Of a stretch of DNA of 64,000 nucleotides, positions 1-64,000 are shown piece after piece. Source of the stretch: Eledone cirrhosa (taxonomy: Eukaryota); the NCBI GenBank assembly GCA_964016885.1, contig OZ024748.1:51522001-51586000 (forward strand), written 5' to 3'. How positions within the stretch are numbered: position 1 is the first letter of the stretch; each line of letters begins with the position of its first letter. The notes under the pieces are model-generated. The model was not told the origin of the DNA and ran no database searches. It saw only the letters and a program-made list of their open reading frames with translations. The position numbers were made by a program, and so were the translations under genes.

Positions 1-100
1 AGGTTAACTTTGCCTTTCATCCTTACAGGGTCTATAAAATAAAGTACCAGTAATGCACTGGGATAATTGCTGGCCTTGTGCCAAAAGTAGAAACAATTAT
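1..100 (+). mobile_element. SINE family A (tRNA-headed, ~190 bp), 3' part cut by window edge
   Basis: Matches the body and tail of full copies elsewhere: GCCTTTCATCCTTAC.GGGTC.ATAAAATAAAGTACCAG...GCTGGCCTTGTGCCAAAAGTAGAAACAATTATT. Confidence 0.85.
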
Positions 101-169
101 TAGAAGGTGAGTGATATCCAGGATATTAAAAGTGAATATATTAGAAATATGAAAGTGGAGGTATAGTTG

Positions 170-400
170 TAAAGGAAGATGCTGGTTGTTGCAAAATACA
201 ACATGAGTAACATGGGATAAGAATAATAATGTGTTATCAGAGGAGAGGAGAGTTCTCGTTGATGATGTTATAAAGTATTTTTGATGGCAGTTTTATAACT
301 GTAATCCTTACTTATTGCTTGTTGTTCTAAGATTACTCATTGTGGCCTTGTAAATATTATAGTGAGGACATTTCCACACAAAATCATTTCAAGAGACTAA
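170..400 (-). pseudogene. Possible highly degraded Penelope-like GIY-YIG endonuclease fragment
   Basis: Minus-strand frames give CGNVLT / IIYKAT ... HYYS ... SSF, resembling Penelope GxCLxxxIIYKAT...RYxxHxSSF; broken by frameshifts and stops. Confidence 0.3.
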
Positions 401-899
401 GAAGAGATAGTTCTCTTCTATATATAGTGTGTTGAGGTGCTAATTGGCTAATTAATTGACAAGCTTGTGACTTCACTTCACTCCTTTGTTCGGGGTTTAT
501 CACTTCATTAAATGGGGTAGGGTTTGGATTAGGTTAACAGATGATTGTAATGTTTAGGTTTGATTAGTGGTGAGCTTGGGTTTCTTTGGTTTATGTCTAT
601 ATATCAGGTTAAGTTCTTGCGGGGAGGGGGGGGTATAGGATGGAGATTATTTCTGGTGCTTATACTGTTTATGTGTGGGTGCAATGCTAAATGTATAATG
701 GGGTACTAGTCACTGCAAAGTAATAGAGAAATTATGTAATATGACAGCTATAGCCTGATGACACCTCATACTGCCATACCAGTAACTGTTGTTTCTTGTT
801 TTACTGAGAGAGTCATGGTGGGGTTTCGAAGGATGTATTTTAATTTTAATTCATGCCTTGCATGGTATATATCAGGTGAATGGAAGTGACTGTAAGATT

Positions 900-1162
900 A
901 TGGTTTGCCATATGCATATGGTTAGAATATCTCAGCAAAGAACTGCTGGACAGATTTTATGGTCAGAACCAACTGGCAAGAGATCCAGTGGTAGACCCTG
1001 AGCAAGATAGTTGGAGAGAATCCATGAGCTCGGTTGGGGTCACTTGAGGGTCCACTAGATCAACTGAAGACAGTTGCTTCTGATAGGATCTGCTGGAAAG
1101 AGTGTTTGAAGAGTCTCCCTCATGACCCCCCTCTCCCCGGAATATGCAGCTGAAGAAGACAA
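900..1162 (+). mobile_element. 3' end of REX3/Expander-like RTE LINE (degenerate)
   Basis: Translates HMVRISQQRTAGQILWSEPTGKRSSGRP*AR..IHELGWGHL..QLKTVASDRICWKECLKSLP, the RTE C-terminal GHxxRM..GxRxxGRPxxRW..DRxxW pattern; five further copies in the window. Confidence 0.75.
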
Positions 1163-1224
1163 AGAATATGTTTGAGTTCTTGTCAAGGATAGGTTTTGTG
1201 TAGATGTGTTTACATTTAAGTTAA

Positions 1225-2172
1225 CCCTTTAGCATTCAAACTGACCATATATGGCCAGAATTTTCTCACCTCATTCTGTTCAAACTAGCCATAACTGGCC
1301 CATCATACTGATGTTAAGGTATTGTTCTCAAAATAAATAATATCAAAATCTCATAGATTCGATATTATGTGAAATAATTATGCGAGGTAAAGCTTTTTCT
1401 GTAAAAAATACAAGAGTATATATAGCAGTCATGTCAAACTGAGGGTCCCCCGAGGACCACATGGGTCACATATGTGTTGTCTGAGGGCCACATGGGCCAC
1501 ATATGTGTTGTCTGAAGGCCACATGGGTCACATATGTGTTGTCTAAGGGCCACATGGGTCAAATGTGTGTTGTCTGAGGGCCACATGGGCCACATATGTG
1601 TTGTCTGAGGGCCACATGGGCCACATATGTGTTGTCTGAGGGCCACATGGGTCACATATGTGTTGTCTGAGGGCCACATGGGTCACATATGTGTTGTCTG
1701 AGGGCCACATGGGCCACATATGTGTTGTCTGAGCGCCACATGGGTCACATATGTGTTGTCTGAGGACCACATGGGCCACATATGTGTTGTCTGAGGGCCA
1801 CATGGGTCACATATGTGTTGTCTGAGGGCCACATGGGTCACATATGTGTTGTCTGAGGGCCACATGGGCCACATATGTGTTGTCTGAGCGTCACATGGGT
1901 CACATATGTGTTGTCTGAGGGCCACATGGGTCACATATGTGTTGTCTGAGGACCACATGGGCCACATATGTGTTGTCTGAGGGCCACATGGGTCACATAT
2001 GTGTTGTCTGAGGGCCACATGGGTCACATATGTGTTGTCTGAGCGCCACATGGGTCACATATGTGTTGTCTGAGGGCCACATGGGCCACATATGTGTTGT
2101 CTGAGGGCCACACATGTCAACTAATTGCACACATTACAACTAATTCTTTATAGTAATATAAATGCTAAAGGG
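1225..2172 (+). mobile_element. piggyBac-type non-autonomous MITE (~220 bp) interrupted by a ~725-bp insertion
   Basis: TTAA|CCCTTTAGCATT ... AATGCTAAAGGG|TTAA termini; body matches the uninterrupted copy at 50474-50693. Confidence 0.85.
1452..2111. repeat. 31-bp minisatellite, ~21 near-identical copies
   Basis: Unit GAGGGCCACATGGG(T/C)CACATATGTGTTGTCT with period 31 (e.g. CATGGG at 1460 and 1491). Confidence 0.97.
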
Positions 2173-2862
2173 TTAAAGCAATTGACAGTCATTATAACAT
2201 ATTTATTATGTATACATCAGCATGAGTGAAGCTATTTTACCAGGTAACATTTTTCTCTACACTGTGTCAATTTGAACCCATATGATGTTAAGAGTCAAAG
2301 TCTAAGATGGTCGTTAAATTAATCCACTGATTCTTGCAAAATACACAATATTCTTTAGAATTCTATCAGAAACATATCAATCTTTACCCAAATATATTTG
2401 TATTTTTATTTTTTATTTAATTAGGTAGAAATTTTGATGTCAAACAAAACTATGATGGCTTTCCTTTAATACTTTTTTAAAATCTGCCATCATATCACAG
2501 GAATAAATAAGTAAACAAATAAATAGAAAACCTGAAATCATAATTGCCTTTTCTAAGAACGTTTGCAATGTAAATGAAGCAGTTCTAATTGGGAATTCTC
2601 AGTGTAGATAGAAGGAAAAATAATTAAAAAAAATATCTTATGAAGAAACAAGTTGGATTGCATTCATTTGACACCCTGTTGCTTTCTTTTACATATCGAG
2701 AAAGAAATATGTAATCCTACATTAACAGAAATTTTAATAATTGAGAGAAAACAAAAGCTAAAATCTTTATCTACATATCTTCTGAAAATTTGAATATATT
2801 TTTTATACAACTAGCAATGAAACCTAATGAAGGAGCCTTTACAGTCATTGTTGTTGTTGATG

Positions 2863-3195
2863 ATGAGTAAATATAAAGATCTAACAATTGGGATTGACAA
2901 AATGTGGCATCTTAATACCAGTGCACTCTGTGCACTCAGAATAATAATGAAAAAAAGGAAAACTGAAAAATATCTGGATCGTGTAATAGGAAAGCCATCA
3001 CTACAAGAGATAGAGAAAATAGTGCTGACTGGTACTGTCTATGTCCTGAGAAGGGCATTAACCTTGCAAAGACAATTACTGTGGTTTATTCTCTTGTGGC
3101 ATCATTTGTATGACAATTGATTGTATCAAATTTTGTCGGGTTGACACATAACATGAGATAGGAAAGCAGCAGAATTCAAAGAAAGTTTCAAATCA
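2863..3195 (+). mobile_element. 3' end of an R4/Dong-like RLE non-LTR retrotransposon (degenerate)
   Basis: MSKYKDLTIGIDKMWHLNT..ALRII..KTEKYLDRVIGKPSLQEIEKIVLTGTVYVLRRAL matches the RLE C-terminal KYxDLxxEIxxMW...GALG...EIQKxxLxGTAxILRxxL signature. Confidence 0.75.
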
Positions 3196-4335
3196 TAATA
3201 ATTGTTTCTACTTTTGGCACAAGGCCAGCAAATACCCAGTACATTACTGGTACTTTATTTTATCGACCTCGTAAGGATGAAAGGCAAAGTTAACCTTGGC
3301 AGGATTTGAACTCAGATTGTAAAGGGACGTACCAATTCTGCCAATCCACCAATCATAATTTATATCATAGGGTTCAATAAGGCAAAAGAAAAAGCTGACT
3401 TAACCCTTTAATTTACATTACTCTATATTTACTATTGTATTTTCATGGTAAAGGCTTTACCTCACATAATATTGAATCTATAAGAATGTTGATATTATTT
3501 ATTTTGAGAACAATACCTTAACATAAGTATGAGCTACCAATTATGGTCAGTTTGAACAGAAAGGGGTAAGAGAATTCTGAATGCTAAAGGGTTAAACTGC
3601 ATTTCAAATAAGAATATAAAAAGTTGTAACTGAATACCACAAGGAATTATTTTTCCCGATACTCGAGGTTTCTGGCAATCCACTGGTATTACCAACAATA
3701 ATGGTTTCGTATATAGGCACAAGGCCAGCAATTGGAAGGGAAGGGAGAAAAATCGATTAAATCAACCCCAGTGCATTACTGATACTTTATTTTATCGACC
3801 CTGTAAGGATGAAAGTCAAAGCTAACCATAGCTGGATTTGAACTTAAAATGTAATGGGTCATAACTATATACAGCGAAGCATGTTGTCCAATGCTCTACA
3901 AATACTGCCAATAATGCTAATAACTGTTTCTACTTTAGGCACAAGGCTAGCAATTTCGATTAAATCAACCCCAGTGCGTGACTGGTACTTTATTTTATCG
4001 AACCAGTAAGGATGAAAGGCAAAGCTAACCTTGGGGGGGATTTGAACTCAAAGTGTAAAGGGCCGTAACTCTGTGCCACAAAGCATGGTGTCCTATGCTT
4101 TGCCGATTCTGTCAATTAGCTGCCTTCCACTGCCCTAATAATAATAATAATAATGTTTCTACTTTTGGCACAAGGCCAGAAATTTCCCCAGTGCATTACT
4201 GGTGATTTATTTTATCGACCCCCGTAAGGATGAAAGCAAAGTTAACCTCGGCGGGATTTGAACTCAGAACATAAAGGGTCATAACTCCATGCTGCAGAGC
4301 ATGGTGTCTGACACTCTGCCGGTGCTGCCAATCTC
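3195..4335 (-). mobile_element. Cluster of four SINE family A copies (~3195-3352, 3695-3912, 3920-4135, 4150-4335)
   Basis: Each copy has the reverse complement of the B-box GAGTTCAAATCC, the conserved body and the (TTA)n tail. Confidence 0.88.
3404..3591 (-). mobile_element. piggyBac-type MITE copy
   Basis: TTAA|CCCTTTA ... AATGCTAAAGGG|TTAA; reverse complement of the family body. Confidence 0.85.
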
Positions 4336-4527
4336 AACAAGAAAGAGTAACAAGTGTAACCAAAGTCATATTTACTTCACAAGACAGATTGCTCATTAAA
4401 CAGTGAACTCGTTATACCAATTAAATGTGACAGTAGATTCTGTCATTATTAATAATCATTGTTGAATGTAAGGCTTCACATACCCCAAAACTAAAAGGTT
4501 ATCATAGACACTCACAAACACATAGAA

Positions 4528-4577
<50 letters not shown>

Positions 4578-4859
4578 GTATATATATACATATATACATA
4601 TACACACATACATACTGAAAGAGAAAGATATGGTAACATTGAAAATGTATGTAGCTGTAGTGAAAGTGACCACAGCTTTGTTTCTTGTGTGTGTGTGTGT
4701 GTGAGAGTGTGTATGAATGTGTGTATATGAATGTTCATGTGTTGTGTGTGAGTGTGTGTATGATAGCATAAGTGTGTTTGCAGTGCATACACATTTTTTC
4801 CCACATCAGCTTTCAATGAAGAAAGCCCACAAAATATGTCAGGGAACTGAAAGTGGAAG

Positions 4860-5400
4860 AGGGGAGAAAAGAGGACAAAAGAGAAAGAGGGAGAAAGAGA
4901 GACTGAAAATGGGAGAGAGAGAGGGTGAGAGATTGAAAATGGGAGAGAGAGAGAGAGAGGGTGAGAGAGACTGAAAATAGGAGAGAGAGAGAGAGAGGGT
5001 GAGAGAGACTGAAAATAGGAGAGAGAGAGAGAGGGTGAGAGAGACTGAAAATGGGAGAGAGAGAGAGGGTGAGAGAGACTGAAAATGGGAGAGAGAGACT
5101 GAGAATGGGAGAGACTGAGAATGGGAGAGAGAGAGAGAGGGTGAGAGAGACTGAGAATGGGAGAGAGAGAGAGAGGGTGAGAGACAGTGAGAGAGACAGT
5201 GAGAGAGACTGAGAAAGGGAGAGAGAGGGTAGACAGATCAGGAAAGAGAGAGAAAGGGAGAGAGAGGGTAGACAGATCAGGAAAGAGAGAGAAAGAGAAA
5301 CTAAAAATGGGAAAGAGAGAGAGAGAGACAGAGGGTGAGCGAGACTGAGAAGGAGAGAGAGGGTGAGAGAGACTGAGAATGAGAGGGAGAGGGTGGAGGA
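4860..5400. repeat. GA-rich minisatellite (~30-35 bp unit GAGAGACTGAAAATGGGAGAGAGAGAGAGGGT)
   Basis: Recurring ACTGAAAATGGG/ACTGAGAATGGG anchors within (GA)n; preceded by (CA)n at 4530-4573. Confidence 0.9.
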
Positions 5401-5578
5401 GGTTGGTGATAACAACAATGATGGAGATAAAGTGAGAAAATACACGACAACAGAGAGAGAGCCTCAACTCTAGGACAAGACAAGAGTATATTTATTAATC
5501 TAATCAACCCAGTAAGAAAATGGGCAAAATTTGACTCTGAGAAATGGAACTCAGAAATCTGAGTTGTTGAAAGTAAAT

Positions 5579-5758
5579 AATTGTTTCTACGTTTGGCACA
5601 AGGCCAGCAATTACTCAGTGCATTACTGGTACTTTTATTTTATCGACCCTGGCAAAGTCAACCTCGGCGGGATTTGAACTCAGATCGTAAAGGGACGTAA
5701 CTATGCTAGAAAGCATGGCGTCTGACCCTCTACCGATACTGCCAATCCACCGCCCTAC
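5579..5758 (-). mobile_element. Full-length SINE family A with 14-bp target-site duplication
   Basis: Head GGGCGGTGGATTGGCAGTATCGGTAGAG (A-box) and GAGTTCAAATCC (B-box) on the minus strand; TGTTGAAAGTAAAT duplicated at 5565-5578 and 5759-5772. Confidence 0.92.
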
Positions 5759-5824
5759 TGTTGAAAGTAAATGATGTTAGACAGTAAGGCTAAAGACCCC
5801 CTATGGTCATGATGTTAGACAGTA

Positions 5825-6110
5825 AGGCTAAAGACCCTCTATGATCACTAATGACCATGGGATTTGCACCTAGAAAGTTCTCCCCCGAAGAACAAGTCTG
5901 GGCAAGGTAGTCGCCCATGCATACTAGTCTTCTCCCTCCATGCCACAGTTATTGTCCAAGGGAGAGGCAATGGCTGGTACAGCTTGGGGCACCATTGATG
6001 TTGCAATTCACTTCAACAACTGAGTAGACTGGAGCAACATGAAATAAAGTCAAACTCACAACCTCATGATTGTAATCCCAATGTTCTACTCACTAAGTCA
6101 TGCCCATTCA
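5825..6110 (-). mobile_element. CORE-type SINE family B, tail variant 2 (old)
   Basis: Minus strand has a tRNA-like head, CTTTATTTCATGTTGCTCCAGTCTACTCAG, and a tail shared with 40945-41250, 43085-43290 and 58970-59282. Confidence 0.7.
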
Positions 6111-6159
6111 CTGTTATACAGTAACACACAATAAAGTGGTTGGTAAAAATGGTATCCAG

Positions 6160-6775
6160 TGGGATTTGAACTCAGACTGTGAACAGTCAATACAAATATG
6201 ACAATGGCCTTTTATCAAAAGCTTGACCAATTCTGCCAAACCACCACCCCAGCAATTTAGGGGGAAGAGGAAGTCAATTAAATTGACTTCAGCATATTAC
6301 TGGTACTTTATTTATTGACCCCGTAAGGATGAAAGGTAAAGCTAAACTCGGCGGGATTTGAAATTAATAATAATTGTTTCTACTTTAGGCACAAGGCCAG
6401 CAATTTTTTTTGGGGGGAAAGTCGATTAAATTGAGCCCAGTGCATTACTGGTACTTTATTTTATCGACCCCCCACAATAATGAAAGGCAAAGCTAACCTA
6501 GGTAGGATTTGAACTCAGAATGCAAAGGGCCATAACTCTATGCTACAAAGCAAGGTGTCTGACGTTCTACCGATTCTGATGATGATTAGAAGGGTGGTGG
6601 CATCAATGGTAGTAATAATGATAATAATTGTTTCTACGTTTGGCTCAAGGCCAGCAATTTTCCCAGTGTATTACTGGTACTTTATTTTATCGACCCTTAT
6701 AAGGATAAAAGGCAAAGTTAACCTCGGTGGGATTTGAAGTCAGACCGTAAAGGGGCGCAACTCTATGCTGCAAAC
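6160..6775 (-). mobile_element. Tandem cluster of 3-4 SINE family A copies/fragments
   Basis: Repeated family body and tail in the same orientation. Confidence 0.85.
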
Positions 6776-6804
6776 CAACAATGCAAAGTATAATAAGGAT
6801 AATA

Positions 6805-6900
6805 AGTGTTTCTTTATTGGCCACAAGGGCTAACAGGAAGAAAAACATTACATATGGCACAGAACGGTACAGGACAATACAAAGTGGATTTTGGCCAGGT
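6805..6900 (-). mobile_element. L1/Tx1-like 3' terminus fragment
   Basis: Reverse complement reads TGTATTGTCCTGTACCG...CCCTTGTGGCCAATAAAGAAAC, like the terminus at 30190-30220; another such end at ~54685-54752 (+). Confidence 0.55.
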
Positions 6901-7194
6901 AATGATAATAGTAATAATAACAGTGTATTTATTTAGCTTTCCCCTTCCTTCTCTTCCTGTCTGGCATAATATAAAAATATTAATCATAAAACTATTCTAT
7001 AAATCTTATAGATTTCAAAAGTAAAAACAATGTTTAGCTTTTTAATGGAGTTTCAAATATTCAGTTACAATGAATACTTCGACATTACAAATGAATTGTC
7101 TTAATTTTTACTTGTCTTTTCAACTTTTTCTTAGTATATAGTTTCTTGAATAAAGAACACACACACACACAAACACACACATGCACACACACAT

Positions 7195-7400
7195 ATATAT
7201 AAAACACAGCAAAACGAATGAAGATACAGAACAATGAAGATATATATTAGTCAAATGCTTGATATAGTAGGACAAAAGTCTTAACATTTCAGATGTCAGT
7301 CATTCATCAGAAGAGAGAATGAGAAATTAAAAAGAAATAGAAAAAATAGAGTGAGAAGAGGAAGAAATAAAAACAATTTTGGGGTAGAAAAATTAATGTT
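7195..7400 (-). mobile_element. Diverged Penelope-like non-coding terminal repeat with decayed hammerhead motif (7279-7314)
   Basis: Minus: TCTT CTGATGA ATGACTGACATCT GAAA TGTT AAGA; downstream sequence homologous to 21085-21230 and 36945-37130. Confidence 0.6.
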
Positions 7401-7974
7401 TAATTAGCCATAAACATATATAAGCAGGGAAAAGTGGTTGTAAAATGATGATGATGATATATGTATGTGTGAATTGGGACCCCAATGGCTAAGCTCTTGC
7501 CACTAGCTTTTGTAACAGCAAGAACACAGCTATTGTGGTCACGACTCTTTCATATTACCATACTCTACTACACCGAGTATTGAGTTCTCTGATGAGAAAT
7601 GGTCGAAACAGGTTGTACAATGCCTCATTACTGAAAGAAAACAGTCAACATGACCTTGATTCTGATATGATGTTTTTTTTGTTTTTTTTTTGGGGGGGGG
7701 GCATATCGATATTGGATGGTTCCACTGTGATGAGTGAGTTTTGGTTTCTGGGTCATATCCCCAGTTATCCTGATACTCAGGTTCGATGTTGGAAGTAATC
7801 AGGTCAATAGTGTAGTACCTCACAGTGACCAATATATCCAGAGATATCATCATACACATGAGTACATGTGGCACCACTCTGCAAAGATTTTATATCCCTA
7901 ACATTATTACTTCCCATGGAAATGGGAAGTAATAATGGGGGACCCTTTTTCAACAGACCTCATGTGTGTGTGTA

Positions 7975-8013
<39 letters not shown>

Positions 8014-8064
8014 TTATACACATAGGATATATGGGTGCTGTATGTATAAAAGTATTAGGATGGA

Positions 8065-8220
8065 AAAAATAATAAGAAAAAGAAGAAAAAGAAAAAAAGA
8101 AAAAGAAAAAGAAAAAAAGAAAAAGAAAAAGAAAAAAGAAAAAAGAAAAAGAAAAAAAAGAAAAAGAAAAGAAGAAGAAGAAGAAGAAGAAGAAGAAGAA
8201 GAAGAAGAAGAAGAAGAAGA
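8065..8220. repeat. (GAAAAA)n grading into (GAA)n
   Basis: Direct inspection. Confidence 0.95.
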
Positions 8221-9229
8221 TAGAATGTTATTGACAGTTAACAAACAAGCTTCTTTTGATATTAATGTCTAATCTTAGCTTAGACGTTTCCTTTTTCTTA
8301 TTGTTATAGATTTATAACCACTGTCCTCACAACTGTAATTATTATTATTATTATTATTATTATTAACATTGTTAGTGAGCTTCATCAGTCTTATTCTCAT
8401 TTCTTTCCAAATCCTGATTACAAAAGATTTCATACATAGTTGACAGTTTCAGCAATATATGTCACACATACATACACATATACATGTATACATACACTCA
8501 CATATATACACACGCAGACACATACATACATACCCACATACATACATATATATACATACATACAAACACACACATACATACATACATACACATATACAAT
8601 CAAACATACATATATGCATATATACACACATCCATACATAAAAAAGCAAGCATGTGTATATAAATAAACACACACACATTCATATGGAAAAAAAAAAAAT
8701 AAGTAGAGCAAACATACACATATATAGAAGTATTTGCACTTATACAAAATAAAAGCACACACAGACACACACATATTTACACAAACACATAGATAGTAGA
8801 GTTTAAACAATAATACACACAACTATCTATATACTCTCTCTATCTCACCGAGAAACACTCTCTCACAGTATCTCTCTCTCTCTCTCTGACACACACACAT
8901 ATATATCTACATACACACATAGGGGAATTAACCTTATATGTATTAAAATAGCTGAAGAAAAGCCTCTGTATTTTACTCTAAATACACCAATGATATATTA
9001 GTTTTCTATTTGTGGTTTTATAGTTGTTTTTTCCATATTTGATTTTTTATACATATATTCTACGTTTTTTTATTTATTTCAACTTTTACTTATTTCCTAT
9101 TTTTATTTCATTTTATTTGAATATTTGTTTTTCTTATATTTTTTCTTCCTTTAAACGGACAGTAGTGGGGCTGTTTTATATTTCATTAGATATTAATTTT
9201 ATATTACTATAATACTCAGTTTTTACTCT

Positions 9230-9450
9230 TTTGAATCTGTACATTTTTTTTCTCAAAATTTTCTATTGTAGTTTTTAGGTGGTTTAAATATTTTAAATTC
9301 TTCTAAGCAGTGATTTCTAACTTCTTAGTTCTTGGGATTGGTAAACTTTTTCTGACCTTGAAATAATGTATTATATTTCCCAATTTCTATTCTCCTCAAA
9401 TTGTTAAATTATAGTTGGGGATTCTTTAGTTATACAAACATTATTTTGAT
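9230..9450 (-). pseudogene. Possible degraded Penelope GIY-YIG C-terminus
   Basis: Minus frames give IISRS..Y / HCLEEFKIF..NRKF*EKKC, resembling Penelope WxIIxxxxxY...CxLCLEEK...LNxRxE...KCRH; frameshifted. Confidence 0.35.
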
Positions 9451-9649
9451 TGATTTATTGGTTTTATTTTCATAAGAGAGAGAAACATCATCATCATCAT
9501 CGACATGTTTTATGAGAAAGATGTTGGTAATGATGATTCTGCTCTTCGTATTTAGTTATTGTAGCAAAAATAATAACTAAAATTCAACTTTACATTTATG
9601 AGTAGATTCATTAGCCCCCTGAGTCACTCTTTCTCTCCTTCTGTTTCTG

Positions 9650-9880
9650 TTTTAGGAAAGTGTTGCTGGACAGATTTTATGAGCAAAATCAACCAACAGG
9701 AAACCCAGGAGTAGACATTGAGCAAGAGGGTTGGATAACTTCATGAGTTCAGCTGGTTTCACTTGGGGATCAAGCTCGATGAACTAAAGATGGTTGTTTC
9801 TGACAGGACTTGCTAGAAGGAGAGCTTAAGGTATCCACCCTATTCTCCTTCCATGAATAAGTAGGAAAAGAAGAAGATAT
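9650..9880 (+). mobile_element. REX3/Expander-like RTE 3' fragment
   Basis: Homologous to 900-1162 (TGCTGGACAGATTTTAT...TGAGCAAGA..GTTGGA...TCTGACAGGA...GAATAAG). Confidence 0.72.
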
Positions 9881-11784
9881 TTGAGTTGAGTTTAACATAA
9901 CACCATGGAGATACAGTTAAGTCACACAACGTTTGAGTCAGCCCAAGTGTATGGTATAAGAGGCTTGCTCAATATTTCGCACAGTATGTTCAAAACAAAT
10001 CCCTCATGGTTATGAAACAAACTTCATAAATATCTTGGCTACTTGGCTATAGAATGCCGACAGTATGTACCAAGATGCAAACCCCAAGGGAAGTCAGTGG
10101 CCCCATTTCAGTACAGATTAAGGCAGTGAACATTTATTGAACTCGTGTTAGCATGGAAAGTGGAGTTTAAATGACAATAGTGATATCATCGTCATCATCA
10201 TATAACATCAGCTTTTCCATGTTGGCATGTATTGGACATGCATTACACCCAAGGTCAGTAATTAATTGGAGCTACTGACATCTCAGATAGGCTATGGACC
10301 TGAATTTTGCTGATGTTCTAGCATCTTACATGATATACTGGGGGCATGAGGTAGGTTGTGTTCTTGACACAGATGAAGATTCCTCTGAACCTTATGTCTG
10401 ACATGGTTTCTACAGCTGGATGCCCTTCTTAATACCCACCACTTTACATAATGTATTGAGTGCATTTTATAGTGTCACCAGCACTACAGAGGCTTTCATG
10501 CCCTTGATACAACAATATAGTCCTCTTAGCTCTTTGCTTGGCAGGTTTTCTGCAGCTGGATGCCATTCAAAGTGCCAAAGAGTGTACTGGGTGCAATTTT
10601 TAATGGTACCACCACTAGAGAAGTTATCATTTTTCTAACATGACTGAAGAGCTTTCATAAACAAATATATATACACATACACACACATATGCATTCACAT
10701 ACAAATATACACACACATACTTACATACACATACCTATGGTATTCAGTTATTGATAAATACATTTAATATGAATAACAATAAAATTCATAGATGGCAGAA
10801 TGCATACACAAGATTCTTGATTGAATATCTCTTCCGTTTTTCTTTACTTATATATATATATATATGTGTGTGTGCGTGCATGTGTGTGTGTGTGTGTGTT
10901 GAAAGAAAGGGGAGCATGAGTGTGAGAGACAGAGGGTGGGATCAGAAGGAGGGTGAAAGAGAGGTGAAGAGACCACTGTTCTATGGCAAAGATGAGAATG
11001 TGGAATCACGAGTGGATCAGATTATAGAAATGAGTTCCTAAGAATAGAAGGAATGTGAGAAACAATGTCAATACCTACATGCACTAAGGTGCTTGCATGT
11101 CAGTGTAAGCATACACTCGGCAATATAGGCAAAAATAAGGTTAAAAACAATAAAAAGTTTCAAAAATAAATTTTCAAAAAATTAACACAAGAAAAAAAGA
11201 AAAATAGAAAACATGAACAAAGCTGAGATTTGTCTTGAAAAATTTGTTTTTTTCAAATTTCAGGGAAGCAATATTGTTTACAAAAGATTAATTTTATATA
11301 TGAAACCAACAAACATAAGAAAACAACCATCTACAATTTCCAGACATGTACTCAATCTCTCTTTCTCTCCCTCACTGAGTATGTGTGTCTATATATATAT
11401 GTCTGTGTGTGTCTTTTTCTCACTGTATATATATATATATATATATAGTTCAAGGAAACAACACACAGAGGTACAAGTCTTGTCTCTCTATCTATCTCTC
11501 TGTTTATCTATCGATCTGCATCACTCTCTCTCAATCTCTCTTTCCCTGGCAAGGTCATTTATTGCTATTCTTTAACTGATAAAGTTTAAACACTAATCTT
11601 TTTTTTTATGCAGGTTTAAATAGGTTTTCACATCTTCAAATATAATTAATTTTTACTAAGGTTTTTTTTTTTTGTTTGGTTTATATTTTGTTATATAGAA
11701 TGTATGAGAAATTTATAGATATTAGATGTCATCAAGAAATGTGATTTCTCCCAGTTTGTATACACATACATACATGGGTGTGTG

Positions 11785-11821
<37 letters not shown>

Positions 11822-12103
11822 CGTATGCATGTATGTACGTAAGGTAATAACATACTTCTAACAACCAATAAAATCACGAGTTTACTTTAAAATATGTTTT
11901 GTTAACTCATTACATCCTGACAATGGGAAAGGTGAAACATTCAGCACAAAGCAATATGTTGTATTCACATTATATATAGGGGTCGATAAAATAAAGTACC
12001 AGTAATGTACTGGGATAATTGCTGACCTTGTGCCAAAAGTAGAAACAATTATATATATATATATATATATTTAAAAGAATAGAGGTGTAACACACGAGTT
12101 ATG

Positions 12104-12534
12104 ATATATTGGTAAAAGGAAAAGAAAATGCTGACAAATTGTTCCCAGTGAAAAATAGTTTAATTAGGAATAAATAAAAATTAGTAATAGTATTGGTTAG
12201 TATTCAGTTTTGGTTTTAAGTTTTACTGGTTGCGCATTTCTAATGCTTTTCAAAAATAATTTTGAGATAGAGTGCCCGTGATGTTTGCTCTAAATGCTTT
12301 TCAAAAATAATTTTGAGATAGAGCGCCCGTGATGTTTGCTCTAATTAGAGCAAACATCACGGGCGCTCTATCTCAAAATTATTTTTGAAAAGCATTAGAA
12401 ATGCGCAACCAGTAAAACTTAAAACCAAAACTGAATACTAACCAATACTATTACTAATTTTTACTTATTCCTAATTAAACTATTTTTCACTGGGAACAAT
12501 TTGTCAGCATTTTCTTTTCCTTTTACCAATATAT
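12104..12534. repeat. Near-perfect spacerless palindrome (~190-bp arms), with 51-bp tandem duplication in the left arm
   Basis: Centre CTCTAA|TTAGAG at 12344/12345; arms are reverse complements out to ATATATTGGTAAAAGG / CCTTTTACCAATATAT; 12242-12292 repeated at 12293-12343. Confidence 0.95.
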
Positions 12535-12544
12535 ATATATATAG

Positions 12545-12710
12545 AGGAAGAATCGACCCCAGTATTAGACTGGTACTTTTTTTATCGACCTCGAAATGAT
12601 GAAAGGCAAAGTTGACCTCAGCGGGATTTGAACTCAGAGAACAGAAAGTCGGAATGAATACCATAAAGTATTCTATCTGACATTCTAACGACTCTGCCAA
12701 TTCACTGCCT
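12545..12710 (-). mobile_element. SINE family A (older variant)
   Basis: Family body and B-box on the minus strand; a 3' fragment also lies at 11979-12050 (+). Confidence 0.8.
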
Positions 12711-12828
12711 ATATATATATATTTATATATATATTTGTTTCGCAAGGTTTTGATATCAAATCGTGCGTCAAAACAAATATTGTTATATTTGGGCGTAGAC
12801 ATACTATTCAGCAGGAGGAAAGATAATA

Positions 12829-12875
12829 GTACCACTGATGATGTTGCAGATGTGCAACGAAAGAACTTTGATAGA
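12829..12875 (+). ncRNA. Candidate minimal type I hammerhead ribozyme (Penelope-like terminal repeat)
   Basis: TACCA CTGATGA T GTTGCA-GATG-TGCAAC GAAA GAACT T TGATA: intact core, perfect 6-bp stem II, near-palindromic stem III and 4/5-bp stem I. Confidence 0.7.
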
Positions 12876-13558
12876 CTATACATGTATATTTATATCTGGT
12901 TTTTTAACTGTTGTTCAATCAATGATAAAGATTGATTGCCAAATAAATTAACTATGGAGATATAAAAGATACAGAAGCTAAAACCAACCAGACAGTGAGT
13001 GTGTTCTGTTATTATTTCTGGCAATATTACAACAATATGACCCTCCCCAAGTATAACAATATATATGTATTCATTTATGTAAAAATTACAAATGAAAGAA
13101 AATATGTTTATGTAAAATAAAACATGCAGACCTCAGTCCTTTGAAGATCCTTGTAGTTGGCTTTTAGTTTAAACATATCTTTCATATCCCTAATGTCAGT
13201 GGATGTGTGACAGGATTATGTATGTTTCTATGTATGTGTTAAGCTACCTAATAGTATTTTGTCTCCCCCGAATCAATATATTTGCTTATATTCCCTTGAC
13301 ATTTCTTTCAGTATTCATTTACATTCTAAACCTATACTAGTCATACATTGCAGGTTGCTTGGGGTTTTGTATGAGTTTTTGTTTTTTGTTTTTTGTTGTT
13401 GTAATTCTGCCCTTGGTTAAATAAATACATAACACAACCTCATTGCATGCAAAAATTGTAAATATTTGAGTATATATATATATGTATATATATATATATG
13501 TATGTAAGTATATGTTCTGAGTGCTTACATGTAGGCATGTATGTATGTATGTGAGTGG

Positions 13559-13605
<47 letters not shown>

Positions 13606-15019
13606 AGTATATGGCATAAATAGATGGCATAAAATATGGCATAAATATATATATATATATGGGAATAAATATGTATCTATAAATATCATATACATACGTA
13701 AGGATGTACGTATATATAAATGAGATATGCATGCATAATTACATAAATTCATATACTATGAATGTATATAAGTGATAAATGCATATACAGTTATATACAC
13801 AGAGAGTTTTCTCTATGACTTTCAATATTCACCTATGCTACAGTGTCTACTTCTGTGTCTCTCTAACTGCATATCTTTGTCCATTCCTATTTTCAAAGAT
13901 CGGTGTGCTTCTTATCCTAATTCTGCCTAGCATCACACACACACGCACCTTGCATCCCCTCAAATAATATCTCCCACAATTAAAAATTGTCTCCCACAAT
14001 TAAGTTAAAACTCTCTATGGTGATATAACTCAACAGAGACTATCAAAGACTCCCTATATCTAGGCAAAGCCTTCCCAGAAATATTTGCAGCCTGAAGAGT
14101 CAAAAGATGAAGCTGACATTTATATGGATGTATACAGATCTGTATGAGCAAGATATGGTCTTCACACCTGGTTTGTCTCATAACATGACAACTCATCTAA
14201 CCAGTGAATGCGTGGAAAAATAGACATTAAATCTGATGATGACATCCGCTCTCTCTTTCTCACACTCATATAATGTAGCAAAATGTTGAAAATACATTAT
14301 TTATAATCATGTCTGAGTGTGTGTGTGTGTGTGTATATAATTATGCTCTACATGTATGTATATAATTGATTCTTTCTATATATATATTGCACAAATGTAC
14401 ATGTGTATAGTTCATGCTATAAATATTCTTAAATCTCAATTGCACGGATGTGTGTGCATACCCACACATACACACAGTCATGTATATATAGTTAACATTC
14501 CTATAATGCTTCTCTCTATGTACATTATACATCATATGCATTATTATGCTCATAAATGTTCATGTATCACATCTGTTTATATGCATTTTCTTTTGTATTC
14601 TATAATACTTTTAGTTTGTTTTATTTCAGGATTTACATTTTTATTTTGTGGATATTATTTTCAATGGCGTGGAAGTGGAGGGTACATTCATGCTGGATTA
14701 TATAATATGATTTTTTTTATATGTATTCGATTAAAAATTATGCACGAATTGACATTGTACTAAGTGCAAATAGATAATTTGACTACTGCACTCTCAAATA
14801 TTTAGTTTTACTGCTAGACTAAAAAGTTTATGCTAATGTAAATTTTCTATTGTTTAAAATTCAGAAAAAATCTCTCGATAAATTCTCAGCATTTCTGTTG
14901 ACAAATTACAATGTCGATGTATCGATGGCAGAAGCAAACTTAACTGAATTGTAACCAGTCTTTTGTAGTGAAGATTATTTTATTGGCTCCAAAGAAATGA
15001 AGGGCATTATGAAATAATT

Positions 15020-15902
15020 TATGTTTTGAATTCCTGCAGAGGTTAGCCTTGCCTTTCATCTTTTATACCATATTACATTAATATAAACAGTCACTATTTT
15101 CATGATATGTCTGCATCATTCTAATGGACACAAATGTTGCTGGTACTAAGTTGTTTTGTTTTTTTTTCTGTTAATTATATTGAGAAAGTAAAGTACCAGT
15201 AATGCATTGGAATTGATTTGACCGATCTTACCCTCCCCCAGAATTGTTGGCGTTGTGCCTAAATCAGAAACCTTTATTATCATTATGATTGATGGATTGG
15301 CAGTATCAGTAGAGGGTCGGATGTCATGCTTTGATGCATAGAGTTACGGCCCTTGCCATTCTGAGTTCAAATCACGCTGAGGTTAACTTTGCCTTTTATC
15401 CTTACGGGATCAATAAAATAAAGTAACAGTAATACACTGGGTAATTGCTGGCCTTGTGCCAAAAATAGAAACAATTATTATTATTATTGGGTGGTGAATT
15501 GGCAGAATCGGTAGAGCGTCGGACACTATGCTTTATGGTATATAGTTTCATCGCTTTACATTTTGAGTTCAAATCCTGCCAGGGTTAGCTTTGCCTTTTA
15601 TCCTTACAGGGTCGATAAAGTAAAGTACCAGAAATTCACTGATTTTGATTTGATAGACTTCACCTTCCCCCAGAAATTTTGGCTTTGGGCCTAAATCAGA
15701 AACCATTATTATTACTCAGCATCATCGGTAGAGCATCAGACACCATGCTTAGCAGCATAGAGTTATGGCCTTTTAAGTTCTGAGTTAAAATCCCGCCAAG
15801 GTTTGCTTTGCCTTTCATTCTAACGGGCTCGATAAAATAAAGTACCAGTAATGCACTGGGATAATTACTGGCCTTGTGCCAAAAGTAGAAGCAATTATTA
15901 TT
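15020..15902 (+). mobile_element. Head-to-tail array of four SINE family A copies (first one split by a 120-bp insertion)
   Basis: Copies at ~15020-15280, 15290-15480, 15490-15712 and 15720-15902, each starting in the (TTA)n tail of the previous one. Confidence 0.9.
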
Positions 15903-16634
15903 ATTGGCAGTGGAGTTGTTTGGATCTTAACATATGGAAGTTTGGTTAGTTATAGAATAGCAAGGAGTGTGTTATTTAGTATTTGTTACATAATAGGAGA
16001 AATATGTCACTATATCTACAGTTTATGCCCAATGTATATGTTAATAAGTCCTTAATATGAAGAAATTTAAAAGTTAAGCTCTGGAGACACACACATATAT
16101 TTATACATGCACACACATATATATATATATATACATACACACAAACACACATACACTCCCACACACACACATATATATATATATATGTTACTAATGGAAT
16201 TTTTAAAGTTATTTTCAGAGCACTACTGAACTAGTGAGGTTTTGTAAAATGACCTTTGTAATTTTAGCAAGTGTGAATATATTTAATATAATATTGTCTG
16301 AATCATTCTAAGAATGTAACTCATTGATGTTTGGCTACTGATGCTGGCTAACAAGCAAAGAATTACACATATCTATTCTAAAGTTAATCAAATAATAAAT
16401 AAAGATTTCGTAATAAGGCAGAGACAAGATTCTATGAATGCTTGTTATTTTCCTAAGATAGAGTTTGTAACTGCAACATATATTATTGATATAATAATTG
16501 AAATTCAGTGCAAAACTAGATGGATATCTAAATATATTGTCATATTAACAGAATGAAGAACTTTACTAGAGCTAATAAAAATATGGTAATAATTGAAGTA
16601 GATTTTGCAACATTTTCTGTAGTGTATATATATA

Positions 16635-17282
16635 TAATTGTTTCTACTTTTGGCACAAGGCCAGCAATTATCCTGGTACATTACTGGTACTTTATTTTAT
16701 CGACTCTGTAAGGATGAAAGGTAAAGTCAACCTCGGCAGGATTTGAACTCAGATCGTAAAGGGACGAAACTATGCTGGAAAGCATGGCGCCCGACCCTCT
16801 ACCGATACTATATATATAATTCATATAATACATGGCTTAGTGGTTAGAGCATTGGCCTTGCAATCGAAAGGTTGTGAGTTCAATTCTCAGACCGGGTGAT
16901 GTGTTGTTTCCTTGAGCAAGACACTTTATTTCACATTGCTCCAGTTTACTCAGCTGTAGAAATGAGATGATAGGACTGGGGTCCCTATCATTTCACAGCA
17001 ATTCTATGACTCAACCAGGGTTTATGGGTCCATACATATATTATAAGCGTTTAGAGAGGAGCGATAGATAGGAAAAATCGTCAGATTGTCAAATAAAATG
17101 ATTTGTGGCATTTGTTCTCGATATTTGCATTCTAAGTTAAAATTTTGCCAAGGTCAACTTTGCTTTCCATTCATCTGAGATTGATAAAGTACCAGTCAAT
17201 ATGATCGAATTGGGGTCAATATAATCAACTTTTTCTTTCTCTCAAAATTGCTGGCCTTGTGCCTAAATTAGAAATCCTTATT
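16635..17282. mobile_element. SINE A (16635-16810, -), CORE-SINE B 5' part (16833-17000, +), old SINE A (17050-17282, +)
   Basis: SINE B shows TGGCTTAGTGG (A-box), GAGTTCAATTC (B-box) and CCTTGAGCAAGACACTTT..CAGCTGTAGAAATG (CORE-like). Confidence 0.85.
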
Positions 17283-18379
17283 AGTGTTTAAACAGAGAAT
17301 TCAGTAAACAGAAGAGACCACCAATGTAATGAAGGAAACATGACAGTAAGGAAAATTTTAATTCAAAGTTCAGGAATAAAGGCAGTGTATGAGAGGTTAG
17401 GGTAATGATGATGATGAATTTGTTATATTAAGTATATTCTGGAACAGTAAAGTACAAAACAGCAAAATTAGTCCTTTAAGGCAAACAGAAAAACTACAGA
17501 ATCATATGTCAGTAGATAAGAATATGACACATAATTAACAGAAAAAAAAAAATAGTACCAGCAACATTTGTGTCTATTAGAATGATGCACACATATCATG
17601 AAAATTGTGACTGCTTATATCAAAGTAAGTGATATAAAGATATGAGATATTTAATTGCCATTTGGTTCTTATAACCTAATGCTGTCAATTAAGATAAGGG
17701 GATTTAATCTGAATCGATAGCAACTTCAGAATGGGGCTGGAAAATATCAGGTCAGCTTTAATTTAAAGCTAGCAACATGCACAAGGAACTTTAGCTGAAA
17801 GCTGGCAGCTATTATAAGGAGCTTTCCGTGAAATTTTCAACTAACATAATGGTTTAAAGAAGTGAGAAGGACAAATACCATAAATTCTTTAGTTTAATTT
17901 TTTTAAATACAAAAGTTGTAACCTTAACCTAGAAACTGCTTTGAGGATAAAATATAAAGAAAATTACAACAAAATACTGCCTGAATGTTGACATTCATTC
18001 GTATCATGGAAAAATCTAACGGATTAAAGAGAAATTTTCCTCTTCTTATTGGAAAATTCCTTTGAAATACTTAATGAAAGAAATGTGGAATCTCTGAATT
18101 TTCAAAGTTATAATCATCTTATTGATTAGTGTATTGTTAATCAATATAAAATCTATACTAAATGATTCTTTAAGCAGTATTTATATCATTCTATGAAAAC
18201 ATGGGATTGAATAAATATATAGCAAAATGCATATTGATGTATGTATATGAATATATGTGAAGGAATGAATGAATACACACAAAAGACACACACATATACA
18301 CAAATACACATGTGTGTATTTGTGTATATCTGTATCTGTTTCTATGTGTACATGTGTGAATATTAAAAATCAAAGTAAA

Positions 18380-18442
<63 letters not shown>

Positions 18443-18832
18443 TATATATATATACACATACACACATATATATATATATATATAGACATACACACACATA
18501 TATATAAATATATATATGAAAATTATAAATGCGTTCGTGTGTTCGTGTGTTCATATATGTGTAATTGTCTAAATGTATAATCAAACAAGCTTATGTTTTT
18601 GATGGTACATAGTCTGCCTGGCTGAATATGCGTCACAGAATTTAAGAAGAATCAAACTTTACAGATATTGATGAAACATTTAACAAAAAAAAATATTCTA
18701 ATTAATTCATTAATGTAGTTATTATATTTAGATAGTTTTATTTTCATCAAATTGGATAAAGTTGCTTAATTTTGCCTTGTCTTCTATCCACCACAAGCTT
18801 CTCTGTTTTTATTCATTTTCTATGAAGCTTGG

Positions 18833-18833
18833 T

Positions 18834-18881
<48 letters not shown>

Positions 18882-19456
18882 TAATTCCTTTTGTTTTTGT
18901 TGCTGTTTCTGCTGCTGTTGTTGTGAAACTTGTTTCCTAACTGCATCACTGTATCTTGTTGTTGTTGTTGTAGCTGTTGTTGCTGATCTGGTTTTCATTG
19001 TTTTGTATTAATTTATTGTTGCTGTTGTTGTTGTTGTTGTTGTTGTTGATCTGGTTTTCATTATTTTGTATTAATTTATTGTTGCTGTTGTTGTTGTTGT
19101 TGTTGATAGTGATGGTGTTTGTTTTTGTTATAACTAGTTCCTCACACTCTCACTGGATCTCACTGTAGCCATTACTACTATAACTATTGTTGCTGTTGTT
19201 GTTATTATTGTTGTGTTTTAATTAGTTTTTTGGGAGGTTATTGTAGCTTGTTTCCTGACTATATTAGTTATTATGACTGAGGCAGCTAGTTCATTGTTGT
19301 TGTTGTAAACTAGTTTCCACACTTCAATTCTATTTATTTTTGTTGTTGTTGTCCTTATTGTTATTTCCTTCTTGCTGCTGCTGTTGCTGCTGCTCTTGCT
19401 GCTGCTGTTGCTGCTGCTCTTGCTGCTGCTCTTGCTGCTGCTCTTGCTGCTGCTCC
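18833..19456. repeat. Compound trinucleotide low-complexity tract (TAG)n/(TTG)n/(CTG)n
   Basis: Direct inspection; includes a ~60-bp tandem duplication at 18985-19105. Confidence 0.9.
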
Positions 19457-20037
19457 GATGGTAACTTTTATTTCACAATATGAAAAATCATAATTTAACG
19501 ACAATGGAATTAATGAGCTACATTGTCACTCATTATTGCTATTAACAGTGGCTATTATACGTCAGACAGAGTGAAATAACTGAGATAGAGGCAATAGTGA
19601 AAGTGAAAGCACGATTCTATCAGTATCATCTATTCTTGAACCGAGATTGCTTAATGCCAACTTTCCAAAACATGGCAAAAATGAGAAAACCTTATTTCAA
19701 TTAAAACAAAAGTTCATGTACAAGAAAACAAAGAAAATTATATGATAAAATAAATAGTAAAATATATCTAAAAAACAAAACAAAACAAAACAAATTATAG
19801 GCAGTGTGGTTTTGGTGGTGTTGTTGTTGTTGTTTAAGGGCTACATAGAATTACATTCTCCTATGTGTCATGTCCATATCTAGTATGATTGTTGTTGCTA
19901 TTGTTCTGAGTTCAAATCCGACTGAGGTTAGCTTTGCCTTTCATCCTGAAGGGGTTGATAAAATAAAAGTGCTAGTAATGCACTGGGTCTATTTAATTAA
20001 CATTCACCTCCCCCAAAATTGTTGGCCTTCTGCTTAA

Positions 20038-20426
20038 TACTTTAGCATATAAACTGGCCATATCCAGCAAGAATTGTCTCACCTCTTTCTGTTCAAACTG
20101 GCCATAACTGGCTGCTCATCCGACATTAAGGTATTGTTCTCAAAATAAATAATATCAAAATCTCATAGATTCGATATTATGTGAGGTAATGCTTTTACCA
20201 TGAAAATACTATAGTAAATATAGAATAATTGTTTCTACTTTTGACACAAGACCAGCAATTACCCCAGTGTATTACTGGTATTACTGGTACTTTATTTTAT
20301 CGACCCACGTAAGGATGAAAAACAAAGTTAACCTCGGCGGAATTTGAACTCAGATCACGAAGGGCTGTAATTATGCTGCAAAGCATGGCATCCGACCCTC
20401 TACCGATGCTGGTAAATATTAAAGGG
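20038..20426 (+). mobile_element. piggyBac-type MITE copy with nested SINE A (20223-20410, -)
   Basis: MITE body 20038-20223, SINE in reverse, then the right terminus AAAGGG|TTAA. Confidence 0.8.
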
Positions 20427-20539
20427 TTAAACCAGAAGCCATTATTCTTTAACCCTAGGTCTGCATTTATTGGTTAGACCTTATGATCAGACGTTTTCCT
20501 GCATGATTGTTCTGTTATTGTATATATCAAGCACAAGTG

Positions 20540-20820
20540 ATGGCACACAGCTTAATAGCTAAGGGTTTTTACCTCATGATCATAAGCTTGTGAGATCGAT
20601 TCCTAGTGGTGTGTTATTATCTTGAGCAAGACACTTTATTTCACATTGCTCTTATTTACTCAGTTGGTGAAAATAAGTTGTACATGCAATTCAAAGCCCC
20701 AGCCTTGACAAACACTGTATCATGGTGAATCTCCCCAAGAACTACATTATAGATACTCAGCCACTTGCACCTTAATTACCCAAGCAGGCTGCCCTATCAT
20801 TCAAACAATTCGATCATTTA
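20540..20820 (+). mobile_element. CORE-type SINE B, tail variant 3
   Basis: Head, CTTGAGCAAGACACTTTATTTCACATTGCTC, and tail AATTCAAAG..CCAGCC..GAACTACATT..CAGCCACTTG shared with 60940-61230 (-). Confidence 0.7.
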
Positions 20821-21084
20821 TGAGTATGAGAGGGTGTGGTATATTATATGGTTTTGTGTGTAACTAAATAAAACTTATGTTTTCCTGACTGAGTGATATA
20901 TATATATAGCATATTTCATAACTGCTTTTATACGTATATGCATATATAACATTATTATGAGAAATTCTCTCTCTCAAAGTGTGTGTATATGTGTGTGTAT
21001 ATATATATATATATATATTATCTTATCTATATATATATATATATATACATATTATCTTATATATATATATATATATATAGATAT

Positions 21085-21232
21085 ATAATCTTATTTCTCA
21101 TTCTTTCTTCTTATGAAGGACTAGCATCCGAAACGTTAAGACCTTCTTCCTGCTATTTCAAGCATTAACCTAATATATTCCTTCCATATACATTGTCGAT
21201 CGTGTTGTTATTTCTGTTTACATTTTACATAT
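21085..21232 (+). mobile_element. Penelope-like non-coding terminal repeat with hammerhead motif (21106-21141) inside (TA)n
   Basis: TCTT C[T]TATGA A GGA-CTAGCA-TCC GAA ACGT T AAGA; one core substitution (G5 to T); homologous to 36945-37130. Confidence 0.7.
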
Positions 21233-21251
21233 ATATATATATATATATATA

Positions 21252-21408
21252 CATAACGAAGGAGGTGTGGTAAGGAACCAGATGGACCATAACGCACCAG
21301 AGTACTCAATACTTAGGGTAGTAGAGTGGGTAAAAGTTTAACCTCAACGGCAGAGCTCAAGCCGTTTCGACGGCTTGAGCTCTGCCGTCGGGGTTAAACC
21401 TTTTCCTA
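21252..21408 (-). mobile_element. (TA)n-embedded element with terminal fold-back hairpin (family shared with 32872-33148, 38295-38435, 52335-52435, 7480-7620)
   Basis: ~34-bp inverted arms around GCCGT-TTCG-ACGGC (21361-21374); shared CTCTACTA..AAGTATTGAGTACTCTG motif. Confidence 0.8.
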
Positions 21409-21514
21409 TATATATATACATATATTTATATATATAAAAGGTAAAAATTGTAGTTGCCTTCAAGTTAACACTGCCACTGTATGTTCAGAGTTTTTACATA
21501 TACCATATAATTTC

Positions 21515-21560
<46 letters not shown>

Positions 21561-21567
21561 CATGCAT

Positions 21568-21602
<35 letters not shown>

Positions 21603-22994
21603 GAGAGTTATATGTACACTTGTGTCTATGTTAGCAAATATTACGTTGTGTATTGGAGTTATGCATCTTAAATGATTGTTTTTCTAGGTATCAAACTGGA
21701 TATAATTGTCTGTGTGTGATTATGTATGTGTATGTGTGTTTGTGGATGTGTGTGGTGACTGTATATGTGTGTGTGACTGTGTATATGTGTATGTGTTTGT
21801 GTGTGGTCTGGATCACAAAGAGACATGACACATTTTACCCAGGTCATCAGATAGAGAATCAGGGAGGTGGAAAGAAGGAAAGAAAAGAGTAGTGAGAAAA
21901 AAGAGAGAGAGAGGGGAGGAGAATGTGAGTGGGAGGAGAATGTGAATGAGAAAGACCATTACGTAAGAACTGTCACAGTAAATTGCTGGTAATAAAAACA
22001 AGAAAATTATCATGAAATTGGTATATATTTGCAGAACTCTTGACAACTCTATACTTTTCTGGAGTTTAAACATAACCTTAGGTTATTTTCAAGCAACAAC
22101 AACAGCAACAACAATATCATCATTATCATTGTGGATAAAAACAAAAGCAATAAGAATAACAACATCAATAAAACAAAATTCATTACAAGAATAAAAAGAT
22201 ATACTTAAATATGTAAAAAAACAAGACAACAAACATCATAATAAAACAATGGCAACAGTAACTGTTAAGATTGCCAGAGGAATCAGTGGTCAAAGTTATA
22301 CTTATCGAAGATAAAATGGAAAAGTTATGCAATAGAAGGGGAAAAACTCTATTAAACCAATAATGTACATGTGTGATATGTGTGTGCAAGTGTATATGGG
22401 TGAAGTTGTTGTATGTCTTGCTTGTGTGCATTTTTGTGTATACAAACACATATAATCTTCACCTTTTCTTTCACTCTCCTTTTCACCTAAATGAGTACAT
22501 GTTTTGAATAAACCTTGTTTTGAAACCATTGACTGTAAGACCTCTGTAGTACTACACAGGTCCAGAGACAGGAGAAACTCCATCTCCCTGACCAGGGAGT
22601 TCCTCCAGTAGTTTTAAGTTGAGCATTTTTGACATGGCAAATTCTTATTCCTCTGAATCTTGCAGCTGTTGTCACTGCATCAGCAAGAAACTACATATAT
22701 TGTGGTACCATTGATGTCCCTTTATAAGAGATCTGACCTAACATTCTACTGCCATACTTGGGCTCTCTACTGCTAATTTTCAAGCCATTACCTATTAAAC
22801 ATATTCTATAAGCCTTATCCCACACATGCCAAATTAAGTATTATTATAAGCATTAACAAACATATAATAGAGCATTCTTTAACACAAAAACTGAACTGCA
22901 ATCCCATTACTTCCAATAATGTTAATTGTAAATCATAAACTATAATACTACTCCATACACTTTCACCTTTACTCTAACTTCACTGCTGATTTGA

Positions 22995-23407
22995 TAATGG
23001 TTTTTGATTTAGGCACAAGGCCAAACATTTGAGGGGATGGGAAAGTCGATTAAATCAACCCCAGTTTGTTACTGGTACTTTATTTTATCGACCCTGTAAG
23101 GTGGCAAAGCTAAACTTGGCAGGATTTGAGCTCTGAATGTTAGGATTTTACAGAATAAATGTATCAGCTTTTCTGGCCACAGACAGAAAGAGGTTGAGGT
23201 TTCTCCACAGAGTTTACTTTTTCACAGCAAAGCTAAATGTGTATTTGCTAAACACTCATACTGTTGAGTTTACCTTGTTAACTTGTATATCATATATGAA
23301 AGTATTTATTTCTATTATTGCATGAGAATTGATAGAATTTGAAACTCAGATTCACAGTGTGAGTATTTTCAGTTTAAAGTGAATAAAATTATATGTGTAT
23401 GTGTGTG

Positions 23408-23445
<38 letters not shown>

Positions 23446-25690
23446 AATATATATATGTGTGTGTATATATATATATTATTTGGCCAAAGTCAAATTTACA
23501 TCAACAAATATAATCTATTATATATAACTATATAGAAAAATAAATTTAAAAAAACAGCACACATGTAAAAACAAACAACTATAGTGTAAATCTGATTAAA
23601 AGAAAATCTTACTTGGTCTCTTCACATCAAAAACAAAAGTTACATTTATGTGCTCTTGTATGTCTATGTAAATGTGTATGTGTGTGATTGAATGTGTGTT
23701 TGTATATGTATCTGTTTACTTAAAAAACAAAAGGTTTATTTATAAATCACTTCTCTAAACAAAAGCTTATTAGTTTTTAGTATTTCTTTATGAAATATGA
23801 TTTAATCATTTTGGCAGAGTCTATAGAAAGCTAGACAACATAGCTTATGTTTATTTAGCTGCATTCCTTCATTTTACGAAAAAAAAAATTTTTTTTACTG
23901 AGAAAGGAGCCCCACGATGTGGAGTGGCTGTTGCAGCAGGTGTAGCTGGCCATTGTCTGTGGGAGATTTTTTGCAGTCCTGTCCACAGGGTCCAGGCCCA
24001 TTAACACTGCACCCTAGGCCCAGAGCCTATCACCCCCCCCTCCCCATTCTTCTGTGACACTGGCTTTCCCTTCCTTTTCTGTATTCTTTTAATATTTTCT
24101 TATTTTACATTCCATTCATTCTTCTCAATCTAATTTCTTTTCTTTTCCTATTAACTTGCACAGTTGAAATTTAATTTCACAAACGATATTCTCTCTAATA
24201 CCAGTTAAATAATTGTTTCTACTTTTGGCACAAGGCCAGCAATTACCCAGTGCATTACTGGTACTTTATTTTATCAACCCTGTCAGGAGAAAGGCAAAGT
24301 GAACCTCAGCGGGATTTGAACTCAGACTGTAAAGGGACGTAACTATACTGGAAAGCATGGCGTCCAACTCTCTACCGATACTGCCAATCCACCGGGGGTG
24401 AATCAGTCAACTGTAACCATCACAGCAAATTAAAAGGTTTGTTAGAATATAGACAGAAAGTCTTATAGTTAGTGTCCACGCTCTCTGTGTTCTGAGTTCA
24501 AATCCTGCCAAATTCAATCTTGCTGACAAGATGGTATCATATAAAATACACTCAAAAGAAGGCAATGTGGAACCTTCTTTATATTCTTTCATGAATATTC
24601 TTTTAAAAATAAATAAAAAAAACAACATAGTGCTTCTTAAGTATGACACCAAGGGTTTGGGCTCATTTAAGGACTTTATGGCACAAATTCTTCTCACACC
24701 AGGTTAGCAAGTACAGCAGATTATGTACTCTGTTGATCCATCTGAACACTGATCACAGACTCTTTCAGCTGATCTGTTCAGATTTGGCATCCCTACATTC
24801 TCACTATCCATGGAGTTGCTGTTCCTGATGTCTCATGCTTGAATGCATCCATCCATAACTAAATATCTCTAGAGTTTCTTTTACTTCTTTGTCCACTTAT
24901 TCGTAAGAGGGTTGTGGAGGCAGAGTCATCAAACACTCTGTCAGAAGTAATCCTTTCCAATTGATCCAGCTAGATCGTCAAATGAAATCAGCCAAGCTCA
25001 TGGATGCTACACAACCATCTTGCTCAGAGTCTACTCTTGGGTCTCCTGTTGGTTGTTTCTGCCCATGAAATATATCCAGCAAATCTTTTCTCTAATATTC
25101 TAATCATCAAGTTCCAATGGATATTTTTTGCTCCCTTCGAAACCGTCTTTGGAATCTCAGGATACACTTTCATAATTTCAGAATCAGTAAAATAAATTTC
25201 CAGCCAACTAATTCCTGCCCCCAAAATTTATAGTCATGTGTTTTTTGTTAGAAATCATTATCCTCATTTAACAACTGCTTTTCCATACGTGCATAATTTG
25301 GACAGATCTTTTCATTTCAATCTGATTTTCATACAATATATCCTCCTTTTTATTTAACCTCATTTATCCAACCACACATGTTTATAAGGTCTATATGTTC
25401 TAGTCCTAATAAAGAAATGAAAATAAAATACCAGTAATACACTGGGATAATTGCTGGCCTTGTGCCAAAATAGAAACAAATATTATTATTATTAGTAGTA
25501 GTGGATTGGCAGTATCGGTAGAGGGTCTGACGCCATGCTTTGCAGCAAAGTGCTACGGCCCTTTATGATCTGAGTTCAAATCCCGCCGAGGTTAACTTTG
25601 CCTTTCATCCTTACGGGGTCGATAAAATAAAGTACCAGTAATGTACTGGGTAATTTGCTGGCCTTGTGCCAAAAGTAGAAACACATATTA
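22995..25690. mobile_element. Dispersed SINE A copies (22995-23140 -, 24208-24394 -, 25420-25485 +, 25500-25690 +)
   Basis: Family body and tail recognisable at each listed position; the intervening sequence is not part of the call. Confidence 0.8.
24880..25105 (-). mobile_element. REX3/Expander-like RTE 3' fragment
   Basis: Reverse-complement homolog of 900-1162 and 49810-50070. Confidence 0.72.
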
Positions 25691-26572
25691 TTATTATTAG
25701 TAGTAGTAATTTTATTGCACATTGTCACTGCATCACGAAATGCAGCTCTTGTACAACTTGGGTATGTGCAGTGTGGTTTTTGGTGGTGTTATTTCTATTG
25801 TATTGGGAGTACTCTTCATAATATGTGTACCGAACCTAGTTGTAGTTAGTCCTGGGCTTTGGGTTATGTATCTGGCTTATTTTTTTTATCATTCCCAGAG
25901 AACGTTATTATTATTATTATTATTATTGTAATTATTACCATTATTATTCAGGAAATAATGATAACATCATGATAATCATAATTACTACTACTACTATTAT
26001 TATTATTATTATTATTATTGTTAATGTTGCTACAAATTTCTTTATGCAATATTTCTGGAAATATATATATATATATATATTTATTTTTTTTATTTTTCAA
26101 AATCCTCTTCAAATCTTTCCTTCAGGTAAAAGTGAAAGTGAAACAAGATCTTTATAGCTAATACAGAGTTTCTTTCTCTTCCATAATATGAATCTAAGAA
26201 GACACTTCCTTTGGCTGTAATGGGGAATTTTCTATCATCAGAATGAACCAAGCCATTAGCACTTTAGTAACTACATTAATCTAGTCTAGTGTAAGTTGAA
26301 TGTATTTCTATTGATGATTGTTGACATATTAGATGCAAAAAGGATGAAACAAAAGATTTTTCAAGTAAACCAAAATTTTGAAGAAGAAAAAAACATGCCC
26401 AATGATATTTTTTGGCAGAAATATGAAGATGTCGGGAGTGAGATGTGTCAACTGTCTAAACTAACCAGTTAATAAACTTTACATAGAAAAAAGTTTTTAA
26501 GAAAAAAACTGGAGCAAATGAAAAAAATGTTCTACACAAAGGTGTGTGTGTGTGTATGTGAACGTGTGTATG

Positions 26573-26603
<31 letters not shown>

Positions 26604-26699
26604 ATCTATATATATATATATATATATATATTTAGAGAGAGAGAAAGAAAGAAAAAGATAAGTCAGCTAGATAGATATGTATATATATATATATATACC

Positions 26700-26755
<56 letters not shown>

Positions 26756-27587
26756 CATATGCATATGTGTGTGTGTGTGTGTGTGCATGTGTGTATTGAA
26801 AACTTGATACATTTGTCAAGACTTTAAAATTTGGTCTATGAAAAAAAAAAATGAAAGGATTGTAAAATTGTAGAAAATTTAAAATTCCTAAGTATGTACG
26901 GAATCAGAAAAATTGGAAATATTACATTTGATAGCGAAATATTTATTTCATTTGATTTTGATTGCTTAGGAAAATTGATGGCTTAAAAAATCTGGGGTTT
27001 GGTCGGTGAATGAAAAACAAAATCATACACTTAGAAAAATATAATTTGAATGAAAGTAAATAGTTTTTCAGTTGAAATGTATGTTTGTGTATGGGTGTAT
27101 ATGCATACATCACACACACATATATAGATATATATACATACAGAGTGTATTAGTTTGTAACATTTAGTTACTGATGGTTCACCAGTCTGAGCACTCAATG
27201 CTAATATTTGTCTCTGTCTACTGATGTGGGATTCTAAGTTTGGCATTTTACCATTGTCAGTATCCTTCAGAAGCAGAGTGTTAAAATAAAAATAAGGAGC
27301 AGGTTTGAAGTATCACTATAACTCCAATATGTTTATTGAAACATGACACACGTTTCATAATCGATCTGCTCAAGGTAAGATCAGTAGTGATCAGGCCTGA
27401 CTCTGAAATCTGTTGACCATATGTCATTGTTTAGTCGAATACTCCCTTGCATCATAGGTTTATTCTATTAAAGATGATCTGGGGCTGCACAACAACATTA
27501 AACTAACAAGGAAGTCTCTATATGGTTCCTTTTTTTGCTAAAAGTAGTAGCCAAATCTCCTACAAATCACACACACTGCCATCTTAA

Positions 27588-27799
27588 CTCTTCATATTAG
27601 TCTATATTTACTATTTTATTTTCACAGTAAAGGCTTTACCTCACAAACTTATCTCACATAATATCGAATCTATGAGATTTTGATATTATTTATTTTGAGA
27701 ACAATACCTTAACATCAGTATGAGTGACGGTCACAGCCAGTTTGAAAAGAAAAAGGTGAGAGAATTCTGACGGTTACAGCCAGTTTAAATGCTAAAGGG
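27588..27799 (-). mobile_element. piggyBac-type MITE copy
   Basis: Family body reversed; ends AATGCTAAAGGG|TTAA. Confidence 0.8.
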
Positions 27800-28369
27800 T
27801 TAAATAAGCATGTATTGGATAATGTACTTTATGTAGAGAGCCAAGAAATCTTTAAAAGATTGTAATTGAAATGAAGAGAAAATTAATTGAATTTAATGAT
27901 TTTTGTCTCACTACATTAAATATATTGGCTCCCACTTTTCTATTTGGTTATCATGCAGAAGGCATCTCAGGGAAATTTCTCTATTGGAAAATGAAATGTT
28001 AGATACACCCCACATGGGAGGGATGAAAAGGGAGAGAATGGTCACAGCACTAGATCACATTTGATCATAGGTATGCTGGATCAGGGCCGAGATAAACTAG
28101 AGCCAAACAAAAAATAGTTGTAGTTAAGTTTATTATATTAAAGAAGGTAAAAAGATGGAACCATGAAATTGTTTCTGTCACAGCTGACTTCTAAAATAAA
28201 CATGGAGAGGCCTTTAAAAGGGATGATATAAAAACAGATGCCATTTAGACATTAGGAGCTGGGACAACATCACAAAATCTATTCAGGTTTCTATATTCTT
28301 CAGGTTTACTTTATTCCTTTTTTTGTTGTTATTCTAATTCTTCTTTTTTCCAAATTTTCTTTACCATCT

Positions 28370-28706
28370 TATTGTCATCATCATCACCATCATCAGCAAC
28401 AACATTGCCATCATTGGCATCATCATCATCATCATCTTCGTGACCATTATCCTCATAGCCATTGCCATCACCATGATCATCATCACCACCTCCATTATAA
28501 TCATGATCATCACCATCATCGCCATTATCATCATCATCATCATCACCATCACCACCATCAACACCATCACCACCATCATTCTCACCAACATCATCACCAT
28601 CATCATCACCATCACCACCATCATCACCATCATCATTCTCACCACCATCATCACCATCATCATCACCATCACCACCATCACCACCATCATCGCCATTGTC
28701 ATAATT

Positions 28707-28737
<31 letters not shown>

Positions 28738-29192
28738 CCACCATCATCATCATAATCGTTACCACCACCATCATCATTGCTATCATCAACGTCACCAACA
28801 TCATCATCATTACCATCACCGCCATTATCATCATTACCATTGCCATCATCGCCATGATGATGATCATCATCATCATCACCACCAACATCGCCAACATCAT
28901 CATCATCACCATCGCCATCACCATGACCATCATCATTGTCACCAGCATCATCACCATCCCGACCATCATTACCTTCGCCATCATGATCATGATGATGATC
29001 ATCATCATCATCACCGCCAACATCGCCACCATCATCAACGTCACCAACATTATCATCATTACCATCACCATCAACATCATCATCATCACCACCTTCATCA
29101 GCATCATCGTCATCACCAGCATCATTATCTTTGCTATCATCATCACCACCATTATCATCATAATCATTGTCTATATATTTATCATCATCATC
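28370..29192. repeat. ~820-bp degenerate (CAT)n/(CAC)n tract
   Basis: Direct inspection; source of the spurious Met/Ile/Thr-rich ORFs. Confidence 0.95.
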
Positions 29193-29341
29193 TTGAATAC
29201 CTTTACGTTTTCATTCTCATTTTCTTTCTTCATGTAATATACCTCTTTCTCTTTATCTTCTCCCCCCCCCTATCCTCTTCTTTCCCCTTCCCCACGTCCA
29301 GATCTTCATTCCATCCCTTTTTTTAACCTTATTATTATTAT

Positions 29342-30238
29342 TGGCGTTTTATAGGGGATTAGTGGAGGGGAAGAGCGACGACGTACTTGGAGAAACTCTA
29401 GGCATCGACGAAAATCAACTAGCCAATCTCTTTGGAAGAACTTTCGGGCTGGGGCCTATGGACAACTTCCAGAAATCCCTAGCCTGGCACTGCTACCAAG
29501 GAGCTTTGCCAGTTCGGGATAAACTCTACAGGCATGGAGGTGTCGTCAGCCGGGCATGTCCGAGATGCGCGCAGGGTGACGAAACCGTCCTGCGTTCAGT
29601 GTCCGAGCATTGCTGACTTGTGGGTTTATGTCAAACACCTGCTGTCGTGTGTAGAACGGATCTGACTATCAGCTGAGTCCATTGTGAGGATTGCTCCACC
29701 CTCTTCCTTTAGCCGGAAAGGGCAGGCAGTTTTTATCTGTCTAGTGGCCATGGCGAAAGAGATAGTATGTGGACGCGTCTGAAAGGGTTGAAGACGAGCA
29801 CTTACCTCTTCGGTGATGCCCTGATTAACTTTTTCAAATTTCATTTGAAAAGGAAAATCAGGGTAGAGAGGCATGTGCTCTCTTCCCAGCATTTTGTTGA
29901 AAGATGGGTGAGAGAGGCAAGCATGGGTCGAGTGAATGGACCTACTCTGAGTATATGCCTGTAAATTGAGGGTGGAAAACTGGGAGAGGGCACTTGCCCT
30001 GGTGGTCAGGGTCACCGTGGCTTTTTTTAATGGGCTTTCTCCACGATGGCCCTTGGAAGTCTCCCCCCTATTGGGGAATTTTTCATTGTTCTTTTATTAC
30101 ATCCTCTGTTTTTTTTTGTTTTTTTTACACGCAGAAATGCCCATTTGTACCGTCCTGTATTTTCCTGTACTGTCCTTAATGTCTACTTTGTGTAAACCCT
30201 TGTGGTTAATAAAGAAAGCATTATTATTATTATTATTA
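29342..30238 (+). mobile_element. 5'-truncated L1/Tx1-clade LINE: ORF2 C-terminus (zf-RVT) plus 3' UTR, inserted in (TTA)n
   Basis: DNFQKSLAWHCYQGALPVRDKLYRHG...CPRC...ETVL..C...WTRLK...FVERW matches the L1/Tx1 W...LP...CPxC...ET..H...C zinc knuckle; frameshifts present; ends AATAAAGAAAGC(ATT)n. Confidence 0.88.
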
Positions 30239-30239
30239 T

Positions 30240-30533
30240 GACCATGCGCCTACAGGCTAGCTAACTTGAAGAGAGGGGTGCTCTCCCTGGATGCCCTAGA
30301 AGAGCAGGGTGGTTCAGGATTGGTGGGGTACCTGAGTCACCCCAGAGTCGTCCACCCCCTATCCGGGAATTTATTTTGTTATATTTATGCATAGTTATTT
30401 TATATTTTTATATCTTCATTGTTAAATTAGTCTTGCCATTGTGCACTTTTACTTGACCTTATTGTAAACCCCCCACTGTCCCCGCCTTTGTATTGTCCCC
30501 TACATGTCGGCCCTTGTGGCTAATAAATGAAAT
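30240..30533 (+). mobile_element. 3' UTR of a second L1/Tx1-like element directly downstream
   Basis: Same terminal architecture (TGTAAACCC..TGTATTGTCCCC..CCCTTGTGGCTAATAAA); followed by SINE A at 30540-30745. Confidence 0.6.
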
Positions 30534-30864
30534 CCTTGCTGTGGATTGGCAGTATCGGTAGAGGGTCAGACGACATTCTTTGATGCATAGAGTTACGGCC
30601 CTTGCCATTCTGAGTTCAAATCCAGCCGAGGTTAACTTTGCCCTTCATCTTTACGGGGTCGATAAAATAAAGTACCAGTAATACACTGGGTATTTGCTGG
30701 CCTTGTGCCAAAAGTAGAAACAATTATTATTATTATTATTATTATTCCTCTACTTTTTCGTTCCATGTTATCCATTCTCTTAGAAGCATTTGTCCCCTAT
30801 CCTACACTAATGTATTTTATCTGTATTTCTTTAAACCTTTATTACATCTTCACCACCACCACCA

Positions 30865-31064
30865 NNNNNNNNNNNNNNNNNNNNNNNNNNNNNNNNNNNN
30901 NNNNNNNNNNNNNNNNNNNNNNNNNNNNNNNNNNNNNNNNNNNNNNNNNNNNNNNNNNNNNNNNNNNNNNNNNNNNNNNNNNNNNNNNNNNNNNNNNNNN
31001 NNNNNNNNNNNNNNNNNNNNNNNNNNNNNNNNNNNNNNNNNNNNNNNNNNNNNNNNNNNNNNNN
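30865..31064. other. Assembly gap (200 N)
   Basis: Run of N flanked by simple repeats. Confidence 1.
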
Positions 31065-31115
31065 CACACACATGCATATATATATATACATAATCATATA
31101 CATGCATATACATAT

Positions 31116-31146
<31 letters not shown>

Positions 31147-31229
31147 CATATATACACACACATGCTTATATATATACATAATCATATACATGCATATACA
31201 TATATACATAAATACATACACACACATAT

Positions 31230-31272
<43 letters not shown>

Positions 31273-31448
31273 CGCATGCGTATCTATGCATAATCATACA
31301 TGCACATACATACTTAAATACATACATATATTATATATATATATATATATATATACATACATACACATAGATGCAGTATGTAATCTTACATGTAGATAAG
31401 TAAATAAGTAATTGTATATAGCTGAATGCACACATTCACAAAGTCATA

Positions 31449-31507
<59 letters not shown>

Positions 31508-31544
31508 ACACACATGCACACACTTACACACATATAACCACACA

Positions 31545-31680
31545 TATGATGGGCAAAAGTTCAAGGTTTGTGGAATAGAACCTGAGCAATTTCACCAGCT
31601 TCTTCTGATATCTGCCATGTCATGGAGCCACGGACCGTATCCCAGAGGGCAGCAGAGTAAATGAAGAACCCTGTTTTGTT
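31545..31680 (+). mobile_element. Possible degraded mariner end plus transposase scrap
   Basis: TA-TGATGGGCAAAAGTTC resembles the MITE terminus at 37744; FF/DI...PEGSRVNEE resembles mariner FFD...VPEGQTVNxE. Confidence 0.3.
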
Positions 31681-31882
31681 TAGTAATATATCTTTGGGTG
31701 GTTTTTGATTGTTTTGACTTTGGGTGAACTCCATTATTTCAAGGGGATATCACCGAAATTGGTAACGCTTTATAAAACTCAAGGAATCTATCATATGACC
31801 GAATGGCTTTTGTGTGATTTTTTTTTTAAATTGTTTTTATATATATATATATGTATATATGTATATATATACACATATATAT

Positions 31883-32071
31883 GCATCATCATCATCATCA
31901 CCATCATCATCTCCATCACTCCTCTACCACTAACATAGACACCATTTTCATCATCATCATCATCATCATCATCACCATCATCTCCATCACTAATATAATT
32001 GACATCATCATCATCATCATCACCATCATCTCCTTCACTCCCTCTACCACTAACATGAACACCATTTTCAT

Positions 32072-32109
<38 letters not shown>

Positions 32110-32630
32110 CTAATATAATTGCCATCATCATCATCATCATCATCACCACACATCTCCATTCCTAACATAGACACTATTTTCATAATCATCATCAGAATCA
32201 TCAGAATCATCATCATCATCATCAACAGACAACACTACCATAATCATCATCATTATCCTCATCATCTCCTCCACCCCCATCACTAACATAAACAGCATTG
32301 TCATCATCTCCACCATCTCCATCACTAATATAAATGCCATCATCATCATCACCATCATCATCTCCACCACCCCTACCACTAACAAACACCATTATCAAAA
32401 TAATCACCATCATCTCCGCCATCTCCACCACTAACATAACCACCATTATCACAATCATCATCATCATCACCTCCATCTCCACCATCATTATTATAATTAT
32501 CATCATCATCACCTCCATTATTATCATCATCACCACCGCCGCCGCCGCCGCCACCACCCCACCGCCGCCGCCGCCGCCGCCACCGCCGCCGCCACCACCA
32601 CCACCATAATTATTATATATCATCATCATT
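31883..32630. repeat. Compound (CAT)n/(CAC)n/(CCG)n tract with higher-order CCACTAACAT-anchored units
   Basis: Direct inspection. Confidence 0.92.
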
Positions 32631-32871
32631 GTATGGGTGAGAATATGATAATGTGATATTCTCTATATATTGTAGCTTCTGCCTCTTATTACCTTTATAT
32701 ATTACCTGAGTGTATTGTGTGTGAGTGTGTGTATGTATTGTGTGTGTGTGTGTGTGTGTGTATTGTGTGTGTGTGTGTGTGTGTATTTGGGTGTGTGTGT
32801 GTGTGTGTGTTAGAAGAGAAAGGTGGACAGACTGAAGTTAGTAAGAGAGGAAAAGTTGAACCAAAATACAT

Positions 32872-33148
32872 ATATATAACGAAAGAGTTGTGGTAAGGAA
32901 CCAGATGGACCATACCGCACCAGAGTACTCAATACTTAGGTTAGTAGAGGAAAATAGGAAAATGTTTAACTCCGACGGCAGAGCCCGTTTTGACGGCTAG
33001 TTCGAGTCCAGAAATAGCTGTCGAAACGGCTTGAGCTCTGCCGTCTGGGTAAACATTTTTCTATTACCCACTCTACTAACCTAAGTATTGAGTACTCTGG
33101 TGCGTTATGGTCCATCTGGTTCCTTACCACAACTCCTTCATTATATAT
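32872..33148. repeat. Long inverted repeat (~125-bp arms, ~15-nt loop) of the 21252 family
   Basis: GAGTTGTGGTAAGGAACCAGATGGACCATA... pairs with ...TATGGTCCATCTGGTTCCTTACCACAACTC; both ends in (TA)n. Confidence 0.92.
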
Positions 33149-33236
33149 ATATATATATGAATATATATTTATAAGCTGTCTAACTCATGCCAGCATGGAA
33201 AAGCATACATACAATTATGATTATATATATATATAG

Positions 33237-33622
33237 TGTGTGTTTGTGTGTGTATACATACATACAAACATAAGTATCTATACATTGTTGTTTATACATA
33301 TATATGTGTTTGTGTGTGTATACATACATACAAACATAAGTATCTATACATTGTTGTTTATACATATATATGTGTTTGTGTGTGTATACATACATACAAA
33401 CATAAGTATCTATACATTGTTGTTTGTACAATATATATGTGGTGTGTGTATACATACATACAAACATAAGTATCTATACATTGTTGTTTGTACATATATA
33501 TGTGTTTGTGTGTGTTACATACATACAAACATAAGTATCTATACATTGTTGTTATACATATATATGTGTTTGTGTGTATACATACATACAAACATAAGTA
33601 TCTATACATTGTTGTTATATAC
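33237..33622. repeat. ~65-bp minisatellite, 6 copies
   Basis: Anchor CAAACATAAGTATCTATACATTGTTGTT recurs about every 62-66 bp. Confidence 0.93.
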
Positions 33623-33856
33623 ATAGTATATGGAAGTCTTATAAATCATCAATATGATTCCAATCTCATAGTTCCTTTAAACCAACTTGTTTTTTTTTTC
33701 TGCCACAGTAGTGGTTCTCACAGTTTTCTAGCTCAATAGTCACTTTAGACCATAGGTTACGGTTTTATCAACCAGTTTACCCATGTTTCAACATTCTACC
33801 CACAGATCATCAATTTACCCATGATTGCTGAATATTTGATACACTAGTGAGATAAT

Positions 33857-34010
33857 TATTTCTACTTTAGGCACAAGGCCAGCAATTACCCAGTACATTA
33901 CTGGTACTTTATTTTATCGACCCCGTAAGGATGAAAGGCAAAGTCAACCTCGGCGGGATTTGAACTCAGATTGTAAAGGGACGTAACTATGCTGGAAAGC
34001 ATGGCGTCCG
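33857..34010 (-). mobile_element. 5'-truncated SINE A with 19-bp TSD
   Basis: GATACACTAGTGAGATAAT at 33838-33856 and 34010-34028. Confidence 0.92.
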
Positions 34011-34064
34011 ATACACTAGTGAGATAATGTGTTTCTATATGAGTCTATGTTGTATATATGTCCT

Positions 34065-34500
34065 CATAAAGACTCATCAGGCCAATGCTTATCCTAAGTT
34101 TCTTTGAAGCTAAGTGACTGAGAATACAAAACTCTCACTGGATAGGACACCAGTCTATCACAAGATTAACTCTCCAGCTACAGCTGGTACATACTCTTAG
34201 CTGCGTGTACTGGAACAACGGGAAATAAAGTGTTTTCAACTAGAACACAATACAGCATCATGTCTAGAAATCGAGCTGATGACATTATGATCTTAAGACT
34301 GGATGCCATGCTTTGGCGCATAGAGTTACGGCCCTTGCCATTCTGAGTTCAAATCCCGCCGAGGTTACTTTTGCCTTTCATCTTTACGGGGTCGTTAAAA
34401 TAAAGTACCAGTAATACACTGGGTAATTGCTGGCCTTGTGCCTAACGTAGAAACAATTATGATCTTAAGACCAATATCTTAACCATTTGGTCATCTGTGC
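34065..34500 (-). mobile_element. Old SINE B with V-domain-like tail, interrupted by SINE A (34300-34455, +; 16-bp TSD)
   Basis: ATTATGATCTTAAGAC duplicated at 34284-34299 and 34456-34471; host tail GATAGACTGGTGTCCTATCCAG..GAAAC..GGATAAGC resembles 49610-49730. Confidence 0.75.
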
Positions 34501-34578
34501 ATTAATGAGTGATATTAATGTGAGAGAATGTGTGTGTCTGAATGACATTCACACACACACACATAGATTGAGTTAACT

Positions 34579-34629
34579 CCACATTACCAATGGTTTCAAG
34601 ATGAAAACATCTAAATCATCAGGTGCATT
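34579..34629 (-). ncRNA. Degenerate hammerhead ribozyme candidate
   Basis: Minus: TGCAC CTGATGA TTT AGATG-TTTT-CATCT T GAA ACCATTGGT A ATGTG; 5-bp stem II, near-palindromic stem III, GUA site; stem I and stem II closure imperfect. Confidence 0.45.
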
Positions 34630-34771
34630 TTCTCAAGCGGAGTTAAATCAAATTTAATATAAATACTCAAATTCTATATTATATGATGACTGTTCTTTTC
34701 TTTCATTTGTACCCACAACCTTACACACACACACACATATATATATGTGTGTGTATATATCTATCTATATA

Positions 34772-34834
34772 TAAGGAAAAAAAGCACTATGAAATGCACA
34801 TCCATTTGTTTTGAAAATTCATATATATATATAG

Positions 34835-34870
<36 letters not shown>

Positions 34871-34919
34871 GAATTTTCAAAACAAATGGATGTGCATTTC
34901 ATAGTGCTTTTTTTCCTTA
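34772..34919. repeat. Perfect ~50-bp inverted repeat flanking a (TA)n spacer
   Basis: TAAGGAAAAAAAGCACTATGAAATGCACATCCATTTGTTTTGAAAATTC and its exact reverse complement at 34871-34919. Confidence 0.95.
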
Positions 34920-35361
34920 CCACTATATATATATATATGTGTGTGTATGTGTGTATGTATGTGTGGGTGTAAAATTATGCACATGTGTAATGCTATTAGA
35001 AGATTCTGGCGTTTACTAATTTCTTCTAAGTTGTTTGAACATTTAAAGCCTTTACTTTATTTGTTTTGTTCACAGAAGAATATTTTACATGATTATCCCC
35101 CTTTATGGAGCAGTGTTGCATGGTGTATGATATTTATATAAAGTTTACTTTTCTATGAATTGTGAGGCAGTACAAAGTTAATAATCATATTTATCATTTT
35201 CTCTTATAAATATTTGTGTGTGTATGTGATTGTGGCTGTATGCCTGCACATATGCATGTATACACACATAAAAATATATATATATATATATATATGTTTA
35301 TGCACATACAACAAAAAATATATATATATACGCAAATATATGTAGAGAGAGAGATATACAC

Positions 35362-35412
<51 letters not shown>

Positions 35413-36134
35413 AAGTGACAGAGACAAAATAGAGGAAAATATAGTCACACACACACATATATATATATGAAATTTTATGCATTTTTTTTAAGCTTTCTTA
35501 TAAGAAAGTATATATATATAATAAATCAAATATGTATAATGAATATATACATTATAAACCTAAATGTACTTATATATCTTGTGTGTATATATACATGTAT
35601 GTCAACATCTACGTCTGTGTGTCTACAATATTTCAGAAACACACCATAACAACAAAATTATCAGGTATTAATGAAAAATTAAATAAAAATAATTTTAATC
35701 CAATTTAAACAAATTTGAAATTGAAATAAATATACAAAACAAAAAATAGACAAATGAAATACTAAATAACAGATGATTTCCCTAAAACAAACTCCATCGC
35801 TCCTCTCTTTCCTAAGCTCATTCTCATACACATACAGGCTCTCAACTTCCATATGGCTTTTATCCAGTTCAATGGCCATGTCTAATGATTCTTATCTCAG
35901 GCATGAACAATTTGCTACTGCAAAGAAATCTCAATTCATGCTAAGCTGTAAAGGGTTTATATTTCTAAGTTATCACACTTTTGTATATGAAGAAGGTCTT
36001 CGTGTCATCTCATATTTTGTCAGCCATGTTAAACAACATCGCCTTTCTCCTAAATCAATCTCACACACACATTATGTATATATATATCATCATCATCATC
36101 ATCATCGTTTAATGTCTATCTTCCATGCTAGCAT

Positions 36135-36183
<49 letters not shown>

Positions 36184-36606
36184 CACACATATATACATAT
36201 ACATGCACACACACACATACATATAGATATATATATGTGCATGCATTCATACACACACATATATATATATAAATAGATAGAATGCCCTGCTGCATATATG
36301 TGTGGGTGTGTGTGTTTGTTTGTTTGTGTATATATAGATATATGTATAATATATATAGATATATTCATATTTATACAAATGTTAGCATACATACACGTAT
36401 CTACATGTATTTGTTTCAATTTTTGTTCCAGGTGTATATAAGGAAAACATATCTGTGTATTTGTTTTATATTTATAAACATGGAAACTGGGAAATTAAAT
36501 CTCGTGTTGACACGTAAGTGTCCACACACACAAATACAGAGGCATCCGTGTAGGGGTGCGGACGTAAAATGATGATGATGATGATGATATATATATATAC
36601 ATATAT

Positions 36607-36928
36607 CATCATTTTACGTCTGCTTTTCCCTGCTTGCAAGGGTGGGACGGGAACTGATTTTGGTTTGATTTCTACAGCTGGATGCCCTTCCTAACACCAA
36701 CCTCATTTACAGTGAGTGCTGCGTGCTTTTTTTTCCGTGGCACCTACATGCCCACTTTTTACACTGTGGGCTGGGTGTTTTTTCTGCCGTGGCCCCTCCA
36801 AGACCACTTTGCAGTGGAATGATAGAAACCCCAGTCCTATCACCTCATTTCTACAACTGAGTAAACTGGAACAATGTGAACTCACAACATTTCGATTGCA
36901 AGCCCAATGCTCTAACCACTAAGCCATA
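36607..36928 (-). mobile_element. CORE-type SINE B with RTE-derived tail (internally deleted)
   Basis: Matches 37943-38275 with part of the CORE region missing. Confidence 0.85.
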
Positions 36929-36944
36929 TATATATATATATATA

Positions 36945-37130
36945 TATGTAAAAGTTAAACAGAAATAACAATATAATCGATACAGTATATGGAAGGAATA
37001 TATTAGGTTAACGCTTGAAATAGCAGGAAGAGAGTCTTAATGTTTCAGATGCTAGTCCTTCATCAGAAGAAAGAATGAGATGGCGGAATTTGAAAAAAAT
37101 GTTCTTAGAGAAAAGTAACAAGTCCATTCA
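36945..37130 (-). mobile_element. Penelope-like non-coding terminal repeat with hammerhead motif (37035-37070)
   Basis: Minus: TCTT CTGATGA A GGA-CTAGCA-TCT GAA ACAT T AAGA; core intact, with CpG-type changes in stems II and III. Confidence 0.7.
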
Positions 37131-37133
37131 TAT

Positions 37134-37172
<39 letters not shown>

Positions 37173-37404
37173 ATTCTGTAAAGTGGTTGGGGATAGGATG
37201 AGCATCCGGCCATAGAGATCTTGCCAAACAAAGAATCGCAAGCACTCTTCAGATGTATCAAAACCATGACAACCGACCTAGTCTAGGCGACATGATAAAT
37301 TGCATATGGTATAGAGTGAAAACTGATGTAATATATAGGTGCATCTGTTTGTGTGTATGAAAATATTAGTGTGCATGTGCACATTCATGAGTATTCATTT
37401 GTGC

Positions 37405-37448
<44 letters not shown>

Positions 37449-37743
37449 ACATATGCACTTGTGTCTCTATGAAGACAGATATGACCTCACACTTGTGTAT
37501 ATTATGTGTGTGCAGATATCCATTATGAGCATGTGTGTCTCTCCATAGTGGTGCATGTGCATGCATATATGTGTCTGAATACACATCTGTCTGTGTGTTT
37601 GTATGTGTGTTGACTGAGCCAGGAAAAGTGTGTTCGTTTATATCTATCTTTCTTCATTTCTCTTATTACCACTCTCTCTCTCTCTCTCTCTGTCACACAC
37701 TCTCTTTCTTTCTCTGTCAGATACACACACACTCTTGTTCATA

Positions 37744-37916
37744 TGAGGGTCGGCTGAAAGGCTCAAACGTTGACCAAGATACTGTCATGGAATGACCAAA
37801 TGACGTCTATTTTTCAACATAGTCTTTGTTTAAAGTTGAAATTAATGCATGCAAGATTTCAAAGGTCTAGCATCACTCCTTCATATTCAGTCAATGAACT
37901 TTTGAGTTGTCCATCA
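37744..37916 (+). mobile_element. Mariner-type MITE (second, more diverged copy at ~41328-41525)
   Basis: TA|TGAGGGTCGGCTGAAAGGCTCA ... TGAACTTTTGAGTTGTCCATCA|TA imperfect TIRs with TA flanks; shared internal TGACCAAGATAC..TCATGGAATGACCAAATGA. Confidence 0.7.
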
Positions 37917-37942
37917 TACTTATACACATCTGTCTGTCTGCC

Positions 37943-38275
37943 TCATCATCATTTTACGTCCGCTTTTCCCTGCTTGCAAGGGTGGGACAGGAACTGATTC
38001 TGGTTTGATTTCTACAGCTGGATGCCCTTCCTAACACCAACCTCATTTACAGTGAGTGCTGGGTGCTTTTTTGCCATGGCACCTCCACGACCACTTTGCA
38101 GTGGAATGATAAGGACCCCAGTCCCTATCATCTCATTTCTACAGCTGAGTAAACTGGAGCAATGTGAAATAAAGTGCCTTGCTCAAGGAAAGAACACATC
38201 ACCCGGTCTGAGAATTGAACTCACAACCTTTCGATTGCAAGGCCAATGCTCTAACCACTAAGCCATATGCCTCCA
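37943..38275 (-). mobile_element. Full-length CORE-type SINE B with RTE-derived (GAT)n tail
   Basis: Head GGAGGCATATGGCTTAGTGGTTAGAGC..GAGTTCAATTC; CORE-like CCTTGAGCAAGGCACTTT..CTCAGCTGTAGAAATG; tail GGTTGGTGTTAGGAAGGGCATCCAGC..GGACGTAAAATGATGATGA shared with the RTE LINE 3' UTR. Confidence 0.9.
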
Positions 38276-38660
38276 TATGTATATATGTATGTATGTGTAG
38301 GTCAGGGTTTTACCAGTTTAAACAAATAAAAGCAATTATTCAGCAGAGTACTCAATACTTGTGATAGTACATATTTTACATATAGTAGAGAGATGGGGCC
38401 CGACATAGCTCTTGCCATTTCAACGGAAATTCCATATATATGAGTGTGAGTCTCTCAGCCTCTCCCTCTCTCTGATATATGAGTTGGTGTAGGCATATGT
38501 ATATTTGTGTTTATTTTTTATTCTGTGAGTGTGTGTGTGTGTGTGTGTAGGGGTGTGTTGATGTGTGTGTGAGTTGATGTGCATCAGTTTGTTGCATGTG
38601 TGTGAGCATGAGTACAGTGTGTGTGTATGTGTGTGTGTGTGTGTATGTGTGTGTGTGTGT

Positions 38661-38703
<43 letters not shown>

Positions 38704-39549
38704 TGTGTGTGTGTATGTGTGTGTGTATGTGTGTGTGATGAACAATTGATATGGTTAAATAACAGCCACAACAGCTTGTTAAGAAGATTCAATATTTGAG
38801 CTGATTAAGTTGAACTAAGCTTGTTATGTCAAAGGGAATTACCTTCCATGGGGACAAATACACACATACACACGTCTATACACACATACACACATACATG
38901 TATACATACATATACACACACTCACATACACACATACACATGTCTATACAGACATACACACATACACACATGTATACATATACATACACAAATACACAAG
39001 TCTATACACACATACATACATCTATACACACATACACACGTCTATACACACATACATACATCTATACACACACACACGTCTATACGCACATACATATATA
39101 CATACATATATACATACATATACACACACTCACATACATACATACACACACATACTCACATACATGCATACACATACATACATACATACACACTCACATA
39201 CATATACACGCACATACACACATACGTACATACACACAGACACACTCACGTGCATACATACACACACACGCACAAACACAAATATTTACACATACACACC
39301 CATACACACACACATGCATGCACACTCATATACAAATGTACACATACATATACTTTTACACAGATACACACAAACATTCCATGTCATACATATACTATAT
39401 ACAGTTACACACACACATATATACATCTAACCATGCACACACATGTTTAATCATATCAGCACACACACATGCATACATACACACAAATATACAAATGTAC
39501 ATACATGCACACACCTTTACAAAGAATCACACTAATATTCACAGTCATA

Positions 39550-39863
39550 CAGAGCATTGGCCTTGCAATCGAAAAGTTGTGAGTTCAATTCTCAGACCGG
39601 GTGATGTGTTGTTTCCTTGAACAAGACACTTTATTTCACATTGCTCCAGCTGTAGAAATGAGATGATAGGACTGGGGTCCCTATCATTCCACTGTAAAGT
39701 GGAAGTGTAGGCACCACGGAAAAAAAGCACCCAGCACTCACTGTAAATGAGGTTGGTGTTAGGAAGGGCATCCAGCTATAGAAATCAAGCCAGAATCAGT
39801 TCCCGTCCCACCCTTGCAAGCAGGGAAAAGTGGATGTAAAATGAAATGATGATGATGATGATA
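39550..39863 (+). mobile_element. CORE-type SINE B with RTE-derived tail
   Basis: Near-identical to the reverse complement of 37943-38250; further pieces at 45980-46090 and 55190-55430. Confidence 0.9.
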
Positions 39864-40154
39864 TATACACACAAATGTTTACACAGTAACACACACACAC
39901 ATGCATGTGCACATATATATTCACACAGAATTATTTAATTTATACATCATCACACTCAAATATATACAGTCATGCATCACACACATTCATACATCATGCA
40001 CATTAAAAAATATATTCCTTGATACACATATACACACAATTATATACACATTTCATACATACATTACATACACATATACATATACATACATGCACATATA
40101 CACATGCATGTATACACACAAACGTACATAAATACATACACACATACATATGTA

Positions 40155-40334
40155 TGGATTTGAGGAGAAATCCCAGATCCCTAATTCGTAGACAACAAAT
40201 AAACGTGATAGCTGGCACCTTCAAAATTTGCAAAACATTCTTGCAATTCAAGGAATGAAAATTTCTTTTCTTTTACAACCTTGCCACCAGGAATGTGGCC
40301 AGTCAAAAATGTACTCAAAATTAAGAGAGAGAGA
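40155..40334 (+). mobile_element. 3' end of an RLE-type non-LTR retrotransposon
   Basis: SLIRRQQINVIAGTFKICKTFLQF* resembles the LIRxLQxxxIxGTVKICKTFLxF terminus of RLE-encoding elements; short UTR ending in (AG)n. Confidence 0.55.
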
Positions 40335-40351
40335 ACACACACACAGATATA

Positions 40352-40502
40352 TATATATATATATCTATATCCAAAATTATGTGTGTCATGCCAGAAAGAC
40401 ATGCGCCATATCACCCGCAAAATTTTACGGGTGATATGGCGCATGTCTTTCTGGCATGACACCCATAATTTTGATTATCTTAATTTTGGATATAGATATA
40501 TA
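40352..40502. repeat. Spacerless palindrome (~65-bp arms) in (TA)n
   Basis: Centre AAAA|TTTT at 40422/40423; TGTCATGCCAGAAAGACATGCGCCATATCACCCG pairs with CGGGTGATATGGCGCATGTCTTTCTGGCATGACA. Confidence 0.95.
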
Positions 40503-42744
40503 AATACGGCTCCTTAATTGTAGAGCTAACTTTGCTGAAAGGATTTGACTGCTGTTTCTAGTTGTCGATAACCCTATTCACGCCACTGGAATGAAGCTAG
40601 TATGATGTGTGTATTTCTAGTAGATATAGCACGTGTTGCTGGCCAGTCGCTGATTTGAACTTGAAGTGTAAACATAGACTGCTGAACTTCTTCCTTGTTG
40701 AAAATCCAAGTACCGGCCTCCATGGTTTACCATTCGATTAATTGGTGAAATATATTTCTTTAATGGAATATATACAGGGAAGATTAATCATATTATAAGG
40801 TATCTATTTTTGAAGTTCTAGTTAACTTTATTTAGTTACCTACCTAGCTATGTGTGGTTACACACTTGTAAAAATTATCTCCTGTGATTATTCATGTTTA
40901 TTTATATGTTAATCAATTTCTAGTTATTATATATATATATATTGTAGGCCTCCTTAAGTCACAAATAACCATGGATCTACACTTAGAAGGTTTCCCTCTG
41001 AGGCACAAGTCTTGTCAATGAGCTTTTGTAGAAACCCAGCAGCTGTTCATCTATACCAATCTCTCCTTTCCACTCCACCAATATCCAAGGGAAAGATAAA
41101 AGCTGAAAACTGTGATGTCGCAACTCATTTTTTCCAGCTTAGCGAACAGGAGCAACATAAAATAAAGTGTCTTGCTCAAGGTCACAATGCACCACCCAGT
41201 CTGGCAATTGAACCCTCAACCGTGTGATTAAGTAGTCGAACAGTTTAACCAGGATTGCTATAAGTAAAGGGATGCTGTGCTGGAAATGTCTCTTCCAGCC
41301 AATTCAAGCATAGAAAAGTTGACATGCAATGGTCAACAGAAAGATTCATAGGCTGACCAAGATACCCTCATGGAATGACCAAATGAGGTTTATTTTTCAC
41401 ATAGTCCCTGGATAGAGACAATGCAGTTATTAATTAGAAGAGTTGAAATTAACACATGCAAGATTTCACAGCTCTAGCATCCCTCCTTCATAGTCAGTGT
41501 GTGAATGATTCAGCCGACTCTTGTAAAATGATGTTGAAGTTTATGATGATAATGATGGTGGCGGCAGAGAAGGTGTTATAATCACTGAGAAGGTAAACTC
41601 TAGTGCAACGTGAACAAAGAAGCAAAGTCTGTTGATATTTTTATACATTTGCACCAAACTTCATATTTTATCGAGGAATTCTGTAGTTCACTGCATTAAT
41701 TTGACCTCATTTGACCTTGTCTGTTATTTATTTTAAACACACTTGGGAGAATGATTAAAAAAATATTGACCTTGACTGAAATTTGATCTCAAGATGTGGA
41801 AGACTACTATTGCCCTCACTATAATGACAGTAATGATGCCAATAACAACAACAACAACAACAACTACTACTACTACTATTACAATAATGTCTTCCTCTAA
41901 TCAGTTATTTATGTATTTCTATTTCCCTGCAATTTCTTAGACAACCATGGTGTCATTAGCAATTTTCAAACCCCACATTCACCACACCCAATCTCAGCAC
42001 GACCAACGCCTCATTACCCAGCACACCCATAACCACACTCCATCAATTTAACAACTGTCTGATTAACAGCTAATGATGCTGTACACACTATTTAATGACT
42101 TGCTAAACTATCACATTTATTTTTACCAAACCTTTCATTAGCAAAAACAGAACAGCTTTTACTATTTAACACTGCTTTCTTAATTCTTTCCTTCTTTCTT
42201 TCTTTCTTTCTTTCTTTCTTTCCCTCTTTCTTTTCCTTTCCAGCTTTCATTCTCTCCCTCTCTCTCTCTCATTCTCTCTCTCTCTCTCTCACTATCTATC
42301 TCTCCCGCTCTCTTTCTTTCTGTCTGTCATACTTTTTTTCTTTTCTTTTCAGCTTTCTGTTTTACTATTCTCATTATGAGAGCTGTTGTTCTTGTTATTA
42401 TAAGAGAGGGGGGTTGGGAGCTGTAGACAGCTGAGTCAGTGGAGCATCTGGCTAAAAGCATTATATAATTTATTAATTTATTATTTATTTATTATTTATT
42501 CATCACTGTCACGTGTGTTCAATTGTCGTCTCGCGATGACATGTCCTTTAATCCCTTGAGAACCCCTGAAATACCAAATATGAATAAGTACCAGTGATAT
42601 ACTGAAGACATACTGGTGTTTAAAGTGTCCAAGTAATCAATTAACAGGATAAGTAAGGAATAAGTAACTATTGTAGTTACAGTAGTGTTATTGTTAATTA
42701 GCTATTTAAAATAGCTAACATTTCTAACTAACTATATCTTCATT

Positions 42745-43742
42745 ATATCGGTAGAGAGTCAGACGCCATGCTTTCCAGCATAGAGTTACGTCCCTTTACA
42801 GACTGAGTTAAAATCCTGCCGAGGTTAATTAGCCTTTCATCCTTACGGAGTCGAAAAAATAAAGTACCAGTAATGTACTGGGTAATTGCTGGCCTTGTGC
42901 CAAATGTAGAAACAATTATATTTTGAAGGACAGAAGTATATTTTCACCTTATCAGATTACAACATATAAACAAAGTAACAAAGCAGCTTCAACACGAATG
43001 TGTGACTTGCTAGAAATATCTGGCAATCCTCCCTCATGATCACACTCTACCATCTTAAAAAAAGATGAAGATATTGATTAAAAAAAGACTCCTTTCCATC
43101 GTGAATGATCATGAGTTTTGCACCTAGAAATTTCTCCTTTGAGGTACAACCCTGGATAAGGAGATTTTGTGGAAGACTAGCAGTCACCTATACATACTTC
43201 TTTCCTCTTCCTCTCACCATACCATCCATGTTGTCCAATGGAAAGGCAAAGGACAATACAGCTCGGCAGCATTGACATCCACTGTATATATACTATATAT
43301 ATATATATACTGTATATGTACTATATATATATATACACAATATATATACATTATATATACATCATGCGGTGGATTGGCAGTATTAGTAGAGGGTCGGATG
43401 CCATACTTTGATGCATAGAGTTACGGCCCTTTCCATTCTGAGTTGGCCTTGTGCCAAACGTAGAAACAATTATATATACACTTTAATATACACCATATAC
43501 ACACTATATAATATGCTGTTCAAGGCTAAGGCAAAGGCCAATACTGGCTCCTGTGACATCACATGTCCTTTTTTTTTCCAGTTGATTAAACTGGAGCAAC
43601 GTGAGATAAAGTTTCTTGCTCAAAGACACAATGCATTGCTTAGTCCAGGAATCGAACTCACAACATCATTTTGTGAACCAAACACTCTATACACTAAAAC
43701 ATGATTGTAAGGCCAATGCTCAAACCACTAAGCCACGTGCCT

Positions 43743-43745
<3 letters not shown>
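42745..43745. mobile_element. SINE A (42745-42920 +, 43366-43472 + deleted) and fragmented SINE B tail variant 2 (43085-43290 and 43520-43745, -)
   Basis: Family motifs at each listed position. Confidence 0.75.
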
Positions 43746-43781
<36 letters not shown>

Positions 43782-43783
<2 letters not shown>

Positions 43784-44023
43784 CATCATCATCGTTTAAC
43801 GTCCATCTTCCACGCTTGCATGGGTTTGGACGGGAGTTTTCCCACTTGAGGCAAGAGTGGTTGTCTTGCTCGCATAGGACTGTCTGGCGGGTTTTCTACG
43901 GCCGGATGCCCTTCCTAACACCAACCACGTTTACAGTGTGGACTGGGAGGTTTTTACCGCGTTTCCTACATGGCCACATTACAGTGTGGACTGTGTGTTT
44001 TTTTGTTGTGACACCTACACGAC
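43782..44023 (-). mobile_element. RTE LINE 3' UTR fragment
   Basis: Near-identical to the 3' UTR of the LINE at 61592-63408. Confidence 0.92.
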
Positions 44024-44048
44024 ATGTATATATATATATATATATATA

Positions 44049-44476
44049 TTGGCGCGACACAGTAATAGAGAAGACCCGCCTTACCTAAGTACAAAGTGAA
44101 ACCTACTACAGTCAGTAGGCACCTCTAACAAAATACACCCCCATCCCACTACCCCCACCCCATCCACACCACCCCTTTCAATGTAAAGTTATGTTGGCAC
44201 CACAACATCCAGCCCGAAACAAATGAGGTCGTGTAGGTGTCACGACAAAAAAACACACAGTCCACACTGTAATGTGGCCGTGTAGGTAACACGGTAAAAA
44301 CCTCCCAGTTCCACACTGTAAATGTGGTTGGTGTTAGGAAGGGCATCCAGCCATAGAAAACCTGCCAGACAGTCCTATACGAGCAAGACAACCACTCTTG
44401 CCTCAAGTGGGAAAACTCCCGTCCAAACCCATGCAAGTGTGGAATATGGACGTTAAACGATGATGATGATGATGAT
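44049..44476 (+). mobile_element. RTE LINE 3' end (last ORF codons WRDTVIEKTRLT* plus full 3' UTR and (GAT)n tail)
   Basis: Matches the reverse complement of 61592-62139. Confidence 0.93.
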
Positions 44477-44802
44477 ATACACACACACACAATTATATAT
44501 ATACTGGCTATTTCTAGACTATGTATCACCACTAAGAAATTAGTGAAGAAGGAATGACCTTTTCTTCAGAAAAAAAATGTGTTATCTCCCAATTATGCCA
44601 CTTTTAAACAATAGAGACATGCTGTATGGTAAAGAAGTTCACTTTATAAACAAGGGAATGATAAGTAAAAAGTACCAGTTAAAAATTGGGGTTAATTAAA
44701 CTTAACTATTTATATATGACACCCACACACACAAAAAAAGAAATGGCCTTGTGTCAATCTATTATTTGATCATATATGTATGTGTATATATATATATATA
44801 CT

Positions 44803-44881
44803 CAGGGTGTCCCCTAAAAATGTATACAAAATTTTCTTAGAATGTTGTTGAACTGTGTATACATTATTTTGGGACACCCTG
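44803..44881. mobile_element. 79-bp Tc1/mariner-type mini-MITE
   Basis: CAGGGTGTCCC..AATGTATACA ... TGTATACATT..GGGACACCCTG|TA terminal inverted repeats in TA context. Confidence 0.75.
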
Positions 44882-44985
44882 TATGTATATATATGTGTCT
44901 GTCTGTCTGTCTGTGTGTGTGTCTGTGTGTGTGTGTGTGCGTGTGTGCGTATGTGCCCGTGTGTGCATGCCTCTGTGTGTGTATA

Positions 44986-45056
<71 letters not shown>

Positions 45057-46086
45057 ATGACTGTCTGTCTGTGCATATGTGTAAACAATAAATAATACAT
45101 ACATATTATTTATTCTATCTTTACATTCATTTTTTTTTATATTCTGGTTTAAAAAAATAAATTGTTTTACAGTTACTCATTTGTTTTAAAAATTGCCTTT
45201 TTTTTTTTTTTTACATTTTAACAATTATTTTTTTTTTAATAATTACATTTTAACAATTATTATTTTTTTTTTTTTTTCTGTTTTTTTTAAATTTAAAATT
45301 TCAATAACACAGAATCTTTCTGAAGCATTTCTGTAAATATCATTATTGTTTAATTATGCTTTTAAACTAAATTGGTAATCTGTGTACTAAAATTAGTATG
45401 AAATAAATGAGACATTGTCAGATATGATATTTTATGAGTCTATCTCTGTATGACTGTGGACATATGGATATGGCTTCATTCATTAATTATTTTTATTATA
45501 TTATTTTCTCACAATTCACCTTCCTAACATACATCCTCATATGTAACATATACAATGTTACTCATTAGCAATCTAAGATGCACAAATGATTTTCAATTCC
45601 TCCTTAATTAAAAACTGAAATAGGTAGAATTTTACAAAAAATGAATAATTTGACAAGACTAGATGTAAAATTATTATTATTGTTATTTATTAATATTGGC
45701 AGTATTGTTAGAGCATTGGACACGATGTTTCGCAGCAAATTTACGTCCCTTTATGTTCTGAGATCAAACCCCGGTGAAGTAAGTTTTGCCTTTCATCCAT
45801 ATAGGGTCGATAAAATAAAGCACCAGTAATACACTGGGGTCAATTTAATCGTCTTTCCCCTCCTCCAAAATTGTTGAACTTCTGCCTAAATCAGAAATTA
45901 TTATTATTATTGTTGCAGTTATATATATATAAAACACAATTCCATATCTAAAACCTTGCTAAACAAATATATATATATGTAAATGAGGTTGGTGTTAGGA
46001 AGGGCATCCAGCTGTAGAAATCAAGCCAGAATCAGTTCCCGTCCCACCCCTGCAAGCAGGGAAAAGCGGACGTATGATGATGATGA

Positions 46087-46159
<73 letters not shown>

Positions 46160-48186
46160 GTGATGCCCCCATTTTTGTCACTGTCTACCTAGCCAAGCTT
46201 AGAAGACAACAAGCACCCTCATACTGTGATGAGGTAGCACAGGTGACATAACAAAAAAATCATCCAGTTTGAGCTGTAAGTGGTGATGCTGGTGTCATGA
46301 CAAAAAGCATCCAGTGTTCATGCTGGTGCCAAAATGAAAAAAAGCACCTGGTCCACTATATTATACCTGTGCCACAAAAAGATCACCCGTCTACTCTATA
46401 AAGTGGTTGGCATTAGGAAGGCTATCCAGGCTTTAAAAAAGCAAACCCCAAATGGAAAAAAGGAGCAGGACATGGTCATCTAATCTGTTTAGCCTCATAA
46501 TGTAAATAGCCTGTCTAACCCATGCAAGAATGGAAAGATATAAAACAGAGATGATAGTGATGATGATGATTTGGGGGCTAACTAAAAGCAGAATCTGTTG
46601 CCGAAACAGGGAAAAAGCTGTAAAAATGATACAATGTGGTGTCAGACAGGAACAGTTAAGTATGGCTACAACTGTTGTTGATGATGATATGAAACCTGTG
46701 GCAGCAGCTCCAAATATAGCCAGAACATTTTTTTTAGTTAATTCTTTATTTCTTGTTTGTTTATTTTTTAATTTGTTTGAAGTGTCTCCATTTTTGTTTT
46801 TAATTGTTTTGTTTGTTTGTTTTTATTAGCTAAACTTAATGTCTCCTCTGATTTATTCTTTCAATTACTCCAGACACTGATATACACAAACACACGCATA
46901 CACACACATCATGTCACATAGATTAACACACAGACTCACACACAGATATACACACACACACACATATATATATATCATGTCATATAGACACATTTTGTAC
47001 ACAGATTGACACACACATACATGCATACAAATACACACACACATACAAATACACACACACACATACATACAGATGCACAATGATGTAGACAAACTGATTA
47101 AGACAAACCATACATATGAAGAAACATGCATACATAGATACAGATACAAACGCACACATACATCCACCATAGACATACACACACATACATTCATAGAGAA
47201 ACAGAGTGAGGCAGACATAAACTGATTAAGACAGAACTACATACATGCATACATATAATCATGTGCACTTACATACTTAGACATACACACACATATGCTA
47301 CCAGATTCTGTCATACTATCACACATATACAGACATACACACATACATACATATATATCCATATATAGATACATATACTCATGCACACATACATACTTAG
47401 ACATACACACATACATACTTAGACATACACACATACATACATGTATATCCATATATACATACATATACTCACGCACACATACATACTTAGGCATACATAC
47501 ACACACAGACATACACACATACAACCAACCTCTGTCATACATACATAGACATACACACATACTACCAGCTCCTGTCACACTATCATACATACATAGACAT
47601 ACTCACATACACACGTCTATACACACATACACACATACATACATATATATCCATATATACATACATATACTCATGCACACATACATACTTAGGCATACAT
47701 ACACACACATAGACATACACACATACTACCAGCTCCTGTCATACTATCATACATACATAGACATACACACATACATACATATATATATATAGATATACAA
47801 ATATATACATGTATATAGATACACACATACATACATATATATATAGATACACACATGCTGATATACAGATACACAGACATACATAAATATATACATAGAT
47901 ACATAAATATACATATACATACATATAGCGATTTACAGATAACCTCACAGAAATTCATTAAGACAAACTCTCCTTCCCACACACACACACACACACACAC
48001 GCCAACTCATATTACCACATACATTTACACAATAAACACACACATACAATCACCTATATTTTACAAATATATACTTAAACACACACGCATATATTTCAAT
48101 ATACACTCACACACACCTTTCAACATACACATATCCCCATACACACATTTTTAACAGATACACATCTCTCAGAACTCACATTTTTG

Positions 48187-48234
<48 letters not shown>

Positions 48235-48714
48235 TACACACACATTTAAACATACGCACTCATATATCTCCACTACACATTTAAACACACACAATTCTCC
48301 ACATTCACATATTTAAACACACACACACATATTTCCACACAACTCTCTCCACACATATATATTTAAACACATGCACCCACACACACCTCTCTCCACACTA
48401 ACATAATTAAACACACACACACACACACACATCTCTCCACAATCTCATATATACCAACATACACACATACCCACATTTACACATAACTGTACAAATTGAA
48501 ACACAAACGACCACAGACATCATATCATCAAGACTTCATATCATTTCTTCTCATCATAGTTTACTAGAATTAACAGGAATCTCCTGCAGACTAATTCAAT
48601 TGAAGTTAGGAGCCAAATTAAGGAGACTCATTATGTTTATAAACAAAGTGAAATAGTAAAATCTAAAGAAACTAGTAATGTTCTGTGCTGGTAATGGTAA
48701 ATACAAACAGTTCA

Positions 48715-49110
48715 CAAAGTGCAATAAGTTAGTTTGTGTTTTGGGTGGGCAGTGTCTACTTTTGGAGGAAATTAGCTTGTTAAAATAAAGAAAATAAGTC
48801 TTATGTTTTGATGGGTTGTAGCCTTTGTTAAAATAGGTTTATTAAAAGGAAGAAGGAAAACTGAGTGTTTTGATGAACAGTAGCTTTGCTTGGAACAAAT
48901 TACTTTGCTAAAATAAAGAAGAGAATTCTAGTATTTTGATAGTGGATAGTAGCCTTTGTTAGAAGTAATTAGTTTGTTAAAATAAAGAAAAGAAGTTTGA
49001 TGTTTGGCTTGGTAGTACCTTTGCTTGGAATAAATTATTTTATCAAAATAAAGAAGAAAATTCTGATGTTTGAATAGTTAGTAGTTTTTATTAGAATGAA
49101 TTAGTTTGCC
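48715..49110. repeat. Degenerate ~60-70-bp minisatellite, ~6 copies
   Basis: Recurring AATTAGTTTGTTAAAATAAAGAA...TGTTTTGAT...GTAGC(C)TTTG motif. Confidence 0.75.
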
Positions 49111-49809
49111 ATGAGAAACGAATGAGGGGTGGGGGTGGGGGGATTTGATTGTGATCTGCTGCTAAACTACAATAAGGTACTAACATCAATTCATAACATG
49201 TATTAATGTCACTTGTGAACTTTTGAGTGATCAGTATGTTTAACTCTGGACACAACAGTATTGACTATAATAATGGGATATAACAAACCATGAAATGACA
49301 CTTACAACCGGGGAACAAGAAATATGTAATTGAACAAACAATTATATTATAATTTAGAACCCCACCCCCTCGAAAGTGGATACTCAGTCATGGCCAGACC
49401 CCATGAAGTTGGTTTATGGTTTGGGGTGGGGGAACATTGCAAGCCAAAGAAACACTCTAAAATTTCTGAATGCTGCATGGGGCCTAGAGGTCAGAGTGTT
49501 GGTCTTACAATCATGTCATGGGTTCGATTCCTGGATCAGCTTGTGTATTGTGTTCTGGAATAAAACACTTCATTTCATGTCTCTCAGGTATGTTCAGCTG
49601 AAAATGAGTACCAGAAATGGGGTTTAAACTTGCAATGGACTTACATCCTGTCCATGAGGAAGTCTTGTACTCTCAATTGCTTAATGCCAAGGGAAACTGG
49701 AATAGGAACTGATTTAATGAGCTCAAGGCTTGTGATACAATTTAGACTTAGCTATTGCTTACAGGACTGAAAATATCATACCTGTTGTGGTACCTACTAA
49801 TAACCAAAT

Positions 49810-50075
49810 GGGTTGTCGTCTTCTTCACCCACTTATTCCTGTGAGGTTCATGGCGGCAGAGTCCTCAAACACTTCCTCCAGCGCTCCCTGTCAGAAGCAA
49901 CCATCTCCAACTGATCTGGTTGGATCCCCAAGCATGACCAGCCAAGCTCATGGATGTTATCCAACGATCTTGCTCAGAGTCTACTCCTGGGTCTCTTACC
50001 TGCTGGTTTTGCCTGTAAAATCTATCCAGCAATTCCTTCGTGAGACATTCTAACCATATGCCCATAGTATCGGAG
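49810..50075 (-). mobile_element. REX3/Expander-like RTE 3' fragment (best-preserved copy)
   Basis: Minus frame YGHMVRMSHEGIAG*ILQAKPAGKRPRSRL*ARSLDNIHELGWSCLGIQPDQLEMVASDRERWRKCLRTLPP, then GAATAAGTGGGTGAAGAAGAC; more copies at 53640-53895 and 57520-57680 (-). Confidence 0.82.
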
Positions 50076-50244
50076 CTGTGTTCCCTTAATTTGGAGAAGT
50101 AGCAGCTCTACCTGGAGTGACTCTCACATCTCTGAGCTATGCACTCTATCAAGTAATGTTACTCCAAAGACCCTTCATCATTAAATATCTGGTGTCTCAC
50201 CCAAAGACATATTGGAATTGATCTTACCATATTATGATATAATA

Positions 50245-50430
50245 ATTGATTCTACTTTAGGCACAAGGCCAGCAATTACCCAGTGCATTACTGGTACTTT
50301 ATTTTATTGACCCCCGTAAGGATGAAAGCAAAGTTAACCTCGGTGGGATTTGAACTCAGACTGTAAAGGGACGTATCTATTCTGGAAAGCATGGCGTCCG
50401 ACCCTCTACCGACACTGCCAATCCACCGCC
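50245..50430 (-). mobile_element. Full-length SINE A with ~20-bp TSD
   Basis: CCATATT(A/G)TGATATAATAAT on both flanks. Confidence 0.9.
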
Positions 50431-50473
50431 CATATTGTGATATAATAATGTAAGTTTGATTTGTACAGCTTAA

Positions 50474-50693
50474 CCCTTTAATGTTCAAACCAGCCAAAAC
50501 CGGCCAGAATTCTCTACCTCTTTCTGTTGAAACTGGCTGTAACTGGCCACTCATACTAATGTTAAGGTATTGTTCTCAAAATAAATACTTTCAAAATCTC
50601 ATAGATTCGATATTATGTGAGATAATTAAGTGAGGTAAAGCCTTTACCATGAAAATATAATAGTAAATATAGAGTAATGTGAATGCTAAAGGG
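50474..50693 (+). mobile_element. Uninterrupted piggyBac-type MITE (220 bp)
   Basis: TTAA|CCCTTTA ... AATGCTAAAGGG|TTAA; reference copy for the family (partial sixth copy at ~58375-58454). Confidence 0.88.
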
Positions 50694-51595
50694 TTAAATA
50701 ATTTCTGCTTTTACATATACATGCATACACCTATACACACTAACAAACTAATACCCATATACAAACACACACACTTGTACAAGAGCACAGACATACACAC
50801 ACAAGTACAAACACACACACATACCATACACTTGTACAAGGACACACACATTAACAGTGTACAGACATACATTAACAGCACACACATTATTACTACATAC
50901 ACACACACACATTAACATTACACACAGCACACACTGCACACACACATTAACATTACATGACACACAGTACACACTACACTACACACACATTAACATTACA
51001 TTACCTGACACACAAACACTACGCTACACCACACACACACACAGTACACACACATACATTAACACTACATTCCATCCATGTCACACCACACACCACACAC
51101 ATACATTAACACTACACTCCCTGTTACACCACACACATACACTACACTACACGACACACGACACACCACACACATACATTAACACTACACTACACGACAC
51201 ACCACATACACACATATACATTAGCACTACAATTACCTCACAATTATTCATTACTCACAGTTCTGATTATAACATTTAATCATATATTTTAGACTGACTT
51301 CTCCAAATTAAGAGGACATAATCCTCTACTCTTGTCTTCCACTTCTTCTCTAACTCTCCTCATCAGAGAGAGTAAATTAGGTCTATGTTTCCATCTTACA
51401 ATTTCATCAACAAAAATTTGAAATTCATTCAAACTCACTTCCTTATTGTCCTCATTATATCTTGCACACACCCTCTCTTTATCTCCATCTCTATCTCCAA
51501 CTCTTGTTGTTTCTCTGTGATTTATATGATACACTCATTCACACATATATGTGTATGTATGAATGTATGTGTGTGTGTTTGTGTATATATATATA

Positions 51596-52256
51596 TATAA
51601 TAAATGAAGAATTAGAAATAGAAGTTAGGACTATCCATCATCAGTGGTCTACTAGCCATCATAGGTATGTCTTCGCATTACAGACAATATACCTCCAGCT
51701 AGGGTGATACAATAACTAAAATAAGTTATTGGGATAAAAAGAGTTGGGTGGAGAAAGAGAGACAGGTAAACAGACACGAATGGTGAGGCAACGTAAAGAG
51801 AGGAAAAAATGAAAAAAATCAAGTCAATAATTCACTTCCAACATAAGAACAGGCAAATTTTGACGAGAAGGTAAAGACATATCTTAGCCGTACGGATGTG
51901 AGTGAGGAAAAGGATCTCGTACGGTGTGCGACGATGGAGGAAGTGAGAGAGAGGGTGAGTAGCAGAGAGTGAATGAGTGAAAGTGCGAGGAAGAGGCTAG
52001 TCGAGAGAGGGTGACTAGCAGAGGGGGTGAGTGAAAGTAAGAGGGAGAAGGAGAGAGAAGGGAGGGAGAGAGAGAAAGAGGATAGCAGTAAGGGAAGAGA
52101 TAAAAGACAGGTCACAGCGAAGAGGAAAGCATATATGAATAAAAAATGGCGAGCTGTGTTGTTGCATTTATGTATAATAAATGAAGAATTAGAAATAGAA
52201 GTTAGGAATATCCGTCATCAGTTGTCTACTAGCCATCATAGGTATTTCTTTGCATA
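51596..52256. mobile_element. ~660-bp element bounded by ~85-bp direct repeats
   Basis: TATAATAAATGAAGAATTAGAAATAGAAGTTAGGA...TCATCAG...CTACTAGCCATCATAGGTAT at ~51596-51680 and ~52173-52256; CpG-retaining non-coding interior. Confidence 0.75.
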
Positions 52257-52468
52257 TATATAATTCATTTATTGGCAGCATGACTCTCCCAAATTATAAC
52301 AATATATACATATATATTTGAAAAGATTCAGAACCTGGTTGGAGCTCAGCCATAGGGGTCCTAAATCTTTTCATATGATGCACTCTACTACCCCAAGTAT
52401 AGAGTGTACTGGTTTTTACCACACCTTATCTCATATATATATATATGTGTGTGTGTGTGAGTGATTGC

Positions 52469-52509
<41 letters not shown>

Positions 52510-53169
52510 ACTAATTAATTTAATTAGACAATTCTGTTGATTGGTTAATTATTTGTTTTTCTTTAATAACATCTGGTTGAGAGCTTATTCTGAATGTTAG
52601 CGGAAATTATAATATTTCCTTTGTCTAACAATTTGAATGACCCGCCAAAAAGCGGGGGTTATTTCCCTTGTTGGAACTAAATGTTTGAATCGTTGCTGCT
52701 AGCAGCACCATTTAGTGTTCGCCCCGTTCTTTGGTAAAACGAAATTCCTGTTGATGAAATGAGTCCTCTGTTCGATCATGAATACCACGAGCTTGCCAGT
52801 TACGTAAGTCTGATATTTGATTTCGGATTCATAGAAACACTTTAAACGTATAATGTTTGATTTGTCCAGGTGTATCTTTTCAACCTGTTAGTTCTTTCGT
52901 TACTTTGGTATTATTGTGTGTTAGATTTTGCCTGCCACAATGTTCAATTTGTCAAGCTATTTAAACGTTTGTTATTACTCTAAGGACCTACCCTTGTCGA
53001 GTACTTTGCTAACTCATTCATATCCTAGGTCGAATTTGCTTGCACACCGCCAACGATTTGATTTTACAAAGCCTCCACTTATATATATATATATATATAT
53101 ATCATCATCATCACCATCGTTTTACGTCCGTTCTTCCACGCTAGCATGGGTTAGACATATATATAAGTT

Positions 53170-53560
53170 TTGAGATGTCCTGTGATGAGAAGGAAGAGCT
53201 AGATCCCTGTGACAGTGAGGACAATGGAAAGTCTCTATATGATGTTATGCTCAACTGACAATTCTGTGGTTGGTAAATGAAAGATGACTTGGTGGTGGAA
53301 TAGTACCATGGGAATTAGTTCTGTAGATAGAAATATAAAGGCTGAAAGACAACCATGAAAAGATTAGATGGAAGAGTATCAAGTAGCTTGAGGCGATGCC
53401 AGACATCAAGTTTACAGCTTAGAAGGAAGCTGAAAGCACAAGGTTTGTCAATGTTCTGTGGTGAGAGGATCAGAGGCATTAAGTAGTCTGGATTGTAAGA
53501 CAGGGTCTCAGTGTGAATCAAAGGTTTTGGAAAATTGTAATGCCTGGGAATTTTATCGTG
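53170..53560 (-). pseudogene. Possible old CR1/L2/Jockey-group LINE C-terminal remnant
   Basis: Minus frames give VW..LKLLD and STEL..GTIPPP, loosely like CR1/L2-type LxLLDxIQ...SxEL..IIPP; heavily degraded. Confidence 0.3.
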
Positions 53561-54176
53561 AGAGGTTGATGAATGTGGAGGACAAATGAGAGGAAATAGG
53601 ACCAACCCTAGTAGACTCAGCAGCAGGACAAGTGGTTGAAGGTCTTCTTCACTCACTTATTCTTGAGAGGGTCAGGGGGGAAGAATCCTCAAACACTCAT
53701 TCCAGTAGGTTCTGTCAAAAGCAACCATTTCCAATTGATCTGGCTGGATCCTCAAGCGAGATCCATTGAGCTCATTGATATTATCCAACCAACTTGCTTA
53801 GGATCTATACTTGGCTCTCCTGTTAGTAGCTTTTGCCCATAAAATCTGTCCAGTGATTCATTTTTAAGACATTCTAACCAGGTGCCCATAATATGGATAT
53901 GTAGAAAGGAAAAGCTGCCAAGCTATCAGGTATCATTACAGAGATACTGATAATATCCAGTGGAATAACTGGCACAACAGTAGAATCCTTAGCTACTACA
54001 AGAGTAAAGGTATTCACTACAACTACCGAAGCTTCAACAGAAGTGTTTTAGTGCAACTGATTAGGAAGACTATTAGATCAGATTAGATTTGGTGTGGATT
54101 TCTTTTAGGGTGGAGTATCACTGTCACCCTCTTCTTGGTGGAACAGCAAAAGAAGTTTCTAGTTATGAGTAAACCA

Positions 54177-54560
54177 CGCATCAGCCTCACCATCACCCGA
54201 GGCAATGCTGCGAGTGTGCTGGCTTGCCTCAAAAATCATTAGAGAGGTTGCCCAGTACTCGCGACGCTGCTGTCTTTTGCTCTGGTATTGGCACCGTTGT
54301 TCACCCCTTACTTTACATTTTCTTAAATATTGTAACCTTAAAAGAATATATCTTTCTGAAAGAATCGCGAGCTATTTATAATGTTGTCTAAGCATTTGTA
54401 ATGTTATTTATGTATATATTTAAAACATATTGTTATGTTATTCTACTGTAAATTTATTTATATGCTCTGTTTATATTTTCATTCTGAAAGAATTGCAAAC
54501 GATTTGTAATGTATTTACTATAGTAAGCATAGCTTTCACTAAAGAAGGACTTTGATGAGA
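54177..54560 (+). mobile_element. 3' end of a CRE-like RLE retrotransposon
   Basis: RISLTITRGNAASVLACL..* (54177-54242) matches the QRLSxxxQRGNAxxxL C-terminal signature; AT-rich UTR follows. Confidence 0.6.
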
Positions 54561-55564
54561 GACATATCTCTCTCTCTCTCTCTCACTCTTTCTCTTTCTT
54601 GCTTTCTTGTCTATCAATCCATCCGAACGTCCGTCTAACTATCTATCTATCCATTCATTAATCTATCTTTTTATCTATCTATACCTTGTATGTAAACTTC
54701 CCCCTTTGTATTTGTCCCCTTCTTTTGTGGCCCTGTGGCTAATAAAGAAACATATCTATCTCTATCTATCCATCTATCAATCTACCATTTTTCTTTCATT
54801 TAATCTCTCTCACTCTCTCTCTTGCAAGCTCCTGTCCAATATCCTAATCTTTCTATCTCTCTCACTCTTGAAATATCTCCTATTCCCCCTTTGCTCTACC
54901 CCTCTCTATATATTTCCCATACCCCCCCTCTCTCTCTCTTACTACAAACCCTGGTCACATATCTCCTTTACTAGCTTTCACACTTTTTCTCCAACAATTG
55001 TTTGGTTTTTTGTTGTTTTTATTGTTGCTGTTGATACTTTTATCATTGTTTTGAGTTCTCATTCTCCATTTACACAGGCACACATAGATACACACATGCA
55101 TACACACATATGTATATATACATATATACACACAAATCTCTATATATACACACATACACACATCTATCTATATATATATATATATGTGTGATGTGTTGTT
55201 TCCTTGAACAAGACACTTTGTTTCACATTGCTCCAGTTTACTCAGCTGTAGAAATGAGATGATAGGGACTGGGTTCCTATCATTTCACTGCAAAGTGGTC
55301 GTTGAGGTGCCACGGAAAAAAGCACCCAGCCCACACTGTAAAGTGGATGTGTAGGCGCCATGGAAAAAAGGCACCCGGCACTCACTCTAAAGTGGACGTG
55401 TAGGCACCACGGAAAGAAAGCACCCAACCCACTATTTTCAAAATTTACACATGTAATACTTGTTTCAGGGTGTGTTAAAAAAAAATTTCACATTTTCAAT
55501 GCCTTAGGGACCGCATTAAGCGATTTAGCGATCTCTCTCTATAATTCTTAGTTTTTCTCTTTTT

Positions 55565-55866
55565 AGATAGATACATACATACATACATATAACATCGTGC
55601 CCTTATAATATCTGTCTGTATGTCTCGCTGTCTGCTGCCTCCGGTTATTCTGCCACCCTTGCTCAAGACAAATCTCACACTCATTCCCCAAACAGTTGGT
55701 AAGTGCACACAACTTCTTCCTCACGTTTTAAGCCACGGTGTTGCTTACTTACGTACCACCAGACCCTTACTTCTTTACCAGCCGTGGTTGTGCAATACTA
55801 AGCTTAGCTAAGGCTTTATATATTTCACAATACCTTATCCCGTGCAGTGCCGGGTACCACTGCTAG
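55565..55866 (+). mobile_element. Non-autonomous Helitron
   Basis: 3' hairpin CCCG-TGCAGTGC-CGGG (55839-55854), 8 nt, then CTAG|T; TCTGTCTGT microsatellite near the 5' end; 5' boundary uncertain. Confidence 0.75.
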
Positions 55867-55897
<31 letters not shown>

Positions 55898-56197
55898 AGC
55901 ATTTGAGCATCTAAGAAATATAAATATGTGTGATAATACATGTGTATATATATATATATACAGTTTGTAGGTAGATGTATGTGGGTGCATATTTCATTTT
56001 CTGTGAACCAGCGAGTTGAAGAAGGATTATTTCATCTCAATTCAATATAAATGAAAAAAAAAATATCTGTAAATGATAAAACAAATCATTCACAAAATAA
56101 ATTTATCAAAAAATATTAAAATTCCCAGTAAAAAGGAAAAGAAAGAAGGGAAGAAATTGAATGGATTGGAAGGAAATATTCATATAATATATTACAC

Positions 56198-56228
<31 letters not shown>

Positions 56229-56592
56229 ACATATATGTATATATAACATATATGTATATATATATAACATATATGTATATATATATATATACATACATAT
56301 ATGTGTATATATATACATACATATATGTATATATAACATATATGTATATATACATATAATATATATGTATGTATATATATATATGTGTGTGAATTATGTA
56401 TAAAATATATGCATGTAGATTACATAATATATATATATATAGAGAGAGAGAGAGAGCAAGAGAGAAATAGACATATGTACACATGTGTGTGTGTGTGTGT
56501 GTTAATGGAATGATTGTTCATCATTTTTCTATTTCTATTTCAAGATGTTCATTAAAACTAAAATGAACCATTTACTGTATATATATATATAC

Positions 56593-56633
<41 letters not shown>

Positions 56634-56647
56634 TATATACATATACA

Positions 56648-56764
<117 letters not shown>

Positions 56765-56999
56765 CATTTCAAAAGTAGAAGGAGGAGGAGAACGGTACAG
56801 TTGGTGAGTAGGAGGAAGGGGGAGGGGGGTAATGAGAACGAGGAGGGTAGTAAGTAGGAGGAGGAGAACGAGGGGTAGGAGGAGGAGAATGGTTAGGTAT
56901 CCAGAAATTCATTAAGATTTCAAGGAAGTGGCTACAATATGGAGATGGGGAAGTTTGTGAAGTGATGGCGTCCATTGTGGTGGCAGTAATGGCTACCAT

Positions 57000-57430
57000 T
57001 CCATGGTGATCACTATGGTGGGTAATATTGGTGGTAGAGGTGATGGTAATGGTGGTAGTGTTGGTAGTAGTTGTGAGGTTGATGATGATGATAATGGTGG
57101 TGGTGTTGGTGGTATAGGTGATGGTAATGGTGGTGGTGTTGGTAGTAGTTGTGAGGTTGATGGTGATGATGATGATAATGGTGGTTGTGTTGCTAGTAGT
57201 TGTGAGGTTGATGGTGATGATAATGGTGGGAGTGTCGGTAGTAGTTGTGAGGTTGATGGTAATGATGATGATGGGGATACTAATGGTAATGGTGGTAGTG
57301 ATAATGATGGCGGTGTTATGGTGCGGCTTGTGGTGGTGGTGGTGGTGGTGGTGGTGGTGGTGGTGGTGGTGGTGGAGGTGGTGGTGGTGGTGGTGGTGGT
57401 GGTGGTGGTGGTGGTGGTGGAGGAAGTGTT
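57000..57430. repeat. (GGT)n/(GAT)n compound tract with four GTAGTAGTTGTGAGGTTGAT-type units
   Basis: Direct inspection. Confidence 0.92.
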
Positions 57431-57974
57431 GGTAGCAATGATTTTATTAATGTGTGACTCAGGTTATTGTTATTGTTATTAAAACCCAGGCCAGCTTTCA
57501 TCCAAATGCCTTCCAGCAGTCTTCTTCTTTGCCCACTTATTCATGAGAGGGTCGTTGGGGCAGACTCCTCAAACACTCCTTTCAGCGAACCCTGTCAGAA
57601 GCAACCATTTCCAACTGATCCAGTTCAATTCCCAGGGTAGATCAGCCAAGCTCATGAATGTAATCCAACCATTTTGCTCACATTTCCTTGTGGTTGATTG
57701 GCTGACATACACGTCTTCCGATGAGGGTCCAATTAGATCCAAGAATTGTATAAAGCAGTTTAGCATTTTTTTCATTCCACAAGGTAATTTGTATTTACTT
57801 GAATGTTTACATGCTACTTATAAGATACAGATTACACACCTTGGTGCAGTCTCAGTTGAGCACACTGAATTAATACAAAGAAAACTTTATCGTACACTTC
57901 AGCTGCTAGCGCACTTCTTAATATATATATATATATATATATATATAGGACAGGTAACATTCCCTATATATATA

Positions 57975-58208
57975 TAAAAACACACAGTCCATGCTGTAAT
58001 GTGGCCGTGTAGGTAACACGGTAAAAAGTTCCCAGTCCACACTGCAAATGTGGTTGGTGTTAGGAAGGGCATCCAGCCATAGAAAACCTGCCAGATAGTC
58101 TTATACGAGCGAGACACGGTCACCCGACCAATCTTGCCTCAAGTGGGACAACTCCCGTCTAACCCATGGTAGCGTGGAAGATAGACGCTAAACAATGATT
58201 ATGATGAT
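57975..58208 (+). mobile_element. RTE LINE 3' UTR fragment in (TA)n
   Basis: Homologous to 44250-44476. Confidence 0.88.
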
Positions 58209-58335
58209 ATATATATATATATATATAGGTGCAGATGCAGTTCAATGAAACTTTTAGTGTGCAAGTAGGTGTTCACAACCATATATCATCATCATCATCG
58301 TTTAACGTCCATTTTCCACGCTAGCATGGGTCTGG

Positions 58336-58367
<32 letters not shown>

Positions 58368-58734
58368 CCAACTTAACTTAAGTATGACAGGCCAGTTTAA
58401 ACAGAAAGAGGTGAAAGGATTCGGGCCAGTTCAGCTGGTTTAAATGCTAAAGGGCTAAGGTATCAGAGATGTTTCAAAAGGAGCATTAGTAACCAAGTTG
58501 CCAGTCAAATTGTGTGTGATATTTCATCAGCTAAATATTGCCCAGGGATTTATCTACTGGAATATATACACACAGACACATATATATATGTATGATATGA
58601 TATTTATTAAAATAACAGTTTAATAAATATTTGCTCTAGGGTTCTTATGTATTTGATATATATTTATCCTTATCGAGCCCTCTTTGGATTTTAGTCTTCA
58701 CATTTATTATTATTATTATTGTATGTATGGCATA

Positions 58735-59282
58735 GGCGGTGGATTGGCAGTATCGGTAGAGGGTCGGACGCCATGCTTTGACGCAAAGAGTTACAGCCCT
58801 TTCCATTCTGAGTTCAAATCCTGCTGAGGTTGACTTTGCCTTTCAACCTTACGGGGTCGATAAAATAAAGTACCAGTAATGCACTGGGTATTTGCTGGCC
58901 TTGTGCCAAACGTAGAAACAATTATTATTGTATGATATAATATATATATACATACATGTAAGAGTAAAGACACCCTTATGTCACAAATGATCATAGGATT
59001 TTTTACCTAGAAAGGTCCTCTCCGAGGCACAGGTTTGGGCAAGGTGGTTTGTAGAAGACAGGTAGTCGCCTATTGATTGCAGTCTCCATGCCACCAATGT
59101 TATCAAAGGGAAAGGCAAAGGCCGGTATAGCTTGCCACCTCATTTTTACAGCTGAGTGAACTGGAGCAACATGAAATAAAGTGTCTTGATCCAGAACACA
59201 ATGCAAAGCCCAGTCTAAGGATTGAACTGACAACCTCACGATTGTAAGCCCAATGCTCTAACCACTAAGCCATACACCTTCA
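58735..59282. mobile_element. Full-length SINE A (58735-58928, +) and SINE B tail variant 2 (58970-59282, -)
   Basis: A/B boxes and family bodies; ATTATTATTGTATG flanks SINE A on both sides. Confidence 0.88.
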
Positions 59283-59567
59283 CAATATACATGCATATAT
59301 GATATAATATATATACATATATAAATACATATATAAATACATATATATACATATATACATATATATATGTTGTTTACTCGAGAGAAGACTACGTTGGTAT
59401 GGTCACAAGATGGACGTTAAACGATGATGATGATATATATATATATATATATAAATATATTCATATATACATATATATAAATATATTCATATATACATAT
59501 ATATAAATATATTCATATATATATTCATATATACATATATATATATTCATATATACATATATATATA

Positions 59568-59620
<53 letters not shown>

Positions 59621-59707
59621 TCTGTATACATATAATTTTGTCTCTTTTTCATGCTGGCATGAGTGTGTGTATGTAGCATATATATACATATACATACATA
59701 TATATTT

Positions 59708-59758
<51 letters not shown>

Positions 59759-61591
59759 AAAATAATGGATTAGCAGTGAGGGAAGATTTGGAAGTTTCTT
59801 TTTTATGAAAGTTTCTTTCTACATCTCAAACATATAATTTTATTAATTTATCTAATTTTACTTATTTGTTGTTGTTGTTGCTTTTTGTTATTGCTTTTTT
59901 TTCTAATTTCAAGTGGACATATTCCTGAAGTAAGTATAATTAAAAAGAACATATTTTATGTTCTATTATTATGATTATTATTGTTATTATTATTGTTATT
60001 GTTGTTGTTGTTCCTGATATTTTTTTGGTTTCGTTCTTAAATGAAATGTTCATCTAATTACACGGATATAACCTGAAGGTAAAATCTGTCATATTTTTAA
60101 AACAACGAAATTCTAAATGGATGATGCACAGAGAATTATTTAATATGCTTACAACCCCCCCCCCCCCCCCACACACACACATATATGAAAAAAAGGGAAC
60201 ATAAATAGAATGACAATATATGCCTCATAGTATACCATATGTTACATTCATACATACATACATGCTATATATATATATATATATATAATAAAATCATCAT
60301 CGTTTTTAGATCCATTTTCCTTCCCTGCATGCATTGGTCACATCCTTTTCAACACACCAGCGTTCCACATATTGAGAGCCTTCATCATCTCCACAGTGAG
60401 TTTCAACGATTTGTGATCATATATCAAACTGAAAGGTATTTCTCACTAATATACTTGGACATTGCAATAAAAAGATAAGCATCAACACAGAAAAGCATTT
60501 AAACACAGTTTATCTAATGCCAAAACATCCATTGTGAGGAATACAATCTAGACAAACTATCATTAGAAAGTTTCACTCATATCATTTCCCTGACTACACT
60601 TTCTGGAATTAAGAAACAATATTAATTATCCTAATAAATTAAGACAATTAATAATGGAAGCAATTCCTTCATCAGAAGGATTCTTTGTAAGCTGAAACAT
60701 TCAATAGATTGCTAGGTAAAGATATTTGATTCACAATGTTGTGGGTTTGTGGTTCAGTCAAATAGTTTAGCACCTTGGGAAACTAAACCACAAAGAACAC
60801 AGATGTGACATGAATTTCTTATTCAAAATATTGTAAATTCATACCATTGTATTATATTAGGTATTAATAACCCTGTTGTTTACTCGATATTTCTGCTTGT
60901 ATAAATTGGAACACCATCGGTTATGTTGACAAGTGATCTAGTTGATACAATGAACAGAACAGCCTGCTTGTGAAATCGACAGACAAGTGGCTGAGCATTC
61001 CAAAGACATACATACTCTTAATGTAGTTCTCTGGGAGAATCAGCAGGACATAGAATATGAAATGGCTGGCCCTTTGAATTACAGGTACAATTCATTTTTA
61101 TCAGCTGAATTGACAGGAACCATTATAACATAAAGTGTCTTGCTCAAGGACAATATGTGCTGCTGGGAATTGAAGTCTTAACATTACAATCATAAACCAA
61201 ATACATTAACCACAAAGCCACATCTCTTCACATTCTTTTAGTATGTCTGCTGTCTAGAAATTGGTAGGTTTGTAACCATCATAGATGTACCCAGCTCACT
61301 GTCTACTCTGTCAGATGGTAGTAGTGGTACCACAAATCCAGTCCATCTTGTGGAGTAGTTGGCATTAAGAAGGGTATCCAGCCATGGAAATAATGGAATA
61401 TATGAGTAAGATATAGTTGTCTGACCTACATGTCTAGATCAGAATATGACAACCTGTCTCACGCATAGAAGTGCAGAAAATAGATGTAAAACGTTGATGA
61501 TGAAATAAGTATGATATAGACAAAAGAAAGAGCTGTCAAAACAATGTGAAAGTTGAAAATACTTGTTTGACCAAACAGCTTCTTAGAATTC

Positions 61592-63408
61592 ATCATCATC
61601 ATCATCATCATCATCAGGTTTAGCGTCCGTGTTCCACGCTTGCATGGGTTTGGACGGGGGTTTTCCCACTTGAGGCAAGAGTGGTTGTCTTGCTCGCATA
61701 GGACTGTCTGGCGGGTTTTCTACAGTTGGATGCCCTTCCTAACACCAACCACATTTACAGTGTGGGGCTGGGAGGTTTTTACCGTGTTGCCTACACGGCC
61801 ACATTACAGCGTGGACTGTCTGGCGGGTTTTCTACAGCTGGATGCCCTTCCTAACACCAACCACATTTACAGTGTGGGGCTGGGAGGTTTTTACCGTGTT
61901 GCCTACACGGCCACATTTACAGCGTGGACTGTGTGTTTTTTGTCGTGACACCTACACGATCTCATTTGTTTCGGCCTGGATGTTGTGGGACCAACATAAC
62001 TTTACATTGAAAGGGGCGGTGTGGGTGGGGTGGAGGTGGTGGGACGGGGGTGTGTTTTGATAGAGATGCCTACTGACTGTAGTAGGTTTTTACTTTGTAT
62101 TTAGGTAAGGCGGGTCTTCTCTATTACTGTGTACCGCCAAAGGTCTCGGTCCAGTGACATTGTCTTGGAGAGGTGTAAGCGTGTGAGGTCGGAATTTATC
62201 AGCTCGTCCCATGTTTTTCTGGGTCTGCCTACTCCGTGGTTACCGTCTATCTTTATTGCCCTGCACTTTGTTATACAGCTGTCGTCTTTCATGCGCATCA
62301 CGTGACCATACCAACGTAGCCTTCTCTCGAGTAAACAACATCTGATCCCTCTTATTTCTAATTTTTTCCTTAGTTCGTTTATGCTTTGCCGTTCACGTAT
62401 ATTACTATTGCACATCCAGCGGAGCATGCAAGCTTCGTTCCTCTCTAGTCTGCGTATATCCTCTGCACACAATGCCCAGGTCTCACTGCCATGCAGCATT
62501 GCTGTTCGTATGCAGGCATCGTATAACCTGCCTTTCATTTTTAGGGAGAACCCTCTAGCGGCTAATAGTGGTATAAGCTCTCTGAACTTTTTCCATCCAG
62601 TTCTGACTCTAGCTACTGTACTTTCAGAGCACCCTCCCCCACTGCTGATTTTGTCACCCAGATAACGGAAGCTGTCCACTATTTCTATAGAACCCTCTGC
62701 GCAGTTGAAGGAGCTAGTATTTTGTGGGCACTTGCTGCTACTTATTGCACCAGAGCACCGGCCACATGTAAAATCTATGTTCTTAGTTAGCTTACCTGTG
62801 ATCCCACTACATCTTTTATGCACCCATACTTTGCATTTGGGACATAAAATGGAGTTTCTACCTACGCCTTTCCTACACACTGAGCATGGCCATTTCCCAG
62901 ATGGGACCGCCGCCTTATTTTCTTTCCTACAAACTAGAACTTTAGTCTTAGCCAGGTTAATTTTAAGGCCTTTTGATTCAAGGCCATGCTTCCATGTTTG
63001 GAATTTCTTCTCTAGTTCGGTCATTGATTCAGCTATGAGCGTTAGATCATCTGCGTATAGGAGTTCCCATGGGCAGCCGGTCTTGAACTCCTCTGTTATA
63101 GCCTGAAGGGCAATAATAAATAGTAGGGGGCTAAGAACAGAGCCCTGATGGACACCAACTTTTACGCTAAACTCTTCACTATATTCGTTGTTAATTCTAA
63201 CCTTACTGACTGTTTCTTTATACATGGCTTGTATAGCTCTCACAAGCCATTCGTCAACACCTAGTTTTCTAAGAGACCACCAGATAATGGAACGGGGGAC
63301 TCTGTCGAAGGCTTTCTCCAAGTCGACGAAAGCTAAGTATAGGGGTTTACTTTTAGCTAGGTACTTCTCCTGTAGTTGTCGTACAATGAAAAGAGCGTCT
63401 GTGGTACT
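61592..63408 (-). mobile_element. 5'-truncated young RTE-clade LINE
   Basis: Open RT frame, ~500-nt 3' UTR with an internal ~120-bp tandem duplication, and (GAT)n tail at 61592-61615. Confidence 0.95.
62101..63408 (-). CDS. Partial RTE reverse transcriptase with internal PHD finger (no endonuclease domain; 5'-truncated)
   Basis: Motifs FVDLEKAFD, GVHQGSVLSPLLF, LYADD, GLKINLAKT, FRYLG, GSETW, RRLRWYGHVMRM, GRPRKTW; uninterrupted over ~435 codons. The first ~25 residues of the listed ORF derive from flanking DNA. Confidence 0.93.
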   Translation of the reverse strand, partial: STTDALFIVRQLQEKYLAKSKPLYLAFVDLEKAFDRVPRSIIWWSLRKLGVDEWLVRAIQAMYKETVSKVRINNEYSEEFSVKVGVHQGSVLSPLLFIIALQAITEEFKTGCPWELLYADDLTLIAESMTELEKKFQTWKHGLESKGLKINLAKTKVLVCRKENKAAVPSGKWPCSVCRKGVGRNSILCPKCKVWVHKRCSGITGKLTKNIDFTCGRCSGAISSSKCPQNTSSFNCAEGSIEIVDSFRYLGDKISSGGGCSESTVARVRTGWKKFRELIPLLAARGFSLKMKGRLYDACIRTAMLHGSETWALCAEDIRRLERNEACMLRWMCNSNIRERQSINELRKKLEIRGIRCCLLERRLRWYGHVMRMKDDSCITKCRAIKIDGNHGVGRPRKTWDELINSDLTRLHLSKTMSLDRDLWRYTVIEKTRLT

Positions 63409-63439
63409 TGAATTATATATGTATAAAAGAATTATATAT

Positions 63440-63895
63440 GTATAAAACGCCCAGTTCATCCTGTAAAGTGGTCGTGCTGGTGACATGACAAAAGCGCCCA
63501 GTTCACACTGTATAGTGGTTTTGTGGGGTCATGACAAAAATGCACCCAGTCTATTTTGTTAGGTGGTTGTACTGGTGACATGAACAAATCTGTAATGTTA
63601 GAAAGTGGTCATGCTGGTGACATTACAAAAAGCACCCAGTCCACCTTGTAAAGTGGTTGTGCTGGAGACATATTAAAAAGGCACCCAGTCTACCATGTTA
63701 AATGGTTGTTTTGGTGCCACAATAAAAAGCACCTAGTTCACACTCTAATGTGGTTGGCATTAAGGAGAGCATCTAGCTGTAGAAACCAAGACAAAAAGCA
63801 GATACATATGAGAAAGATGTGTATCACCTGACCTGACTTGTCTCATAACCTGTCCAACCCATGCAAGCATGGAAAAATAGACATGTGATGCTGAT
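63440..63895 (+). repeat. Old RTE/SINE-type tail with ~7 tandem ~45-50-bp modules
   Basis: Repeated AAAAGCACCCAGTCCAC.CTGTAAAGTGGTTGTGCTGGTGACAT, ending in GGTTGGCATTAAGGAGAGCATCTAGC..CCAACCCATGCAAGCATGGAAAA. Confidence 0.8.
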
Positions 63896-64000
63896 GGTTG
63901 TATATATAATATTCATTGTTTAAAATTTAAATTCAGCATAAAGACATGAAATTATCAATATTTGCTCTAATCAAGTGTTGATTCCAGATTATATATTTAT

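What the first reader, a model, noticed from the sequence alone, without database searches (positions are those of the whole stretch)
12829..12875. Best single hammerhead ribozyme candidate, from a second unrelated family
Seen: intact CUGAUGA and GAAA flank a perfect 6-bp stem II (GUUGCA/UGCAAC, GAUG loop). Stem III AGAACU is one change from the palindrome AGAUCU or AGUACU, and stem I UACCA/UGAUA is one change from perfect. The host segment (~12735-13065) lies between (TA)n tracts, and its end (TGACCCTCCCCAAGTATAACAATATATA) recurs at ~52280-52307. Inference: another Penelope-like terminal repeat or retrozyme family.
Basis: partly seen in the sequence, partly recalled or inferred. Interest (0 to 1): 0.72.

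Follow-up and report, generated by a model that had tools for sequence, protein, structure and literature searches.

The report
Mismatched hammerhead in octopus Penelope retroelement
This is a real hammerhead-RNA motif in the leftover end piece of a Penelope-type jumping gene with over ten thousand copies in a likely octopus genome; such motifs are already known, but here the short arm predicted to let two copies pair and cut is not self-complementary in most copies, so it would likely cut only weakly, which is untested.

Summary
The motif is real (0 matches in 200 shuffles). It lies in a dead, 5'-truncated, inverted-end copy of the terminal repeat (pLTR) of an endonuclease-bearing Penelope-like element. 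The family has at least 10,627 copies, young 4,147-bp tandems and RT plus GIY-YIG frames; it is not a retrozyme. The 'recurrent end' is the element's start codon region, and the copy at 52,269 fits a sister family better. Helix II shows compensatory changes. AGAACU and the C·A in helix I are the family state. A sister family of about 20,800 copies also lacks a palindromic loop 3 in 100 of 100 listed. Only the youngest subfamilies have a wobble-palindromic AGAUUU with A17. Published PLE hammerheads have palindromic loops, so this is a modest variant of a known kind. Cleavage is untested. This scan noted Penelope-type hammerheads before on other DNA of this genome, not on this sequence.

The parts
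12712..12736 (.). (TA)n tract, 5' side of the insertion target
   Evidence: (TRF 12712-12736)
12733..12793 (-). Inverted end piece of the same element: reverse complement of the pLTR 3' end plus its ~45-nt tail (reads as codons ~4-23 of the ORF)
   Evidence: (L060 match 12792->12733, 85%); tail end at +274 in 6 of 40 copies
12792..13062 (+). Direct pseudo-LTR (pLTR) of an EN+ Penelope-like element, 5'-truncated 43 nt before the hammerhead core
   Evidence: 88-94% (mean 91.8%) identical to the 29 closest copies, 74% to the youngest subfamily
12830..12873 (+). Type I hammerhead motif: helix I TACCA/TGATA with C.A, core CTGATGA + U9.1, 6-bp helix II, GAAA, 2-bp helix III with non-palindromic AA loop, U17; predicted cut after 12868
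13037..13062 (+).
   Evidence: ORF continues from here in tandem units; homologues start with a similar F/Y-D/N-T-R stretch; 15 of 40 copies end here
13063..13066 (.). Short TA remnant, 3' side of the target
52269..52305 (+). 37-nt remnant of the pLTR 3' end of the sister Penelope family; no hammerhead with it
   Evidence: (92% to L040/L062)
45935..45977 (-). Short tail-like remnant of a related element in (TA)n
   Evidence: (88% over 43 nt to the inverted piece)

Best explanation
The motif is a type I hammerhead in the terminal repeat of a dead, truncated copy of a high-copy Penelope-like retrotransposon, and in the source elements it likely worked as a slow ribozyme that would cut mainly when two copies pair through a helix III with a central A·A/A·A mismatch. 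Shown: the motif; its place about 240 nt after the ORF stop and 200 nt before the next ORF start; the RT + Cys-linker + GIY-YIG host; tandem units of 4,147 bp; (TA)n targets; two fixed 3' ends 45 nt apart; compensatory change in helix II; and a non-palindromic loop 3 as the family state. Inferred: read-through transcripts of tandem units carry two or more motifs. These could fold together (A-U, G-C, A·A, A·A, C-G, U-A) and cut after U17 to trim precursors to unit length, while single motifs stay uncut and are copied whole. The window copy arose by target-primed reverse transcription into (TA)n with early truncation and an inverted second end. It has no ORF and is probably inert.
For: Host identity: loci with the segment continue upstream into RT (YVDD) and GIY-YIG frames. 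Young copies hold 1,097- and 1,130-aa open stretches with LPPKF, DKSG, YVDD, CX4CxxC, VYSI/YIGET and EHARQ; Pfam RVT_1 is weak (E 2e-4 to 2e-3, below cut-off); 50 homologues, nearest named from Octopus vulgaris at 65%. Tandem units are 99.9% identical. Copy number: 1,364 exact 31-mers, 7,404 and 10,627; reversed-pattern controls 0. Constraint: in 18 hand-picked representatives the core positions C3-A6, G8, A9, G12-A15.1, U16.1 and the first two helix I pairs are invariant, while N7, N9.1 and H17 vary, as a hammerhead allows. Helix II is 100% paired, with two pairs changed on both sides; 0 of 500 shuffles reach the covariation score. Among 100 listed of 340 copies with alternative helix II arms, 88 are fully paired, with 19 G·U intermediates against 3 A·C ones (counted by eye). 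U17, the extra 9.1 base and 2-5-bp helix I are common in published PLE hammerheads; the tested metazoan PLE minimal motif did not cut as a monomer and cut weakly as a dimer or trimer (PMC4209133).
Against: No cleavage or expression data. The AGAACU homodimer helix is weak: +2.4 kcal/mol with initiation, against -5.0 for AGAUCU. Helix I has only 2 contiguous Watson-Crick pairs in this family, and pairing probability falls to 0.03 in the youngest subfamily. Copies do not end at the cut site: 0 of 40 3' ends lie there, while 15 lie at +229 and 6 at +274. Tandem motifs are 4.1 kb apart. Rfam hammerhead models do not hit. The covariation set was hand-picked and is related by descent, and part of the helix II change is at CpG sites. 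Naiad PLEs multiply without canonical hammerheads (PMC8557442).
Confidence: 0.7

Rival explanations
1. The fold is kept for something other than cutting, such as an RT- or host-protein binding site or a promoter-proximal structure, and the motif is catalytically silent in this lineage.
For: Non-palindromic loop 3 in both families; C.A fixed in helix I (88 of 100 listed have ACCA) and helix I down to 2 bp in the most recently active subfamily; ends of copies ignore the cut site; Cervera and de la Pena allow functions other than cleavage.
Against: All catalytic core bases and the NUH rule (17 = U, A or C, never G in 18 rows) are kept across two families whose flanks have diverged. The young lineage shifted to A17 and a self-complementary AGAUUU, changes that favour cleavage.
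Confidence: 0.17
2. It cuts as a monomer, closing a 2-bp helix III over a two-base loop, perhaps with help from the element's protein or the bulged outer helix I.
For: A15.1-U16.1 and G15.2-C/U16.2 are always pairable while the two loop bases vary freely (AA, GA, AG, AU), as a loop would. An outer helix AUAGU/ACUAU forms in the window copy.
Against: Two-base loops are strained (general knowledge). The tested single metazoan PLE motif showed no cleavage. The outer helix is not kept in younger subfamilies or the sister family.
Confidence: 0.1
3. The 270-330-bp segment is a non-autonomous retrozyme (short tandem hammerhead repeat expressed as circles).
For: Size fits 170-400 nt; many copies are short solos (20 of 40 start 33-74 nt before the core).
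Against: 12 of 40 sampled copies run more than 300 nt upstream, into the endonuclease frame. The unit ends in the ORF's first codons. Tandems seen have 4.1-kb, not 300-bp, periods. No loop 1-loop 2 canonical motif.
Confidence: 0.03

Closest known systems
Hammerheads in pLTRs of metazoan Penelope-like elements, variant with a small helix III (Cervera and de la Pena 2014, PMC4209133; main text parts 1-3 of 4 and supplement file 2 parts 1-2 of 3 read; file 1 not searchable)
   Same: Type I topology, 6-bp helix II with G10.1-C11.1, extra base 9.1, short helix I, U17, place in the pLTR, thousands of mostly truncated copies. D. virilis, Oikopleura and Marsupenaeus also have a two-base insertion in helix III.
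   Different: Their loop 3 is palindromic when present (a feature the paper lists). In the 56 rows of Fig. S3, read as extracted text, I saw no purine-purine two-base loop. Here AA (also GA, AG) is the state of two families, and helix I carries a fixed C.A.
EN+ PLEs of the Neptune/Nematis type (Craig et al. 2021, PMC8557442, passages; Arkhipova et al. 2013, PMC3846280, passages)
   Same: Single ORF with GxKF-like and DKG-like motifs, RT, CX2-5CxxC linker and C-terminal GIY-YIG; partial tandems; inverted 5' pLTR; optional tail; pLTR holds the first codons of the ORF; (TA)n targets; Asn-rich insert as in Adineta elements.
   Different: Tail about 45 nt (30-40 published). The Asn-rich insert lies before the RT rather than between RT and thumb or EN. 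Neptune versus Nematis not resolved.
Metazoan non-LTR retrozymes (Cervera and de la Pena 2020, PMC7229834, passages)
   Same: Type I hammerhead, low GC, unit of a few hundred bases, weak helix III that needs dimers in amphibians.
   Different: Retrozymes are non-coding short tandem repeats with canonical loop-loop contacts; this segment is the end of a coding 4.15-kb element.

Membership tests
Type I hammerhead ribozyme | Core C3-U4-G5-A6-N7-G8-A9, G12-A13-A14, A15.1-U16.1, H17 | tested here: met
   invariant in 18 representatives, only N7/N9.1/H17 vary
Type I hammerhead ribozyme | Helix II with G10.1-C11.1, supported by covariation | tested here: met
Type I hammerhead ribozyme | Helix I flanking the cut site | tested here: inconclusive
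   first 2 pairs invariant; third is C.A in this family; 4-5 bp in the sister family; 78.7% of cells paired
Type I hammerhead ribozyme | Self-cleavage after H17 | not testable with these tools
   needs an in vitro assay or raw RNA reads; none available
Type I hammerhead ribozyme | Match to Rfam hammerhead models | tested here: not met
   0 of 6 matches; none in the 150 shown of 316
PLE hammerhead, small-palindromic-helix-III variant | Extra nucleotide between 9 and 10.1; long helix II; short helix I; in a pLTR | tested here: met
   PMC4209133
PLE hammerhead, small-palindromic-helix-III variant | Palindromic 15.2-16.2 and loop 3 | tested here: not met
   15.2-16.2 pair, but the loop is AA: AGAACT 72 of 100 listed, AGATTT-A 20 of 100; AGATCT 34 of 7,404; sister family 0 palindromes in 100 listed (that pattern fixed G15.2)
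EN+ Penelope-like element | Single ORF with PLE RT and C-terminal GIY-YIG | tested here: met
   Pfam RVT_1 below cut-off; GIY-YIG by motif, and Pfam only in homologue P0013
EN+ Penelope-like element | Partial tandems, inverted 5' pLTR, optional tail, ORF start in the pLTR | tested here: met
Neptune/Nematis clades | CX2-5CxxC linker before the endonuclease | tested here: met
   CTNRKCIIC; definition from PMC8557442
Neptune/Nematis clades | Placement in an RT tree with named references | not testable with these tools
   no labelled Neptune/Nematis reference proteins were available from the tools
Non-LTR retrozyme | Non-coding 170-400-nt tandem units | tested here: not met
Non-LTR retrozyme | Abundant linear/circular monomer RNA | not testable with these tools
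   no run on record as RNA was listed

The most novel reading that the evidence does not exclude
Two octopus Penelope families with over 30,000 copies carry a hammerhead that is under selection for its fold but has dropped the palindromic dimer code. It would cut through tandem purine-purine mismatches or as a protein-assisted monomer, and the dated subfamily series (AGAACU-U, AGAACU-A, AGGACU-A, AGAGCU-U, AGAUUU-A; helix I from 5 bp to 2 bp) is a ready natural panel for asking what hammerheads do for Penelope elements.
Probability: 0.25. Interest if true: 0.55.

Novelty: new variant of a known kind. Interest (0 to 1): 0.3.

Why it matters
Hammerheads in Penelope terminal repeats have been known since 2014, so this copy is ordinary in kind. 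What remains open in print is what they do (PMC8557442: 'still unclear'). The standing model rests on palindromic helix III allowing dimers. A very successful, recently active lineage that keeps the core and co-varies helix II, yet lacks the palindrome, puts that model under a direct test with natural sequences. A negative result would favour a non-cleaving role. The window copy itself is an inert relic.

Tried and rejected
Rfam: no hammerhead hit. One search used a pattern one place out of register and returned only 42 indel variants; it was redone and not used. Expression: no RNA holder listed; the runs laid were all contigs of unknown or guessed kind and gave no ends, strand or level, so they are not used as evidence. 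Genomic footprint of cleavage: copies whose homology starts within 6 nt before the cut site numbered 102 hits. By eye, of the 100 listed about 20 were indel or point variants and about 15 repeats of one locus, leaving about 65. A control window of 5 nt inside helix II gave 27 hits, about 20-25 true junctions. That is roughly 2.5-fold per base, but most junctions keep 1-2 A/T bases that (TA)n or inverted ends would supply by chance, there is no sharp peak at the site, and the anchors differ; inconclusive. The sister family gave 82 hits of the same mixed kind, with no control. A distal GUUCU in the pLTR could pair with AGAAC, but it is followed by G at position 17 and is not kept in the sister family; rejected. 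No PLE ORF in the window (tblastn). Neptune versus Nematis unresolved. One review (PMC3334697) was not held. Look-ups of earlier notes by this sequence and place were empty.

Full report
Observation. The window reads TACCA-CTGATGA-T-GTTGCA-GATG-TGCAAC-GAAA-GAAC-T-T-TGATA at 12830-12873. In hammerhead numbering this is a type I motif with an extra U between 9 and 10.1, a 6-bp helix II, a helix III of A-U and G-C around AA, U17 at 12868, and a helix I with a C·A at its third pair. My descriptor finds it once in the window and never in 200 dinucleotide-preserving block shuffles. Folded alone, the 56-mer forms helix II and part of helix I but is not unusually stable (z -1.37). Rfam gives no hammerhead among 6 matches on the segment or among the 150 shown of 316 on the window.

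Host element. The segment is a dispersed repeat. A search of the own genome gave 2,316 candidates, of which 40 were scored. Exact patterns gave 1,364, 7,404 and 10,627 places, with reversed controls at 0. Several of the 29 closest loci continue upstream into coding DNA, and two 10-kb extensions show RT and GIY-YIG frames. Young copies carry open stretches of 1,097 and 1,130 residues with LPPKF, DKSG, YVDD, CTNRKCIIC, VYSI/YIGET and EHARQ. Pfam sees RVT_1 only below its cut-off. Of 50 longer homologues, the nearest named one is from Octopus vulgaris at 65%; I infer an octopus host from this. One locus holds tandem units of 4,147 bp that are 99.9% identical. By the definitions in Craig et al. 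2021 (PMC8557442, passages) the Cys linker points to Neptune or Nematis; I could not separate them.

Anatomy of the window copy. The direct part, 12792-13062, is the pLTR. It ends in ATG ACC CTC CCC AAG TAT AAC AAT, which in tandem units opens the ORF (MTLPKYNNICFDTR). Homologues begin with a similar stretch, and the sister family keeps most residues through third-position changes. The 5' piece 12733-12793 is the same end plus a 45-nt tail, inverted. I took 40 of the 100 places listed (early ones on contig C1, skipping some already fetched or paired). Of these, 15 end at +229 from C3, 6 at +274 and 3 at +284, and none ends at the cut site (+34). On the other side, 20 begin 33-74 nt before the core and 12 run more than 300 nt upstream. 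This matches published PLE structure: pLTR with the first codons, optional tail and inverted 5' copy (PMC3846280 passages). The remnant at 52269-52305 is 92% like the sister family. The window has no PLE ORF, and the copy is 88-94% identical to its 29 nearest, so it is old and inert.

The predicted consensus. Among the first 100 of 7,404 places (counted by eye), helix III plus position 17 is AGAACT-T in 70, AGAACT-C in 2, AGATTT-A in 20 and other single variants in 8; AGATCT, AGTACT and TGGTA are 0. Genome-wide, AGATCT is 34 of 7,404, spread over several backgrounds. On the 5' strand 88 of 100 listed have ACCA and 3 ATCA. A sister family (20,816 places; the pattern fixed G15.2 and also catches a few copies of this family) shows AGAACT in 77, AGGACT in 17, AGAGCT in 3 and others in 3 of 100 listed, with no palindrome, and has a 4-5-bp helix I.

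Is the fold selected? In 18 hand-picked representatives of both families the catalytic positions and the first two helix I pairs are invariant; N7, N9.1, loop 3 and H17 (U, A, C) vary. Helix II is paired in every cell, with two pairs changed on both sides. No shuffle of 500 reaches the covariation score, and slid controls fall to 20-43% paired; helix I is paired in 78.7%. The rows are related, so this is not a probability. Among 100 listed of 340 copies with GTC(A/G)CA arms, 60 are GTCACA/TGTGAC, 19 GTCGCA/TGTGAC (G·U), 9 GTCGCA/TGCGAC and 12 mispaired, only 3 of them the A·C alternative (by eye). CpG decay can account for part of this, but the step from ACA/TGT to GCA/TGC creates CpGs. I built a tree from sequence downstream of the motif only: 98 rows, one per locus, after dropping 21 second copies and three duplicate loci; midpoint root; bootstrap not settled. 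It separates the two families (100/100) and nests the AGATTT-A copies in a young clade (100/99 for the enclosing group), with the GTCACA/TGTGAC copies mostly near the base on weak support. I infer that AGAACU is ancestral, the C·A arose on the 5' strand, and AGAUUU-A is recent; I ran no formal clade test.

Mechanism. Cervera and de la Pena 2014 (PMC4209133; main text parts 1-3 of 4; supplement file 2 parts 1-2 of 3) report hammerheads in the pLTRs of all PLEs they examined. For the tested S. mansoni motif they found no cleavage as a monomer and low cleavage as a dimer or trimer, and they list a palindromic loop 3 as a recurring feature. U17 is common in their Fig. S3, so it is no sign of decay. 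Perreault et al. 2011 (PMC3088659, passages) say the vast majority of such loops allow dimer pairing, which leaves room for exceptions. Here a homodimer would give four Watson-Crick pairs around a 2x2 A·A loop: +2.4 kcal/mol, against -1.7 for AGGACU, -0.4 for AGAGCU, +0.2 for AGAUUU and -5.0 for AGAUCU. I commit to a slow, mainly dimer-dependent ribozyme acting on tandem read-through RNA. Single motifs stay uncut, which fits copies running through the site to fixed ends 195 and 240 nt further on. Identity as a PLE pLTR hammerhead is near certain (about 0.95); the mode of cutting is inference (about 0.5-0.6). Against it stand the weak helix III, a helix I reduced to 2 bp in the youngest subfamily, the 4.1-kb distance between motifs and the lack of any activity data. 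A search for copies starting at the cut site was inconclusive.

Novelty. Searches for Penelope-like + hammerhead + octopus, hammerhead ribozyme + cephalopod, and searches listed no paper on this family. A 2026 O. vulgaris repeat annotation counts 31 recently active Penelope-like families and does not use the words ribozyme or hammerhead (PMC13282606, passages). The library lacks most subscription papers and I could not search Repbase or Dfam. Retrozymes (PMC7229834, passages) differ in being non-coding short tandems. Earlier notes of this scan describe Penelope-type hammerheads elsewhere in this genome, none on this sequence or place; they did not alter my reading. Verdict: a real motif of a known kind in a dead copy, with one tested departure from the published variant, the non-palindromic loop 3 held across two large families. 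New variant of a known kind; interest 0.3.

Noticed in passing
window 12104-12534: Near-perfect fold-back in (TA)n next to the finding: 190-nt arms 99% complementary, plus a 51-nt tandem duplication at the centre. Origin not determined; the head-to-head shape resembles a Penelope-type inverted insertion.
   Followed up: no
window ~12547-12710 and about 20 other places: Copy of an abundant short interspersed repeat directly 5' of the target tract; recalled as an octopus SINE, label from memory.
   Followed up: no
L073/L074 (G000:C1:14.38-14.40 Mb): Four hammerheads at a 4,147-bp period plus an inverted one; units 99.9% identical, each with the ORF in two frames: a very recent insertion or local amplification.
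   Followed up: partly
L075 3414-6704, L077 2643-6032: About 170-residue Asn/His-rich insert between the LPPKF and DKSG motifs, open also on the antisense strand; Asn-rich inserts are described for Adineta Penelope at other positions.
   Followed up: partly
45-65 nt before the core in both families (e.g. L031, L040, L062, L038); cut through at window 12792: A conserved AA(A/G)ATGGCGT motif near where 20 of 40 sampled copies begin. It resembles a YY1/initiator site (recalled) and may mark the transcription start; BLAST ends in this AT-rich stretch are imprecise.
   Followed up: partly
G000:C4:349.89-349.92 Mb: Eleven copies of one inverted-junction fragment of this family at about 2.2-kb spacing: a secondary tandem amplification.
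   Followed up: no
window 16833-16890 (+) and 38208-38265 (-): Two equal-scoring partial tRNA-like matches just under the Rfam cut-off (28.1 against 29 bits).
   Followed up: no
L129: Chimeric locus: a young-subfamily hammerhead followed by the end of a sister-family element; it falls in the sister clade of the tree for that reason.
   Followed up: partly

What the first reader, a model, noticed from the sequence alone, without database searches (positions are those of the whole stretch)
21252..33148. Fold-back insertions of one family turn around at a hammerhead-like stem-loop/GAAAC
Seen: two independent insertions are inverted duplications of the same element end. At 32872-33148 the apex is the hairpin GACGGCTA-15 nt-TAGCTGTC immediately followed by GAAACGGCTTGAG. 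At 21332-21405 the apex is GCCGT-CGAA-ACGGC itself. A linear relative at 38295-38435 also stops just 5' of the same GAAA. Inference: reverse transcription from the element 3' end halts in the ribozyme region, and the cDNA folds on a pre-existing hairpin and self-primes. This would be a ribozyme-structure-guided palindrome generator seeding (TA)n tracts with dsRNA hairpins. The CUGANGA half is not visible here because it would be replaced by the inverted arm.
Basis: partly seen in the sequence, partly recalled or inferred. Interest (0 to 1): 0.75.

Follow-up and report, generated by a model that had tools for sequence, protein, structure and literature searches.

The report
Two-primer palindromes of a Penelope retroelement
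These palindromes are short, truncated copies of a very abundant Penelope-like retroelement that inserts into TA repeats and carries a complete hammerhead ribozyme motif; each is likely made by two separately primed DNA copies joined head to head, not by one copy folding back at the ribozyme.

Summary
They are 5'-truncated insertions of a Hydra-clade Penelope-like element: 710-aa RT+GIY-YIG frame, 3.57-kb unit, (TA)n target, about 40,000 exact motif matches genome-wide. Longer copies have the missing 5' half, as the known U3-A8 core variant (UUGANAA) rather than CUGANGA. This is not a MITE: apices vary, and parent copies are themselves kb-scale palindromes. The fold-back mechanism is only partly supported. 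56 of 58 short palindromes have exactly one 80-nt tail. In 20 of 75 pairs the tail-less arm reaches at least 15 nt further 5' than the tailed arm; in 12 the arms barely overlap or do not, so neither arm can be a copy of the other. This fits two cDNAs primed at the two known PLE start sites and joined by microhomology. Both arms do stop inside hammerhead loop II (49 of 61 at -33..-45). But the stop is template-coupled, weak on second passage (10 of 62), present with a broken core, and bounded by initiator-like motifs, so an RNA 5' end is somewhat likelier than a structural stall. dsRNA formation is untested.

The parts
21253..21408 (.). Insertion A: head-to-head pair, tailed arm (element sense on -) plus short arm (sense on +), in (TA)n
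21253..21374 (-). Tailed arm of A, from about -31 to +99 (0 = first base after the hammerhead GUC site)
21361..21374 (.). Apex of A: natural inverted repeat GCCGT-CGAA-ACGGC of the parent (stem II 3' strand against stem III 5' strand), the junction microhomology
21370..21408 (+). Short arm of A, ending at the +20 start site (CC|TA)
32876..33143 (.). Insertion B: head-to-head pair with a tail on both arms (rare form), in (TA)n
32876..33003 (-). Left arm of B, -35 to +99
33005..33143 (+). Right arm of B, from AGTCC (-41) to +99
33015..33050 (+). 3' half of a type I hammerhead: stem II 3' strand, GAAA, stem III (ACGGC/GCCGT), GUC site ending at 33045, stem I 3' strand; 5' half absent
33066..33143 (+). 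The PLE tail (+21..+99), which in tandem parents continues into the 5' leader of the ORF
38300..38433 (-). Diverged linear relative (sister family), starts about 10 nt 5' of GAAA
   Evidence: weak match
7470..7640 (+). Decayed palindromic copy of the older sister family (stem III loop AAGAGCTCA)
52331..52414 (+). Diverged linear relative

Best explanation
The two insertions are 5'-truncated copies of a Hydra-clade Penelope-like retroelement, and each palindrome is likely made by two separately primed cDNAs joined head to head. Shown: the parent encodes RT plus a C-terminal GIY-YIG nuclease, inserts in (TA)n, has a complete type I hammerhead motif with a U3-A8 core, and has two fixed 3' ends (+20 and +99). 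Inferred: a dimeric RT-nuclease cuts both strands of a TA tract; one end primes cDNA at +99 and the other at +20, usually on the same RNA. Both cDNAs run 5' and the two 3' ends are joined by short inverted microhomologies or short inserts; the hammerhead stems supply some of these, as at the apex of A. About 80% of first-pass cDNAs end at -33..-45, inside hammerhead loop II. The likelier cause (about 0.55-0.6, inferred) is that the template RNA starts there, at an internal promoter (initiator-like TCAKTY with its A at -45, TCAGTC at -41), so RT runs off the end; a stall on the folded or protein-bound ribozyme is the main alternative. Ribozyme cleavage is probably not needed.
For: Parent: 710-aa frame in L280 with DKT, CxCx5C, CxxC and CxH motifs and no CCHH; nearest Atlas clusters are PLE-type HTH_animal/GIY-YIG proteins; tandem leader-tail-ORF junction and 3568-bp period. 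Hammerhead: 86 arms, N7 free while U4, G5, A6, A9, G10.1, C11.1, C17 hold in 82-85 of 86; U3-A8 in 63. One tail per palindrome: 56 of 58, 0 with two, 0 with none. Short arm at least 15 nt further 5' than tailed arm in 20 of 75 pairs against 5 the other way; 12 pairs overlap by 6 nt or less, 10 of them keeping the -31..-41 stop, so not later deletions. Both arms carry the same subfamily type; rare alleles are mostly unmirrored, 53 against 6. Five head-to-head joints with another family at that family's own 5' end. In vitro, a PLE cuts and extends both strands, starts at two sites bounding the tail, and needs no active hammerhead (PMC11167929). Stop: hazard 0.10 per nt against 0.004-0.008; second pass 10 of 62 against 49 of 61, p 3e-13; opposite arm stops there in 0 of 9 when the long arm passes -46 against 17 of 35 otherwise, p 0.008; the only strict TCAKTY in the 3,574-nt unit is at -45; a subfamily with an unpaired C3-A8 core stops there too, 4 of 5.
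Against: No RNA data: start site, cleavage and transcription are all untested. In 21 of 75 pairs the tailed arm goes at least 3 nt further and in 20 the two are about equal; these, including A, fit fold-back just as well. If the ORF mRNA began at -45, most ORF-bearing copies should end there; only 16% do, which needs circular or read-through templates as an extra assumption. A non-templated G at -42 (cap signature) was inconclusive, 12 of 53, several explained by the other arm. The initiator match was found after the fact (p about 0.02), and the TATA-like TATTTAAATA at -70 is not kept in all subfamilies. A few ends reach -47..-54. Coupling of the two arms is also expected if the first RT melts a structure on a shared RNA. 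The 5 hetero-joints came from a selective pattern and could be replacements of one arm of an older palindrome. Samples come from the first 19 Mb of contig C1 (first pass) and C1-C4 (second pass).
Confidence: 0.66

Rival explanations
1. Two-primer joining as above, but the -33..-45 stop is a stall on the folded or RT-bound hammerhead; second passage escapes it because a circular template is by then an RNA:DNA hybrid. This keeps the ribozyme-guided half of the reader's idea.
For: The stop lies in the apical extension of stem II; second-pass escape and arm coupling are predicted; several other families also turn around at or just 5' of their hammerheads (clusters 0, 3, 7, 9); circular PLE RNAs are proposed in PMC4209133.
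Against: RT passes the stronger GC-rich stems III and II at background hazard and stops at a weak AU-rich hairpin; family H3 ends cluster about 110 nt upstream of its hammerhead; the sharp outer edge falls on initiator-like A residues.
Confidence: 0.3
2. One reading: one cDNA halts in the ribozyme, folds on a pre-existing hairpin and self-primes, copying itself back to a TA microhomology.
For: Arms share subfamily alleles; 32 of 75 junctions show overlap; the apex of A is a natural hairpin; self-priming was proposed for PLE palindromes in PMC3846280. It can explain a subset.
Against: It cannot give arms that hold sequence missing from the partner (20 of 75; 12 barely or non-overlapping), apex loops in either orientation to the tail, or hetero-family joints.
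Confidence: 0.15
3. Cascade: short palindromic copies are themselves transcribed and recopied, so the stop position is inherited from earlier truncated sources.
For: Short copies keep both RT start sites; a 273-bp tandem derivative lacking the hammerhead 5' half was inserted as a multimer (L443); the non-parental apex piece ATTTCG recurs.
Against: The same apex types occur in several subfamilies and in both orientations; junctions are mostly individual; ORF-bearing copies show the same stop, though weaker.
Confidence: 0.12
4. An ordinary TIR MITE, or arms made alike by later gene conversion.
For: Recurrent forms of about 160 and 280 bp exist.
Against: Variable apex, unequal arms, RT-encoding parent with the same ends, kb-scale palindromes; only 1 mirrored singleton allele against 16 unmirrored.
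Confidence: 0.02

Closest known systems
Hydra clade of Penelope-like elements (Craig et al. 2021, PMC8557442; e.g. Hydra-1_Obim)
   Same: C-terminal GIY-YIG, DKT, CxCx5C linker, no CCHH, (TA)n target, type I hammerhead with long stem II, inverted 5'-truncated copy, tail at one end; N-terminal and RT motifs match the printed Hydra alignment by eye.
   Different: 3.57-kb unit (typical under 3 kb), RWR for RWK, tail about 80 nt (30-40 typical for PLEs), U3-A8 core, and tens of thousands of roughly 160-bp palindromic copies. Two motifs of this family and one of its sister family were not in the paper's supplement.
Poseidon PAc of Anolis (Frangieh et al. 2024, PMC11167929)
   Same: Two RT start sites bounding the tail; both DNA strands cut and extended; hammerhead near the pLTR-ORF junction and dispensable for insertion in vitro.
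   Different: Other clade; the parts read do not explain inverted copies or report a fixed cDNA stop.
Penelope elements of Adineta vaga (Arkhipova et al. 2013, PMC3846280)
   Same: Head-to-head inverted pLTRs with palindromic junctions, optional tail, TATA plus Inr-like motif in the pLTR.
   Different: Interpreted there as self-priming, possibly on an antisense template, from few copies; the counts here favour two primers.
U3-A8 hammerheads of Schistosoma Cercyon PLEs (Cervera and de la Pena 2014, PMC4209133)
   Same: Same core covariation, in PLE pLTRs.
   Different: Those are minimal motifs; this one has a 5-bp stem III and a long stem II extension.
L1 twin priming (recalled, not read)
   Same: Second primer from the other target strand gives an inverted 5' segment joined by microhomology.
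   Different: Here the second start site is fixed and the two cDNAs usually cover the same RNA stretch, giving a palindrome rather than an inversion.

Membership tests
Penelope-like element, EN+ | Single ORF with RT and GIY-YIG endonuclease | tested here: met
   P0001 has YRDD and VIYQ..AYIG motifs; Atlas neighbours at 0.97-0.99 carry HTH_animal, GIY-YIG, RVT_1. Pfam scan and PDB search gave nothing.
Penelope-like element, EN+ | pLTR from partial tandems, inverted 5' copy, tail at one end | tested here: met
Hydra clade | DKT, CxCx5C linker, CxxC and CxH near the EN end, no CCHH | tested here: met
   HSDKTG, CNCPDRSIC, CNLC, CKH; one Cys between the GIY and YIG equivalents
Hydra clade | RWK motif; length under 3 kb | tested here: inconclusive
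   RWR present; unit is 3.57 kb because of a long 3' region
Hydra clade | (TA)n insertion preference | tested here: met
Hydra clade | Placement in the RT phylogeny | not tested
   No tree built; reference proteins were seen only in a paper's supplement
Type I hammerhead ribozyme | Core 3-9, GAAA, NUH site, three stems | tested here: met
   UUGANAA-G..C-GAAA, GUC site, stem I ACCCC/GGGGU, stem II CGGCUA/UAGCCG, stem III ACGGC/GCCGU in long copies; Rfam gave no hammerhead hit
Type I hammerhead ribozyme | Canonical C3-G8 pair (CUGANGA) | tested here: not met
   U3-A8 in 63, C3-A8 in 19, U3-G8 in 3, C3-G8 in 1 of 86 arms; U3-A8 is a published variant
Type I hammerhead ribozyme | Self-cleavage | not testable with these tools
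   Hammerhead fold -23.9 against minimum -25.9 kcal/mol; cDNA ends at the cleavage site not clearly enriched, 2 of 70
TIR MITE | Fixed terminal inverted repeats and fixed internal structure, transposase partner | tested here: not met
Non-LTR retrozyme | Tandem monomers each with a complete hammerhead | tested here: not met
   Copies are head-to-head; the one tandem seen (L443) lacks the 5' half

The most novel reading that the evidence does not exclude
Penelope-like elements integrate by double-ended priming: a dimeric RT-nuclease primes from both cut strands at two fixed RNA sites and the two cDNAs are stitched head to head, sometimes from two different RNAs. A promoter inside the ribozyme's own loop II yields transcripts that cannot self-cleave at the 5' copy and whose run-off cDNAs have filled this genome with tens of thousands of short hairpin-forming palindromes. 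This one rule would explain the inverted copy, the one-sided tail and the MITE-like look of PLE fragments.
Probability: 0.4. Interest if true: 0.72.

Novelty: new member of a known kind. Interest (0 to 1): 0.5.

Why it matters
How Penelope-like elements make their inverted copies and one-sided tails is described as undefined in PMC8557442, and self-priming is the published reading in PMC3846280. This young family gives tens of thousands of natural insertion products with two fixed start sites and one strong stop, enough to test the models by counting; a sample of about 270 sites already argues against self-priming alone. It also shows that MITE-like palindromes in (TA)n tracts can be retroelement products, which matters for repeat annotation, and that CUGANGA-only searches miss this ribozyme. 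If transcribed, the copies would be a large source of short dsRNA for editing or silencing (untested).

Tried and rejected
Rfam found no hammerhead in the window or in the parent's 3' region. I first read a CTGATGAG..GAAAC at 7589 as the true ribozyme site, 60 nt downstream; a genome pattern for it found 0, the sister family mostly reads CTGGTGAG..CTAAAC, and the idea was dropped. The pattern CTGANGA..GAAACGGC found 75 places; the 50 inspected were apex artefacts, decayed arms or joints with other elements, none a parent. GIY-YIG family hits (30 of 150 loci read) were other PLE clades with no link. Pfam and PDB searches with P0001 were blank. No RNA holder listed. Contigs of two runs of one sample laid on the parent's 3' end show loose ends at +19 followed by TA and at about -39, -41, -44; contig depth is not a copy count and is not used. 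Cap-G test inconclusive. Peak at the cleavage site not shown. No earlier scan finding matched. Target-site duplications cannot be read in (TA)n.

Full report
Observation. Both inverted duplications exist at the stated places and belong to one family inside (TA)n tracts. The third element at 38300-38433 is a weak, diverged relative. The family is huge: 38,884 exact matches of a 28-mer spanning GAAAC and 42,813 of a 22-mer in the long end, with 0 for reversed controls, in a 3.0-Gb genome. The host is probably a cephalopod; that is inferred from likeness to a published octopus Hydra element and was not tested. Coordinates below count from the first base after the GUC site (0).

The parent. In 75 insertions taken from the first 100 matches, several copies continue upstream. 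[quoted passage not shown] It shows the Hydra features listed in PMC8557442 (passages read): DKT, CxCx5C, CxxC, CxH, no CCHH; RWK appears as RWR. No tree was built. Forty close copies of the ORF start are 97-100% alike. Most of the 30 read show the canonical layout: hammerhead, +20 site, tail to +99, short leader, ORF, with a tandem period of 3568 bp. L278, L280, L281 and L283 carry kb-scale inverted arms with the turn inside or near the ORF. So the short palindromes are the truncated end of a continuum, not a MITE.

The ribozyme. Long copies read ACCCC-UUGANAA-G, stem II CGGCUA/UAGCCG with a ~35-nt extension, C-GAAA, stem III ACGGC/GCCGU, C, then GGGGU. In 86 arms (a few are duplicates or false matches) position 7 varies freely while its neighbours hold in 82-85; the 3-8 pair is U-A in 63, C-A in 19, U-G in 3, C-G in 1. 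U3-A8 is reported for Schistosoma PLE hammerheads (PMC4209133, passages). The hammerhead fold is 2 kcal/mol above the minimum, which instead forms the GCCGU-CGAA-ACGGC hairpin. Cleavage is untested.

How the palindromes form. (a) Of 58 short head-to-head pairs, 56 have one arm ending at +99 and one at +20, 2 have an intermediate end, none has two tails or none (the other 17 of 75 were read-through or had no partner within 200 nt). B is therefore atypical. (b) In 100 sites anchored on the tail, 75 had a short partner arm. The short arm went at least 15 nt further 5' in 20 and the tailed arm in 5. In 12 the tailed arm ended at +14 or later, and in 10 of these the short arm still ended at -31..-41. 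Neither arm can be copied from the other here, and later deletion would not keep the usual stop. (c) In 34 pairs the arms differed by 2.4 of 43 letters against 6.9 between insertions; mirrored alleles were subfamily alleles (106 of 112), and rare alleles were mostly one-sided. So arms usually come from one source, without later conversion; one or two pairs (L252, L230) mix two signatures. (d) Five loci join our sense end head to head to the 5' end of another family (selected by pattern). (e) Junctions show overlap in 32, blunt joins in 7 and inserts in 36 of 75, as in microhomology-mediated joining (recalled). PMC11167929 (parts 1-2 of 4 read) shows a PLE protein cutting and extending both strands, starting at two sites that bound the tail, unaffected by hammerhead mutants. 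Together this favours two primers. Against: 41 of 75 pairs, including the A type, also fit fold-back, the reading given in PMC3846280 (passages).

The stop. Of 61 tailed arms that pass -32, 49 end at -33..-45 (0.10 per base against 0.004-0.008 elsewhere); 54 of 77 partner arms end there too. Among 98 arms that had already copied a whole unit (100 of 161 matches listed, 2 not aligned, 4 from one tandem), only 10 of 62 stop there (p 3e-13). When the long arm passes -46 the partner stops there in 0 of 9, otherwise in 17 of 35 (p 0.008; 17 of 61 had no identifiable partner); first-pass read-through insertions agree. The stop is thus a property of the template molecule. It persists in the C3-A8 subfamily (4 of 5). 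The outer edge falls on the A of TCATT(C/T) at -45, the only strict TCAKTY in the unit, and of TCAGTC at -41, with a TATA-like stretch at -70 in some subfamilies (the consensus and spacing are recalled). Internal pLTR promoters are described for Drosophila and rotifer elements (PMC2377424 and PMC3846280, passages). I put run-off from an RNA 5' end at about 0.55-0.6 and a structural stall at about 0.3. The low second-pass rate needs circular or read-through templates under either view.

Generality. At least nine other repeat families in 1.2 Mb of fetched DNA form head-to-head palindromes at (TA)n, many with a one-sided extension. Some turn at their hammerhead, others 20-110 nt upstream of an intact one. 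Palindrome formation belongs to the insertion machinery, not to this ribozyme.

Novelty. Inverted copies, tails, (TA)n targeting and U3-A8 cores are all published for PLEs. Seven literature searches showed no paper on this family or on counting arm ends to test the mechanism; the library lacks most subscription papers, and Repbase and Dfam were not available. Of PMC8557442's supplement I saw search hits and one part of 59. Of an octopus repeat annotation (PMC13282606) I read part 1 and passages, with no mention of palindromes, hammerheads or Hydra in the main text; of bioRxiv 10.64898/2026.07.22.740005, part 1 of 5, its supplements being closed; of PMC7151607, passages. Verdict: a new member of a known clade whose copy number makes an open mechanistic question testable; interest 0.5.

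Noticed in passing
window 21096-21250; 36926-37080; 7236-7327: A second, unrelated PLE-type 3' end with a minimal type I hammerhead (CTGATGAAGG..CCGAAACGTT), ending in (TA)n; insertion A sits in its TA tract.
   Followed up: partly
window 12104-12534: Palindrome with 190-nt arms at 99% and a 51-nt duplication at the apex; another TA-targeting family with relatives in L195 and L231.
   Followed up: partly
window 34788-34903: Inverted repeat with (TA)n at its centre (tail-to-tail form); L008 has flanks of the same kind.
   Followed up: no
window 40372-40473: 51-nt-arm perfect-apex palindrome in a TA tract, family not identified.
   Followed up: no
L443 (G000:C3:214145800-214149000): 273-bp tandem of loop II to ORF start, about six units, inserted with an inverted tailed arm: looks like a rolling-circle product of a small derivative that lacks the hammerhead 5' half.
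   Followed up: partly
L149, L159, L162, L177, L189: Head-to-head joints between this family and family H3, all within about 20 nt of H3's usual 5' end.
   Followed up: partly
L003, L023, L166, L169, L305 (cluster 3): A palindrome-forming family whose hammerhead-like core reads CAGAAGA, a possible further core variant.
   Followed up: no
L206, L279, L372 and others: A successful subfamily with an unpaired C3-A8 core (14 of 17 arms with its signature), suggesting that cleavage is dispensable.
   Followed up: partly
L004, L016, L042, L069, L114, L117: Other Hydra-like families share a tail motif of the form TACT..GAGT(A/G)CT, a candidate RT-binding signal; compared by eye only.
   Followed up: no
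window 16833-16890 and 38124-38266: tRNA-derived SINE copies (Rfam tRNA score just under threshold).
   Followed up: no
window 1452-2112: 31-bp minisatellite, 21 copies, 94% matches.
   Followed up: no
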